64,000 nucleotides of DNA from Candidatus Bathyarchaeota archaeon (GTDB lineage: Archaea; Thermoproteota; Bathyarchaeia; Bathyarchaeales; Bathycorpusculaceae). This document shows, piece after piece, positions 1 to 64,000 of this stretch. Each line of letters opens with the position of its first letter. Position 1 is the stretch's first letter. Under the pieces are notes generated by a model. That model was not told the DNA's origin, made no database searches, and saw nothing but the letters and a program-made list of their open reading frames with translations. The position numbers and the translations under genes were made by a program. The stretch covers positions 192,001 to 256,000 of the forward strand of contig CAWDYC010000003.1 of the NCBI GenBank assembly GCA_963806535.1. The letters run 5' to 3'.

Positions 1-1
1 A

Positions 2-67
2 TACCGCAGCAGAGGAGAATTTGTAGCGGAAGCGGTGAGAGACAAGCTAATCCAAGTTAAAAAATAA
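2..67 (+). CDS. C-terminal end of a probable ribbon-helix-helix (CopG-like) protein, cut by the window edge
   Basis: Manual translation YRSRGEFVAEAVRDKLIQVKK* resembles helix 2 of archaeal RHH proteins; lies inside the putative integrated element. Confidence 0.5.
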   Translation, partial: YRSRGEFVAEAVRDKLIQVKK

Positions 68-331
68 TTAACCTAAACGACCTTACAGACTATACATGGC
101 TTTTAAACGCCGTAAAAGATACTAAAACAAAATTGGTCCTTAAAGAGCAAAATCAGCCGATTGCACTTTTGTACCTTTAGGCAAAAAAGCGGTGTGCTCC
201 TGTACGGTGTTCGATCACCGTAAACAAAATCTGCGTTCCCTCAGCGTCTAATCTTATTCAATTGCGATGAACCGAGTGTTTAGTCAAAATACTTACCCTA
301 AAGTCTTATATTAAGAAAGCACAACTAAAAA

Positions 332-892
332 TTGATGAGCCTACCTACACTTGATCCAGCAGAGTTTGAAACTCTACGATCCACTTTAGTAAGCACTTAC
401 AACTCACAAACTACCGCTCATGTAGGATATATAATAGCTTTTGCCATAGGCATCGCAGCCATTCTTTACCAAATTGACTTTAAGACTTTCTTTAAAGACT
501 ACCCATCAAAAAAGCAGCGTTATCCTTTATTTTATGTTCCATTAAGTGGTCTAATTGGAGGAATCGTCTTCCTTTTTTACCGCGTAATTTTCTGGGCTTA
601 TATGAGTACGTATGTCTTACGTGTACCCGCTACACAAGTTGCAGCATTGCTTGCTGCGTATGCAAGTGATCCAACTGTCACTGAGATTTATGCGATTCAA
701 CTTAGCTGCACTCAAAAATTTGTTGGAACGCACAGTTTAGCCAGCACTTTTTACTCTTTTGCAAGTAATTCTCTTTTAGATTCTACGTTATTATTTTTGG
801 GGTTTTCCATCATTGCGTTCTTAATAACTTTGCTATTAGACTACATTTTGTACAAAAAGAAAGATACACCCGTTAAGAAGAACAACAACTAA
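332..892 (+). CDS. Hypothetical membrane protein (element cargo)
   Basis: 186-aa ORF with about three hydrophobic segments; no family recognised. Confidence 0.7.
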   Translation: MMSLPTLDPAEFETLRSTLVSTYNSQTTAHVGYIIAFAIGIAAILYQIDFKTFFKDYPSKKQRYPLFYVPLSGLIGGIVFLFYRVIFWAYMSTYVLRVPATQVAALLAAYASDPTVTEIYAIQLSCTQKFVGTHSLASTFYSFASNSLLDSTLLFLGFSIIAFLITLLLDYILYKKKDTPVKKNNN

Positions 893-977
893 ACTCTAAG
901 TTCATTTGACGACTACTGCCCAGTTATATTCATATGGATACGATTCTGCGGGTTAAGGCCGCCAAGCGAAAAACGTT

Positions 978-1861
978 TCAGTTTACTCCATTTTCCATTG
1001 TAGCTAAAGCACTCAAGGTTCGGTCCCTAAGCTCTTTGAACGATGGGCTCCAGTAATGGCGTATAAATATGGACGGTGGTATTCTGCCTTGCAACAAATC
1101 CACCTCTTCTTTTATCAGACCGTTTCTAACCATGAATGTGCCAAAGCTGTCTCTAAGTTCATTTATTCTACACCGCATTTTTTTTCGTTGCAACCGTTTG
1201 AGTATTGCATTGTAACCGACTGGTTGGCTTTTTGCAATCTCATCAATTAGGTTTTTTGGCACAATCGATATGTACACATTCTTCGTACCGCGTAAGAACA
1301 GCTTTTTGAATTGAAAGTGCTCCAAAAGCCCATCAGTATTAAGGTAGCAGTCTAACTTGCCTTCTTTTGACAACTCGATTATTTTGTTAAACGAATTTAC
1401 AGCCTCTTCCTTACGCAAACCACTTAGACGCAAATATTCTAAAAGCACCTTTTCCTCAGGTTTAAGCAAAGGCTGTACAGCAGATACCACTCCCATAAAT
1501 CACTATTATGGTTATTGTACAATCGACTGAAAGAGGAGAAGGCATCCCGCTTACGCCACTTAATCCCATAACTTTTTAGAGCTGCCCTGAACTCCTCATG
1601 AAAACCAAGATACTTACAAAGCGCAATCAAAGACTTAATTGAATTATCCCTTAATGACTCTGGAATTGCATCGATATCCCTGAGATTGCCGTATAAAATG
1701 TGATTGTACTTTTTCGTATAGGTCATGATGGTGTGAGCATAGGACTTTGCATATTTTTTGAAAACCCACACCTTAAATTCTGCCCAGTCAAGGTCGCGTA
1801 TGCCTGCTTCGAGGAGCGCTTTACACGCCAAAGGTCGCCGGTTCAACTCCGGCTCGGCCAA
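978..1861 (-). CDS. int: SSV-type archaeal tyrosine integrase, int(C) part; frameshifted near 1495
   Basis: ORFs 1439-1861 and 978-1496 join. Catalytic-type motifs SGLRKEEA, RGTK, ELRD, LLQGR, FIRHYW. The N-terminus (AEPELNRRPLACK) is the antisense reading of a tRNA 3' half. Confidence 0.85.
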
Positions 1862-1867
1862 CCACCA
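1818..1867 (+). repeat. att site: 3' half of tRNA-Val(TAC), not an intact tRNA
   Basis: GC-TTTACAC-GCCAA-AGGTC-GCCGG-TTCAACT-CCGGC-TCGGCCAACCA: anticodon loop, T-arm and acceptor 3' strand present; 5' anticodon strand, D-arm and 5' acceptor strand absent. Confidence 0.85.
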
Positions 1868-1909
1868 TTCCTGCTAAAGGCTGAATCAAGAAGGTTTAGG
1901 AAAAGACTA

Positions 1910-3505
1910 TTATCTAATGATCTTTGCTTTCTTGGCTCTTATCAATAGTTCAAACCCAACGGCAGCAACTACCACAACCACAATAGCAACTGCTATTTCA
2001 AAGTCTGCTTGTGGCCAACTTGAGTCTGCATGATTTTGACTTTTTAAAGCTACAGCGAAAGGTGAGGGAGTAGCAGTGCTAAATGGACTTGATGTTTCTG
2101 TTGGGGCAGGTGTTGGATTTGGAGATTGATTAATGTTGGAGTTTTGATATGGCGTTGGAGTTGGATTTGTGTTTGGGTTTGATGAAGGCGAGGGAGTTGG
2201 TGATGGCGTAACGATAGGGGTTGGGCTAGTTTTTGGAGTAGGCGTTGGAGTTGTGGTTGGAATTGGGGATGGTGTTGCAGTCGATTTTGGTGTTGGTACT
2301 GGGGTAGGTGAGGCAGTGGGAGTTGGCGTTGGGAAGGAAATGTAATTTGGAACTATCGGAGCGGTTGGGTCTGGCGCAGTTAGGAAAGGCACAAAAGTTA
2401 CTTGGTTTGAGATTATTTGGGCGATGGTTTGTTGATCAGTTGTTCCCCACCAATTAGAAGCCATATTTACGTTTAAAGAATATTGATAGTTTTTGACAAT
2501 GTTATTGTTGGTTATGGAGACTGGTCCATATTTGCCTAGGGTGTTCAATCCGACAGTGTTATTGATGATTGTGTTGTGTTGAATAGTTGCTGAGACTGGA
2601 GACATAGGTCCCGTGAACAAAATGCCGATGTTGTTACCAATGATGAGATTTCTTTCGATTGTTGTTGTTCCATCATATAGGTTAATGGCTGTTTTGCATC
2701 CGAATATGGTGTTGTCTGCTATGTAGGTGTTGCTTCCTGAAGCCAAGATTCCTGTGCCTAGATAGTAGCTTAATGTTATTCCTTGTTCGATGGTGTTATT
2801 CTCGATTACAGGTGTGCTTGTAAGAAAACCTGAGCCAAGTATTCCACCGATGATGTAGTTGTTGATTATGGTTGGTGAAGCATCATTTACTGTTTCAATA
2901 TCTCCGGATAAAGTGTTGCTTGCGATTATCGGCGAGCCACTGGTTACTGTAATTGCGTTGCCATCATCCGCGTTATAAGAGGGAGTGATGGTGCAATTGC
3001 TTATTTTGGGCGAGGCGCTACTTGTGGATATAGAGACGGAATGAAGAATTGAGTTTTCAATTATGCAGCCCTTACTATTTTGTTCATTCCAGCTTTGGCT
3101 GCCAGCAGTGAAAACGATATTTCCATCGCCTGAGGAAACAAAAACTATTGGGCAGTTGTTTGTTCCTCGTGCATATAGGATGCCGTTTACCTGCAGATTG
3201 TACCCGTTTAAGTTAATGGTTGCGCCCGCTTCGACTGTTAAGGTTGTTCCACTGCTTACAATAACTGGGGAGTTAAGATAATATGGACTGTTACTTTGCG
3301 TCCAAGAGGTATCCACATTTATTAGACCCCCAACATTTGTGCCGTTTTGCGCCAAGGTAAAGGGTATGGCTCCAGCCAAAATTAATGAACAAGAGATTAT
3401 GGCAACTAAACATAGGCTTAAAAGTATTTTATTCAAACCATGTTCTCCTTTTAGCGAATCTTTTGCAAAATCGGGAAGCAAAAATAGATTTACTGATTTG
3501 CCCAT
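1910..3505 (-). CDS. Secreted right-handed beta-helix (pectin-lyase/NosD-like) surface protein with Pro/Thr linker and C-terminal TM anchor
   Basis: Signal peptide, IxxNxI repeats, NWWGT motif, (PT)n tract, hydrophobic tail followed by basic residues. Confidence 0.8.
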   Translation of the reverse strand: MGKSVNLFLLPDFAKDSLKGEHGLNKILLSLCLVAIISCSLILAGAIPFTLAQNGTNVGGLINVDTSWTQSNSPYYLNSPVIVSSGTTLTVEAGATINLNGYNLQVNGILYARGTNNCPIVFVSSGDGNIVFTAGSQSWNEQNSKGCIIENSILHSVSISTSSASPKISNCTITPSYNADDGNAITVTSGSPIIASNTLSGDIETVNDASPTIINNYIIGGILGSGFLTSTPVIENNTIEQGITLSYYLGTGILASGSNTYIADNTIFGCKTAINLYDGTTTIERNLIIGNNIGILFTGPMSPVSATIQHNTIINNTVGLNTLGKYGPVSITNNNIVKNYQYSLNVNMASNWWGTTDQQTIAQIISNQVTFVPFLTAPDPTAPIVPNYISFPTPTPTASPTPVPTPKSTATPSPIPTTTPTPTPKTSPTPIVTPSPTPSPSSNPNTNPTPTPYQNSNINQSPNPTPAPTETSSPFSTATPSPFAVALKSQNHADSSWPQADFEIAVAIVVVVVAAVGFELLIRAKKAKIIR

Positions 3506-3555
3506 TCTGTTTTCCTCACAAAACTTTCTATTTTTTTTGAATTAAAAGCATTCTC

Positions 3556-3595
3556 GTCAAGAATTCTTAACGAACAGTAGTCAAACTTTCTTGAC
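3556..3595. promoter_or_regulatory. Tandem palindromic operator pair (GTCAAG-N4-CTTGAC consensus)
   Basis: GTCAAGAATTCTTAAC (3556-3571) and GTCAAACTTTCTTGAC (3580-3595), next to a minus-strand TATA-like TTTTAA; same layout at 10526-10565. Confidence 0.65.
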
Positions 3596-3644
3596 TAAAC
3601 TTTTCTGCTGTTTCTTCCCTGAAAGCTAGAATTAAATGCCTGAA

Positions 3645-3667
3645 GGTTCAACTCCGGCTCGGCCCAC
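3645..3667 (+). repeat. Second, shorter copy of the tRNA-Val 3' end (att remnant)
   Basis: GGTTCAACTCCGGCTCGGCCCAC; its first 20 nt are identical to 1840-1859. Confidence 0.8.
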
Positions 3668-3705
3668 TTCTTTTAGGAAAGTTGATCTTTAAAATACGGT
3701 CTTAG

Positions 3706-4200
3706 TCACATAGGTTTGCCGTCTTTGCAGAAGTATTGCATTGGCTTTGCTTTGGTAAGATTATAGTTCTTGAAAATTTGGCATCCGTTACACATACATG
3801 TCTTGCTAAAATCGAGGTCTTTGCAAACAGAAACGCCGTAAGCACAGTATGGTCCAGGCATATCTTCCGCTTTGGGCGCCATGCCTGCAAATTGATCTTT
3901 GGGAGCATTCTTCATCATTTCATCGCTCATGCTCTGCATCTGCTCTCGTGACATGCCTCTCGCCTGCTCGGGGTTCATATTTTTCAACATTTCTAGGTTC
4001 TTCATCATTCCCGGACTCAGGAACTGCTGCATCATCTTCCCCGGATTCTCTATCATGTCATTTCTAGCAGCTATCTTTGGTTTGGCACATTCGCTACCAG
4101 TTTGAACTGAACAAGTTATGCATTTGCACTGAGTAATCACATCATAGGTTGGCTGAATAATAATTTCTTTCTTTCGACCAAAAAAATCCAAAAAATTCAT
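3706..4200 (-). CDS. DUF2769-like Cys-rich protein with a Met-rich insertion
   Basis: CxCxxC ... YC ... C ... CxCxxC ... YFC pattern. Confidence 0.7.
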   Translation of the reverse strand: MNFLDFFGRKKEIIIQPTYDVITQCKCITCSVQTGSECAKPKIAARNDMIENPGKMMQQFLSPGMMKNLEMLKNMNPEQARGMSREQMQSMSDEMMKNAPKDQFAGMAPKAEDMPGPYCAYGVSVCKDLDFSKTCMCNGCQIFKNYNLTKAKPMQYFCKDGKPM

Positions 4201-4416
4201 CTCCGATCTAACTTGATAGACCTACTTTGAAATTTATTATTATCTCTATTAAATGTTTTGCGATTTTTGGGTGATACAAAGAAGCAGAGACTAAAATTAA
4301 CGAGCCTGCGACGGAATGTTTGATCTAGTATAATTTCAAGAAACCACGATTCTAATTTAATGAACCTCTAGAAGCTTAAAAGGCAATTCTAACAAATAAG
4401 AAAACAGGAGAATTGT

Positions 4417-4764
4417 ATGGATTTAGTTGCATTATTAATACAAATTGTTGTAGGAATAATAGTTATTGCGCCTATACTTTGGCTAGTTGGAAGAGCATTA
4501 GTTGGCAAAGGAAAAGCAAAATTCACAGACGCTATTTGGATAGTTGTTCTTGGAACAATTATTGGTGCTGTAGTAGGGATCTTCGTAGGCAGCTTGGTAT
4601 CAGCGATAATAATGTTTGTTGTTTGGCTGGCTTTAATAAAACACTTTTTCGATTGTGGATGGCTGAAAGCGTTCGTAATAGCAGTAATTTCAGTAATAGT
4701 CTTCATAGTCATAGTCGCTTTATTGGCACTCATCGGCATCGGCATAATAGCACTGGGTTTCTAA
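4417..4764 (+). CDS. Small four-TM membrane protein
   Basis: 115 aa, almost entirely hydrophobic helices. Confidence 0.8.
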   Translation: MDLVALLIQIVVGIIVIAPILWLVGRALVGKGKAKFTDAIWIVVLGTIIGAVVGIFVGSLVSAIIMFVVWLALIKHFFDCGWLKAFVIAVISVIVFIVIVALLALIGIGIIALGF

Positions 4765-4943
4765 GCAAATATCCCTTTTATTTTTTCCTCAAATTAACTC
4801 GGGCTTGGCCCATATTATCGACCCAAGTCCAAAGCGGTCTGAGCCTCATGGAACCTAACAGAAAAGAAGAGGGCTGAGATTATCAGGTCTCTCAAATTGA
4901 GGTTTGTGCACTTGCTTTACAAAAAAATTGGGGAAATTACCTT

Positions 4944-6456
4944 TTATTTGGTTTGGTTCCAATAATTGACATGTTGGTATCGTCCTGCTGTCGGGTATGT
5001 TGGGTCATCGTAAATTATATCTAGTTTTGACCCGTATTTGGCAAGAGACTCTTGCAGGGCATTCCAAACCTGATGCGAAGAGTTGTCGGGTTGCCATAAA
5101 CCCCAAATGTGATCGTTTGGATTTCGCATGCCCCAACCATATTCTTGAGGCAATACCAAAGCGTCTTGGGCTTTTGCATTGTTGGTTTCTTTAGGGTTCT
5201 GCACCACGTCAGTCCAGAACTTCTGGAGAGCCGCAAAGTGCGCTTCTTGTAAAAGCCCAATACCAGTACTATTGGGAGAGTAGTTGAAGATTACAACGTA
5301 TTCGGCGCCGCTTTCGTATGTTTGGCGCATTTCATTGTACATTTGGTTACCGCTTTGCAAGTAAGGTGGCGCCATGCTCTCCCACGTTATCATTGTACCC
5401 CAACTTTTGTTCTGCATGTCCGCTGCTCCTCTTACTAATGCAATGTCCTGGGTGACTGATTGGTTCCATCCAAGCTGGCCGAGTACAACGTCGTAGCCGC
5501 CTTGGTAGTCAAACCATTCGAGAGCATAATCTGAAGTGAAGAGCTTAACGGCTGATTGATTGCCAATTGAACCTAAAGTGGTTTGCTCGTAGCTTACAAA
5601 GCTGTTTGCCGCCTCAGCATACGTTTGTATTGGTCTTGAATCCCAGACTTCTTGATAGGGTTCAAACTGAGAAATATTTCCCTCATCGGTTACCAAAGTG
5701 CCGTTTTGGTCTTGTACGATGCCGTTCGGCTGGTATACAAATGGTCCCTTACCCACGGATCCAGTGAGCTACGTGGTAAGTAATGGTGCCGTTTGGATAA
5801 TAAATAGTCGTAAAAAACTGTGGAGTATAGGGAACCGTTATAGTAGCATTCGTACCTGCGACGATACCGGTGCTTGGAATATTGACGACTGTATTGTAGT
5901 TAATGGTTATTTGTCCTGAAGGAGAAAAGGTTTCTGATGTAGAGTTAGAGATGCCGTGCACTTCGTTTACTAAAAGGGATCCATCTGAATCTTTAATAAT
6001 CGCCTTTGTCCCGTTGTCGATAAGATGTACTTGTCCATCAATCATTTTCCCGCCAAGTTCATCACAGTAATATAACCCCAAAAAATGACCGCCCCAACGG
6101 GCTTGAGAAACGCTAAGCAAAGAATCACAAACCTTTTCATCGCCATTTGCACCGTAATAGACAATAATATTTAACCCAGAATTAACAGCATAATCACATA
6201 TTTGCTCTGTTGCATTGAGGTTTTGTATCAGGTCACCCGAGTCCAAAACAAACAAGTTGGTGTAATTCTTGACTCTATCAATTAGTTGGTTTGCTTCGGT
6301 GGTTGAATTTCCGCAGTAGGTGACGCCGACGTAAAACGGCTTCTTGCTCGCCACAGGAGCGGTTGAGGAGCCGTAAATTTCTAGGGTGGCAAACGCTGAT
6401 ACGACAATAACAAGGATTATGACCAGCGACAAAACTGTTGCCCAGCGTTTTTTCAT
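4944..6456 (-). CDS. Secreted hypothetical protein, possibly a glycoside-hydrolase-like barrel; frameshifted near 5755
   Basis: ORF 5749-6504 (probable start MKKRW at 6456, N-terminal TM, GLYYCDE motif) overlaps and continues in ORF 4944-5756. Confidence 0.65.
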
Positions 6457-6593
6457 CCTTACGCCTCGATCCATTGCAAATCTGTCCCTTGAGTATCTTG
6501 CCATTGCGAATGAGGCTTATTGCTCTCCTTAAAGAACAAAAGTTTTCCTCCAAAAGAACAGACAAAAGTTATCGGTGCTTGGCTAAACATGGG

Positions 6594-7766
6594 TTAACCA
6601 ACGCACCAGCCAAATCGTTTCACGTCAAGTGGCGAAACTTTCTCTTCTATCATCAGGTCACGCAGGCAAACTGGGTCAGTTTCCAAGAAGTCTCCTGTGC
6701 ACGCATACGCTCTGCCTCGGCATCCCCCGCATGTTTCTCGGTACTCGCAGGTTCCGCATTTGCCTTTCAAGACGCTTCTTTGCCTGAGCATATTGAGCGT
6801 TTTTGAGTTGTACCAAATATCTGTTAGGCTTTGCTCTCGGATATTTCCGACTTTTATAGGCAGAAAAGTGCAGGGGTAGATGTCTCCATTTGGACGCAGG
6901 CTAAAATAGAATATCCCAGCGTGGCATCCGACTGCGTTATGTATCCAGAACTCTTTAATCAGCAAATCCTTCGGTTTAGAGTCGTGTGCTTTGTGCATTT
7001 CCATGGCGATTTCAGGGTATAGCGGTAGCCCGCCTGACATGGTAAAGACCATTTCTGACTCTTCCTGCTTCGCCTGCAGGTATCGTATTAAGTTGATTCG
7101 CTGCTTCATTGTCATTGCTTGATCCATCACATCGTGTCCTCGCCCCACAGGAACCAGATCGTAGACGGCAACTTCATCCACGCCCAAGCTGTCCAGAAAC
7201 TCTATTCGCTTAGGTATCTCGTCGCAAGTGTCTTTCAGCGCCATCGTAGTAACAATAACTTCCAAGTCCATATCAAGGCACGCTTTGATTGCCGCTACGC
7301 CTCTTTTGAAACTGCCCGGTACGTTTCTGAGGTAATCGTGTTTTTCAGGGTAAACCGAGTCGATTGGTATTCCTACGGCTTTAATTCCTGCATCCCGAAG
7401 TTCCAAGGCTACTTTGTGAGTCATTAACAAGCCGTTTGAAAGCATAGCGGTTATGATTCCTCTGTCGTCGCAGTACTGGGCAAGCGTTGTCACGAACTCT
7501 TTTCGCAGAAGAGGCTCGCCTCCGCTGAAAATCATTGCTTCAGTTCCCAGCGCCTTCATCTCATCAATGACGCGCATTGCTTCATTGAGGTTAAGCTCAT
7601 CAGGCATAGCTTCCCGAGCTGAAACGTGACAGTGGAGGCAACGCAAGTTACAGGCTTTGGTTACAGCGTAGGAGACAATAAGCGGGGTGTTTTGGGTTCC
7701 TTCCAAACCCTTGCCTAAGAGTTTCTGCCTAAGCATTAACTCAAGCATTTTAAGTCCAGTTCCCAC
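6594..7766 (-). CDS. Radical SAM protein with SPASM domain (PqqE/NirJ/Ahb-like)
   Basis: CNLRCLHC, SGGEPLL, CHAG...YPC, CGTCEYRETCGGCRGRA...C. Confidence 0.9.
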   Translation of the reverse strand: MGTGLKMLELMLRQKLLGKGLEGTQNTPLIVSYAVTKACNLRCLHCHVSAREAMPDELNLNEAMRVIDEMKALGTEAMIFSGGEPLLRKEFVTTLAQYCDDRGIITAMLSNGLLMTHKVALELRDAGIKAVGIPIDSVYPEKHDYLRNVPGSFKRGVAAIKACLDMDLEVIVTTMALKDTCDEIPKRIEFLDSLGVDEVAVYDLVPVGRGHDVMDQAMTMKQRINLIRYLQAKQEESEMVFTMSGGLPLYPEIAMEMHKAHDSKPKDLLIKEFWIHNAVGCHAGIFYFSLRPNGDIYPCTFLPIKVGNIREQSLTDIWYNSKTLNMLRQRSVLKGKCGTCEYRETCGGCRGRAYACTGDFLETDPVCLRDLMIEEKVSPLDVKRFGWCVG

Positions 7767-7788
7767 ATTACCCCCGCCTGTTTTTTGC

Positions 7789-8772
7789 TTAAGCCTTGTT
7801 TAGATTTTGAGGTCGAATGAGCCAAAGTTGGATTAGTCTGCGTAGCAACCATGCAACTGCAAAGACAACTGAGACCGCAATTATTACAATCATCATGTTA
7901 GATCCAATGTCAAAGTCTGCAGTGGTAACTTTTGGCGGCGACAGGTCAGTTAAGGTAATATCTTGAATTGTCGAGTATCCATCATGCCCAATGTAGTATT
8001 CTGTTCCATTTTCTATATTGCCCTGCGGATTTTGCACTCCATGAAGCACGTCAACGCTTTGTTCATAACCGTTAACGTAGAGGTGTATGCCTGTGGAAGT
8101 ACGGGCAAACTCAACCTCAACCCACTGATTTAACGGAACCGGCTGAGTAGTCACTATCTCGTTGAAGCCTCCGCTGTCAGTTAACACGAAACCGCTAAGT
8201 GCACCTTGAACGTAGCTTTCGCCGCTTGCAGGTACACCAGCTCTTATGGCTAATCCGAGGTCTCTTACGGTGTTTTGCCAATCAGCTGCTTGATCTGGAT
8301 GGTCGCATTTAACGAGAATGTTATTGTAGGTTGCGTTTTTGTATCCTGGAACGTTAATCCATGCGGTAATGTCAACGTATTTTTGGATGTCAAGGTTTGT
8401 TGAGACTGGAATGTAAATTGGCTGTGGTGTTGGCGGGAAGCCGACTATGAATTTTATGGGGATATACACAAAGTTGGTTCCGTTAAACTCCATTGCTTTT
8501 CCAAATTTGCCGTCTACTAACGTAGGATTGTATTCTACAATGCCTGGATTGACGCCTGTTTTGTCAGGGGTTATCACGTTGGAGCCGCTTGGTTGAAACT
8601 CGCTTAGCGACCAGCTACCGACTACGGTTCCGCTGCTTTGTGCTCTTACGTTCGTCAATAGGATTGTGCTAAGTATAGTTGCCGTGAGTAAAAATATAAT
8701 TAACATTTTTACACTGCTGTTGTTAACGTTCACAATTTTCATTTCTATCGCCCAAACAACCAAATTATGCAA
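7789..8772 (-). CDS. Secreted LamG/concanavalin-A-like domain protein with C-terminal TM
   Basis: Signal peptide; GKFGKAMEFNG, ITAWI, VPLNQW, LYVNG motifs. Confidence 0.75.
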   Translation of the reverse strand: MHNLVVWAIEMKIVNVNNSSVKMLIIFLLTATILSTILLTNVRAQSSGTVVGSWSLSEFQPSGSNVITPDKTGVNPGIVEYNPTLVDGKFGKAMEFNGTNFVYIPIKFIVGFPPTPQPIYIPVSTNLDIQKYVDITAWINVPGYKNATYNNILVKCDHPDQAADWQNTVRDLGLAIRAGVPASGESYVQGALSGFVLTDSGGFNEIVTTQPVPLNQWVEVEFARTSTGIHLYVNGYEQSVDVLHGVQNPQGNIENGTEYYIGHDGYSTIQDITLTDLSPPKVTTADFDIGSNMMIVIIAVSVVFAVAWLLRRLIQLWLIRPQNLNKA

Positions 8773-8926
8773 GCGGCTTATTACTCTCCCTAAAGAACAG
8801 ATTGTTCTTTTAGGAGAACACTAATTTGTAGTTTTGAGAAAGTTAACTTGAAAAAGAAAAGATAAGTTCGGCTCAGCCGCTTTTTAATTCGTGTTATCGT
8901 GCCAAGTTCTTTGACGGGCCTTTGTC

Positions 8927-10435
8927 TTATTCGTCTTTTATAATTACGATTTTGAGCACTACGATAAATATTGTTACAGTGATTAAGGCAGCTATTACTC
9001 CGTATATTACTTGAATCCAACTTGATTGCTCCAGAGTCTGGCTGTATTGAGCTATGGGGCTTGCGGAAGGAGGATTCGGGGTCTGTGATGTTGGCATCGT
9101 TTCGCCGCTTGCAGGGTTAACTATAACAGAGTTAACAGTAATGTTGTTTGTTTGTGTGGCTCTAGTTTTTGTTGAGTTTGGGTAAGGAGCTGGCGTTGGT
9201 GTTGGACTTGGGGAAACTGAGGGAGTTGGCATAGGGGATTGGTGAAGTGCGGTGTAGGAGCTGGAGAGACGCCTGAGGAAGCGAACGCATACAGTGAAAA
9301 GTTAAAGTTGCCTATGTAGACCATGCCGTTGGAAATTGATGGAGAAGCCCAATCAATAAGTCCAGTTGTGTTGTAACTCCATAGTTTTGTACCGTCTGCT
9401 GCGTTCTAAAGCGTACAAATAATCATCTCTTGATCCAAAGTAAACTACGCCGTTAGAGATTGTAGGGGAAGACGATACATCATCGCCAGTTCGGTAACTC
9501 CACAGTTTGTTTCCATTAGCGGCGTTTAGAGCATACACATTCTGGTCATACGTTCCCACGTAGATTACACCGTCAGCGACGGCAGGTGACGAATCTCCTC
9601 CTGTGCCTACTCTGCAACTCCACAATAAAGCTCCGGTTGAAGCATTAAGAGCATAAAATAAGCTGCTTAATGAACTAACGTAGACTACATTGTTCACAAC
9701 AGCTACTGATGCGTAAACATAGTTGTGTGTTGAGAAAAACCACAGAACATTTCCTGTTGAAGCGTTCAAAGCATAAACGTTTCCATCAGCCGAACCTTCA
9801 TACACTACACCAGCAACCAAGGTAGGGGACGATTGCACAACTTGTCCTGTTTGATAACTCCATAATTTGCTTCCATCAGTTGCGTTCAAAGCGTAAATGC
9901 TGTAATCATTTGAACCAATGTAGACTACGCCATCGGCAACAGCGGGGGACGAACGAACACGATTCCCTGTCTGATAACTCCAAAACATCTGCCCTGAACT
10001 TGAATTGAAAGCGTAAACTTTGCCATCGTCAGAACCCACATAGACTACGCCATCTAAAACTGTGGGGGATGAAAAAATTGGGCCGCCAGTGTGATTGGTC
10101 CACAATATTGCTCCTGAAGTAGCGTTTAAAGCAAAAAAATCACCATTTTCTTGACCAATGTAAAGGGTGCCATTAACAATGGCTGGAGTGGAGTCAATTG
10201 CATTTGTTGTGTTGAATATCCATTGTGGCTGACCCATATTTGGGCCTGGTGAGGTTGTGTAACCTGAATGTCCTAAATCGTTGCGGAACATGGGCCAAGA
10301 GTTGGAATCGCAACTACTAGTGTAACCGCTCTGGGTATCTCCAAACGCTGTTTTGAAATTATCAGCAAAAGCAGAACATAACAGGCATATCAAAAGCAAA
10401 ACCAAAAACGAGACAGATACTAACTTACTTTTCAT
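8927..10435 (-). CDS. PQQ-like (BamB-type) beta-propeller repeat protein with Pro/Thr linker and TM anchor; frameshifts at about 9230-9400
   Basis: Repeats SSPAVADGVVYxGSxDxxxYALNAxxGxxLW; ORFs 9121-9324 and 8927-9232 supply the last repeat, linker and anchor. Confidence 0.8.
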
Positions 10436-10525
10436 TTAATCTTCTCCAAAAGTTTTCAAAATGTAACAGGCTTCCATCTGTTTTCCCTAATGTTTTCTAA
10501 ATTGTTTTACTGTAAAAGCGTTCTC

Positions 10526-10565
10526 GTCAAGGTTTCTTGACTGAGTTTAGTCAAAGTTTCTTTAC
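10526..10565. promoter_or_regulatory. Tandem palindromic operator pair in a divergent promoter
   Basis: Perfect GTCAAG-GTTT-CTTGAC (10526-10541) and GTCAAAGTTTCTTTAC (10550-10565); 24-bp period as at 3556/3580. Confidence 0.7.
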
Positions 10566-10611
10566 GACAATGCTTTAGAACCAATTCTAGTCGCTAATAC
10601 TTGGTGACAGA

Positions 10612-12649
10612 ATGAGCAAATTATCGACGAGTTTGTTCTTAACGACTTTATTGGTTGTTTCTTTGGTTATGGTTGGAAATGCGCAGTTTGGTGAAGCGCA
10701 GGCCTCAGGCAATAGTGTCAGCGGAATTATTGTTACAGACACTACTTGGAACCAAGCAGGCAGCCCTTATACTTTAATTGGAAATATTTTGGTCAATAAT
10801 GGGGTGACTTTAACTATTCAGTCAGGAACCACGGTGAATATTGGCGGTTATTACTTAATGGTAAACGGCACCCTACAGGCAATCGGAACAAGCACAAACC
10901 CGGTCACTTTCAATAGCAACTCAAGTTATTATTCTGGTTCATCTTCGTCTTCAGGAATTATCATAACCCAATACAGCAAGGGCTGGAACAGCCTAACGTC
11001 GACAGGCACTATAATTCAGTATGCGTTAGTTAATTCGCAATTGACAGTCAGCAATTTGGCAGAATTAGACCAAGATACAATCAATTTTGGCATAAACGTA
11101 CAATCAAACGTAAATGCAATTCAAAATGGAACGGCGATAATTTCAGACAACACAATTAAAGGATCAATTACGGTTGGCAACGCTTTAGGCAGTGCCATTA
11201 TCACAAACAACACTATTTCAGGCGGCGGAATTTCTTTTGGGTCGATGAATGCACCAAGTGTTAAGGTTATTGGCAACACAATATCTGGTTGCGGGACAGG
11301 AATAAGCGTGGGTTGCTGGGGAGGATTCAATAGTTCTACTCAGGTAATCGATAACAACTTGATATTTAACAGCACAATTGGCATCAACCTTGCTGATTGG
11401 GAAGGAGGCGGCCCTGCGGTTGAAAACAATACAATTACCAATAATACAATTGGAATTTGCGTCGCTTATCCTTGGGGAAACAATCAACCAGTACTTAACG
11501 CACCCATAGTATACAACAACCTTGGCGGTAACTCGAAATACGACTTTCAGAATCAGCAGCCGACAACAGTTAACGCAGCATACAATTGGTGGGGAACAAC
11601 CGACACTCAAGCAATAAGCCAAGTAATCTATGACTACTACGACGACTTCAGCATCGGAGTAGTTAATTACGCACCATTCTTGAATGCTTCAAACACCCAA
11701 GCTTCAATTGAGTCGGGACCAACGACCTCTCCAGTCATGCCTAACCCAACCCCGACGCCACAGACACCAATTGTAACACAAACCAACCTTAATGTTACTC
11801 CTAACCCAGTAGGTGTGGGCCAGATAGATGATAAACTTTGGGCTCAACCAATTGCCCCCATTAAGTAACGGCACATACAGCAACGTATGGAGCAACATAA
11901 CCATCGGAATAACCCTTCCAGATGGACAGCATGTAACATTGGGACCGTTTATAACTAATGCGACTGGAAGAGCAGCAGCCGTATACACGCCAACTCAAAT
12001 TGGAAATTTAACTTTTCAAGCATTTTCTTCAGGCGAAATACTTCAAGGATTATTCTACGAACAATCAAGCAGCAATATAGTTACTTTATCAGTGCAACAG
12101 CAACCAATACCAAGCTCTTCCCCTTCACCCACACCCACAACAACTTCTATAGAAAGCAAAAGCCAATCCTCAACTTTACGTGCAACAACTGACAAAGGCG
12201 CAATAGTTGATCTACCCATTAACGGTGACATTAACAGTTCACAGATGTCTAATGTCATTATTGCAACAAATCAGTCAGCAACATCCACAATCATATCGTT
12301 TACCCTAACAGGCCAAAGCGGCACAACGGGATTTAGCAACATAATAATCTCCAAGAACACAATTCCATACGGAAAGATACCTGCGATCTACATTGACAAC
12401 CAATTAGCTTCAAATCAGGGTTACACACAAGACGACAACAACTATTACGTTTGGTATTCGACCCATTTCAGCACGCATCAAGTATCAATTGTTTTCACCG
12501 GAGGCGAACAGGCCACGTACAATGGGTCTCAGTCACAGGCAAGCATCCTTGAAATAGCCTATGGAGTCGCGGCTGGCGCAGCAATTGTTATAGCAATTGT
12601 TGTTGTACTAATGCTGATAATGAAAAGCAAAAAAATCGAGGCATATTAA
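10612..12649 (+). CDS. Secreted beta-helix surface protein with Ig-like region and TM anchor; frameshifted near 11830
   Basis: Paralogous to 1910-3505 (DTTWNQAGSPY, VNGTL, NWWGTTD); ORF 11828-12649 carries the C-terminus. Confidence 0.75.
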
Positions 12650-13017
12650 AAAAGTTTGCCGGATCAAGTCTGACTCGACCTACTTCATTTCAGCGTTGCA
12701 ATTTAATCTTAAGCTTAATGAAATTCAAATACCTAATGATAGTTCGGATCGTGGCGTCTTTTTATTTTTTTTCGGTTTTATCGATCAAAAAGTCAAGAAC
12801 GTTCAGGTTATTCAATAAAAAAAGGATTGTTGAAAATCAGGCCCAAGGTTTCTTGACAGATTTCAGAAATTCAAAAGCCTTTATTCAAACCCAAATTTGC
12901 TATTAGGGTTACATTTGGGTAAATCAATAATAACCTTTTAGCGCAATGGATTTCTGAAAAGCAGGTTTTTCTAATTTTTGAGAATAATTAAAGTAACAAT
13001 TCAAGGAAAAGAGAACA

Positions 13018-14409
13018 ATGATTCAACTCGCAACAAGAAGAAAAACAATTATTACGATTGCAGCGCTCACAGCGATAATTCTTGTTCTTTCCAGTTTTTC
13101 GCCAACAGTTCATTCTCAAACTGGTAGCAACTCTACTATCCCCTGCACAGTAAACACCTATGGAAATGCGTGGGATGGAGCGTTGTCTTTTGATCTTTCA
13201 GGAACCTATGATGCCTTGGTGGTTATGGACACTAACGGAACCGTAATAAACATGCGCGAATCTGGCACCACTTACGGACCAGCATACAACATTGATCCTG
13301 ACATTTTGCTATTCGAAGGTGAACCTCAAGTTAGTGACCCTAACTCTGCCTGGCCAACTTGGGCTACGCATCTATGGAATTTAACTTCAGACACAACTGA
13401 AGACTTTCTTGAGGATCTTAGCGAACATGATATCCAATATGATCCAGTCAACAACACTTTTCTGACTCTCCAAGACTACGTCATGCAAGTCGGAAACAAC
13501 TTGATCCTCACTGACAAAATTGTACAGGTTGACTCAAATGGCAATACACTTTGGACATGGGACATCTATGATCACATACCAATCACAGAGGCCTCTTCAT
13601 ACAATCAAACCGATGTAGTCAATGGACAAACGGTAGAGGATTTCAGCCATGCAAACGATCTCGATTGGAACTACAACGACAACGTCATATACCTTAATTT
13701 ACGAAACACCAACACCTTCTACAAGATTAACCAAACAACGGGAAACATAATTTGGGCTTGCGGTGAATTTGGCAACTTCACGCTTTTGAATGCCAATGAT
13801 AAGCAAGTTTCTAGTTTATGGTATGGTTGTCATGATGTCAAGGAAGTGGCCCCAGATGTCTTCACAATTTTTGATAACGATTATGACAATAATACTAACC
13901 AAAATAATTGTCGCAGCCAGATGATAGAACTGACACTAAATGAAAAAAACATGACCGCTTACGTGAACTGGAGTTGGGAAGCTCCCACGCAATATTGGAA
14001 CGAATATGGAGGCGCGGCCGTAATTCTGCCAAACGGCGATTATTTAGGCGATTTTGGAGATCCAACACACCAATTTCCTCAAAACCAACCTTGGAACTTC
14101 AATAACACGGGAGCAGTTCTGGTTGAAGTGAATCCTGCAGGACAAGTAGTTAGAACATGGACGTTTCCAGTAGGATGGTATAGCTATCGAGTTAACCCAG
14201 TAATCAACCTAGCCTTTGCAGTCACCCCGTCTCCAACTGCATCAGCAAGTCCGACACCGCCAAATACGAATAATTCGCAAACAGTCAACGAAACCATAGC
14301 ACTTGCAACAGTAATCGTTATAATCACAGTCTTTGCCGCCCTAATCTACCTAAGAAAAAGAACTAACCTTATAAAATTGATAAAGAAAAAAGATAGCAGC
14401 CAATCTTAA
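13018..14409 (+). CDS. Aryl-sulfate sulfotransferase (ASST) family protein, membrane-anchored
   Basis: EHDIQY, DFSHANDL, LNLRN, CHDV, FDND motifs; signal peptide and C-terminal TM. Confidence 0.75.
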   Translation: MIQLATRRKTIITIAALTAIILVLSSFSPTVHSQTGSNSTIPCTVNTYGNAWDGALSFDLSGTYDALVVMDTNGTVINMRESGTTYGPAYNIDPDILLFEGEPQVSDPNSAWPTWATHLWNLTSDTTEDFLEDLSEHDIQYDPVNNTFLTLQDYVMQVGNNLILTDKIVQVDSNGNTLWTWDIYDHIPITEASSYNQTDVVNGQTVEDFSHANDLDWNYNDNVIYLNLRNTNTFYKINQTTGNIIWACGEFGNFTLLNANDKQVSSLWYGCHDVKEVAPDVFTIFDNDYDNNTNQNNCRSQMIELTLNEKNMTAYVNWSWEAPTQYWNEYGGAAVILPNGDYLGDFGDPTHQFPQNQPWNFNNTGAVLVEVNPAGQVVRTWTFPVGWYSYRVNPVINLAFAVTPSPTASASPTPPNTNNSQTVNETIALATVIVIITVFAALIYLRKRTNLIKLIKKKDSSQS

Positions 14410-14608
14410 GACATTTCCACAAAAAGCTACATCAAACTTTTCCACAACATCCGAAAGTTTTTAGAGGTAATCATGAAGAAAAATGGGTTCAGTCTTTGGC
14501 AATATTCAAAAAAGGACATTTTCAATCAGCCAAATTTTTATATATAACTTTCTTTAGCGCTAGTATTGATCTTTTCCTAATCTCAAAACGTTTCAAGCAG
14601 GAGGTGAG

Positions 14609-15061
14609 ATGAGAATGTCTGATGAGAAAATGATTCCGCAAAAACCCGTTCTTGAAGTCTTATGTGCTATACAAGGCGCTTTGGGGGAAGAAAATCAGAA
14701 AGTCTTCGCGAAAGCTAGTATGGCGATGGGAAAAGCCTGGGGAAAAACTATTCCTGCAGCCGAAAACTCTGATGCCTTGATGAATCAAATCGCAAAATAC
14801 CTACGTGACGATTTGAAGCTTGCTCAAAGCATAACTGTTGAAAAGCAAGGACAAGAATATATCATGAAAAACCGGGGCTGCTATATTTGTCATGGAAAAA
14901 TGGTAAAAGAAAGATTTGACATTAAACCTGCCTGCGCTATGTCTATGTTTCCAGTAGGTGCGCTTTCAGAAAACCTCAAAATCAGAAACGTCCGCCTAAA
15001 AGAAATTCGTAAGCCAGGCCCAATGGGCGACTGCGACTGGGTCTATGAGATCGGAAATTGA
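14609..15061 (+). CDS. Hypothetical protein, V4R/methanogen-output-domain-like
   Basis: GGAGGTGA RBS; GCYIC...PACAM...GDCDWVY Cys pattern. Confidence 0.5.
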   Translation: MRMSDEKMIPQKPVLEVLCAIQGALGEENQKVFAKASMAMGKAWGKTIPAAENSDALMNQIAKYLRDDLKLAQSITVEKQGQEYIMKNRGCYICHGKMVKERFDIKPACAMSMFPVGALSENLKIRNVRLKEIRKPGPMGDCDWVYEIGN

Positions 15062-15162
15062 CACTCAACGCTTTTTTTATAATGTATTTACCCCCTTATG
15101 AGGTTTAGGTTGGGGGCAAACACTTTGTATTAATAATAAAAAAAAACGGATTGTAAAAACTG

Positions 15163-16404
15163 CTATTTCCGTTTTCTAAGAACTACAACTGCGGCAACAA
15201 TTATTACGACTAAGACAACTATTATGATTGCGTAGTATACGATTGATGGGATACCTGTATTGCTTGATGTACTGTTTGAGGCTTGACCGACCGCGTAAAG
15301 GTTGCCGTCATAAGAGCCAAAGTATGCCACTCCATTAACTACTGCGGTTGATGAGTAGATGTTGCCGCCTGTTTGGTAGCTCCATAGGAAGTCGCCTGTT
15401 TGAGCATTAAGCGCATAGGTCTTGTTATCGAGGGAACTAATGTATTCAACGTTACCGATGATTGCTGGAGCAGTGTAGACTCCACCGCCGGTGGTGTAAT
15501 GCCACTTTGTAGCACCCGTTGATGCATCGAGGGCGTACACGTTGTTGTCGAAGGAGCCGCCTGTGTAAACTATTCCATTAGCGTAGGCTGGGGAATCTTG
15601 GACACATTGTTCGTAGCCAGTTGTAACGTGCCATACTAAGGCTCCAGTATTAGCGTTTAATGCGTAAGTTTGGTTATCAAAGCTGCCTACGTAAAGATTA
15701 CCATTTGCGACTACTGGCGAGGACTCCACAACACTTCCTGTAGTGAAATTCCATTTTTCAACACCTGTTGTAGCATCAAGGGCATAGACTTTGTGGTCAT
15801 ATGAGCCAAAATAAACTATACCATTGGATACGGCAGGAGAAGAGATAACGTAGCCGCCCGTTGTAAACTTCCATATTAATGCGCCATTGTTAGCATTTAA
15901 CGCGTAAAGATTATTGTCATTTGAGCCAACATAAACTACGCCATTAGAGACTGTTGGGGGAGATTCAGCTTTGTTTCCAGTGGTATAATTCCAAATTAAA
16001 ACACCATTTTGTGCGGTTAATGCATAGATGTTGTGGTCATCTGAGGCAATGTAAACTAGATTGTCTGTTACAGCTGGTGAACTGTAAATTGTTCCATGTG
16101 TTGCAAAATCCCATATTTTCGAGCCATTTGTGGCGTTTATTGCATACAAGTTATGATCAAAAGAAGCTACGTAGACAATGTCTTTGGCTACTACTGGGGA
16201 AGACCAGACTGCGTTATTTGTTTTAAAGACCCAAAGAGTTTGATTAGTGGTGGGACCTGACCCAGATGCATAGCCTGTATGTGCTTGGTCGCCGTGGAAC
16301 ATAGCCCAAGAAGCTTCTTGCTGAGCATTAACAGTAATCATGAACATCGAAACTGTAGAAAAACATAAAATAGCCAAAATTAACATACCATAAAATTTCT
16401 TCAT
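15163..16404 (-). CDS. PQQ-like beta-propeller repeat protein, secreted and TM-anchored
   Basis: WAMFHGDQAHTG followed by about eight SSPxVxxGxVYxGSxD repeats. Confidence 0.9.
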   Translation of the reverse strand: MKKFYGMLILAILCFSTVSMFMITVNAQQEASWAMFHGDQAHTGYASGSGPTTNQTLWVFKTNNAVWSSPVVAKDIVYVASFDHNLYAINATNGSKIWDFATHGTIYSSPAVTDNLVYIASDDHNIYALTAQNGVLIWNYTTGNKAESPPTVSNGVVYVGSNDNNLYALNANNGALIWKFTTGGYVISSPAVSNGIVYFGSYDHKVYALDATTGVEKWNFTTGSVVESSPVVANGNLYVGSFDNQTYALNANTGALVWHVTTGYEQCVQDSPAYANGIVYTGGSFDNNVYALDASTGATKWHYTTGGGVYTAPAIIGNVEYISSLDNKTYALNAQTGDFLWSYQTGGNIYSSTAVVNGVAYFGSYDGNLYAVGQASNSTSSNTGIPSIVYYAIIIVVLVVIIVAAVVVLRKRK

Positions 16405-16578
16405 AATAATCCTAACTTATCCTAACTCAATAGTATTTAATAAGCCATTTTGGTCACATATCTCTTGTCCCTAAAGCATCAGGGTTTTTGTAGAATCGAA
16501 TCAAGCTTCTTACTTTCCTATAAAATTTAAAAATAATAAAGTTTAAGAAAACCGCAGGTTGTTCCTATTTCTGGCTGA

Positions 16579-17001
16579 TTGCAAAATATGAAAAAGAAAG
16601 CATTCATATCTGGACCTATTCTAGGCATGGAAACCAATCAAGGTTACAGAGGAACAATAACTGAGATACTGGATAGATTTGGTTTTGATGTAATTGATCC
16701 GTGGAAAAGAGAGAAAATTCTATATCAAGTAGATGAGAGATGCTGGTGGGATAAGGTTCCGACGTTTGACTTTATCCAGAGGGACCTAGACGATGCCGAC
16801 AGATGCGACCTCATGGTTGTTTATCTGCCGATTCTATCTGCTGGAGCTTGCATGGAAATGTTTTACGCAAAACGCAACGGAAAGAAAATCATTGTGATTT
16901 CAGAAATTAAATGTTTGAGCCCATGGATTGTAGCACATTCTGACATAATCGTAAACAGCCTTGACAATCTTGAGGATGCACTAAAGAAGATACAAATCTA
17001 A
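16579..17001 (+). CDS. Nucleoside 2-deoxyribosyltransferase family protein
   Basis: FISGPI, DVIDP, RDLDDADRCDLMV, SAGACMEMFYA. Confidence 0.75.
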   Translation: MQNMKKKAFISGPILGMETNQGYRGTITEILDRFGFDVIDPWKREKILYQVDERCWWDKVPTFDFIQRDLDDADRCDLMVVYLPILSAGACMEMFYAKRNGKKIIVISEIKCLSPWIVAHSDIIVNSLDNLEDALKKIQI

Positions 17002-17011
17002 TCTCAAAAAA

Positions 17012-17209
17012 CTATATTGTTTTTTGATTTATGTCGGTCCACTCGTGACCGCAGTTTTTACATTTGAAAGTAACTCTAATGTTTTCAACATGTATTTCCT
17101 TAACACTACCATGGAAACCGTGTTCTTGAACCTCGTATGCCTCAAGCACCTCTTTTTTCGCCTCCACATCGTCAAACAGTTTTTTGCAAGACGGACATCT
17201 TCTAAACAT
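17012..17209 (-). CDS. Small zinc-ribbon protein
   Basis: CPSC ... CKNCGHEW. Confidence 0.75.
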   Translation of the reverse strand: MFRRCPSCKKLFDDVEAKKEVLEAYEVQEHGFHGSVKEIHVENIRVTFKCKNCGHEWTDINQKTI

Positions 17210-17426
17210 CTTTTAAGCCCACCTCAATCGCTTCAACGTCTCATTAAATATATTTGTGATTATGAAAAGAGATTATAAATTCCTTAAGAAGTTAGTTCAT
17301 GAAAGGTATTGCTTGTTATTCCTTGAAGCGCTTATTGGTGCTTAAGTGTAGTCACATAATTTTAATAGTAATTACAGATGCTAAGTAATTAGTTTCTGAA
17401 ACAGGGTTTGCTTGGAGGTGAACTAT

Positions 17427-17582
17427 TTGTCTGATGAATGTAAAAAGACTGGTCCACGTATAACTGTGCCTGAGCCTGAAATGACTAAAGATAAAAAATA
17501 TAAGTGCCCGATAGACCAGGAGGTTTATGACAACAAAAACGATTATGAAGCGCATTGTAAAGAAGAGCATGATGTACTTTAA
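17427..17582 (+). CDS. Small C2H2-like zinc-finger protein (51 aa, not in the ORF track)
   Basis: GGAGGTGA RBS then TTG; MSDECKKTGPRITVPEPEMTKDKKYKCPIDQEVYDNKNDYEAHCKEEHDVL. Confidence 0.7.
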   Translation: MSDECKKTGPRITVPEPEMTKDKKYKCPIDQEVYDNKNDYEAHCKEEHDVL

Positions 17583-17889
17583 AATGAAAAGAATTGAATA
17601 GCCTTTTGCTTAAGCATACGATACTGTGCAATGAGCTTGTTTTACGTTGTTTGCTTATCTTATGGCTTCATCTATTTTTTGGTCACGTTTAGTTCTCGTG
17701 ACTTCTTTAAAAAGCTCCAAGCACTCTTCCTTGGTCGGTGCTTCAATGCCTATGCTGCCATAAGCGCCTATGTCAATTCTGTATTTTCTGTCTCTCTCTC
17801 TCTATCGTCAATTGATTGTTCCGTAAATCTTCCCCCCCTCTCTCATTATCTTTTCAGACAATGAATGGTTTATCATACGATCTGAGAAT

Positions 17890-18672
17890 TTATAAGGTTA
17901 ATGCCGACTCACCGATACGTTCAACCATTTTTTTTGGGTTAAAAACTATGAACCTAGAGTTTCGCATGTATCTACCTACTTTAGAAACTAGCCCCGCTGC
18001 ATCAGTTCCAAGTTTACAGATCAAAGCATGCTCAAACAACCCCAGTTCTTCAATGCCAATGATGTCTCTGTTTAATCTGGTTCGTTCAAGTACAGTTTCT
18101 ATTTCTCCTTGCGATGCCCCTAAAATAATTAATCTGTCTAGAAGAGACTGTTGCCATAAATGGATTTTTTCAATTTGAGGAGCTGATAATTCAGCGTTCA
18201 AAGCCTCGCTTTCCTCATCGTTTAGGCGAGTCACTTTGATCGTTAATGGTAAATTCTCCTTGAAGCCGAAGATTTCCGAGATTTTTTGTAAATCAATTTT
18301 TTTGCCATCGGTTAATTGAGCTTGTAAATATGCAACGGGTATAGTCGCTTGGATTACTTTTGGTTCAAAAATGCCTAAGTCTATTTTTAATTCTTGAGTT
18401 GCTGTGTCAATTTTTGAGATGTACCCTTTTAAAATAGAAAACTTGTTAACTTTCTTTATGCTTATCGGAGAAGTGCCAATTTTTTTGTTGATATAGCTTG
18501 TTGCAATAACTTCGTCTTCTCCAGAAATGAAAACTTTAACCCAGTTACCAGCAGAATTTCCCAAAACCTTAACGTCAACGCTTAAGTTTTCAAATTCAGA
18601 TTTCAGCAAGTCATCTATTAGCTTTAATTGACGAGCATTAGAAGTTTTAATAAGCAATGTTACGTCGGTCAT
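17890..18672 (-). CDS. DUF2110 family protein
   Basis: Located in the tfe-HD-DUF2110 archaeal cluster; LGLFEHALICKLGTDAAGLV motif. Confidence 0.75.
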   Translation of the reverse strand: MTDVTLLIKTSNARQLKLIDDLLKSEFENLSVDVKVLGNSAGNWVKVFISGEDEVIATSYINKKIGTSPISIKKVNKFSILKGYISKIDTATQELKIDLGIFEPKVIQATIPVAYLQAQLTDGKKIDLQKISEIFGFKENLPLTIKVTRLNDEESEALNAELSAPQIEKIHLWQQSLLDRLIILGASQGEIETVLERTRLNRDIIGIEELGLFEHALICKLGTDAAGLVSKVGRYMRNSRFIVFNPKKMVERIGESALTL

Positions 18673-18673
18673 G

Positions 18674-19198
18674 TTAATTTCCTAACAAATTAGTTATTTC
18701 TTCATGTAGCTTTCTAACTCTTTCCGCCGCTTCGTCCTTGTTCTCCATCTGAAGCTTCTTTATCTCTAACTCAATTGGAACCCGTTTCGACTGGTCAATA
18801 AGCTTATCGGCATATGAAACAATCTTTTCCTCCAACGTGACGGGCACATACACGTCTTTTGGCCAACCAAACGCTTCAGCTTCTTCCGCCGTTATTCCTG
18901 CGCCTACATGGCTCCGAATTATCCTGACCAATGATTCAGGCAAACCTTCAGAAGCAGCCATATTCGCACCTACAACACCGTGGTTAACGCCATGAGCCTT
19001 AGACCGACCAAGATCATGTAAAAGAGCCCCAACTTCAACAAGTTCACGATCCACTTTTAAGCCTTTTTTTTCAATTTTCTCTGCAATTTCGACTGCTAAT
19101 TTTGCAACCACTTCACAGTGGCGGATAACAATTGGCGGACAATGGTTTGCGCGGAGTAGTTCGATCGCTTGCTCCCTTGAAGGAAGCTTATTATTCAC
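18674..19198 (-). CDS. HD-domain phosphohydrolase (TIGR00295-like)
   Basis: HC...GALLHDLGRS...HG...HVGAG...EEKIVSYADK. Confidence 0.9.
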   Translation of the reverse strand: MNNKLPSREQAIELLRANHCPPIVIRHCEVVAKLAVEIAEKIEKKGLKVDRELVEVGALLHDLGRSKAHGVNHGVVGANMAASEGLPESLVRIIRSHVGAGITAEEAEAFGWPKDVYVPVTLEEKIVSYADKLIDQSKRVPIELEIKKLQMENKDEAAERVRKLHEEITNLLGN

Positions 19199-19703
19199 CG
19201 AGCTCTTTCCTCAACGTATCGACTTTCTCAGATAGTTTATCTATCATTTTTTCGTTTTCAAAATGTTCAAGTGGTTTGCTACAGTTGGAACAATGGAAAA
19301 CAAGTTCTACTGCTTCTTCAAATGGCACCCGTTTACATTCTGGGCTACCGCAATAATAGAAGTCATGGTTCTTTTCATATTCTAAGCGAACATTAAGTTT
19401 TTCTAGAACACGCCGTTTTTGACTTAAAATAAATCCTTCCAACTGGTCGGGTTGAAGTTTCCAATGAAAAATAAACCAGCCTGTTTTTGGATCACGAGTC
19501 CTTCTGAGACTTACAAGCGAGTGATCATAGAGCTTGTAAAGAATTTTGCGAACCGTATTTAAGCGAATGCCGGTTTTATTGGCGATTTCGTCGTCAGTTA
19601 TCTCATCCACGCCTTTGAGGTGCTCGATAAGTATGACAGCTTCCTGGTCACCAAGCGCCAAAGCTACTTTCAATAAGGTTGCATCATCAATTGTCGATAA
19701 CAT
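19191..19703 (-). CDS. tfe: Transcription initiation factor E alpha
   Basis: Winged helix TDDEIANKTGIRLNTVRKILYKLY, GWFIFHW, Zn ribbon. Confidence 0.95.
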   Translation of the reverse strand: MLSTIDDATLLKVALALGDQEAVILIEHLKGVDEITDDEIANKTGIRLNTVRKILYKLYDHSLVSLRRTRDPKTGWFIFHWKLQPDQLEGFILSQKRRVLEKLNVRLEYEKNHDFYYCGSPECKRVPFEEAVELVFHCSNCSKPLEHFENEKMIDKLSEKVDTLRKELGE

Positions 19704-19770
19704 AATCTAATATTCCTTTTAATAATACATATTATTGCAACATGGTGTAATAAAACTCTTCTTACAAATG

Positions 19771-20358
19771 TTAACTAAATTCAGGGCTACTTTTAATTTC
19801 TTTACCTCGCTTCTGAGGAACAATTTTGATTTTTGCTTTCTCAAAATCTGACCCTAACTCTTTGCCTTCAAAAAACCTGTCTAAAAATATTGCAAGCGCA
19901 GAACATTCTGAATGCGGTTGATTCCCCACAGACACATTGAAATCAGAGACACCGCTTGAATAAAATTCACCGGGAACTTTCTGACTTCCAACAACAACCA
20001 AAATATCTTTTTTTAAGTTTTTTATTCGGTTTAAAACATCACTTGTTTGAATGTTTTCTCCATAAGCAGTTAAATGGACAACAGCGCCGTTACTTTTTTT
20101 CCAGTCGTGAACAACTTTTTTCCAGGGTGTGCCCATTTCAAATTTGAAGTTTCCACCCCATCGAGTAGTTATCTTATTTACGGTTTGTTCTATACTGGAG
20201 TCTTCCACATCGGAGAGGATGAAGCCTGAAGCGCAAAGTGCCCTTGCAGTTAAGGCTACATGGGTAGTTAACCGGACATCCCGTTGTGGCCTATGTCCCC
20301 ATCTTAAAACAGAAACTTTTGGTAAGTCATTTCTTGGGTTCTGTTTCGAATTTTCCAT
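19771..20358 (-). CDS. trm56: tRNA (cytidine-56-2'-O)-methyltransferase
   Basis: LRWGHRPQRDVRLTTHVALTARA, VGSQKVP, GNQPHSE. Confidence 0.95.
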   Translation of the reverse strand: MENSKQNPRNDLPKVSVLRWGHRPQRDVRLTTHVALTARALCASGFILSDVEDSSIEQTVNKITTRWGGNFKFEMGTPWKKVVHDWKKSNGAVVHLTAYGENIQTSDVLNRIKNLKKDILVVVGSQKVPGEFYSSGVSDFNVSVGNQPHSECSALAIFLDRFFEGKELGSDFEKAKIKIVPQKRGKEIKSSPEFS

Positions 20359-21601
20359 TTAAGTCTTCCACTTTTCTTCTCACTTGCTCACTTAAGTCTA
20401 ATGGCGCTCCAAAGACAACCTCGATTGAATCATTGGTGTAATTTTCTTTTGTGACATCAGTTTTTTCATGAAGCCACGAAATAAAGGGCATACACTTACC
20501 GGTCAACGGAACGGATAACTTTGCTTCAACATAGTTCTCAAGAATTTTCAGAATTTCCTTTTTCAGTAAATCAAGGTTTATTTGGCACTTTGCTGAGATT
20601 AAAATGGGATTTTTCGTTTTCTCTTTCAAATATTCCAATTTCTGTTCACGTTCAACGTCATTTATCAAGTCTATCTTGTTTAGCGCAGTTATGGTTGGTA
20701 TGCCAGACGCGCCTAGACGGTCGATTGTCTCCAAACAAACCTTGTGCTTCATCTCAATTTTTTCCATCGGCTCACTTAAATCTAGCATCAGTATTATCAA
20801 ATCTGAAAAAATAGTTTCTTCAAGAGTAGAATGAAACGCTTCAATCAAAGCTAATGGTAAACGATCAATAAAACCGACAGTGTCGGTTAACAGAAACTTG
20901 CGGTTTGAAAACTCTATCATACGCGTCGTAGTTGAAAGAGTAGTGAATAATGCTTTGTCAACTTCCACAGTTTCTTCGGTTAAAACATTAAATAAAGAGC
21001 TCTTGCCGGACTTTGTATATCCAGCAAGGGAAACGGTCAAAAAACCCAGCTCAGTTCTTCTCTCCCGATGAAGAACTCTTTTTTCTCGAATTTTTTTTAG
21101 CTTTTTTAGGATAGTTTGGACCTGCCGTTTTATGGCATCACGGTAAACATCTGCTTCATAGGCTCCGAGACCCATAAAACCAGGCTGCTCACTTCCTTTT
21201 GCCAGTTTTACTTTTTCTTTCGCATGTTTGAGTTCATTTCGCACAGTTGCCAATTGAATCTGAAGTTGCGCTTCAGTTGTAGTGGCTCTATGGGTAAAAA
21301 TTTCGAGTATAAGTTGAAATCGGTCTATAACTTCGACCTTTGTTGCTTTTGCTAAATTGTATGTTTGGCGAGTTTTTAGATTGTTGTCAAAAATTACTTT
21401 CCCCGCGCCCGTTTCCTCAACCATCTGGGTGAGTTCTTCAACTTTTCCAGCGCCTATTTGGTAGCGTGCATCAGGCGGACGAGTTTGTTCTAAAGTTCCC
21501 ACAACTGTGTAACCAGCAGCTTCGGCTAAACGTTTAAGCTCGTCTAAACTTGACTCTTCACGGTTCAGGCGACGTTGAACTATGACGGCTTTCGTTTCGA
21601 A
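20327..21601 (-). CDS. hflX: GTPase HflX
   Basis: GYTKSGKSSLFN, LFTTLSTT, DTVGFI, NKID. The frame stays open upstream of 21502 (ETKAVIVQRR...LDELKRLAEAAGY) to about 21601 behind a GAGGAGG RBS; start codon unclear. Confidence 0.9.
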   Translation of the reverse strand, partial: FETKAVIVQRRLNREESSLDELKRLAEAAGYTVVGTLEQTRPPDARYQIGAGKVEELTQMVEETGAGKVIFDNNLKTRQTYNLAKATKVEVIDRFQLILEIFTHRATTTEAQLQIQLATVRNELKHAKEKVKLAKGSEQPGFMGLGAYEADVYRDAIKRQVQTILKKLKKIREKRVLHRERRTELGFLTVSLAGYTKSGKSSLFNVLTEETVEVDKALFTTLSTTTRMIEFSNRKFLLTDTVGFIDRLPLALIEAFHSTLEETIFSDLIILMLDLSEPMEKIEMKHKVCLETIDRLGASGIPTITALNKIDLINDVEREQKLEYLKEKTKNPILISAKCQINLDLLKKEILKILENYVEAKLSVPLTGKCMPFISWLHEKTDVTKENYTNDSIEVVFGAPLDLSEQVRRKVEDLNGKFETEPKK

Positions 21602-22102
21602 GCCGCCTCCTCGCCTTTATCAATTTGAATGACATCTCCCAAAGTTAATTCTTGACTAGCAGAACGAGGAAGAGGAGTGCCCTTTTCTTCAGAAATCGGA
21701 ACAAGCAACTTGATTTTTAACATATGCTCAAGCTTTGAGGCAAGCTGATTGTTAGGCGCCATCTTGCCAACTTCAAGATTTCTCAAAACTGAAGCTTTCT
21801 CATTTATTCTTTTACCTAATTCTTCGTGGGTGAGACACTAGTTTTTCCCGTGCTGCTCGTATGGTATTTGCGTAGTCTTCCGTGACTTCTTGAGTTAATT
21901 GCACATTAGCGACCATTGGTTTTCTTGAAACCATGCTAATTGGTGCCTGCGGTTTTTTGATAGCTTGTCTGGGAGCAGCTGGTTCTGCATAAACTATTTT
22001 TCCATGTTTTGAGCATTCAACGCAAACAGTTAGTCTTGCTCCTTCAATTACTGCTGTGATTGGTTCATCGTGAATTTTGTGTCCGCAGACTTCGCATCTC
22101 AA
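21580..22102 (-). CDS. mbf1: Multiprotein bridging factor aMBF1; frameshifted near 21830
   Basis: MRCEVCG...VCVECSKHG Zn ribbon, HTH, and LTLGDV tail across two ORFs. Confidence 0.9.
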
Positions 22103-22187
22103 TGTAGGCTTTCACCTTTTAACTGTCTTTATTATATTGTTATGTTTATACTTGTCGAAACAACAAAAAAGTAATGATGGTGAAAAT

Positions 22188-22649
22188 ATGGATAACACGC
22201 TTGGCAAATTGAGGGCTATTGCTGATTACCAGTTTGGGAAAGGGGTAGGCGCAAAGTTGTTTTCCGAAGATATCCAGGTTCAATATTCTCCAAGAACTGG
22301 TAGAATACGTTTTATCAACTTAAACGGTGAAAGATTAGCTACTCTACGTCCAACTGACGGCTTGCTTTCTTTAAGCATTAAAGCAGCCAAGTTGATGTCG
22401 GAAAATACTTCTTTTGCAAAGTGTTTTGTAACGATACAAAATGAGGTTTCAAAGTTTATTGCTAAGGGAGGAGACGTTTTTGCCGTTCACGTTGTTAAAG
22501 TTGATCCCGACATACGCGCTAAAGACGAAGTCATTGTGAAAGATGAGTCGGGAAATGTTTTGGCGGTTGGTCGAACGCAGCTTTCAAGCGCTGAGATCGT
22601 TGCTTTTAAAACCGGCGTAGCTGTTAAAGTCAGACACGGAATAAAATAA
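22188..22649 (+). CDS. PUA-domain protein (similar to the archaeosine TGT C-terminus)
   Basis: ADYQFG, RLATLRPTDG, GDVFAVHV, GVAVKVRHG. Confidence 0.85.
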   Translation: MDNTLGKLRAIADYQFGKGVGAKLFSEDIQVQYSPRTGRIRFINLNGERLATLRPTDGLLSLSIKAAKLMSENTSFAKCFVTIQNEVSKFIAKGGDVFAVHVVKVDPDIRAKDEVIVKDESGNVLAVGRTQLSSAEIVAFKTGVAVKVRHGIK

Positions 22650-22795
22650 ACTATTCAGATGATTTTTTCTTGTTTTTCACTTCAATTTTAATCATTAGAC
22701 AAGCGTCTATGTTTTATGATTAGTTATGAACAAATCACAACTTCATTTATATTTAGCTGCGCAACTAACTAATTATAAAATAAAATGGTGAAAAT

Positions 22796-22894
22796 ATGTT
22801 TGCAATGATCGATTTAGCTTCAATAGGTGTAATAGTCGCTCTATTCGCAGTTGTACTATACAACATCAGATCTGAACTCAAAATCAAAGCTTAA
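22796..22894 (+). CDS. Putative 32-aa single-TM peptide
   Basis: GGTGA RBS; MFAMIDLASIGVIVALFAVVLYNIRSELKIKA. Confidence 0.5.
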   Translation: MFAMIDLASIGVIVALFAVVLYNIRSELKIKA

Positions 22895-22921
22895 ATCAAA
22901 AAGCTGTCGAGGATGAGGAAC

Positions 22922-23086
22922 ATGGAATTCAAAAACATACAAGAAGCATTGAGGTACATAAGTCATCAAGCAAAAACCTATCCAAGCGAAATAGAATACT
23001 ATGCATCGGAAGAATACAAAAAAATCTATCCCGAGCTCTGTCGTCTAAATCGTTTACTTCAAGCTGCATATCGCGTTCATAATTAA
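22922..23086 (+). CDS. Putative 54-aa protein
   Basis: GAGGA RBS; MEFKNIQEALRYISHQAKTYPSEIEYYASEEYKKIYPELCRLNRLLQAAYRVHN. Confidence 0.5.
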   Translation: MEFKNIQEALRYISHQAKTYPSEIEYYASEEYKKIYPELCRLNRLLQAAYRVHN

Positions 23087-23287
23087 TTCCGAGGCTCAAA
23101 ATACACACATTAAAGCTTGAAAAAAGGACAAATCTAGGTCCTTGATGTCGCATCCTATTTTGTTCTCTTTTTTTAAATTGAGTGGTTAGCAAATAGAATT
23201 TGGGAAAGATTTGAGTGAAAATCTGGTAAATCAATTAATAATTTGTCTCGTAAAAGAAGTAGAAAACAAGCAAAGAAGAGAGTAAGA

Positions 23288-23590
23288 ATGAAGCAGGCAC
23301 AAGTGTATAGATTGGATTTAACCAAAATAAATGGCAAAGGAGACTTCGCCTGCCCCAGATGTGGAGCAGCCATATCTCCAGATGATTGTACAGAAGAGGC
23401 ATACTCCATTCTGGAAGCGAAAGTCGATAACCAAGGTTTGAACGAGTTGGAGATCCAGTGCAACTCGTGTTCAAGTTTTCTCTACCTAACTGGTTTTTCT
23501 TTGCTGCAGGAGCTTTTAGAAAAAGATGGAGAGAAACTTGTGAATAAGAAAAAGAAGAAACTCAGAACCTCCATTAATCAAACAAGATAG
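23288..23590 (+). CDS. Small zinc-binding protein (CPRCG...CNSC)
   Basis: Two CxxC pairs and a basic tail; ATG at 23288 within ORF 23243-23590. Confidence 0.7.
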   Translation: MKQAQVYRLDLTKINGKGDFACPRCGAAISPDDCTEEAYSILEAKVDNQGLNELEIQCNSCSSFLYLTGFSLLQELLEKDGEKLVNKKKKKLRTSINQTR

Positions 23591-23880
23591 TATCTTACAA
23601 TAATTTTCATGGCAACGATGAAGGTTAAGTTTACTCAAGGTATTCGTTGCTTTTTTGTTAAAATATTATAGGCATTACGCTCCTTACCAAACATGACATC
23701 CTGGCGTGGATTTCTCGAAAAAACACGTCATCCATGCCAAATTGACAAGTCTATGTTAAGAATTAGCTCCAAGACAAAAGTCGTTCCAGCCAAGTTTACC
23801 GAGTGTAATCACAATAGACTGCAAAGATGATCTTTACAAGACATTAGTTGAGGTTAATTGCAAAATTTTTGTTCAAAATT

Positions 23881-23890
23881 TGTTATATTT
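23881..23890 (+). promoter_or_regulatory. Candidate TATA box for the structured RNA
   Basis: TTATAT about 25-30 nt upstream of the 5' strand of the RNA's terminal stem. Confidence 0.45.
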
Positions 23891-23912
23891 CACCTAACAC
23901 TATTACGGTGTT

Positions 23913-24141
23913 GCAGGTCGGGGAGCACGCTTTAATCGTGATGCATTGAGGCAATGAGTGTGTCAATTAAAACAGCGAAAAATTGATGCGCGACAAAAAC
24001 ATTGCTTTGATGGGCTGGGCATTACAATGTTGCAGTGAGGTTATGAGCAGCGTGGTCAAAACGGTGAAAGACCATGTTGCGACTAAGACATAGCCTCAAT
24101 GGACCGCGAACATAAAAGTTAAGGCTCAGACCCAACCTGTA
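23913..24141 (+). ncRNA. Putative novel structured ncRNA with two tandem pseudoknotted domains
   Basis: Terminal stem CAGGTCGGG/CCCAACCTG. Two 69-nt units (23944-24012, 24033-24101) have the same architecture, different but paired stems, and conserved loops. G-U pairs favour the + strand. No ORF. Confidence 0.8.
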
Positions 24142-24306
24142 CTTTCTTCTCAAAAGAAATATCATGTTCGCTTTTTGGTTTGAAAATATGGAATGATGAA
24201 GAAAAGTCCATTAAACTGTTGAGAACAAAATTCAAACGAATAGCTTAGAAAAAAGTTAAGTTTATATCAATTACTACAGCAGAATAGTTCTTGGAAGTTA
24301 GACTAT

Positions 24307-24672
24307 ATGCATAAGCGCATGAATCCTCGAGAGCAAAAACGTATGATGCAACGTATGGGCATGAACATGGACACGGTGCCCGACGTTCAACAAGTAATTA
24401 TCAGGACAAATAACAAAGACATAGTAATTGATGAGCCAGAAGTCGCAATTTTAGAAGTTCAGGGGCAAAAAATGTACCAAATCATCGGTGGGCAAGTTTC
24501 AGAGCAAGCGCCATCAAAACGTCAATCTGCAGCCGCTGCTCAGCCAACCTTTTCTGAGGAAGATGTAAGGTTGGTGGCAGATCAAACTGGCAAAAGCTTG
24601 GAAAAAGCAAAAGAAGCACTTGAGGAGTGCCAAGGAGATTTAGCAAAAGCAATCCTGCTACTTCAATCTTAA
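24307..24672 (+). CDS. nac: Nascent polypeptide-associated complex protein
   Basis: MNPREQKRMMQRMG, EEDVRLVADQTG, GDLAKAIL. Confidence 0.95.
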   Translation: MHKRMNPREQKRMMQRMGMNMDTVPDVQQVIIRTNNKDIVIDEPEVAILEVQGQKMYQIIGGQVSEQAPSKRQSAAAAQPTFSEEDVRLVADQTGKSLEKAKEALEECQGDLAKAILLLQS

Positions 24673-24709
24673 GTTTCAAGGTTATATCTGAGATATCATA
24701 TTAATCTTC

Positions 24710-25648
24710 ATGAAGGGCTTGGCAGTGCTTCAAAACGTAGATGTAGCTGTAGTTGGACACCTCTGTATCGACACAATAATATTGCCATCCAGAACAGCGT
24801 CGTTTGTTGTTTTAGGAGGAGCAGCAACATACACTTCTTTTGCAGCCAAACGTTTGGAAGCAACAGCCTCTGTGATTTCGAAAGTCGGCGGGAGTTTTCC
24901 AGATGCTTATTTGTGGTGGCTCAAACAAGAAGGTATTGATATTTCAGGAGTTACAAAACGGGCGGATGAGTCGACAACATGTTTTGAATTGACCTACAAC
25001 TTGGACTTATCTGAAAGAAATCTGAAACTGAAAAGCAAAGGAGCACCAATCGGCTTAGCTGATGTTCCAAGAGATTTGCAGGCAAAAGCCATCCACATCG
25101 CACCTATTGCCAACGAAGTGTCACTCGAAGTAGTTGAGCACCTCAAGAAATGCGCTGATGTTTTATCAATTGATCCACAAGGGCTACTTCGAAGCTTCGA
25201 CGAAGCAGGAAACGTGACGGAAAATGCCTCCGTTGACAGTCAAATATTTGGTCTAATTAACATTTATAAGTCATCACAAAACGAAATTTACCAATTAACT
25301 GGCGAATCAGAATTAAAACCTGCAATAAGAGCGATTCATGATGTTGGAGTTGAAACCGTCATAGTCACGATGGGCGCAAAAGGCTCATTGCTTTCAGTTG
25401 AAGGAGCACAATATAATATTGCAGCGTGCCCTTCACAAGTTTTTGTTGACCCAACAGGCGCAGGAGATGTTTTCATCGGCGGTTTCCTAACAGAATACCT
25501 GCGACAAAAAGATTCGACTTGGTGTGCCTGCGTTGGTTCAGCTGCTGCTTCGGTTGTTGTGGAAGGATTAGGTCCTACCTATTTTGGCAAAAAAGAAGAA
25601 ATTTATCGCAGAGCCAAAACTTTGTATGAAAAAGAACTTAAGCAATAG
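24710..25648 (+). CDS. PfkB-family carbohydrate kinase
   Basis: GGAATY; VDPTGAGDVFIGGF signature. Confidence 0.9.
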   Translation: MKGLAVLQNVDVAVVGHLCIDTIILPSRTASFVVLGGAATYTSFAAKRLEATASVISKVGGSFPDAYLWWLKQEGIDISGVTKRADESTTCFELTYNLDLSERNLKLKSKGAPIGLADVPRDLQAKAIHIAPIANEVSLEVVEHLKKCADVLSIDPQGLLRSFDEAGNVTENASVDSQIFGLINIYKSSQNEIYQLTGESELKPAIRAIHDVGVETVIVTMGAKGSLLSVEGAQYNIAACPSQVFVDPTGAGDVFIGGFLTEYLRQKDSTWCACVGSAAASVVVEGLGPTYFGKKEEIYRRAKTLYEKELKQ

Positions 25649-25686
25649 CGTATATGTTCGTAGTAAAATGTACTGAGGCTTTGAAC

Positions 25687-25893
25687 ATGGGTCGCATAGA
25701 AAAAGGACAAAAATGCACTGTGACAGGCTGCGGCAAAGAAGCTGCCCGCTCAATATCAGCTGACAAAGTTAGGGGTGCCGGCTTAAGTGTTGGCAGCAAA
25801 GAAAGCCGCGCTTACATCTGCAAAGATCATTATAAAGAATTCAAAAAGAAGACTAAGAAAGACAAAACGCTCGAGAAATGGCGTTACGGTTAA
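25687..25893 (+). CDS. Small basic Zn-binding protein
   Basis: CTVTGC ... YICKDHYK; directly upstream of thrS. Confidence 0.75.
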   Translation: MGRIEKGQKCTVTGCGKEAARSISADKVRGAGLSVGSKESRAYICKDHYKEFKKKTKKDKTLEKWRYG

Positions 25894-25908
25894 GAAGAGT
25901 GAAGTACC

Positions 25909-27807
25909 ATGCGAATACTACAGTTACACTCTAACTTTATAGTTTTCAAACCTGTTCAAAAAGAAATAGCTATTGCTGAGGAAGCGGAACAAAAAGAAAA
26001 CCGCGTAGAAGAGGTTGTCGTTTTATTTACGGCCATTGAAGAAGGCGACAATATCCAAATTGGGCATAAAGCCATTGATGATGTGCGGGCTTTTTTAGGT
26101 AAACAAAAGACAAATCGCATTCTCATTTACCCGTTTGCTCATTTAAGCAGTAATCTTTCTCAGCCATCGGAAGCTCTCAAAATAATTAAAGATATGGAAG
26201 GCTATGCTAAAGAGAAAGGAATTGAGACCCACAGAGCTCCTTTTGGCTGGAACAAACAATTCACGATCTCCATCAAAGGGCACCCGCTTGCTGAGCAAGC
26301 ACGCTCCTATGCGCCAACGGTAGTTACTGTTGAGACACAAGCCGAAGGCGTATGCAAAAAAGAGGAAGAGCCAGTTTCCGCTGCACTTAAAGCTGAAGAT
26401 AAAATGCAGTCGTTCTGGCACGTTATTTTGCCTGACGGTTCTTTGGTTCCTGTTGAAGAATTCAAGTTTAAGGGTCATGTTAACCTGCAAAAGTTTTCTC
26501 AGTATGAAATTAAGAAGGCTAGGGCAGTGACTCAGATGCCGCCTCATGTTACATTGATGAAGAGGCTGGAAATAGCAGATTACGAGCCTGGAAGTGACCC
26601 TGGAAACATCCGTTGGTACCCTAAAGGACGCATGATAAAGTCTCTGCTTGAGCAATATGTTAGCACAAAAGTAGCGGCTTACGGTGGAATGGAAGTAGAA
26701 ACCCCAATCATGTACGATTTCAACCATCCAAGCCTCAAAAGTTACTTAAACCGTTTTCCAGCCCGCCAATACGTGCTAAAATCAGAAGACAAAGAACTTT
26801 TCCTACGTTTCGCAGCCTGCTTTGGCCAATTCCTAATGGCACACGACGCGCAATTCAGCTATAAACAGCTCCCAATCAAACTATACGAATTAACTCGCTA
26901 CAGTTTCCGGCGAGAAAAAAGCGGCGAAGTCGTCGGCTTAAAGCGTTTACGAGCATTCACAATGCCCGACTGCCACGCCTTCTGCACCGACCTTGACCAA
27001 GCCAAAAAGGAATTCATGATTCGATTCAACCTCTGCATAGATGTCCTAACCAACATAGGCTTCACTAAAGACGATTATGAAATAGCCATGCGTTTCACAA
27101 AAGCCTTTTACGATGAACACAAAGATTTCATTGCTGAACTTGCAACAACGTTTGGCAAACCTATGCTCGCTGAAGTTTGGAATGAACGCTTCTTCTACTT
27201 CGTCCTGAAATGGGACCTGAACTTCGTTGACAATCAAGACAAAGCCGCTGCCCTTAGCACAGACCAAATAGATGTGGAAAACGCTCAACGCTATGGAATA
27301 ACTTACGTTGACGAAAAAGGCGAAAAACAATACCCGCTAATCTTGCACTGCTCTCCAAGTGGCGCTATCGAACGGGACATTTACGCATTACTGGAGAAGG
27401 CTTACCGAGAGCAGATGACTGGTAAAGCACCGATGCTACCGCTTTGGCTTTCGCCAACTCAAGTAAGGCTGATTCCAATATCTGATAAGTTCTTGGATAA
27501 GTTGGATGAGCTTGCCAAGCAAATAGGTTCACATTACATAAGAGTAGACATTGACGACAGCGCATCAACTTTGCAAAAGAAAATCCGGGAAGCAGAGCAA
27601 GAGTGGATACCATACATTATTGTTGTAGGCGAAAAAGAAGTTGAATCAGGCATGCTGTCCGTTAGAGATCGCGAGCTTAAAGGTCAACAACAGAACATGA
27701 CAACTGACCAGTTGATAGCGAAAGTCACCGAGAAAATCGCTGGCAAACCTTTCAAGCCTCTCCCGTTGCCCGTCTATTTGTCTAAGAGACCACAGTTCCA
27801 CGGTTGA
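25909..27807 (+). CDS. thrS: Threonyl-tRNA synthetase (archaeal editing domain)
   Basis: MRILQLH, YPFAHLS, LRFAACFG, RLRAFTMPDCH, LHCSPSGAIER. Confidence 0.97.
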   Translation: MRILQLHSNFIVFKPVQKEIAIAEEAEQKENRVEEVVVLFTAIEEGDNIQIGHKAIDDVRAFLGKQKTNRILIYPFAHLSSNLSQPSEALKIIKDMEGYAKEKGIETHRAPFGWNKQFTISIKGHPLAEQARSYAPTVVTVETQAEGVCKKEEEPVSAALKAEDKMQSFWHVILPDGSLVPVEEFKFKGHVNLQKFSQYEIKKARAVTQMPPHVTLMKRLEIADYEPGSDPGNIRWYPKGRMIKSLLEQYVSTKVAAYGGMEVETPIMYDFNHPSLKSYLNRFPARQYVLKSEDKELFLRFAACFGQFLMAHDAQFSYKQLPIKLYELTRYSFRREKSGEVVGLKRLRAFTMPDCHAFCTDLDQAKKEFMIRFNLCIDVLTNIGFTKDDYEIAMRFTKAFYDEHKDFIAELATTFGKPMLAEVWNERFFYFVLKWDLNFVDNQDKAAALSTDQIDVENAQRYGITYVDEKGEKQYPLILHCSPSGAIERDIYALLEKAYREQMTGKAPMLPLWLSPTQVRLIPISDKFLDKLDELAKQIGSHYIRVDIDDSASTLQKKIREAEQEWIPYIIVVGEKEVESGMLSVRDRELKGQQQNMTTDQLIAKVTEKIAGKPFKPLPLPVYLSKRPQFHG

Positions 27808-27885
27808 TAAATGAAACGTATGGTTCATTGACGCAAAATATATCAAACAATTGAACAGTATGAAACATCAAGAAGTGTAAACCAA

Positions 27886-28770
27886 ATGGACAAAGAATTA
27901 CAAGTCTACATAGACGGACAATTCTATCCAAAATCACAAGCCAAAATTTCCGTCTATGACCACGGGTTCCTTTACGGAGACGGAGTTTTTGAAGGAATCC
28001 GAGAATACAACGGCGTTGTCTTCAAATTGAAAGAGCATATTGACCGCCTTTACCGTTCAGCACACGCCACAATGTTGCAAATCCCATTAACAAAAGAAGA
28101 AATGATTCAAGCCGTCGTTGAAACTTTAAGAAAAAACAAAATGAAAGACTCTTACATACGCTTGGTAGTCAGCAGAGGAGTTGGAGACCTCGGCTTAGAC
28201 CCACGCAAATGCCCCAAACCCACAATCATAATCATCACTGACACAATTAACATACGAGCAGGCAACGCCAAAGAAACAGGCATCACAACCATGTTCTCAT
28301 GGGTCCGCAGAAACCCAGTTGACGCGACCACGCATGAAGTAAAATCGCTTAATTATCTAAATAGTGTGTTAGCAAAAATTGAAGCAAACGTGTGTGGCGT
28401 TGACGAAGCAATCTGTCTTGAAGGCAGCGGTTGCATTGCTGAAGGGGTCGGCGAAAACGTTTTCATAGTTAAGAATGGCGAATTGCTGACACCGCCAAGT
28501 TCAACAGGAGCACTTGCAGGCATCACCGCCGAAGCAATCACAGAACTCATCGTCAAAATGGGTTGGAAGTTGACAGTTACGAATTTAACGCCGTTCATGA
28601 TGTTTACCGCTAACGAAGCATTCTTCACCGGAACAGCCATGGAAATGGTACCCATACGGGAAGTCAACAAACGCATAATCGGCACAGGCAAACCAGGACC
28701 AATCACAAAGAAACTAATGGCGGAATTCCAAAAAGTCATCGAAGACACAACACAAGGCACAAAAATCTAA
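27886..28770 (+). CDS. ilvE: Branched-chain amino acid aminotransferase
   Basis: DHGFLYGDGVFEGIR, KSLNYLN, EAFFTGTA. Confidence 0.95.
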   Translation: MDKELQVYIDGQFYPKSQAKISVYDHGFLYGDGVFEGIREYNGVVFKLKEHIDRLYRSAHATMLQIPLTKEEMIQAVVETLRKNKMKDSYIRLVVSRGVGDLGLDPRKCPKPTIIIITDTINIRAGNAKETGITTMFSWVRRNPVDATTHEVKSLNYLNSVLAKIEANVCGVDEAICLEGSGCIAEGVGENVFIVKNGELLTPPSSTGALAGITAEAITELIVKMGWKLTVTNLTPFMMFTANEAFFTGTAMEMVPIREVNKRIIGTGKPGPITKKLMAEFQKVIEDTTQGTKI

Positions 28771-28778
28771 ATTTCTTT

Positions 28779-28919
28779 ATTTTTTGATTTTTACGTTTCC
28801 TCACAAATCCTCCTAAGCCGTTGAAGGTTTATTCCAATTCGAATCGGCGGCAGAAAGACTGTTCAAGTGTGTCCCTTGCTATTGACGTAGACGGGGTCGA
28901 ATCCTGAGACGTTAAGGAT
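28779..28919 (-). repeat. Degenerate displaced copy of the 3' end of aminotransferase 35280-36491
   Basis: Minus strand reads ...SGFDPVY..KGH.*TVFLPPI...FNGLGGFVRKRK, aligning to about 35280-35420. Confidence 0.8.
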
Positions 28920-28969
28920 TCAATGAATTAGCTAAAGAAATGAGTAAGCTGGCTGCCCCTTTACCCAAT

Positions 28970-31900
28970 TTACTGTCCAATGTATGAAGTGCTTGCCATC
29001 ACGTCGTCGATGTAGAATGCAGGCTCACCGTTGGCAGGGTAAGCATAAGAGTAAATGCTGATTAAATCGAAGGCTGTTTCCGAACCATTATTGAAGTTTC
29101 CGTTCACAACTGGTTCAGCGTTATAGTAAAGCGTGAAGCTATTAGAAGTTAGAGCAATTTCTAAAGAGAACCACGTGTTTGCGGTAACGTTTACTGTTTG
29201 AGAGTAGGTATAGTAGTGTGTGTGGCTTGTGCAGTTGTAATAGTCTATTCTACACTGATTTGCTGCTAAGTTTAGCATAGGCCTAATGTAATCCCCACTT
29301 TGAGAGTCCACCTCAGCCAAAGTGAAGTATCCGCTTCCTGAAATGTCAGCTAGGTTCATGTAAAATCTAAAGTCTAACGAAGATTGGGCAAGGACGCTTT
29401 TAGTCAGGAAGGCGTATTTGTAAGCAGGTTTAGCTGGGAAATAAACGCTGCAGTTTCCCGTGTGTGCTTGTGCAGTGGAGATTGTTGGCATCACGCTGGG
29501 TGGGTTACCAAAGTATGTATCCCAGTTGCTGAAGTCGCCCGATTCAAAGCCGTCACTAAATATTGGCGGCGGCGTCTCAACAGTTAAGGTTGCGTTGTTT
29601 GAGCTTACACTTGCGCCTGCGTCGTCGGTGCTGTCGGCATAGACGGTGGCGCCTGATAAGTCAATATCTGTGGTTCCGCTGCCAGTCACATTAAACCAAA
29701 GTGTAGCCAAAACACCCGATGAACTCGTAGATGTAGCTTCAGCTCGAATAACCTCACTCAGTCCCCCGTTTAAGACACCATTAACGTTATCAAACAAGTC
29801 AGGCGAATCACCAATAAAACTGGTTGAGCCCCCAACCGAATTATTAGCTAAGAAGCCGCCTTCCTGTACCGCCAGCAACTGCATCACACTGCTGTTCCAG
29901 GACACATCGGGCAGAGACCAACCCCAAATATTCGATGCATTATCTATTCTGACGTCAACTTGAATGGTTGAGTTAATAGGGTTCGGGCTAGGACCAACCG
30001 ACCAAACAGTATTGTTTGCGCCACCCTCAACTGCGCTAACAACCCCAGAAGGCGCTGATAAGTCGTCTGTAAGACTTCTTTGATTGATGGTTTTTGTTAG
30101 ACTATACGTGGGGTTGTAGTACTTGATGTAGGCTGCAACAAATTTAATAAAATCTGTGCCATCGACCTTGCCGTCACAGTTAATGTCAGCCAACGGATTA
30201 AGAGTTCCGCTACCCGCATAGTATTTAATGTAAGCTGCACAGAAATAGATGAAATCTGTACCATCAGCTATGCCATTAGGAATACGTTGAGTCTGACCAG
30301 GAAGAGGCGCATACGTATTATTGGTAGAATCGACGTCTAACCCACCTGAATTGTCTGCTAGCGACAAAGCTGCAAAGCCGCTTCCCGTTAAACAGTCATT
30401 AATATTGTTTCTAATATAACTGGCAAAAACACTCATAGCTGAATCAGCCCCAACATTCCTGATTAAATTTGAATCAGTAATTATCCAAAGCAGATTCATC
30501 GGATCCAAATTTTGTCCCTTCGGCGGCAGGTTTCCACTATATCCAACAGCCCACAACTGCAAATTAGGCATACTTCCCCATTCATCGATCGACGGCGGCC
30601 TATCCACCAAACCCACATCAAACAAACCGCTAGCTACTCCGCTATACACGGCATTATCAGAATCCCACGCTACACCAACCCCGCTGATTGAACCAGAGCC
30701 CAAACCATTATAGTACTGCGGAAAACTTGAAGCTGCTCTCGAGGCAACAGAAAAAAGCGTGGAAGAAGAGCAACCTACGGAGAGACTAGGAGTGGATTGA
30801 GACCCAACGTTTACTGGGAGAGTAGAGTAGCTGCCGATTGGTTGGCCAGAATTAGTGGTGGCTGTGAATTTAACGGTGTAATATCCAGTAGTCGACCAGC
30901 GGTGATATGCAACTACGTACATGTCGTGTGAACTGCTTACATGGTTTGTCGAGCCGTCTCCCCAGTCAAAGACATACGTTAGAGGGTAGTCTTGAGTATT
31001 AGCAGTTGTGTAGGCAAGAAAGGCGTATAGCGTATTACTGTCTATTTTTGTATAGACTATATTGTTGGATGTAATAGTATTCGTCACAAGAGAGGCAACG
31101 CCAGCAAATAGAGAATAAGGACCAAGAATGCTAGGTCCTGTATTAGAAGAGGGAAAATAAGCATAAGTCAAGGTCTGAGAATAATCAACAGTGCAAAGCG
31201 CGATTGGATATGTATCCATATCTTGACCGTTGTCTTGAGGCAAAGCGTAGTATCCAATGGTTACCTCAAAATTGAAATTTAAAGAATATATCCCAAATTC
31301 ATCCGTAGGCGGAATCAATTGGAATGGACACTGCAGGGAAACTCTATCGCTTCCACTCGTATAAGTTGGTTCATAGTCCTGTTCAATGTAAGCTCCGTTA
31401 TGACCATTGGCATCTGATCTGTAACCTGTCGCTATGCCATTTCCATCGGAGCTTTGTACGAGATATGCAAGTGCTGATAGCGAAATACCATCGTCTGGAA
31501 TCATGGTTAAAAGAAAACCAGCCATATTGGCTATATTCGGTGAATAAATTGTACCGCCTCCAGCAGGATTGGAAGCATAATTTAAGTTTGAAAACTGCCA
31601 CTGCGAGTTCATCTGGCCGCTGACAGGATTGGTTCCTGATACGCTTATTTTTACATTCATAGGCCACATTACTCCCGATCCGTACTGACCAGAGCCAGGA
31701 TATGCGTCTACGAGTATAGAAGGAACGTAAACTAAGTTTGCTCCATATCCTCCGTTGCTACTGTAGGCAACTGAATATGCTACCTTCGCTACAACTTGTC
31801 CGGCGTACTCATCATGGCCGTACTCTTGAGCATCACTCGGACCTATTATCTGCTGAATCCCCGGAGTCGTCGTCAAACCCGGCTCAGAATAATAATCTGC

Positions 31901-31990
31901 TCTAACTTGCTTTAGTTCTAATGGCATCCAAACAGCCATAAATAAAATGGCTATTAAGAAAAATACCGACCACTTTCTCCGTTTATCCAT
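28970..31990 (-). CDS. Large secreted mosaic protein: PKD-like, PstS/PBP-like fragment, dockerin, cohesin, C-terminal beta-sandwich
   Basis: Signal peptide from MDKRRK; YVFDWGDGS; duplicated DGTDFIxFxAAYIKYY with ADINCDGKVD; IQVDVRID...WNSSVMQL...EGGFL...SGVLATLWFNVTGSGTTDIDL; FSDGFESGDFSNW. Confidence 0.8.
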   Translation of the reverse strand: MDKRRKWSVFFLIAILFMAVWMPLELKQVRADYYSEPGLTTTPGIQQIIGPSDAQEYGHDEYAGQVVAKVAYSVAYSSNGGYGANLVYVPSILVDAYPGSGQYGSGVMWPMNVKISVSGTNPVSGQMNSQWQFSNLNYASNPAGGGTIYSPNIANMAGFLLTMIPDDGISLSALAYLVQSSDGNGIATGYRSDANGHNGAYIEQDYEPTYTSGSDRVSLQCPFQLIPPTDEFGIYSLNFNFEVTIGYYALPQDNGQDMDTYPIALCTVDYSQTLTYAYFPSSNTGPSILGPYSLFAGVASLVTNTITSNNIVYTKIDSNTLYAFLAYTTANTQDYPLTYVFDWGDGSTNHVSSSHDMYVVAYHRWSTTGYYTVKFTATTNSGQPIGSYSTLPVNVGSQSTPSLSVGCSSSTLFSVASRAASSFPQYYNGLGSGSISGVGVAWDSDNAVYSGVASGLFDVGLVDRPPSIDEWGSMPNLQLWAVGYSGNLPPKGQNLDPMNLLWIITDSNLIRNVGADSAMSVFASYIRNNINDCLTGSGFAALSLADNSGGLDVDSTNNTYAPLPGQTQRIPNGIADGTDFIYFCAAYIKYYAGSGTLNPLADINCDGKVDGTDFIKFVAAYIKYYNPTYSLTKTINQRSLTDDLSAPSGVVSAVEGGANNTVWSVGPSPNPINSTIQVDVRIDNASNIWGWSLPDVSWNSSVMQLLAVQEGGFLANNSVGGSTSFIGDSPDLFDNVNGVLNGGLSEVIRAEATSTSSSGVLATLWFNVTGSGTTDIDLSGATVYADSTDDAGASVSSNNATLTVETPPPIFSDGFESGDFSNWDTYFGNPPSVMPTISTAQAHTGNCSVYFPAKPAYKYAFLTKSVLAQSSLDFRFYMNLADISGSGYFTLAEVDSQSGDYIRPMLNLAANQCRIDYYNCTSHTHYYTYSQTVNVTANTWFSLEIALTSNSFTLYYNAEPVVNGNFNNGSETAFDLISIYSYAYPANGEPAFYIDDVMASTSYIGQ

Positions 31991-32170
31991 TTTATCTCTC
32001 CGCTGCTTGATTCTATTTGCTTTCCTTTGAGTTATTGAAATTATCCAACGTAAAGTAAATAGCACGCTATAGTTGTCATTTGATTGATTCAATCGCTTTA
32101 TTTCATTTTACGATGTTTTGAATATGTTATACATGTCTCCTTGAGAAAATTAGAATTCAGGTGGTTTAAG

Positions 32171-32812
32171 TTAGAACATAGAGGCTGTTCTCTTTGCTTG
32201 TTCGCGTTTAGTATAAGCTATAAGTGATATTATAACTCCATCATTTAGGAGTAACACTCCTAATGTTAGAAATAGAGAATTTGCGCTTTTGGAGTAAACG
32301 CTAATTGTTACTCTATATGTCCCCATTTCAGAAAGGTGCGCTAATTTTGAAGCTGTGCCATCGCTAACATTAAATGTTGAGATAGCGCCAAATCGGATGG
32401 CGTAAGTATCAAAATTACTAAGACCTGTGTCTTGGCCTACAATCGCAGAATAAATTGGAAACTCCTCAGTATTATAAGTTAAGGAAGGAGGATCTTCTAA
32501 GCTTCCATTTTGGTATACGAAATTCAAGTCATAATACTGAATAAAGACGGTGGGCCAATTTCCGCTGTTGTTACTTGTGAGCTCAGTGGTAATCACTATT
32601 TTATCCAAAAATTGCGCATGTATAAATTCGGTGAGGGAGTTCATCACGTAGGTTTGATTTTTGTATGTCTGGAAGGGAAGAGCTAATGAAAATGTAAAAT
32701 CAACCGGATATGTCTGTGAAGAAACAAGTCCATACGTTGTTTGATCCATAACTAAAAGTACGCTACCTGCTATTAGCAGGATTAAACCGATTGCCAGACT
32801 GATGTGTTTCAT
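32171..32812 (-). CDS. Hypothetical membrane protein (N- and C-terminal TM)
   Basis: 213-aa ORF with two terminal hydrophobic helices. Confidence 0.7.
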   Translation of the reverse strand: MKHISLAIGLILLIAGSVLLVMDQTTYGLVSSQTYPVDFTFSLALPFQTYKNQTYVMNSLTEFIHAQFLDKIVITTELTSNNSGNWPTVFIQYYDLNFVYQNGSLEDPPSLTYNTEEFPIYSAIVGQDTGLSNFDTYAIRFGAISTFNVSDGTASKLAHLSEMGTYRVTISVYSKSANSLFLTLGVLLLNDGVIISLIAYTKREQAKRTASMF

Positions 32813-33152
32813 TGGTTGCCAATCCCTTTTCTTGAAGTGAAGCTTAGCATAAAATAAATTGATTACTTTCTAGGTTTAACCATATAAAGTCTGTCTACTT
32901 AAACTATAAAGGCCAAAGGCAAGCCATCGGAAATGTTTTAAGCAGTTCGACAACATAACGTGAAGCGACTGTAAGGAAGCTTAAGTGTTAGACTTGATTA
33001 GACAGGGGAAGAGGGCACCAATTTTGCTAGTGATTTTGGAAAACCCTAAATTGTAGGGGAGGGTAGCTAGTTTTTAGCTAGTAAAAATATGTCAAAACAG
33101 TAGACGTGGAGAGGCTAAACGTAAATACAAATCAAGATTAAATAATGAAATC

Positions 33153-33446
33153 ATGAATAAGAGAACTTTGATTGCTGGGTTCATCGTCCTTTTGATCGGT
33201 ATAGTACTTAATTTAGGGGCTGAACAAATCATGTCTTCTTATCCGAACGGAAAATCACTCTCATCAAGTGCATCAGGGAGTTTTGCAATTGCGTCATTAA
33301 TAATCGGTTCTTTACTGGCAGTTTCAGGAATCATTCTGCTTATATATGGTGCAATCTCACCAGAACCACCAATTCACTACAACAATAATCTTAGAGTAAT
33401 TCACTTTACAAACTATGCATGCATTTTGAGGGTGGTTAGTTACTAG
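33153..33446 (+). CDS. Small two-TM hypothetical protein
   Basis: Two hydrophobic helices. Confidence 0.6.
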   Translation: MNKRTLIAGFIVLLIGIVLNLGAEQIMSSYPNGKSLSSSASGSFAIASLIIGSLLAVSGIILLIYGAISPEPPIHYNNNLRVIHFTNYACILRVVSY

Positions 33447-33509
33447 GGTAGGGGGTCTACTTTTTAGGGGTTGAATGTAAGTTAAAAAAACAAGAGCAGA
33501 ATAGCGTTA

Positions 33510-33632
33510 TGGCTTTTTGCTTTTTTCATGAAAGCTTCCATTGCGTTGTAGGCTTCTTCCAGCTCATTTATTGGCGGTAGGAAGACTATTCTTGCGTGCC
33601 CTTTGCCGTAGACGGGGGTCAAATCCTAAGCG
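33510..33632 (-). repeat. Second displaced copy of the aminotransferase 3' end
   Basis: Minus strand reads GFDP(+1)VYGKGHARIVFLPPINELEEAYNAMEAFMKK versus GFDPVYGKGHARAVFLPPIPELEEAFNGLEGFMKK in the intact gene. Confidence 0.9.
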
Positions 33633-33779
33633 CAATCAGGCTGCAAATTAACTCCACTTTTCCAACACGGGTCTTTAAAAAATATTTTTGAGAAATCCAC
33701 TGCTGACTAGTCAATTTAAGAGTTTCCTATAGATAAATACGTTAACATAAAACATCACTATCTAGAAAGAGAGATAAAG

Positions 33780-34047
33780 ATGAGCGCCAAGAATGAGAAG
33801 GAAAAGTCAATCGCTCTTTCTCCTCACGCTAAAGAAAAACTGAAGAGGTTATTCTAATGGAGTCACCGTAGACAAAGCCATTAAAACAATTAAACAACCT
33901 GAGAGTCTAATCTCAGGATATTTTGGCAGAAAAATTGCTCAATCTGCGCTAACTGATAAGCTTTTGCTTAGAGTTATCTACGAAGAAACGGATAATAACA
34001 TCTTGGTGGTAACGTTGTATCCAGCTAAGAGGCAGCGATATGAATAA
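33780..34047 (+). CDS. DUF4258-like putative toxin; frameshifted near 33855
   Basis: SPHAKEKL ... GYFGRKIAQ ... LLRVIYEE...ILVVTLYP; overlaps the DUF2283 start. Confidence 0.7.
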
Positions 34048-34264
34048 GATAACTTATGACGGAGTAGGCGATACACTAAGCATAGTCTTAAGCAAGAAAC
34101 AAATAGCGTATGCAGAGGAACATGGAGTAGTCATAGTTAACTTTGACGATAAGGGAAAACCAGCGGAAATTGAAATTCTAAATGCAAGCAAATTTATAGG
34201 TGACCTTGTATCGACAATAATCAAAGCGAAAACTGGCGAAAAACAGATAGAAATCAATGCTTAA
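34040..34264 (+). CDS. DUF2283 family protein (putative antitoxin)
   Basis: ITYDGVGDTLSI ... VIVNFDDKGKPAEIEILNASK. Confidence 0.85.
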   Translation: MNKITYDGVGDTLSIVLSKKQIAYAEEHGVVIVNFDDKGKPAEIEILNASKFIGDLVSTIIKAKTGEKQIEINA

Positions 34265-34641
34265 TTAACTTCGGTCAAGTGCACTTTCTTGAAACATCGT
34301 GTTACCTTGTTGAGGCAATAAGACTGCTGAATAGTTGCTGATAGGTCAAGCAAAATTCTCGTCTGCATCTTGCTTATTGATTAACAATTCATGGAGCGGC
34401 AGTTCGTTTTGGTCTGCAGTGAAAACTTGCTCCTCTGCCTTGCTCAATAGAGGCAGAAAGATGCCCATCAACAAAATAAACAATATTGCAGATGCAAACG
34501 CGGCTTAGAGTTTCAAGGTTTCATCCTGCTGGATGGGCAGTATGACGGGATTTGTGTTATAACATTTGTCACCATAGAAACCGTAGGTGCGATAGAGCAA
34601 TAGAGCACACAAGCAGAAAGCGCCTGACTTCGTACTTTCAG

Positions 34642-35142
34642 TTAGGTAGAGTTAGCTCTGAGCGGTTGCCCTTTTGGTCTTTTAAGGTGAAAGTATTCTT
34701 TCACTCTTGCTATTTGAAAATAAATCAGACATACTGAACTGTAAATTATGGGAACAAGGCAAATCTTGATTAAATATTTAGGAGTGGGAGCCCCAATAAA
34801 AAAAGGGTCACCAGCAAAGATTACTGGAACATATGATAACAGAATGAAAAGCCAAAAACCAATTACACAATACCAATTTCCCTTTTTAGGTTGATTTAAG
34901 GCCACAAAGATAAGAAAGGAAAAGAAAGCAGTAACAAACAGAAGGAGCGAAAGATTTGTTGCTGCCACGGATACATGAAATTGTGAGTCTCCAGCACCGC
35001 CAGCACCCAAAAGGCCAAAAAAGAGTACTGAATAGAACCCAAATCCCAATGAAAATAGCAAAGTTGCATACCTAATTATCGTTACTCCGACTGGTTTTGA
35101 GTCATTAGCAGGCTTTCCAGGGGTCTCATTCAACTCGGGCAT
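34642..35142 (-). CDS. Hypothetical four-TM membrane protein
   Basis: KPVGVTII start, four hydrophobic helices, VKEYF tail. Confidence 0.7.
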   Translation of the reverse strand: MPELNETPGKPANDSKPVGVTIIRYATLLFSLGFGFYSVLFFGLLGAGGAGDSQFHVSVAATNLSLLLFVTAFFSFLIFVALNQPKKGNWYCVIGFWLFILLSYVPVIFAGDPFFIGAPTPKYLIKICLVPIIYSSVCLIYFQIARVKEYFHLKRPKGQPLRANST

Positions 35143-35279
35143 CTTGTTTGATCCTGTCTTTTTCGGTGGTATCTAGATACAGTATTTGTACTATCGGGGG
35201 TTTTCCAATATAAAATCAACCTGTGTAGATTACGCAAGCTTTAGGCTATCAAGAACTACAAGTTGCAAAAGATTTCAAT

Positions 35280-36491
35280 CTAATTTTTGCTTTTGCGTTT
35301 CTTCATGAATCCTTCTAAGCCGTTGAAAGCTTCTTCCAACTCTGGAATAGGTGGCAGGAATACTGCTCTGGCATGTCCTTTGCCGTAAACTGGGTCGAAA
35401 CCTGAGCCATTAACGATAAGCACGCCTGTTTCTTTAAGCAGATCAACTACGAATTCCATATCAGTTTTCCATATTTTGCCTACATCATGGATTTTTGGGA
35501 AGATATAAAATGCGCCTTCAGGTTTTGTTGTGCTTATGCCTTCAATCTCGTTGAGGCGTTTGCATGAGTAGTCTCTTCTTTGTCGTAGTTTTTCGACGAC
35601 ACCTTTGATGTGGTCTTGTGGTCCGTTGAGGGCTGCGGCGCCGGCTTTCTGCACGGGTGTGTTAGCGCATAGGCGGATGCGGCATTCTTTTTCGATTCCC
35701 TGCCTAAGGTCATCTAGTTCTCCTTTTTCGCTTTTGAAATATAAGTATCCTAATCGTAGCCCCGTCATTTGGTAAGCCTTTGAGAAGCCATTGAATCCTA
35801 GAACAGGTACGTCTTTTGCTATGCTAGCGGTGCTGACAAAATTGTCTGAATAAGTTATTTGATCATATATTTCATCCGACAAAACAAGCAGCTTATGTTC
35901 TGCTGCGACATCCAACATTTCCTTGATCATTTTTCTTCCATAAACGGCGCCGGTCGGATTATTTGGGTTAATGATTACGAGCGCTCGGGTTTTCTTGGAA
36001 ATTTTCTTCCTCAAATCGTCTACATTTGGTTGCCAGCATTCGGATTCTAAAGTTTCGTAGGCGACTGGGGTGCCATCAAAGAATTTTGTGTATGAAATAT
36101 AAGGGGGATATGTTGGTCCTGGGAAGAGGATTTCGTCGCCTTTCTCGACGATGGCGGCAAGTGACATCTGTATGCCTTCAGAGATGCCTTCGGTGATTAG
36201 GACGTCTTCGGCGGTTATGTTAACATTGTTAACTCGTTTTTCTTTTTTGGCAACGGCTTCTCGAAGTTCCAGAATTCCTTCTGAAGGGGAGTAGTAATTG
36301 TTGTCTTCTTGCAGAGCTTTACAAAGTGCTGCTTTGACATGTGGTGGTACCGTTAAGTCGAAAGCTGCGGGGTCGCCGATGTTTAGGTAATAGATTTTTT
36401 TGCCATCTTTGGTAAGTTGTTTGGTATGGACTATTACATCTCGTATTGCATATTCAATGTTCGAGGCTCTGCTGGTGACTTTGAAGACCAA
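35280..36491 (-). CDS. PLP-dependent class I/II aminotransferase (alanine aminotransferase-like)
   Basis: LNIGDP, INPNNPTG, SDEIY, NGFSKAYQMTGLRLG. Confidence 0.92.
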   Translation of the reverse strand: MVFKVTSRASNIEYAIRDVIVHTKQLTKDGKKIYYLNIGDPAAFDLTVPPHVKAALCKALQEDNNYYSPSEGILELREAVAKKEKRVNNVNITAEDVLITEGISEGIQMSLAAIVEKGDEILFPGPTYPPYISYTKFFDGTPVAYETLESECWQPNVDDLRKKISKKTRALVIINPNNPTGAVYGRKMIKEMLDVAAEHKLLVLSDEIYDQITYSDNFVSTASIAKDVPVLGFNGFSKAYQMTGLRLGYLYFKSEKGELDDLRQGIEKECRIRLCANTPVQKAGAAALNGPQDHIKGVVEKLRQRRDYSCKRLNEIEGISTTKPEGAFYIFPKIHDVGKIWKTDMEFVVDLLKETGVLIVNGSGFDPVYGKGHARAVFLPPIPELEEAFNGLEGFMKKRKSKN

Positions 36492-36645
36492 GTTTTGTTA
36501 CCTGTAACCCAAACACTTGCTAATGGAAAAAATAAATGTTCCTAAGATAAAAGAGCAGGAAATGACAGGGTTGTGCTTCTGGCTGAAAGAAAAAATTAGT
36601 CGCAACCACATTTTTATTTTTGATTCCCTTTGAATTGACTTAGTT

Positions 36646-38478
36646 TTGGTGAACAACGTGTTTGGCTGGACCGGCAATTTTCTTAGAATAAATTTAAGTA
36701 AAAATCAAGCTGTTGCAGAGGAATACAAGCAAGATTTGGCCTTAAAATTTCTTGGCGGCAGAGGCTTCGCAATCAAAATCCTCTGGGACACCCTAAAACA
36801 GGGAACTGACCCTCTTTCACCTGAAAATAAACTGATCTTTGCAACTGGACCTTTAACCGCGATCGGTTTACCTAACAGCGGAAAACTTGTTGTTGCATCT
36901 AAAAGCCCCTTAACCGGCGGCTACGGCGATGGAAACATTGGAACATTGGCAGCCGTGCAAATGCGCAAGGCCGGTTACGATGCGTTGATAGTGGAAGGAA
37001 AGGCTGAGAGACCAGTAATAGTCAATATTGAAGATAAATCGTGTGAATTTGTAGATGCGAAGGATTTTTGGGGTTTAAACGCTTTTGAATTAGAAAAGCA
37101 ACTTAGGAAACAATTTCCTAGGACCACGGGCATTCTTTCGATTGGCCCGGCGGGAGAGAACCAAGTCAAATTTGCAAATGTTGTCTCTCAAGAGGGACGT
37201 GCAGGCGGAAGACCTGGAATGGGCGCAGTCATGGGCTCAAAAAACTTGAAAGCCATAGTTATTGAAGCCACAGGGCAAATACCACTTGCAGACCCAGAAG
37301 AGATGCAAAAGCTCGCTGCTGAAGGTTACCGAGAAGTACTCACAAAACCTCTCTACCAATTTTGGAAACGACAGGGAACAATGTCAACAGTAGAGTGGTC
37401 TCAGGAAAACAGTGCATTACCCACCTTCAACTATAGACAAGCCGTTTTCGACAAAGCTGAAGGAATTGGAGGGTTTTCCATGGAAAAAATTAAGGTATCA
37501 AACCGCGGCTGTCCTCAATGCAACATGACCTGCGGCAACGTTGTTAAAGACAGTGAAGGAAAAGATTCAGAGCTAGATTACGAGAACGTTGTGATGCTTG
37601 GCTCAAACATTGGATTTGGAGACCTCGCCAAAGTAGCTACTTTGAACCGCATGGCCGATGAGTTTGGGTTTGACGCTATTTCACTTGGAAACGTACTTGG
37701 TTTCGCAATGGAAGCCTCCGAGAAAGGACTGATTGCAGAGAAGATTGGGTGGGGAAAGTTTGAAGAGACTAAAGCAATGATTAACGATATTGCTTATAGG
37801 CGTGGTTTTGGTGCAGTTTTAGCTGAAGGTGTACAGGCTGCATCAAAAATCATTGGGCAAGGCTCAAGCGATTGGGCAATGCACATTAAAGGTTTAGAGG
37901 TTTCAGCTTATGATTGTCATGCGGCTCCCTCTATGGCTTTAGCTTATGGCACCAGCTCGATTGGCGCTCATCACAAAGACGCTTGGGTTATAACGTGGGA
38001 AATTATGGCTGGCAGAGAAAGTTATGACCCGGCAAAGATTGACCACCTCATTGAAACACAGCTTATCCGAGGCGGACTCTTTGAAGCATTAGTTGTCTGC
38101 CGATTCCCTTACAACTCGCTCGGCTTCGAGCTTGAATGGTACCAAAAATATTTGAAAGCAGCAACTGGAGTAGATTTCTCATTGCATAAGCTGAACGAGA
38201 TTAGCGATAGAATACTCAATTTGATAAGGGCTTTTTGGGTGAGGGAGTACAAGGAAAAATGGAGCCGAGATTTGGACGTCCCGCCGTTGAGATGGTTTAA
38301 AGACCCCTTAACTCAAGGCACATTAAAGGGCGCTATGCTTGATATTGAGAAATACAATGAAATGCTGACTGCTTATTATCAAAAAAGGGGTTGGAACGTG
38401 CAGGGAGTGCCTATGCCTTCTACTTTGCAAGGGCTAGGTTTAGTTCAAGAGGCCAAGGAACTTGAGGCTTACTTGTAA
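36646..38478 (+). CDS. aor: Tungsten-dependent aldehyde:ferredoxin oxidoreductase family protein
   Basis: KSPLTG, IGPAGEN, GRPGMGAVMGSKNLKAI, CxxCxxxC, DYEN. Confidence 0.93.
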   Translation: MVNNVFGWTGNFLRINLSKNQAVAEEYKQDLALKFLGGRGFAIKILWDTLKQGTDPLSPENKLIFATGPLTAIGLPNSGKLVVASKSPLTGGYGDGNIGTLAAVQMRKAGYDALIVEGKAERPVIVNIEDKSCEFVDAKDFWGLNAFELEKQLRKQFPRTTGILSIGPAGENQVKFANVVSQEGRAGGRPGMGAVMGSKNLKAIVIEATGQIPLADPEEMQKLAAEGYREVLTKPLYQFWKRQGTMSTVEWSQENSALPTFNYRQAVFDKAEGIGGFSMEKIKVSNRGCPQCNMTCGNVVKDSEGKDSELDYENVVMLGSNIGFGDLAKVATLNRMADEFGFDAISLGNVLGFAMEASEKGLIAEKIGWGKFEETKAMINDIAYRRGFGAVLAEGVQAASKIIGQGSSDWAMHIKGLEVSAYDCHAAPSMALAYGTSSIGAHHKDAWVITWEIMAGRESYDPAKIDHLIETQLIRGGLFEALVVCRFPYNSLGFELEWYQKYLKAATGVDFSLHKLNEISDRILNLIRAFWVREYKEKWSRDLDVPPLRWFKDPLTQGTLKGAMLDIEKYNEMLTAYYQKRGWNVQGVPMPSTLQGLGLVQEAKELEAYL

Positions 38479-38503
38479 TTAGAAAAAGAAAAGTAGCCTC
38501 TTG

Positions 38504-39947
38504 TCAATACGACCTTGCGAAATAAACCATTTCTTTAGCAGTTTTTCCGCAGTAAACGCAGTTGGTTGTTGGCTCTTCTTTCTCGAAAGGTCGAACTCTG
38601 ATGGTTGCGCCTGTTTCTTCTTTAATTTTTGCTTCATCGTCTGCGCTACCGCACCATGCTGCCTTGACGAAGCCGCCTTTGTCGCAGAGGACTGATTTGA
38701 ATTCCTCATAGTTTTGGACAATTGTGGTTTTTTCCTGCATCAGAGCTTTGGCTTTTGCGAAGAGGTTATCCTGAATTTCAACAAGAAGTTTCTCGAGTGT
38801 GGCGGGGATGTCTGCTTCTTTAACGGGAGTTTTTTGACCAATATCACGCCTTACCATAACTACTTGTCCTTGCTTTAGGTCTCTTGGGCCAAGTTCGATT
38901 CTGACTGGAATGCCTTTTAGTTCCCACTGGTGGAATTTCCAGCCTGGAGTATACTCTTCTCTGTCATCTAAAATTACGCTGTAGCCTTTTGCTTTGAGGC
39001 TTTCAGCGATTTCTTTAGTTTTAGCTGCTATTGCGGCTTGTTCTGCGCTTTTGAATTGAATTGGAACAATAACAACTTGGAAAGGCGCAACTTTAGGCGG
39101 CATGATTAAGCCTTTGTCGTCGCCGTGAACCATAATCATAGCGCCGATGAGCCTTGTTGTGATGCCCCAGCTGGTCTGCCAAACGTAATGGTCTATGTTT
39201 GTCTTCGCCGATGTATTTTATGTCAAAGACTTTTGCGAAATGCTGTCCTAAATTGTGGCTGGTTCCCATTTGCAAAGCTTTTCCATCAGGCATCATTGAT
39301 TCTAACGCAGTTGTATAGAGTGCACCCGCAAATTTTTCGCTCTCGCTTTTAGTGCCAGTGAGTACTGGGATTGCAAGGTAATTTTCAATTATGTCCTTAT
39401 ACTCGCCGAGCGCATACATGACTTCGGCTTCCGCTTGCTCACTTGTAGCGTGCGCGGTGTGGCCTTCTTGCCAAAGAAATTCTCTTGTTCGCAAAAACAG
39501 TTTTGTGGCTTTTGTTTCCCACCTTACTATGTTGCACCATTGGTTAATCTTAATGGGCAAGTCACGCCAGCTTCGAACCCACTTGTTAAACGTATCATAC
39601 ATTATGGTTTCGCTTGTTGGTCGAACGGCCAGTTTCTCTTCAAGCGGTGTGTCACCGCCCTGAGTTATCCATGCAACTTCAGGCGTGAAACCCGCAAAAT
39701 GTTCTGCTTCCTTTTTCAGGAAGGCTTCAGGAATAAACATTGGAAAATACACGTTTCGGTGTCCGGTGGCTTTGATTTTTTGGTTTAGGATTTCTTGGAT
39801 TTTCTCCCAAACTGCGTAAGCGTCTTCGCGAATAATCATGCAGCCTTTAACTGGCGCGTAATCTGCAAGTCCAGCTTTCAGAATAACTTCTACGTACCAT
39901 TCAGAGAAGTCTTCGTTTTTCTTAACAGTAACCCCAGTATCTGACAT
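38504..39947 (-). CDS. proS: Prolyl-tRNA synthetase (archaeal/eukaryal type); frameshifted near 39190
   Basis: FSEWY, RPTSET, FLRTREFLWQEGHTAH, ALQMGTSH, WELKGIPVRIELGPRD, FARSY. Confidence 0.95.
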
Positions 39948-40219
39948 AGCGGATTCTCTTCTTTCCACAACTATACATGCAGAATATAAAACCGTAACGG
40001 GAACAACTGGCTAAAAAGTGTCGAATAAAGCGAGAAAAAAGAAAATGTTTCGCGTTATCGTCTGAAGAATTTCTTTTTCGGGAAGTCTTTGCATTCATAG
40101 ATTCTAAGTTGTCTTTGAGGTTCAATGCGGCATCTTTTGCGTGCGTTTTTTCGTCTTATCAGTGGAGCAAGTTGAAAGAAAGGGCATTTGGAACAGAGTG
40201 TGCTCAAGGTTTCTCGTTC

Positions 40220-41428
40220 CTACCTTGTCATCATTTTTCGGAATACCGGCAGTGCGATCGCGATCATGACTATGCCGAAGGCGATGAGGACGAGGAGGTC
40301 GGTGGATATTTGAGGTATCCCTGCGCCCAGCACCATGACTTTTCTTAGAGCATCTGAAGCGTATGTTAAGGGCAGTGCTTTGCTTATGTCCTGCATGTAC
40401 CAGGGCATCTGCTGTATGGGGAAGAACACTCCCGACAGGAACATCATTGGGAACATCAGCGTCATCATGAGCATCTGCGCGGTTTCCTGGTCTTTAGTGA
40501 ACGATGTTATTACTATGCCCAAGCCCACGAAGCTGAACACGCCGAGCAGCAGCAGCGCAAACACCAGCAGCAAGCTGCCCTGTACAGCGACTCCGAATAT
40601 TCCGATGGCTAACCCCAAGATTATAAGACCTTGGATTAAGCCTCGGGCCGTCTGCGCTCCAGTCTTACCCAGCAGGATGGAAAGTCTGTTTACTGGTGCA
40701 ACCATCATGCCGTCCATCGTTCCGATTTCCTTCTCCTGCGAGATAGCGACAGGTAAACCTGTCATGACACTCATCATAACGGTCATAGCCATTATGCCCG
40801 GCGCGATGAAGTCAAAGTAGCTCGGGTGACCTGAAATTACACCTTGAGTTTGTACATTAAAGGGCTGTATCACTGCAAGGGGGTTTGTAACTGTTGAATT
40901 CAGTGTTTGAACGTTGTGTATGGCTATCTGTTGACCCATTGCGTTGAATACACCGCTTAATGCGGCTTGAATTGTCGCAGATATCTGGGGGTTTGATTCA
41001 TCGGTGACTATTAAGAGGGTGCTTTGTTGCCCCGTTAGCATGCTTTGGGAGAAGTTGCTGGGTATTACGATGCCGCCTTCAAGGTCTCCACGCTGTACCA
41101 TATCCTTGAGGCTCGCTGTGCTTGACACGTTAGTTATTACGAGCATGTGTGTCTGATCGTTGATTGCTTCCAAGCTCTGGATGAACCCTCCATGAGTCGT
41201 GTTTGACATAAATGCCCCGCTGAAGCCTGAGTCCTCGTTAACTATTCCAACCTGCAAGTTGCTTATGGTACCGTTGGATGGGTAGATGAATCCAACCATA
41301 ACCATCATGAACAATGGCATGACGATTAAGAGCACTAATCCAAGTCGGTTGCGAAATAGTTCAGTTAAGTCTTTTTTAGCAATTCTTAAGCTATGCTGTA
41401 AAATAGTTTGTGCGGTCATGTCTATCAC
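40220..41428 (-). CDS. ABC-2 type transporter permease
   Basis: FIAPGI, EKEIGT, FPMMFLSGVFFPI, LPLTYASDALR. Confidence 0.93.
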   Translation of the reverse strand: MIDMTAQTILQHSLRIAKKDLTELFRNRLGLVLLIVMPLFMMVMVGFIYPSNGTISNLQVGIVNEDSGFSGAFMSNTTHGGFIQSLEAINDQTHMLVITNVSSTASLKDMVQRGDLEGGIVIPSNFSQSMLTGQQSTLLIVTDESNPQISATIQAALSGVFNAMGQQIAIHNVQTLNSTVTNPLAVIQPFNVQTQGVISGHPSYFDFIAPGIMAMTVMMSVMTGLPVAISQEKEIGTMDGMMVAPVNRLSILLGKTGAQTARGLIQGLIILGLAIGIFGVAVQGSLLLVFALLLLGVFSFVGLGIVITSFTKDQETAQMLMMTLMFPMMFLSGVFFPIQQMPWYMQDISKALPLTYASDALRKVMVLGAGIPQISTDLLVLIAFGIVMIAIALPVFRKMMTR

Positions 41429-42444
41429 CTTACTCTACTTGGCGATGCACCAAACCTTGGTCCATGCTCTTGCTTGATTTTCTGGTCAGCGCTGTCTCTA
41501 ACTTCGTGACCAGTTATGTGCAAGAACACGTCTTCAAGGCTGGGTTGCAGGTTCGCCATCGATGTGATCTTTCCACTTGTCTTTCTGATAGAATCAATAA
41601 TAGAGTCGAAAGCTTCTTCGCCGTGAACTATAACATGCAGGGTTGTGGAGTTTTCCTGAGTTACCGCATCCGCGCAGTTGAGCGCTTTCACGGTGGCTAC
41701 CATGCTGGGTGTTAGGTTTGCTACTTCAAGTTTGATTATCATGGTGTCTCCGCCTGAAATTATCTTTTTAAGGTTAGTCGAAGTATCGAGCGCTATGATT
41801 TTTCCATGGTCAACAATTGCAATGCGATCGCAGAGCAAGTCAGCGTCAAGCATCATGTGTGTAGTTATGATTACAGTGGTTCCGTTTTCTTGGTTGAGTT
41901 TTCTTACGAACTCTCTGATTTCCACTGATGATTGTGGGTCTAAACCTAGCGTGGGCTCATCAAGAAATAGTACTTGAGGCATGTTAAGCAAGGCTCGAAC
42001 CACGTTCATTCTTTGGCGCATACCAGTGGAGAATGTGCCAACTTGAGCGTTTTTGAATTTGGTTAGTTGTACTAGTTCTAATAAGTCGTCGATTCTTTTG
42101 TTAAGCGTGTCTTTTGGGATGTTGAAGAGGCTTCCGAAGAACCAGAGGTTTTCTTTTGCGGTTAAACGATTGTAAATGATCATTTTTTCTGAGACGATGC
42201 CAATTAGTTTGCGTACTTCTGTGTCGTTCTTTACTGTATCGAATCCGCCGATGAGGGCTGTTCCTTTGGTTGGTCTTGAGAGGGTGGAGAGCATGCGTAA
42301 GGTTGTGCTTTTGCCTGCTCCGTTTGGACCTAGTAAACCGAAAATTTCGCCTTTTTTAACATCGAATGAGATGTCATCTACTGCTGTAAACTTGCCAAAC
42401 ATTTTAGTAAGGTTCTGTACTTTGATTATGTTGTCAGTATCCAT
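41425..42444 (-). CDS. ABC transporter ATP-binding protein (DrrA-like)
   Basis: GPNGAGKST, FSTGMRQR, LDEPTLGLDP, SLEDVFL. Confidence 0.95.
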   Translation of the reverse strand: MDTDNIIKVQNLTKMFGKFTAVDDISFDVKKGEIFGLLGPNGAGKSTTLRMLSTLSRPTKGTALIGGFDTVKNDTEVRKLIGIVSEKMIIYNRLTAKENLWFFGSLFNIPKDTLNKRIDDLLELVQLTKFKNAQVGTFSTGMRQRMNVVRALLNMPQVLFLDEPTLGLDPQSSVEIREFVRKLNQENGTTVIITTHMMLDADLLCDRIAIVDHGKIIALDTSTNLKKIISGGDTMIIKLEVANLTPSMVATVKALNCADAVTQENSTTLHVIVHGEEAFDSIIDSIRKTSGKITSMANLQPSLEDVFLHITGHEVRDSADQKIKQEHGPRFGASPSRVR

Positions 42445-42534
42445 TTGTAGATCGACCACTTGAATATTATTCAGTGCAATATATAGCGGTAAAATATAAG
42501 TATTACCCAAATATACTATAGATTCGAAACACAA

Positions 42535-43098
42535 ATGGCATCAGAAAAGGAAGAAAAGACTACAGCAAACTGGATGAAGGAAGCCCAGAAAGGATACATA
42601 CGAATGGGAGTCCTCATTCTTCTCAACAAGAAGCCATCCCACGGCTACGAAATCATGAAAGAAATCAACAACCGAACAAAAGGCTTCTGGCAACCCACAC
42701 CAGGCGGCGTATACCCAATCCTAAGTAGCTTAGAAAAATCAGGCTACATTAAAGGACATTGGGAAACACAAAACAACCGCAGGCTCAAAGTTTACAAAAT
42801 TACTAAATCCGGAGAGCTTATTCTTAGGCGAGCCATTTTGAAGCAATCGGAAATTTTCAACAACATCGGTAGTTTGTTCCGTGAATTTTCCAGAGATGTT
42901 CTTAACATTGAGCCGACAGATGCATCTATGCCACTTATGCCTTCGCCTTTTACGCCCTTCCTTGAAGAACAACCAAATACCCTCCAAAATCTTGAACTTC
43001 AGCGAAAGCACACATATGAAACGTTCAAAATGATGCAGGAAAAACTTAAACAGATTGATGGGCGAATTAGAGAACTTAAGAAAGCCAGCAACCCCTGA
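42535..43098 (+). CDS. PadR-family transcriptional regulator
   Basis: HGYEIMKEI, PGGVYPIL, KVYKITKSG; divergent from the ABC pair. Confidence 0.93.
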   Translation: MASEKEEKTTANWMKEAQKGYIRMGVLILLNKKPSHGYEIMKEINNRTKGFWQPTPGGVYPILSSLEKSGYIKGHWETQNNRRLKVYKITKSGELILRRAILKQSEIFNNIGSLFREFSRDVLNIEPTDASMPLMPSPFTPFLEEQPNTLQNLELQRKHTYETFKMMQEKLKQIDGRIRELKKASNP

Positions 43099-43178
43099 TT
43101 CTCAAAAACCATAACCCACTCAATCAGTCTAAAGAATTAAATGCCTGACATATATTTCTAAATAAGAAGTGAAGTCTA

Positions 43179-43503
43179 ATGTTCCGCGTTAGAGTAAGCA
43201 AAATTGAATCAAATCGTGATTTAGATGGCAATCTTGGAAAAAGAATTGAACTTATTGAAGAACGAGAGACTTAACCCCAATGTTCTAAGACCTCAATCGG
43301 ATGAAGCTAAAATGGCACAGGACATTATGCAAGCGCTCCAGCAGCAAATGCCTTTTCTGCCGCAGAGAACACAGCTTGCTACGCCAAAAATAATTCTCTT
43401 CTTGACTGAACAGGAATACGATAGTTTTGGCATTACTTTTGATGTAAACCAGGTTTACGAAGTTATGCTGGAAAATCAGGCTATCCGTTTTAGGAAAGTT
43501 TGA
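43179..43503 (+). CDS. Arcadin-1-like protein; frameshifted near 43270
   Basis: MFRVRVSKIESNRDLDGNLGKRIELIEER plus ...PKIILFLTEQEYDSFGITFDVNQVYEVMLENQAIRFRKV resembles Pyrobaculum arcadin-1 (recalled, not searched). Confidence 0.65.
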
Positions 43504-43828
43504 GAATTTCTTTTCTCATTTGCCGTAGCGCTGAATGCTTAGGATGGAAAGACAAAACAAACATCATGCTTCTCAACGCTGAACTTATCCCTTCCAAATC
43601 TGAAATTTTTCCTTCATCACAATAGAGCGGAATAGGGTCATCTCCGTCATTTTCTTCATAATAAACATAGATTGGCGAACCAGCCCTATCCAATTTTACT
43701 ACTTCAAAATCTAAATTTAATCGTTTAGCCGTTTCCTTAGCGGCGGTCCTAACGGAATCCAACCGTTTCCTAAACGGAACACCTGTTGACGTATAAACCA
43801 TCAATTTTCCACAATTCCCTTTGAACAT
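43490..43828 (-). CDS. Hypothetical protein
   Basis: 112-aa ORF with GGTGA RBS. Confidence 0.7.
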   Translation of the reverse strand: MFKGNCGKLMVYTSTGVPFRKRLDSVRTAAKETAKRLNLDFEVVKLDRAGSPIYVYYEENDGDDPIPLYCDEGKISDLEGISSALRSMMFVLSFHPKHSALRQMRKEILKLS

Positions 43829-44011
43829 GGCATATCACCAAACAACCATTGTTTAAAATCCCTTTTAATACAAATCATGAAACGACATCTTGAAGCAGTG
43901 GAGAGGTGACTGAAAGTGAAGGTTAGCACTAGCGGTTGTTGTTGTGTACGGGCAACCACAACGGCTTAAATTCAAAACAAAAGTCCTTTTTCTTTATGTG
44001 AGGTGAAAAAA

Positions 44012-44439
44012 ATGGTTATTGGCGAGAAACTATGGGAAGGCAAAGGCAAAAGTGGAGCAGGATTCATAAAATCAGTTGGATATGGAAGGCGTTACTCAAG
44101 TCTATACATGGACAGCTCAAATGAAAGGTGTCGGAAAAGCTAAAGGCGTAGATTGCAACCTAAACGTGACAGGAATGAGCATGACTCCTCCTAAAGGCAT
44201 TGCTTGGTCAAAAGACCAAGGAATGCTCATGACTATGACTGGTGATATGGGCATAGTGAAAGGAGTTAGCTTGATGAAGATGACGATGGGCAAAGAACCC
44301 AACAAGCGTAGGCTTATGGACGTTCATGACAATGTCAGAAAAACTTGGTTGGCTCAACGACACAATTGCAGTTGTCACTTTTGAAGCGACCGACCCAATG
44401 TGGACAGAACTTAACATAGCAATCTGGGAATGGAAGTAA
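44012..44439 (+). CDS. Hypothetical beta-rich protein; frameshifted
   Basis: GAGGTGA RBS; MVIGEKLWEGKGKS continues into ORF 44076-44384 and ends ...KLGWLND...IAIWEWK*. Confidence 0.6.
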
Positions 44440-44456
44440 ACTTTAGAGCTGGTTTT

Positions 44457-44918
44457 ATGCAAGAACAAGAACATCATTGGCAAGCGCCTGAATGGTGGTA
44501 CAAAAAACGCCCATCAACTGACGAAGCTTACTTTGAAAACATGTGCCGAGTAATTTTTCAAGCAGGCTTAAACTGGCATGTAATCGACAACAAATGGCCA
44601 TCAATCAAAAAGGCTTTTTCAAATTTTGATATCGGAAAAGTAGCATGCTTCACTGATTTCGACGTTGAAAGACTCATGAAAGACTCTGGAATCGTCAGGA
44701 ATAAGGGCAAAATTAAAGCCATTATCCAAAACGCTCAGAACTTCAAAGCTATAGAAAAACAGTATGGTTCATTCCAAAAATACCTCGATAGCCTCGATAA
44801 ATCAAACAACTATGAAAACGCAACTAAAGATTTAGTCAACAAGTTCAAGTGGCTAGGTCCGCCATCAGCAAGCCTTTTCTTGTACACTGTTGGAGAAAAA
44901 ATCAGTGTCTGGGACTAA
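44457..44918 (+). CDS. DNA-3-methyladenine glycosylase I (Tag) family protein
   Basis: FQAGLNW, AFSNFD, GIVRNKGKIKA, FKWLGP. Confidence 0.85.
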   Translation: MQEQEHHWQAPEWWYKKRPSTDEAYFENMCRVIFQAGLNWHVIDNKWPSIKKAFSNFDIGKVACFTDFDVERLMKDSGIVRNKGKIKAIIQNAQNFKAIEKQYGSFQKYLDSLDKSNNYENATKDLVNKFKWLGPPSASLFLYTVGEKISVWD

Positions 44919-44989
44919 CAAAATTTTTTCCTTTTTTTATTAAAACTATCTTTTTAAATTTGAACCCATTAATTTTAACTTGAAAATAA

Positions 44990-45265
44990 ATGGCTAAAGC
45001 TCGAGTTCACATATTTGTAAGTGGCAGAGTTCAAGGTGTTTTCTTTAGGCAAAAAACTAAACAGCAAGCTGAAAGATTGAGTGTGACGGGATGGGTTCGC
45101 AATTTACCTGATGGCAGGGTTGAAGCAGTCTTTGAAGGCGACGAAAAAGCCGTTAAAACACTCGAAGAGTGGTGTCATCATGGCCCTTCTTCTGCCATAG
45201 TAACAAATGTTGATCCTAAATGGGAACCTTATCGGGGAGAATTTATCGGCTTTGAGGCTTACTAG
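44990..45265 (+). CDS. acyP: Acylphosphatase
   Basis: VSGRVQGVFFR, GWVRNLPDGRVE. Confidence 0.95.
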   Translation: MAKARVHIFVSGRVQGVFFRQKTKQQAERLSVTGWVRNLPDGRVEAVFEGDEKAVKTLEEWCHHGPSSAIVTNVDPKWEPYRGEFIGFEAY

Positions 45266-45660
45266 GCTTTTTTCTTTGGCACTCTAAAATGAGAATCTTT
45301 TCCAGCGCTAATGTATTCTCCGCCCATACCTCGCACGGCTGAGGCAATTTTTGCAAAGTTTTCTGATCCCAAAAACTGCTTCGGCTTGATTATTATGTAG
45401 TCGCCTTTCTCTTCAAAGCCTAACCGGGTTTCCAACTCTTCGGGAAAAGACATGCGAATATCATCTAGCGACCTCAGTTTTGAACCAGCCTCGGTAGGTG
45501 CTGGTGCTTGAGCAGGTGGCGGCTGAGTAATTTGACCTACTGCAAGGGATTTGAGTGATGCTGAAACGGACCGGAGTTCTTCCGAGGTTTTGCTTAAATC
45601 CGCAACAAGCTTGTCTACCTTTGTCATTAATTCATTGAGTTTTTGTTTGTCAGTGCTCAT
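45262..45660 (-). CDS. Hypothetical protein (coiled coil, linker, small C-terminal domain)
   Basis: FLGSENFAKIASAVRGMGGEYISAGKDSHFRVP domain. Confidence 0.75.
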   Translation of the reverse strand: MSTDKQKLNELMTKVDKLVADLSKTSEELRSVSASLKSLAVGQITQPPPAQAPAPTEAGSKLRSLDDIRMSFPEELETRLGFEEKGDYIIIKPKQFLGSENFAKIASAVRGMGGEYISAGKDSHFRVPKKKA

Positions 45661-45740
45661 CCAAACGCTCCCTCAAACTCCTAAATAAACCAAGACGCTT
45701 ATTAATTATTTGCATAGCTAAATGTGGAAGAAAAAAGGGC

Positions 45741-46779
45741 ATGATTGAAATTGACGGGAGCGAAAAAAGCGGAAGTGGCACAATTCTTCGCCTCTCCGTT
45801 GCCTTAGCTAGCCATCACAAAACAGCCGCTGCATATTTGTAATATCAGACAGAATCGACCGCAGCCGGGCCTAAAGCATCAGCATTTGGAAGCCGTGTTG
45901 ACTGCGGCTAAACTGTCCAAAGCTAAAGTTCAAGGAGCAACGTTAGGGTCAAGAGAGCTTTGGTTTGAACCCCGGCACATCAGTGGCGGCAATATTGAAG
46001 CTCTCATTGAAACCGCGGGAAGCATCCCAATGCTGCTATTGGCAACTTTGCCTATTTGCTTATTCGCCGATAATCCAGTTCGTTTACATGTAGCTAAAGG
46101 TGGAACAGACACGACTCATGCACCAACAATAAACTATATGCGGTATGTATTTTTGCCGGCTCTCAGGCAGATGGGAGTCGATGCTGAGATAACTGTTCAA
46201 AAATACGGTTATTACCCAAAAGGCATGGGCGAAGCAACAATGACTGTCAAACCTAACCGAAACTTAAGACCTATTCAGCTGTCGGATTTTGGTAAAGTCA
46301 AACGCATAAGTGGTGTTTCAGTCTGCACTTTCTTAGCTGACAAGCAGGTGGCAGAGAGGCAAGCAATAGCAGCACGGGAGTGCCTTTCTCAAAGCGGCTA
46401 TAACATTATTGTCGAGGTCATAAACGACCAGTCAAACACTTTCCAAAAAGGAAGCTCAATTGTTTTGTACGCTGAAACAGACACAGGTGTAATCATAGGT
46501 GCGGATGCAATAGGTGAACTTCGCAAAATGAGTGAAGCCGTCGGAAAAGAAGCCGCTCAAAAACTCTTAGCCGAATTATCCGTTAAACCCTCAGTTGACG
46601 TTTACTTGGCAGATATGCTTATTCCTTATATGGCTCTTGCACAGGGCAAATCAACATTTTTGGTTAGAACGATTTCTGAGCATATTGAATCTAACATTTG
46701 GCTTATGGAAAAAATGTTAAACATTAAATTTACCATTGAAAAAGTAAACAACATCTATAAAATAACGAGAAACAGCTGA
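45741..46779 (+). CDS. rtcA: RNA 3'-terminal phosphate cyclase; frameshifted near 45810
   Basis: MIEIDGSEKSGSGTILR, NIRQNRPQPGLKHQHL, GGTD, GYYPKG, LADMLIPY, SEH. Confidence 0.92.
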
Positions 46780-46783
46780 TTAC

Positions 46784-47862
46784 ATGTCTAAAACAAGCAT
46801 ATGTATAAAAACACCAAAGAAACAGGGACAGAAAATCATTTCCTTAGCTAAGCAAACTTGAGCTTGTAGATAAATCATTGGAAATTGAGCGAGAGCAAGA
46901 CAATCTCTGCATTCCCATAGTTAGGGAACCGCAAGAAGACGAGCTATCAACTCTCAAAGGAGAAGTGCCGGAAATTCAGTTGTCAACAGCTGTTTTCATT
47001 GAAAAAGAGCTACCAAAAGAAAATCTCAAGCAAGTTCTCGAAAACAAACTGCCGCCAAATTTGCTTGCAATGTTACCTCAAGCATTAGACGTAATTGGGG
47101 ACATAGCCATAATTGATATCCCAACAGAACTAAAACCACATGAAAACATTCATCGGCGAAGCAATTCTGCAAACGCACAGAAACATCAAAACAGTGCTCG
47201 CCAAAGCAGGCGCAATAAGCGGAACCTACAGAGTCCGCGAATACGATTTTATTGCTGGAGAACAAAAAACCCAAACAATCCACAAGGAATTCGGCTGCCA
47301 ATACCATGTTGACTTGGCTAAAGCCTATTTTTCGCCAAGACTCTCTCATGAACATGAACGAGTGGCTTCTCTTGTTCAGACAAAGCGAAACTGTTGTAGA
47401 TTTATTTGCTGGAGTTGGACCATTTTCAATACTTATTGCTAAAAAAGAATCCAACTGCGAAAGTTTATGCTGTTGATCTTAATCCTGAAGCTGTTGAATT
47501 GCTCAAGGTTAACGTAAGAGTTAACAGAGTTGAAAACCGAGTCTTCACCGATTTTGGGAGATGCAAGACAAATTACTTCATCGAAATTGCAATGGAGTGG
47601 CTGATCGAGTCATAATGAATCTGCCTGAAACAGCCATCGAGTTTGTTGATGCCGCTTGCCAAGCAATTAAACCAGAAGGTGGAATAATTCATTTTTACGC
47701 TTTCGTTCGTTCGCCTGATTCAATTGAAAACCTGAAACTCCGTTTCAGCCAAGCCGTAGAGTCAGCGAGCAGGAAGAGTTGAAGCGTTTTCTTTATGCAA
47801 AAAGCATTCGCGAAACTGCGCCATTCGAGTCGCAGATTGCTTTAGACGCCAAAATTGTTTAA
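46784..47862 (+). CDS. trm5: tRNA m1G37 methyltransferase Trm5 family; several frameshifts
   Basis: DVIGDIAI, G.YRVRE, AYFSPRLSHE, VVDLFAGVGPF, DLNPEA, ADRVIMNLP across fragment ORFs. Confidence 0.88.
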
Positions 47863-48295
47863 CTTTGAACGATCAAGGTGATGCTGATTTTTTGTTTTGG
47901 ATTTTTTAGTTTCTCGATTAACTCTCGTGATAAATCGTTTGATGATTTATCTGCGTCGATTGCCAATGTTCGGTCAGATATGTAGTTGCTTTTTCTAATT
48001 ACTATATCCGAGTTGGATGAGTTAAAATCAGCTTAGGCGAGCCTGAGGCGTTAATTTTTTCAATTAAGTCTCCAGCCTCGATAATTATGCGTTAGTTTAG
48101 CGTTTGGCTTTCTGAGAGTGTCTTTGAATGTTTGAGTTAAATCCGCTAATGCCTTATCTGCCGCTACCGCAACTATGCAATCGCCAGTGTTTGACAAGAT
48201 GCTTTTCTTTCGTAAACATTAAGGTTGTTGGGTGAATGGCTTGAATATTTTCATGCCCAAACGCCACGATGATTTCTTCTGCTTGTCTGACTCAA
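47859..48295 (-). CDS. DUF371 family protein; several frameshifts
   Basis: Manual reading AFGHENIQAIHPTTLMFTKE ... GDCIVAVAADK ... IRKSNYISDRTLAIDADK. Confidence 0.75.
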
Positions 48296-49276
48296 TTACT
48301 CGTTAACCTCAATGGAATCCACTTTGCCATCCCCATCCAAATCAAATCCCTGAATAACAACTGCGAAAGTGTCATCTTCTTTGTATTTTTGAAGGGTTTT
48401 CTTCCAAAAATTAGTCAAAGCTAAAACACAAGCTTTTGTTCCCACGGCTTTGTTTCCAGCCAAAACCACGATACGCTTTGTTTTGTCCCATGGATTAACA
48501 ATTTTAGCAACTAACCCTGAAACATCAGAAGTGTAAACTTGCATAGTCTTTTTTGAGGATAAACCACCTAGCAAAAATCCTTGATCAGAAGATTGCATAA
48601 TGAATTTGATGGGCAAATACTCGTTTATTTCCTGCGTAAGAAGATTTGTGCCTGGTCCGCCGACAAGAATTAAATTGTTTTTTTCTTCTTTCTCAACTTT
48701 CACATCAACGTCAAGTTTCACGGCAAATTCGATTGGCATTTTAGCTAACTGCCCCAAAAAAAGTGCCAAATGTGCTGCATAGTGGCCGTCTCTGGCACTG
48801 GTTTTAAATGGACCATGCGGTTGAGGGCTGCCTACGACTATTTTTCCGTCAAAAACGCCATCTTTGATGAATTCTTTGAAGAAAGCTTGAAGTTGACTGT
48901 CTATGCTTAGTGTGCAGAGGTTTTGGATTGGTTTGTAGCCTGATGGGAATTCGATTCCGAAGGCTGGAGAGACTGTTTTGTAGTATTTTGCTGTTGCGCC
49001 TTTTTTCTTTTCTTCGCGAACAACTGTTATTGCTCCTGATTTGGCGAGTTTTCTTATGTGGTAGTAGATTTTTTGCTCATGCATGCCTAGTTGTCTTGCA
49101 ATTTCTAGTGGGTACATTTCTTTTTTGGATAGTAATGTAATGATTCTCCAGCTTAGGCCACCTAATATCATTTTTAGTTTTTGTGAATCATCCATTATGC
49201 TGATTTCTTTTACTTCTTGGATGTTGCCGTTGTCTTGGAGAAGCAGTTTTTTGTCCATGACTATCGGATGAAACAA
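48296..49276 (-). CDS. ArsR-type HTH regulator with C-terminal alpha/beta domain
   Basis: MYPLEIARQLGMHEQKIYYHIRKL; NNLILVGGPGTN; IVVLAG. Confidence 0.8.
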   Translation of the reverse strand: MFHPIVMDKKLLLQDNGNIQEVKEISIMDDSQKLKMILGGLSWRIITLLSKKEMYPLEIARQLGMHEQKIYYHIRKLAKSGAITVVREEKKKGATAKYYKTVSPAFGIEFPSGYKPIQNLCTLSIDSQLQAFFKEFIKDGVFDGKIVVGSPQPHGPFKTSARDGHYAAHLALFLGQLAKMPIEFAVKLDVDVKVEKEEKNNLILVGGPGTNLLTQEINEYLPIKFIMQSSDQGFLLGGLSSKKTMQVYTSDVSGLVAKIVNPWDKTKRIVVLAGNKAVGTKACVLALTNFWKKTLQKYKEDDTFAVVIQGFDLDGDGKVDSIEVNE

Positions 49277-49477
49277 TACTTGAATGTACTATAAAAAATT
49301 TATTTATAATGGTTCAAAACTTTTGAGGAAACCCAGCTAAAAATTTTGCATTTCCATATAAAGAATCGATAAACTGCTATAAGAAAATTTTTAGTAGTCA
49401 AAGGTTTATCCTAAAAATCCTTATTAGCAAATCGCTGGTTCCATAGGCTAAACAAAATAGAAAAGCGAGACTTCAAA

Positions 49478-51308
49478 ATGTGCGGAATATTCGGTTGTGT
49501 TTTGAAAGAAGGAAATGCTGCACCGTTAATACATTCATCACTGAAACGGCTTGAATACCGTGGCTATGATTCAGTGGGCATAGCAACAATCTCTGACGGA
49601 AAAATTTATCTAAAGAAAGATTCGGGAAAAATTGATGAGGTCCATAAAATTGTAAACCTCGACGACATGCCAGGCAGCATTGGTATTGGTCATACCCGTT
49701 GGGCAACTCATGGTGCACCTTTGAAAGTGAACTCTCACCCCCACTCCGACTGCTCAGGAGAAATAGTCGTTGTCCATAACGGAATCATCGAAAACTTCAT
49801 GGAACTCAAAAGTGAACTACAAAATCTTGATCACACATTTGTTTCCAAAACAGACACCGAAGTAATCCCACATCTTATCGAGCAAATACTCAAAGAGAAT
49901 CCCAAGTTCTCATTAGTCGAAGCAGTTGAAGCAGCCCTCAAACGTCTAGAAGGTTCATACGCCCTTGCTATAATCTCTACAAGAGAGCCAGACAAAATTA
50001 TCTGCGCAAGAAACGAGAGCCCACTGGTTTTAGGCATCAACGGTAAAGGCGTTTTTTGCGCGTCAGATATTCCAGCATTCTTGCCAGTTACAAACAAAGC
50101 TGTCATGATGAATAATGGTGAACTGGTTATTCTGACAGCCCAAGGCTATGATATTAGAAAAATACAAGATTTCAGCCACGTCGACACGAGAACCAATAAC
50201 TATTGAGTGGACAGCTGAAATGGCAGTTAAACAAGGGTATCCACACTTCATGATTAAAGAGATCCACGAGCAGCCTGAAACCCTTCGCAACACTCTTCGA
50301 ATGCAGGAACATTACTTGGAATTAATGTCAACATTTTTAGATCGAGCAAACGAGGTTTTTCTTGTCGCTTGTGGAACAAGCTACCATGCATGTTTAGCAG
50401 CTTCATACATGTTTTCCAAACTTGCATTTCTACCAACATACCCAGTTTATGCTTCCGAATTCATAGAACAACATGGCAAATCAGTAAGCATTGACAGCAC
50501 CATTTTAGCAGTTAGTCAATCAGGAGAAACAGCAGACACCATTGCAGCCGTTACCTGCGCCCAACAACGTGCAGCCACAATCTTAAGCTTAACTAACGTT
50601 ATTGGCTCCAGCTTGACCCGGATTTCCCGTGTCTATATTGGCACACAGGCTGGTCCAGAGATTGGAGTTGCAGCTACGAAAACTTTTACATCTCAGCTTT
50701 CCGTATTGGCGCAACTTGCTCTTCGATTGGCAAAGAAAAGAGGCAAAGTTTCGCAGGATGAAATAGACAGCTTGGAAGCAAATTTGGAAAAATTACCTGA
50801 AATAGCTGATACCATAGTTAAGACACAAGAAGAAAAAGTTAAGAAAATTGCCAAGAAATACAGGAATTCGAAGGTGTTCTTTTTCTTAGGCAGAGGAATC
50901 AGCACTGCCACTGCTTATGAAGGCAGACTCAAACTGATGGAAATTGCTTACATTCCATCGATAGCGTTCCCAGCTGGCGAAAGCAAACATGGACCAATCA
51001 GCCTTATTGAAAACGGTTTTCCAGTCGTTTTCGTCTGTCCAAAAGATGATTGTCACAAGACACTGGTTGGCAACATTATGGAAATGAAAGCCAGAGGCGC
51101 CAACATAATCGCTATCGTTGAAGAAGGAGATGAAGATATCAAATCGTTGGCTGATGAGTACGTTGAGGTCCCCAAAGGAATTCCGGGTGTGCTTTCACCA
51201 ATTCCTTTTGCAGTACCTCTGCAGCTTTTGGCATATTATGTTGCGCTAGAGAAAGGATACAATCCAGATATGCCAAGGAACTTGGCAAAGTGTGTTACTG
51301 TAAAGTGA
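49478..51308 (+). CDS. glmS: Glutamine--fructose-6-phosphate transaminase; frameshifted near 50185
   Basis: MCGIFG, LEYRGYDS, HTRWATHG, SQSGETAD, GVAATKTF, KHGP, PRNLAKCVTVK. Confidence 0.95.
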
Positions 51309-51982
51309 CAATACTCAAAATATTGTTATCTTAATGGAAGGGATAGAAGAACCACATCTAAAAGAGCTATAGTAATTCAATCTTTGACGAGTCACTCTTT
51401 CTCTTCTTTGATTTGTCTTATTTCGATCTTACCATTATTATTGTAAACTACAAAGCATGGTTCACTAAATCCCAAATATTTCTTTGTCTTAACAATTATT
51501 GCTTCACCACAGTTAATTGTATTTGGGACAAATTCTAAAATTTCCCTACTTTTTTCCTACTTAATAGGAATTGGAATTTCAACAACAGGTAAAAGCAACT
51601 TTTCATTTTCTTTCTTTTTAGTCATGCTTTTACTTCTTTTCTTCGACTGCGATTACTCCGAAAATTTTAATCGTTTTTCCTTCTTTGCATACTGCAACTT
51701 TTTCTGTCCAGCACTGCCAGCATTGGTGGTTTCACCAACTATGCAAGAACCTAAAGTCATGTTGTTTAGTATATCTATGTCCAGCTTACGGTGCAACAAT
51801 TATGTGTGCAGGTTTATTTCATTCTTTTTTTACATAAAAAACATTACTCGGTGCCTCATCTTCTGGCATAATTATCAACAGAGTCTATTTGCTTCTTTCA
51901 GTGATAAATAATTTTCCACCTTAGCAATCGTTGTTTTTTGTTATTCTTACGTGATGTAGACGATGAGCCATCTTTAGCGTTC

Positions 51983-52466
51983 TCAGTACTTTAACCAACT
52001 CTCTTTCAATAATGTGTCAATCGCTGTCTTAGTTTCTTCCATTCTTGTTTTACGCGCTTTAGATAAAATATTCCAATTATTAGCAGCATCATTACTTCCA
52101 GTTTGGTTGTAACCCTCTTTTGCGTCTCTAACTCTTATTGCTTCATAATCAGTTCCTTTGACTTTGTGATAGACAATAGTTAGCTTATATAATTGTTCAG
52201 AATTCAAGAGTTTAAGTTGTCCACTCACAACAGCTGAATCCCAAATATCAGGATAAAGCCTGTAAACATCTCCAGCTAGTACTCTTTTTTAATTCATTTA
52301 ATTCACATGATAAATTCTTTAATAATTCTTTTTTTGCTTTTTTTTCTTTTCTCCAATCAATTGCTCTGTCAAGCATGAAAGCTAAAAAAACTCCTGAAAA
52401 TGTTACTATCAGCTCAAGGGCTAAAGTTACTTGATTGATACTTTCAGACATATTATTAGATTTCAC
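51983..52466 (-). CDS. Hypothetical N-terminal TM protein; frameshifted near 52285
   Basis: ORFs 52248-52466 and 51983-52228 join through VLAGDVYRLYPDIWDSAV across an A-run. Confidence 0.6.
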
Positions 52467-52593
52467 TTTAGCTCAATATTTTGATGCTATTTAGTTTTAA
52501 GTATTTTCACTAGTCAAAATAAGTTAAGAAAAAACAATTCGATGAGAAACGGTGAAAAGCCGCTTCTCTGGACTTACCAAAAATTCGTTAGAG

Positions 52594-53160
52594 CTACAAA
52601 CTAGGGATTATTATGGAATAGCCCCAAATTACAATCATTGTTAAGTATGCAATAGCAAAGACGATTCCATGCTCAAGAAAAGAACTAATTAGCAGTGCTT
52701 TAGTTGGTCGTCTCATTTGGAAAATATCATCTTTTCGGTATTGCCATACTGCGAAAAAAGTTAAAACGTATGCTGGAATAGCTCCAATATAGCCAAGTGC
52801 ATTTGGCACGGTTTTGTAGCTAATTGCAAAATAAAAAATAAATTCAAAAATGAAAAGACCGCCAAAAAGACACCAACAAAATTCTTTCAAATATCTTCTT
52901 TTGAGTGAGTATAACTTCAGCTCTATTAATCTTCGAGATGTAATGGTTATTTTTGGAACTATTAAGATAATAATCCAACTGACTACCAAGATAAATATAG
53001 GTACAGTGGTCGAACGGAATATCATGTTAACTATTATTTTATTGGAATCAATTTGTTGTGCGATTTGCTGCGCAGTAAGAGTTCCACTAGGGGAAGTGCA
53101 AAAAAATAGGCTGCATACGAGAGTTCTGAAGCCCCTACAACAGTAACCAGCAACAAACAT
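52594..53160 (-). CDS. Hypothetical multi-TM protein
   Basis: 188-aa hydrophobic ORF; the N-terminus may be frameshifted. Confidence 0.55.
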   Translation of the reverse strand: MFVAGYCCRGFRTLVCSLFFCTSPSGTLTAQQIAQQIDSNKIIVNMIFRSTTVPIFILVVSWIIILIVPKITITSRRLIELKLYSLKRRYLKEFCWCLFGGLFIFEFIFYFAISYKTVPNALGYIGAIPAYVLTFFAVWQYRKDDIFQMRRPTKALLISSFLEHGIVFAIAYLTMIVIWGYSIIIPSL

Positions 53161-53261
53161 AATTCAAAAATCTTGTCAACGTCTGTTCTAACCATATTTA
53201 GGCTATTTCTACGCTATACAGATTTAAGACTTATGAACAAGTCTAATTAGCTCTTCTTCTA

Positions 53262-54113
53262 CTACGACTTGACAGGACAGAGAGTTGCCTCTTTGTATGC
53301 TAAAAACCAATTTGTAAGAAAATTACTCCATTCGTCTTTAGCCTTTGCAGATTCTCTTAACATATCAGAAAAGTAAAATGATTTCTTAATTCTAACGGCT
53401 ATTTTGCTTGATTTAAACAGCAGTTCTATTGGGCTTCCTATAAGCAACACTCTTTGGACCTCATATGATGTTGCGAGATCAATAAGAAGGGCTTTAACAA
53501 AATCTTCAAGGTCTTTTTTATCGAGCTTATTCATTTTGGCTTCGATTTTTATAACTCTATCTTGAATCTCGGCTTTTTTAGTCATTATATGTGATATGCG
53601 TCTTTCCAAATCGAGTATGTCTTTAGTACTTTTCCATAGATTAAGTATGTTTTCTGTTGTTGGCTCAACAATTAGTTTTTCTTTCATGTTCCTTATTTCA
53701 AGATTCTTTTCAATCTCTTTTAGTAATAAAGAGTTCATTTCAATGCCAATTTTATTTAGATCCATAAACGTTTCCAAAAACATTTTCCGATTTGCATTTT
53801 GCGCTTTTGCTAATGTTTTTTCGAGTTTAATATTTGAATCAGCGAAGATTTCGCTATATTTTTTGTAAATGTTGCCTATTTTTTTCCGATTCATGATTAC
53901 AGTTAATGTGACAGGACCTTGCATTAGGAGACCTGCAAGTGCTTCTCCCTTATTTATTTTCCAAAGTCTCCCTAAAAGCGTCCTAGAATTTTGTTTTGGA
54001 AAGTCTATCTTTAGATAAGCTTTTAAAAAAAACATAGGATTTACAGTTTTTAGTTTCAACTCTATTTCATAATACGCCGTAATATTGCTTAGTGAGCTCT
54101 GATAACTTTCCAT
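53262..54113 (-). CDS. Hypothetical helical/coiled-coil protein
   Basis: 283-aa Lys/Glu/Leu-rich ORF in an AT-rich stretch. Confidence 0.65.
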   Translation of the reverse strand: MESYQSSLSNITAYYEIELKLKTVNPMFFLKAYLKIDFPKQNSRTLLGRLWKINKGEALAGLLMQGPVTLTVIMNRKKIGNIYKKYSEIFADSNIKLEKTLAKAQNANRKMFLETFMDLNKIGIEMNSLLLKEIEKNLEIRNMKEKLIVEPTTENILNLWKSTKDILDLERRISHIMTKKAEIQDRVIKIEAKMNKLDKKDLEDFVKALLIDLATSYEVQRVLLIGSPIELLFKSSKIAVRIKKSFYFSDMLRESAKAKDEWSNFLTNWFLAYKEATLCPVKS

Positions 54114-54155
54114 AATTTCTCAATAAGCAGTATAAGGGTTCAGCTTTTAGTTATT

Positions 54156-54581
54156 GTGTTAACGCTCAAGATGCTGTGTGGAACGGTTATTCGCAAATCT
54201 ATTATACTAAACACCAGATACTCGTTACTAAATGAGTGCTTGATTGGGATGCTCAAACCTGATTGGAAATATATCGAAACTGTTCAAAAGAAAATTAGGG
54301 TTATTAAAGTAAATATGAGAGAACGTGAGGTTGATGCAACCGATTTAGAAAACGGAATGATTTTTTGTCTCGATGCAAGCGAAAAAATCGATTTGGAAAA
54401 AATCAAAAAAGCAAAGATTTACCAAGTAACAGTTAAGGTGTTTAAAGCTGAGTTTACCTCTGAATTTGAAAGGCAATGGATTGAAACAGCTAAGGGCGAT
54501 ACAGAACTTCTTAAAGGATTAGAAATCATGAAGAGTACTGGGTCTAACCCAACCAAATACGAGCTAATTTCTTTTAGGTAG
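54156..54581 (+). CDS. Hypothetical protein (true start probably near 54250)
   Basis: ORF track; no family recognised. Confidence 0.55.
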   Translation: MLTLKMLCGTVIRKSIILNTRYSLLNECLIGMLKPDWKYIETVQKKIRVIKVNMREREVDATDLENGMIFCLDASEKIDLEKIKKAKIYQVTVKVFKAEFTSEFERQWIETAKGDTELLKGLEIMKSTGSNPTKYELISFR

Positions 54582-54891
54582 CAAGTAACTATCTGCACGA
54601 AAGCAGAATCAGTATCCTATTCTTGCAGCTTAGTTACTCTTTGTAGCTGCCTGTCATATAATAGAAGGAAGAAATCGAGAGGACCCCCTCTTTTCGTATG
54701 ATTGTGATTTGTTAAAAGAAACTTTGGGTTCTTTCCAAGGTAAAGCTCTCAATGCTTTTCACGGTTTTTATTTTGATAAGCGCGTTCGAAACAGCATTTC
54801 TTCTTTAGAATCTTTTGAACTCATTTGAAAAACCTCTTTTTCTTCAACAAGATATCATTCTTTAAGACCAAATATGAAGTAAGTGGGTAGG

Positions 54892-55926
54892 TTATCCGAA
54901 CCATTTTTCCAAAGTCATTTTAGATTTCTGTTTCTTAGAACCTTCCATCATTCTGTCTAAAGATTTTCTTACTCTATCTTCAGAAAACTCTTTCTGTCGA
55001 AACATGAAGTCAATTACGCCCTCAACATTTGGCTCTCTCCACTCCAGCTTGTAGTTATCTGTAACTTCAGGATGCAAAAAGACCGCTCTGATACAGTTTG
55101 GCTCAACTGGAAAAGAAGCATTTTTAATGTTAGGAACTGCCGAATCTAATGATCCATATTGTTTGATTAGTTTAAGAGCGGTTTTTGGCCCGAGACCTTT
55201 TATGCCGTTTGGATTGAAGTCTGTGCCGATTAATATGGCGACATCGACTAATTGCTCGTAAGTTAAACCGGTTTCGGTTAATGCTTTGGATAACTCAATG
55301 ACTTCTGGCACGACATCTACATAGATTCCTTTGCTTGGAAGTTTTCGCCTGCCGGAAATAGTTACGTTTCTTAGAAGTTTAGGTGCTCCAAAAAGCAAGC
55401 TGTCATAGTCTTGGCTTGCACAGTAATCTGCATGGCCACATTTGGTCATGTAGGCTGCTTGAGCTTCTCCTTCGCTTGGCGCTTGAATCCAAGGCAAACC
55501 CATAAGATCCAAAAGTTTGTGGCTGTCTTCTTGCATGTAATCTTTCATGCTTGTTGTAGCTTGAGCGAACGTACGCATCTTTGCTGTGTCGCCTTTCGCC
55601 ACAGCCTTTTCATAGTGTACAGCTGCTTCCACTTTGACTTGTCTGCGCCGCTCAATCTCAGCCGCTTTCAAAGTTGGCGGAATCCCGTCAAAAACATAAA
55701 TTGGTTTTATTCCCATTTCGACAAGGTTGCTTGTGCGGTAGAATAAGCCACTTAGGTGACTTGTGATGTGTCCGGTGCTGTCTTTTAGCGGGGTACCGTC
55801 AGGTTGCCGGATAATCGAGAGAAATTGGTAGATCGCGTTGTAAGCGTCTATGGCAATGATTTTGCCGCTTAAATCCTCAAGTTTAACCGGAGTTTTCGGA
55901 ACCAGATCTTTGAAGTCTACGCCCAA
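54892..55926 (-). CDS. fen: Flap endonuclease 1
   Basis: AIDAYNAIYQFL, SHLSGLFYR, APSEGEAQAA, SQDYDSLLFG, GTDFNP, PIP-like TLEKWF tail. Confidence 0.97.
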   Translation of the reverse strand: MGVDFKDLVPKTPVKLEDLSGKIIAIDAYNAIYQFLSIIRQPDGTPLKDSTGHITSHLSGLFYRTSNLVEMGIKPIYVFDGIPPTLKAAEIERRRQVKVEAAVHYEKAVAKGDTAKMRTFAQATTSMKDYMQEDSHKLLDLMGLPWIQAPSEGEAQAAYMTKCGHADYCASQDYDSLLFGAPKLLRNVTISGRRKLPSKGIYVDVVPEVIELSKALTETGLTYEQLVDVAILIGTDFNPNGIKGLGPKTALKLIKQYGSLDSAVPNIKNASFPVEPNCIRAVFLHPEVTDNYKLEWREPNVEGVIDFMFRQKEFSEDRVRKSLDRMMEGSKKQKSKMTLEKWFG

Positions 55927-56067
55927 AATTTACCACGAATAAAATAGGCAAGAAACCTTCTTAATAAACTTGCGAAAAATGTCTTAAAACTTACAGCTTA
56001 TCAGGAAGTTATAAGCACAGCAGATATAAGGAACCCTTACAATTTAAAACCGCAAGAGATGTAGATT

Positions 56068-56247
56068 ATGACAGAAAAACTGTCCTTAGTTACCTGTACA
56101 AGCTGCGGCAAACCAATTCCGCCTGCCAGCGAATCCACAAAATTCCTCTGCCCCAACTGCGGAGAAATCCAGATTAAGAGAGACGGAAAATGTCGCAAAT
56201 TCGGACGCTTATACAAGTGCCCAAAATGCGGATTCACAGGACCATAA
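56068..56247 (+). CDS. Zinc-ribbon protein, DUF1610/HVO_2753 family (not in the ORF track)
   Basis: CTSCG...FLCPNCGE...CRKFGRLYKCPKCGFTGP; usual position upstream of EF-1beta. Confidence 0.9.
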   Translation: MTEKLSLVTCTSCGKPIPPASESTKFLCPNCGEIQIKRDGKCRKFGRLYKCPKCGFTGP

Positions 56248-56258
56248 GGCGAAAGAAC

Positions 56259-56537
56259 ATGGGAAGCGTTATTGTAACATACAAGGTTTTCCCAGAAGAC
56301 ATAATGAAAAGTTTTGACGGACTTAAACAAGAAATCAATAATATTAAGCCAGAGTTTGCTTCAATTGAGGGATACGGCGAAGAACCAGTTGCTTTTGGAT
56401 TGGTAGCGCTTCTTGTTCAACTTAAATTCCCAGAAGATAAAGGCGGAATTGTTGATGAATTTGAAGAAAAACTCGGTAAAATCCCAGGCGTCAGCCAAGC
56501 ACAATGCATACAGGTACGCCGAAGCAGTAGAGATTAA
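56259..56537 (+). CDS. ef1b: Elongation factor 1-beta
   Basis: KVFPED, EEPVAFGLVAL. Confidence 0.92.
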   Translation: MGSVIVTYKVFPEDIMKSFDGLKQEINNIKPEFASIEGYGEEPVAFGLVALLVQLKFPEDKGGIVDEFEEKLGKIPGVSQAQCIQVRRSSRD

Positions 56538-56688
56538 TCAAATTTTCTTGTTTTTTAGACAATGAATCCATCAATCTTCTCGTTAACAAGCACCTGAAAG
56601 TATTGATTATAAAGCTCTAAAGTTTATATAGGAATGAAGGTTTTCTTTTCAAACATAACTTTGGTACCAGATTATTGGAAGATTCTGT

Positions 56689-58896
56689 ATGAGTGAAGTT
56701 CAATTACGCGTTGGAGACGCAAGGCAAAGAGATGTGGGTAGAGGAATCGCCCGGATAGATCAGCGAACAATGCAGAAATTAGGCATAAGCGCTGGAGACG
56801 TCATAGAAATAATTAATAAGCGTACAACTTCCGCAATTGCCTGGCCAGCTTACAGTGAAGACCAAAACCGCGACATCATACGCATTGACGGTTATACGCG
56901 AAAAAACACTGGTGTAGCCATAAACGAGTATGTTGTTGTACGTCCTGCAAAAGTCAAGACAGCTTTAAGCATAACTCTTGCACCAGTAGACATGCGTCTT
57001 AACGTAGACGAAGATTTTACTAATTTTGTTAAAAATCGCCTTATGGAACGGACTCTCGTGGAAGGCGACACAACACTAGTAATGATGCTAGGACACGCCA
57101 TACCATTCACAGTTTCAAAAACCCGACCACACGGAATAATTAAAGTAACAGCTGAAACACGCTTAACCATACTAAATGAACCAGCACCCGAAGGAAAAGG
57201 CTTGCCAAGAACCACATACGAAGACATCGGCGGCTTACATGAAGAAATCCAACGCGTCAGAGAAATGGTTGAACTGCCACTGCGGCACCCTGAGCTTTTC
57301 CAACGCTTAGGAATCGAACCGCCAAAAGGTGTGTTGCTTCATGGTCCACCAGGCTGCGGCAAAACACTACTAGCACGAGCGGTCGCTAACGAGTCAGAAG
57401 CCAACTTCTACTCCATTAACGGTCCAGAAATCATGAGCAAATTCTACGGTGAATCAGAAGCACGTTTACGGGAAATTTTCCAGCAAGCCCAACAAAATGC
57501 ACCAAGCATAATCTTCGTTGACGAATTAGATGCTATCGCACCTAAACGAGAAGAAGTTACAGGCGAAGTTGAAAGACGAGTTGTTGCACAACTCCTTGCG
57601 TTAATGGATGGATTAGGCGGAAGAGGAAACGTCATAGTTATTGGCGCAACTAACCGTCCAAGTGCATTAGACCCTGCATTGCGTAGACCTGGAAGATTTG
57701 ACAGAGAAATAGAAATTGGAGTGCCTGACAAGAAAGGACGCTACGAAGTTCTCCAGATCCACACACGAGGTATGCCTCTCCACGGTATTGAGAAAGCTCC
57801 ATCAGCAGAAAAATCTACAGAGGATGTTGATCTCAAGAAACTCGCCGACATGACTCATGGCTACACAGGTGCAGACTTATCAGCTCTCGGCAGAGAAACT
57901 GCCATGAAAGCCCTTCGCAGATACTTGCCACAAATTAACCTTGAAGAAGAACGCATTCCACCTGCAGTGCTGGAGAAGATGGAGGTTTTAATGAGCGATT
58001 TCCTCGGTGCCTACAAAGAAGTGACACCCACAGCCATGCGTGAAGTCTACATCGAAGTTTCCACTGTCCACTGGGATGACGTAGGCGGACTTAACGAAGT
58101 AAAAGAACACCTCAAAGAATCAGTAGAGTGGCCAATCAAGAATCCGGAAATGTTTACACGACTTGGAATTAGACCACCAAAGGGCATATTGCTATATGGT
58201 CCACCAGGCTGCGGCAAAACCCTACTAGCACGAGGGGTGGCAACGGAAAGCGAAGCTAACTTCATATCCATAAAAGGTCCTGAAGTGTTCTCTAAATGGG
58301 TTGGAGAATCAGAAAAAGCAATACGTGAAGTATTCCGAAAAGCCAGAATGGCAGCTCCTGCAGTAATATTCCTAGACGAAATAGATTCACTCACACCCCG
58401 ACGTGGAATGGGTATGTCTGACAGCGGCGTCTCAGAACGAGTCATAAGTCAACTGCTAACAGAAATGGACGGCATAACTACATTACAAGATATCGTGGTG
58501 ATCGCTGCAACAAACCGCCCTGACATGGTGGATTCTGCTGTGCTACGCCCCGGAAGATTTGACAGATTAATTTATGTGCCTGAACCAGACGAAAAAAGCC
58601 GCTTGCAAATACTAAAAATCTACACAAAAGGCATGCCAATCTGCAAAGACGTTGACTTAAACCAAATTACAACCATGACCAAATACTATTCAGGTGCTGA
58701 CATTGAATCTTTGTGCAGAGAAGCAGCAATGCATGCTTTAAGAAGAGACGTTAACTCTGGCGAAGTTGTCATGAAAGACTTCTCAGATGCCTTAAAAGAG
58801 ATGGGTCCATCAATCTCGCCTGACATGGAAAAGTGGTACAAGAGTTTCATGCAGCAAGTGCGACAAGTACAAAAGCCAGCAACCCCAGTTGCTTAA
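56689..58896 (+). CDS. cdc48: CDC48/VCP-like AAA ATPase
   Basis: N domain plus two AAA modules with GPPGCGKT and RPGRFDR. Confidence 0.97.
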
Positions 58897-58909
58897 AGAA
58901 GGAACGCTT

Positions 58910-59140
58910 ATGCCGCAAATGAAAGTTTGGAAAACTCGGCCAGCTTACTTTTTTGCATTGGAAATTCTGCAGAAAAAAGGCGACTTGACAGACGATGAGC
59001 TACTTACTCAAATAAAAGGCGAGTACGAAGACTTAGGCTATAAAGACTTCAACGACTTACTGTTGAAACTGGAAGTAAGCGGTAAAATCCGAACTTCTTC
59101 AATGGCGCGTGGAAAACGTCGTATTGAATTAGTCCAGTAA
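58910..59140 (+). CDS. Small winged-helix-like protein
   Basis: LLKLEVSGKIR...GKRRIELV; directly after cdc48. Confidence 0.7.
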   Translation: MPQMKVWKTRPAYFFALEILQKKGDLTDDELLTQIKGEYEDLGYKDFNDLLLKLEVSGKIRTSSMARGKRRIELVQ

Positions 59141-59147
59141 CTTAACG

Positions 59148-60397
59148 ATGATTACGCAAACAAGGCAACCGGACAGAATCTACTTCGGACGTTGTAGTTA
59201 TTGGAGGCGGACCTGTCGGTTCTTTTGCAGCCTTAAATCTAGCTAAACTAGGCGTTAAAACAACAGTTTTTGAAGAACATCCTGAAATCGGGTTACCGTC
59301 CCATTGCGCTGGACACTGAGCATTCGGAGCCTACAGAGTATCGGTTTGTATCCGCTTCCAAAGGGCATTGTTGAAAACACTTTTGACACTGCAAACTTTT
59401 ATTCGCCGACGGGTACAAAATTTTCCCTTCATCTTTCGAAACCTGTGACGGCAGTTTTGAATAGGCTCTCTTTGACCAGCATCTGGCTGAGCAAGCAAAA
59501 GCTGCTGGAGCGAAATTCGTCTTAAATTCGCGTGTCCAATCACTGATTAAAGCTGATGGCTTCGTAAAAGGAATAAATATCCAACAAAACGATCAGAGAG
59601 AAGAACAAGTTTACTCCAAAATCACGTTGGATTCTGAAGGCATCTCCTCGAGACTTTTGAGGCAAGCGGGCTTAACCGCCCTTAAGCCAAAAGGACTTGT
59701 TTACGCGGTTGAAGCTGAAGTAGAAAGTGTAAAAGACATTGAAGTTAACTCCGTCGAAGTCTATTTTGGAAAATCATATGCACCTGGTTTTTATGGATGG
59801 CTAATCCCCAGACTTGATGGAACAGCAAAGGTAGGCTTGGCAACAAACCAAGGAAACCCCCATGAATTTCTCCGCGCACTCATGCTTAAGCATCCTGTTG
59901 CATCAAAACAACTTGGCAAATCCAAAATAACCAAGATTGGATATCACGCCATAACACTAGGAGGCCCAATCAGCAAGGCTTACGACAATGGATTTCTTGC
60001 CTGCGGCGACTGCGCGTCTCAGGTTAAGCCAACCACCGGTGGCGGAGTAATATTTGGATTAACATGCGCCAAAATAGCAGCGCAAACAGCGTCTGAAGCT
60101 TTGCAGCACGGTGATGTTTCCTCTGATTTTCTGCAAGCTTACCAAAAAAGATGCGCGGACTTGCTGCGTTTCGATTTCAGTGTAATGCTTAGGCTAAGGA
60201 GGTTTCTTGATTCTCTGTCTGACGAAAAAGTGGATGAAATGCTGCGGGTGTGCGCAAAACTGGGCGTTGATAAGGCATTGATTGATGTGGATGAAATCGA
60301 TTTTCAAGGAAAAATGATGCTTACCGTTTTAGGCAAACCCGCGATGCTGGCAGCGTTGGCTTACTTTGCGATGCTTTACCTCTCTGCAAATCCTTAA
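59148..60397 (+). CDS. Geranylgeranyl reductase family FAD oxidoreductase; several frameshifts in the 5' part
   Basis: DVVVIGGGPVG, FEEHPEIGLPSHCAG, APGFYGWLIP, GDCASQVKPTTGGGV. Confidence 0.85.
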
Positions 60398-60435
60398 AAT
60401 GTTCGAATGCCAATTTAGAGGCGGGATAAAAGAGA

Positions 60436-60798
60436 ATGGGCGAATTTGAATACAAACAAGTCCTAGTGTTCCGAACCGATTTGCAAATGAGTAAAGGCAA
60501 AATTGCTGCGCAAGCGGGGCACGCAGCGGTTTCAGCTGCTCAAGCCGCCTTTAATCAACATAAGAAGTGGTGGGAAGCATGGATGTATGAGGGTCAACGC
60601 AAGATTGCAGTGAAGGTTGCCGATGAGAAAGAACTTGGCGAGTTGGAAGAGGCGGCTGACCAATTAGGTTTGCCTCATGCATTGATTGTAGATAGAGGGT
60701 TAACTCAGGTTCCTGAAGGTACAGTAACATGTTTGGGGATTGGTCCTGCTCCAGCAGAAAAGATTGACCGTTTAACGGGCAAATTAAAATTGTTGTAG
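60436..60798 (+). CDS. pth2: Peptidyl-tRNA hydrolase Pth2
   Basis: RTDLQMSKGKIAAQAGHA, DRGLTQVPEGTVTCLGIGP. Confidence 0.97.
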   Translation: MGEFEYKQVLVFRTDLQMSKGKIAAQAGHAAVSAAQAAFNQHKKWWEAWMYEGQRKIAVKVADEKELGELEEAADQLGLPHALIVDRGLTQVPEGTVTCLGIGPAPAEKIDRLTGKLKLL

Positions 60799-60807
60799 GG
60801 CGATTGT

Positions 60808-62181
60808 GTGCCTGTTTCACCGCTTGACAAGCAGCTTGGCATCGAAGTTTACGCCACCAAAAGTTTAGGAGTTGGCGGTGCGATTCGTGAAGCGGTTGAT
60901 GATTTTGTTGTTGAAGAAATGCTTGTTGACGGTTCAAAGGCAAGCGTTAGTGGAGTGGTTCCAGGTAAAGTCTTAGGTTCTTCAATCCAGAGACAGAGGT
61001 TTCTTCTGTGTGTTTTGGTTAAGCGTAACTGGGACACTTTCATAGCAGTTAAGAACATTGCGAAACAGCTTGGAATAGATCAAAGGCGCATTCAGATTGC
61101 AGGCATAAAAGATGCCAAAGCTGTTACGGCACAACATTTGACAATTGAAGATAGCTTGGCAGGTGATGCTTCAAAAGTGAACGTAAAAGACATACAACTT
61201 TACCCCGTTGGCTATGTCCGTGAGGCACTCTCGCTATTTTACCTGCTAGGCAATTATTTCACAATAAATATAAAATCAATAATGCTTGAACAAGATGTTG
61301 TTGAAACAAGGATAATTCAGACCTACGAAGAACTTCAAGCTTTAGGCGGTATTCCGAACTTTTTTGGTCACCAACGCTTCGGCACCACCCGCCCAATAAC
61401 CCATTTAGTTGGCAAAGCCCTAGTTCGAGGCGATTTCAAAGAGGCGACAATGCTTTTTTTAGCTAAGCCAAGCATTCATGAGCACCCGTCATCAAGGCAA
61501 GCACGCCAACAGTTACAAGAATCGGGAGATTTCAGGCAGGCGCTTGACAATTTTCCAAAACAGCTTCGTTTTGAAAAGATAATGCTCTGTCACTTAGCTG
61601 ATTACCCCGAGGATTTTGTTGGTGCATTTCAACAGTTGCCGGTAAAGCTTCAGGAGCTTTTTGTGCAAGCGCATCAATCCTATCTTTTTAACCGTTTCTT
61701 AAGTGAGCGGATAAAGCGGGGTTACTTTTTGAATAAACCAGAGGTTGGAGATTTCGTCGTCGGTGTTGAACGTTCAGGTTTACCTGTTACTAAGATGGCA
61801 AAAATGGTAACTGCGGAAACGTTAGCTGAAATTAATGAGCGTGTGAAGTCCGGAAAAATGCGGATAGCCCTGCCTATTGTAGGGGAAAAACAGAAGCTTT
61901 CACAAGGCATTATGGGAGAAATAGAAAAACAGGTTCTTGAAGAAGAAGAAATCGACTTAGAAAGCGAACAAGTTAATGAATTATCAAAGGTAGGCGGCAG
62001 AGGTGGATTGAGAACAGCGATCACTTTAATTAGAGATTTTAAGGTCAAAAAAGTTTCAACAAATGAAGAAGGCAGAGACAGCCAAGCCGCGTTAAGTTTT
62101 ATGCTGCTTAGAGGTTCATATGCAACGGTGCTTTTACGAGAAATAATGAAGCCTTCCGATCCAATAGATTCTGGCTTCTAA
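60808..62181 (+). CDS. truD: tRNA pseudouridine(13) synthase TruD/Pus7
   Basis: DFVVEE, AGIKDAKAVTAQ, PNFFGHQRFG, QSYLFN, GSYATVLLRE. Confidence 0.96.
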   Translation: MPVSPLDKQLGIEVYATKSLGVGGAIREAVDDFVVEEMLVDGSKASVSGVVPGKVLGSSIQRQRFLLCVLVKRNWDTFIAVKNIAKQLGIDQRRIQIAGIKDAKAVTAQHLTIEDSLAGDASKVNVKDIQLYPVGYVREALSLFYLLGNYFTINIKSIMLEQDVVETRIIQTYEELQALGGIPNFFGHQRFGTTRPITHLVGKALVRGDFKEATMLFLAKPSIHEHPSSRQARQQLQESGDFRQALDNFPKQLRFEKIMLCHLADYPEDFVGAFQQLPVKLQELFVQAHQSYLFNRFLSERIKRGYFLNKPEVGDFVVGVERSGLPVTKMAKMVTAETLAEINERVKSGKMRIALPIVGEKQKLSQGIMGEIEKQVLEEEEIDLESEQVNELSKVGGRGGLRTAITLIRDFKVKKVSTNEEGRDSQAALSFMLLRGSYATVLLREIMKPSDPIDSGF

Positions 62182-62195
62182 ATCTCATCAAAGTC

Positions 62196-62681
62196 CTATT
62201 TCGCTGTTTCAGGCATATTTTTCTTAAGGTTTAAAGCAAATTCTTCTGCCTGCTTAAGGTCGTCCTCATTGGGTCTTCCTTTGTTTAGACCACCGCTAAT
62301 TTTCAAGAGCCCGTAAGTGTCAAATCCAGCAACGTTTAATTCGCTGACGATTTCAAAACCTTTAGCCACAAGGTTTTCCTTAAGCTGCTTATGAAATTTA
62401 ACCATGTTTCCAGTTCGACCGCTTGTAGAAAAGATGAACGCTTTCTTGTGGGTTACTTGAGGAATTTTATCTGCGAACTCAAGGACTGCTTTGTGAAGTT
62501 TTCCAAAGTAAACTCCTGAACCAAAACCTACAAGGTCATAATTTGTAACGCCATTAGGGTCAACTTCACTCGGACTTTTTATTTCTGCACCTATAGCTTT
62601 AGATATTACTTGGGCTACTTTTTCCGTGTTTTTGTGATGATATGAAAATAGAATAATTAGAGCGTTCATTTTTGAAACCAC
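62196..62681 (-). CDS. Flavodoxin family protein
   Basis: SYHHKNTEKVA, GFGSGVY, KGRPNEDD. Confidence 0.9.
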   Translation of the reverse strand: MVSKMNALIILFSYHHKNTEKVAQVISKAIGAEIKSPSEVDPNGVTNYDLVGFGSGVYFGKLHKAVLEFADKIPQVTHKKAFIFSTSGRTGNMVKFHKQLKENLVAKGFEIVSELNVAGFDTYGLLKISGGLNKGRPNEDDLKQAEEFALNLKKNMPETAK

Positions 62682-62781
62682 TTTATCTTAAGTTAAAAAG
62701 GACCTGTATTTAGGTTCTATGGTTGGTAACAAGGTTGATAAGCAAGTGATAAATTAATTTTCTAGCAGGAAGCCTTTTTTT

Positions 62782-63336
62782 ATGGAAAACGAACGGCAAT
62801 GCGTCATACCACTTCATAGACCAAGTTACAAGGAATTAGCCTTCTTTTTTATATCAGGGATTCTAATCAGCTTTCCTTTTGCATTTGTTTTTGAACAGTT
62901 GTCTTCTGTTGTTTCTTTGGCTTTAACAATCGTCGTTTTGGGACCGTTCATCGAGGAGTTAGCTAAGGTGTTCCCATTATTCTATAGGCATGGTGAAACT
63001 GAAAGGTCAATTGTTACTTTGGGCATTTTAATCGGGTTAGCTTTTGGTATAACAGAATTAGTTCTGTATGTTTTTCTTGCTGGTCAACCTCTAATTGTCA
63101 GAATTCCAGGTCTTATTTTTCACTCTTCATGGGCAGCTATAACTGCTTATGGAATTGCTAAGAAAAATCCATTACCATACTACTTGATAGCCGTGACGTT
63201 TCACATAACAATTAACTTTTTTGCGCTAGAAGCACTTCCGTTTGGTTTGGTCGTTGAAATAATAGTTTTAGTCACGTCTTATCTTTTAGCTTGGCGATTC
63301 TATCATCAGGCTTCAAAGGAAAAAATAGTCGTTTAA
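62782..63336 (+). CDS. PrsW-family intramembrane protease-like protein
   Basis: PFIEELAK, GLAFGITE, FH...H motifs. Confidence 0.8.
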   Translation: MENERQCVIPLHRPSYKELAFFFISGILISFPFAFVFEQLSSVVSLALTIVVLGPFIEELAKVFPLFYRHGETERSIVTLGILIGLAFGITELVLYVFLAGQPLIVRIPGLIFHSSWAAITAYGIAKKNPLPYYLIAVTFHITINFFALEALPFGLVVEIIVLVTSYLLAWRFYHQASKEKIVV

Positions 63337-63860
63337 CAGACTTTGTCTGTTTTAGCTAAATCTCTTAGCCTGTTAACGCCATCTATTTCCTGAATAAAGT
63401 CAGCGACGCTTTTTGGAACAAGCTTCATCCAACTTTCATCTTGAAGCATTTTTTCCCTAACGATAGTTGACATATACAATTGCCTGTCGAAGAAAGGAAT
63501 GTTTTTGACAGGGTAGCCTTTTTCCATGAAAAGTCTCTGTGTCAAGGGTTCGTTGGAAAAAACAATATTAAACTTTGGCGTGTAACCTTCAAGAGCACTA
63601 ACCCACAGCATATGCAAATGAACATCTGGAACAGGAACCACCCAAAGTTTCGAATAATCCACTTTAGCTTCTTGTAAGGCATTGCGAATCATGACTAGTC
63701 TCTCACCTGCTGTGAATGGATTATTTCCGTTATGGCTGTATTGGGCACTGCCGATAACTATGACAAGTTCATCAATTTCTTTTAGAACCGCCTTGATAGC
63801 GCCGAGGTGACCTAAATGAAAAGGTTGAAACCTGCCAACATAAAGACCTCTATTGACCAA
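63333..63860 (-). CDS. nadM: Nicotinamide-nucleotide adenylyltransferase
   Basis: GRFQPFHLGH, IGSAQYSH, NPFTAGER. Confidence 0.96.
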   Translation of the reverse strand: MVNRGLYVGRFQPFHLGHLGAIKAVLKEIDELVIVIGSAQYSHNGNNPFTAGERLVMIRNALQEAKVDYSKLWVVPVPDVHLHMLWVSALEGYTPKFNIVFSNEPLTQRLFMEKGYPVKNIPFFDRQLYMSTIVREKMLQDESWMKLVPKSVADFIQEIDGVNRLRDLAKTDKVC

Positions 63861-64000
63861 CGGTGTTTCCTCTCCTTTGACGTTAAGCTCGCATGCTTTT
63901 ATGATTTGCGTTAACCAAAAAATTTTGTTTAAGCAAAGTTTCCAAGTGTGAATTCAACTGGAAAAACCTGAAGTGTCCTTCCATTAAATTCCACTTCTTT

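Follow-up and report, generated by a model that had tools for sequence, protein, structure and literature searches.

A free-standing gene of Bathyarchaeia gives rise to an abundant circular RNA built of pseudoknotted modules

The gene and its promoter

The stretch of DNA analysed here (the window, 64 kb of the genome of Candidatus Bathyarchaeota archaeon) encodes, around the region of interest, a TGT_C2+PUA protein (22077-22649), a basic 115-aa zinc-ribbon protein that no family matches over the cut-off (23243-23590), a NAC protein with a UBA domain (24307-24672) and a PfkB kinase (24710-25648). Between the second and the third of these lies a genuine, hitherto undescribed gene for a small non-coding RNA, which stands on its own in the genomes of these uncultured Bathyarchaeia and whose features are collected in Table 1. 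The sequence-only reading of this locus had noted a TATA-like box upstream of the RNA and a pyrimidine run downstream of it, and both are found. Using a strict pattern, an A/T hexamer could be located 28-34 nt (20 nt in one case) before the model start in 47 of 68 relatives, and the remaining 21 were seen by eye to carry TATA variants at the same position, for example TTTAAG and TTTATC. We infer that the pyrimidine-rich trailer is a probable termination zone. In loci L017-L037, which form subfamily B of genus g1, the trailer holds a conserved, terminator-like hairpin (GUGGA...UCCAC, followed by 6-8 U) at 10-60 nt 3' of helix P1; this hairpin is absent from the window copy, which belongs to subfamily A.

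The genes next to the RNA vary among the species groups of the genus. Since neighbour genes differ between lineages and the RNA has a TATA-like box of its own, we regard the gene as independent. The earlier proposal, of an archaeal RNA that is transcribed on its own and contains a pseudoknotted tertiary module twice over, is therefore supported, by this promoter as well as by the covariation described below.

Table 1. Positions of the RNA gene, its parts and associated loci. Unprefixed positions are those of the window; other positions are given with the genome, contig or locus to which they refer. BHB, bulge-helix-bulge; Pa and Pb, outer and inner helix of a module; A1 and A2, alignments of two-module and one-module sequences.
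Feature	Position	Strand	Remarks
TATA-like box, TTATATT	23883-23889	+	centre about 27 nt 5' of first P1 base
Minimal precursor, P1 5' strand through P1 3' strand, 228 nt	23913-24140	+	223.6 bits with model R1; the relatives behind this model include the present sequence itself
P1 5' strand (BHB outer helix)	23913-23922	+	partner 24131-24140
P1 3' strand (BHB outer helix)	24131-24140	+	RNA-contig depth zero from 24132 on
BHB central helix, 4 bp	GAGC 23923-23926 with GCUC 24124-24127	+	all cells paired in A1 and A2
BHB bulge A, ACG	23927-23929	+	predicted cut 23928/23929
BHB bulge B, AGA	24128-24130	+	predicted cut 24129/24130
Mature circular RNA, 201 nt	23929-24129	+	contig depth and head-to-tail joint
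P2	GCUUUA 23929-23934 with UAAGGC 24120-24125	+	100% of cells paired; changes one-sided only
P3, encloses module 1	23938-23943 with 24020-24025	+	93.1% paired; two-sided change in 3/6 pairs
Module 1	23944-24017	+	Pa 23944-56/24000-12; Pb 23958-68/23981-91
Module 1, further parts	unpaired A 23957; loop 23969-80; bulge 23992-99	+	
Module 1 pseudoknot	23973-76 (CAGC) with 24014-17 (GCTG)	+	
P4, encloses module 2	24027-24031 with 24109-24113	+	76% paired; two-sided change in 2/5 pairs
Module 2	24033-24106	+	Pa 24033-45/24089-101; Pb 24047-57/24070-80
Module 2, further parts	unpaired A 24046; loop 24058-69; bulge 24081-88	+	
Module 2 pseudoknot	24062-65 (CGGT) with 24103-06 (ACCG)	+	
Pyrimidine-rich trailer	24141-24176	+	T5 run at 24172-24176; no RNA-contig depth
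About 215-aa protein	L170:765-1421	-	divergent neighbour
About 215-aa protein, copy in the window genome	G000:C3:86194-86811 (L198:1453-2130)	-	
Loci with other cargo	L195:960-1123; L196:1501-1668; L197:1501-1661(-); L189:101-262(-); L217:333-485		
Loci with other cargo, continued	L207-L209, L212, L213, L215, L216		

Fold and covariation of the modules

Each of the two units consists of a 13-bp outer helix, an A(G), an inner helix of 10 bp (11 with its closing G-C) and a 12-nt A-rich loop, together with a 3' bulge of 8-9 nt that faces 1-2 nt. At the hinge of each module, a single A faces an 8-nt bulge of the GAC.AAGA type, and the module as a whole is about 90 nt long. The outer and inner helices, loops and bulges described in the sequence-only reading are all present, position for position, and both units share the same layout. 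The core of the loop pairs with the four bases directly 3' of the outer helix, folding the hairpin back on itself. On the + strand, the minimum free energy (MFE) is -81 kcal/mol with a z-score of -5.3, a value equalled by none of 200 shuffles, and the z-score of the - strand is -3.0.

Alignment A1 comprises 32 two-module sequences; it omits L020 (the same in sequence as L036), L010 with its three modules, L025 and L029 with one each, and the short chance matches L030 and L031. With both pseudoknots included, the tandem model pairs 88.8% of its 2623 cells, as against 32-39% when the partners are slid, and two-sided changes are seen in 50 of 83 pairs, values that none of 500 shuffles matches. 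P1 is paired in 94.1% of cells with two-sided change in eight of its ten pairs. The outer helix, inner helix and pseudoknot are paired in 84%, 95% and 100% of cells in module 1, and in 79%, 86% and 93.7% in module 2. Alignment A2, with 37 one-module sequences from several families and orders (L085, truncated where its contig stops, and the broken L087-L089 being omitted), has 89.7% of 1823 cells paired, as against 28-42% in slid controls, and two-sided changes in 40 of 50 pairs. Its pseudoknot is paired in 95.9% of cells, with two-sided change in two of four pairs. The covariance-model search for relatives and the covariation analysis, which had been named as checks, thus come out in favour of the helices and the loop-3' pseudoknot.

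The earlier claim of covarying loop-to-tail pseudoknots is upheld. Both pseudoknots pair; within A1 two-sided change is confined to pseudoknot 2 (three of four pairs), pseudoknot 1 being invariant there, and the one-module relatives show pseudoknot covariation as well. Among the relatives, the pairing takes the forms CAGC/GCUG, CGGC/GCCG, CAAC/GUUG and CGAC/GUCG, along with G.U intermediates. The small hairpin suggested to precede each unit is not conserved, as the first pairs in 48% of cells and the second in 84% with no two-sided change, and the bases concerned instead build helices P2, P3 and P4. In the one-module RNAs, P2 and P3 are fused into a single 13-bp helix. A nested fold, in which the 5' arm of module 1 pairs with the 3' arm of module 2, is preferred by MFE and pairs 88% of cells, but with two-sided change in only two of nine pairs and with one column pair failing in 16 of 32 sequences. 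We rejected this fold, which is also at odds with the RNAs that have one or three modules.

RNA contigs and the circular product

Evidence for the RNA itself was drawn from Logan contigs rather than reads; these reflect its level indirectly, and depths are sums over related organisms. Twenty runs from 16 studies share few words with the stretch, and four of them, from four studies, were used over the region 23700-24400. Three (X4, X5 and X12) are RNA, and X1 is flagged as 'RNA? probably DNA'. In all four runs the contig depth is confined to bins spanning 23916-24131, the one exception being a depth of 19 in bin 23892-23915 of X1, and it is 0 across 23700-23891 and 24132-24251. Within 23916-24131, the depth is 229-3602 in X4, 335-3482 in X5, 4-120 with a single empty bin in X12, and up to about 6 million in X1. 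At the adjacent downstream NAC gene it is about 1-9 (8.6 at most).

In each of the four runs, contigs pass from 24129 directly back to 23929, a step back of 201 whose position is unambiguous (one such contig in X4, two each in X5 and X12, and nine in X1), and loose contig ends run through this joint (..GGCTCAG/GCTTTAA..). For example, a 231-nt contig of X5 (record 25) covers 24036-24129 and then 23929-24065, that is, a full turn plus 30 nt. The junction string has 0 occurrences in the genome DNA or in any relative locus examined. The strand and the exact ends are assigned from covariation (with its many G.U pairs), the promoter and the motif described below, a bulge-helix-bulge (BHB). Because the depth ends at these limits and the joint falls on the predicted BHB cut sites, we take the mature RNA to be a 201-nt circle. 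The product is circular and very abundant, and support for this is strong. The sequence-only reading had expected a linear mature RNA of about 230 nt, which this result replaces; the discrete transcript that it had proposed to look for in metatranscriptomes does exist at 23916-24131, but not at the anticipated extent.

The terminal helices form a bulge-helix-bulge motif

The closing helices that had been proposed (GAGC/GCTC and CAGGTCGGG/CCCAACCTG) are present, but they do not close the mature RNA: they constitute a BHB that is removed by processing, a motif that was spotted only once the joint was known. Its layout runs from P1 through a central helix of exactly 4 bp and two 3-nt bulges on opposite strands, ACG and AGA, which lie between the outer and inner helices, the latter continuing into P2/P3; each bulge sits 3' of its own strand of the central helix. 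Pairing of the central helix is complete (128 of 128 cells for A1, 148 of 148 for A2), and the AGA bulge is almost invariant in both alignments. A BHB is cut after the second base of the bulge, following the 37/38 rule of tRNA. Judged by the joint, both bulges here are broken after the second base, and the breaks are symmetric, with the inner piece closed into a circle in 4/4 runs. This arrangement agrees with the definition of a BHB as a 4-bp helix between two 3-nt bulges in the available text of PMC4090602.

The genome encodes two tRNA_int_endo (EndA splicing-endonuclease) paralogues and RtcB. Transcription from the TATA promoter yields a precursor of at least 228 nt whose ends pair as P1; EndA would then cut this precursor and RtcB would join the ends of the excised piece. 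In the circular fold, the GC at 24124-25 changes its partner upon ligation from G13 C14 (23925-26) to G17 C18 (23929-30) of the precursor, and the ligated P2 becomes a hairpin capped by a UCAG tetraloop (24126-24129). The circle carries the two modules side by side. Taken together, we read the locus as a stand-alone gene whose transcript undergoes BHB excision to a circle with two pseudoknotted modules, and we give this reading, with a platform role for the circle included as a guess, a probability of about 0.72.

Known RNA classes

Searches with Rfam 15 gave no match at the gathering score over the 64-kb window and none at E<=10 over 23700-24350, ribozymes and riboswitches included. The locus had not been matched by eye to SRP RNA or RNase P RNA, and it is neither of these nor 5S rRNA, as these RNAs sit elsewhere in the genome (SRP RNA with 145 bits, 5S rRNA with 69.8 bits). 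For RNase P RNA there is a 189-nt candidate on contig 9 (G000:C9:153724-153912; L038:1501-1689) whose score against RF00373, 22 bits, falls short of the cut-off; the CR-I and CR-V-like P4 strands are retained in it, and 87 model positions of the specificity domain are lacking. This candidate could represent a Bathyarchaeia RNase P RNA reduced in the manner of type T, and the model of that type, RF02357 (RNaseP-T), did not match. In view of the candidate, an RNase P identity for the circle, which had been considered on account of P4-like strings, was dropped.

Other classes were tried against the structure and rejected. An H/ACA guide does not fit, as the internal loop has 1 nt against 8 nt and hence no two-sided pocket, the inner helix covaries right up to the loop, and ACA is not conserved in the one-module forms. 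A kink-turn at the hinge is ruled out by a G-C pair that a K-turn register would break and that is kept in 36 of 37 sequences, next to a pair that covaries; the K-turn look-alike at the termini (5' GGGGAGC / 3' GGCUCAGACC) is the BHB, which is cut. A cis-acting riboswitch is at odds with downstream genes that differ, are convergent or are missing, and with the excision of the RNA. A viroid- or Obelisk-like replicon is countered by the DNA gene, of which 34 of the genus's 41 genomes have chromosomal copies.

Distribution and copy forms

By covariance models and blastn, the RNA was found only in Bathyarchaeia, in forms with one, two or three modules. Model R1 matches 34 of 41 genomes of the genus (26 of 30 of high quality), 75 of 151 in the order and 25 of 151 in the class, where the matches include other orders; with model R2, 10 of 151 genomes sampled across the phylum match, all of them within the class, and none of 131 in other classes. 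Within the order, the RNA is present in 33 of 34 genomes of family f11, 19 of 19 of genus g16 and 20 of 20 of genus g18, the last with one-module copies. A 'patchy, accessory' distribution suggested by blastn was dropped when the covariance model recovered copies that blastn had missed. An exact pattern, applied with one genome per species, retrieved 75 loci, of which 70 are titled Bathyarchaeia or Bathyarchaeota, two 'uncultured archaeon' and three bacterial. One of these three is a chance match and two are true copies on AT-rich contigs (L094, titled Limnocylindrales, and L122, titled Bacteroidales) that are probably mis-binned archaeal sequence. No viral contig matches the RNA. A guess that the hosts might be ammonia oxidisers found no backing, since AmoA was missing from six genomes, a weak test in that its control was silent too.

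Genomes carry one to four copies (four in G052). The window genome has a second copy that is 78% identical (G000:C3:49298-49521), and scans of this genome for the cassette return these two copies only, besides AT-rich chance pairs; the strict scan skipped the window copy owing to a C.A mismatch in P1. A natural three-module form is seen at L010 (G013:C12:34746-35066), with about 320 nt between the P1 strands. Decayed copies also occur: of L089:801-1004 (G025) and L087:801-943 (G116), in one the BHB is missing its 5' half, and the other ends after module 1. L020 and L036, on contigs 9 and 3 of G001, show 100% identity that extends over flanks of at least 1.4 kb on either side; they reflect a recent duplication or else a duplicate made in assembly.

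Genomic neighbours and a candidate protein partner

In families f11, f5, f12 and f6, the gene occupies a single conserved site, flanked on one side by a divergently transcribed protein (about 215 aa) and on the other by an ATP-dependent DNA ligase in convergent orientation, and 20 upstream and 18 downstream flanks cluster among the 32 loci compared. In genus g16 (L081-L086, L183-L188), a small ORF, whose ribosome-binding site is GAGGUGA, begins 20-55 nt 3' of P1, and its product varies by locus (small heat-shock-like, cold-shock-like, zinc-ribbon or dodecin-like).

The protein of about 215 aa has 1716 homologues, which are unnamed; the titled ones are from Bathyarchaeia, save P0112 (Nitrososphaerota) among the matches listed. 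Searches against Pfam, NCBIfam, PADLOC and PDB sequences gave only sub-threshold matches to YraN/UPF0102. A structure model with a pLDDT of 92 predicts a PD-(D/E)xK nuclease fold for residues ~47-202; structurally it comes closest to 3dnx, with a Z of 9.5 over 104 residues, and to a XisH-like protein, with a Z of 9.2, and the top Foldseek matches are restriction-endonuclease-fold proteins only. Residues E54, D81, E94 and E96 are invariant. Counted by hand over the 151 genomes of the order, RNA and protein are both present in 71, the RNA alone in 4, the protein alone in 18 and neither in 58, a co-occurrence that overstates the link, as the genomes are related and not independent. The protein is not adjacent to either RNA copy in the window genome. 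In family f24, it is present in 27 of 27 genomes with a match to R1 in one of 27, and the cassette was found in none of the five loci inspected; G102, a single contig, has the RNA and no protein. We consider the PD-(D/E)xK-fold protein, a conserved divergent neighbour of the cassette in many lineages, a possible partner of the circle.

The same protein adjoins further cassettes that have the same promoter and BHB and a different cargo (G045, G053, G062, G132 and G089). These cargos, found in other genera of Bathyarchaeia, are either long rods, some of them near-perfect hairpins, or belong to a type in which AACCGAUCGUCC and GGAGGCAAAUAGGGGG-like strings are conserved, and their only Rfam matches are spurious ones to plant miRNA hairpins. 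Nine of 19 further loci match R2 at E<=1, on the expected strand every time, and the pseudoknot-module RNA is the commonest cargo found. Bathyarchaeia might accordingly possess a dedicated circular-RNA cassette with a strong promoter, a conserved BHB and a swappable cargo, whose very abundant circles would form a new RNP with the conserved, lineage-specific PD-(D/E)xK protein, for example an RNA-loaded or RNA-restrained nuclease, an idea that we regard as doubtful.

Function and alternative readings

As for what the circle does, we tentatively guess that it could serve as an exonuclease-proof multivalent platform, each module binding one protein or small ligand. A platform is favoured by the presence of one to three modules on one scaffold, by pseudoknots that differ within an RNA and by conserved unpaired bases near the pseudoknot and the hinge; having different pseudoknot sequences, the two modules would keep their folding independent. 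We favour a protein partner over a metabolite. Each module might instead be a metabolite aptamer and the circle a sensor that acts in trans or as a buffer, in effect an 'orphan riboswitch' of one to three tandem aptamers. The conserved unpaired bases do gather where loop, joining strand and hinge should meet, and the A-rich flanks of the pseudoknots and the tandem repeats recall tandem aptamers. However, the neighbours vary with no conserved downstream gene, the RNA is excised and no riboswitch family matches at E<=10, and we think this unlikely. The supposition that the circle is an intron-like by-product, the working product being the ligated flanks or a downstream mRNA, finds some encouragement in the g16 ORF with its Shine-Dalgarno site shortly after P1. 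It is nonetheless highly improbable, given that these ORFs vary by locus, that the flanks have no depth where the circle reaches hundreds to thousands (X4, X5), and that selection acts on the helices and pseudoknots of the circle.

A linear RNA of about 230 nt, its ends held by GAGC/GCTC and a 9-10-bp terminal helix, would account for terminal helices that are genuine, covarying and required in the precursor; we consider it very unlikely nevertheless, with zero depth on the 3' strand of P1, near-zero depth before 23916 and a joint that excludes P1 in 4/4 runs. There is next to no likelihood that a known RNA is present in disguise, be it a permuted SRP RNA, RNase P RNA, 5S rRNA, an H/ACA or C/D guide or a K-turn RNP. 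Such an identity might be suspected from the ACA after some modules, from the first impression of a K-turn at the termini and from multi-hairpin H/ACA RNAs, which come as one to three units, but the SRP RNA, 5S rRNA and RNase P candidate lie elsewhere, Rfam is silent at E<=10, a two-sided pocket is missing and the K-turn register is excluded. Similarly, a selfish or viroid-like circle, an RNA of a mobile element or an assembly artefact of tandem DNA could be circular, very abundant and present in one to four copies per genome, and yet we give such an origin hardly any credence: the gene is chromosomal and promoter-driven, its synteny is conserved across families, viral contigs hold no match, the junction is absent from DNA, and the joint lies exactly on the BHB cut sites in four studies.

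Relation to known systems and significance

Tandem riboswitch aptamers and the ToxI RNA of type III toxin-antitoxin systems consist of repeated pseudoknotted modules in variable number per transcript, and the RNA described here may be likened to them by description, not by sequence. Unlike these, it lacks both a regulated gene downstream and a co-oriented toxin next to it, its modules stay joined in contigs, and it is inherited vertically with conserved synteny. Archaeal circles that arise from a BHB are known, namely excised tRNA introns and circular pre-16S/23S rRNA, as described in the available portions of PMC12558985 and PMC4090602. The motif and the joint at the bulges are the same, as are the enzymes inferred (EndA followed by a ligase like RtcB), whereas in the present case the RNA has its own gene and promoter and the circle is a conserved structured end product, not a tRNA intron or an rRNA intermediate. 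Closer still, the permuted SRP RNA of Thermoproteus is restored through circularisation (PMC4731332, available part) and, as that text has it, is likewise a free-standing non-coding RNA that works as a circle produced by the tRNA-splicing machinery; there, however, a known RNA is encoded by a permuted gene, while here the canonical SRP RNA is elsewhere and the cargo matches no family.

The same partly available sources describe a C/D box sRNA inside the tRNA-Trp intron and circular C/D sRNAs (PMC12558985, PMC4090602), the latter made, by the available account in PMC9014305, with a different ligase and no BHB. These too are small circular archaeal RNAs, but the one described here has no C/D boxes and lies outside any tRNA. 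Viroid-like covalently closed circles reported from metatranscriptomes are, so far as the available text goes, equally small, abundant and highly structured (10.1101/2022.07.19.500677), in contrast to which the present RNA has a chromosomal DNA gene, a host processing motif and no match to a ribozyme family. In the searchable literature, to the extent available and exclusive of supplements, whose lists of circles could hold this RNA, we found no description of it. The BHB route of biogenesis is known, and what is new is a stand-alone circular-RNA gene with this modular fold.

Stand-alone prokaryotic genes that yield a structured circular RNA are almost unknown, the permuted SRP RNA being the nearest case that we found. 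The natural BHB cassette resembles those by which circular RNAs are nowadays expressed in cells, going by the available part of a 2026 bioRxiv preprint. The module itself offers a new fold-back pseudoknot as a target for work on structure and partners. The RNA family is lineage-wide, strongly covarying and modular, its depth is far above that of the neighbouring mRNA in four environmental RNA data sets, and its hosts are a major group of uncultured archaea of sediments, peat and soils.
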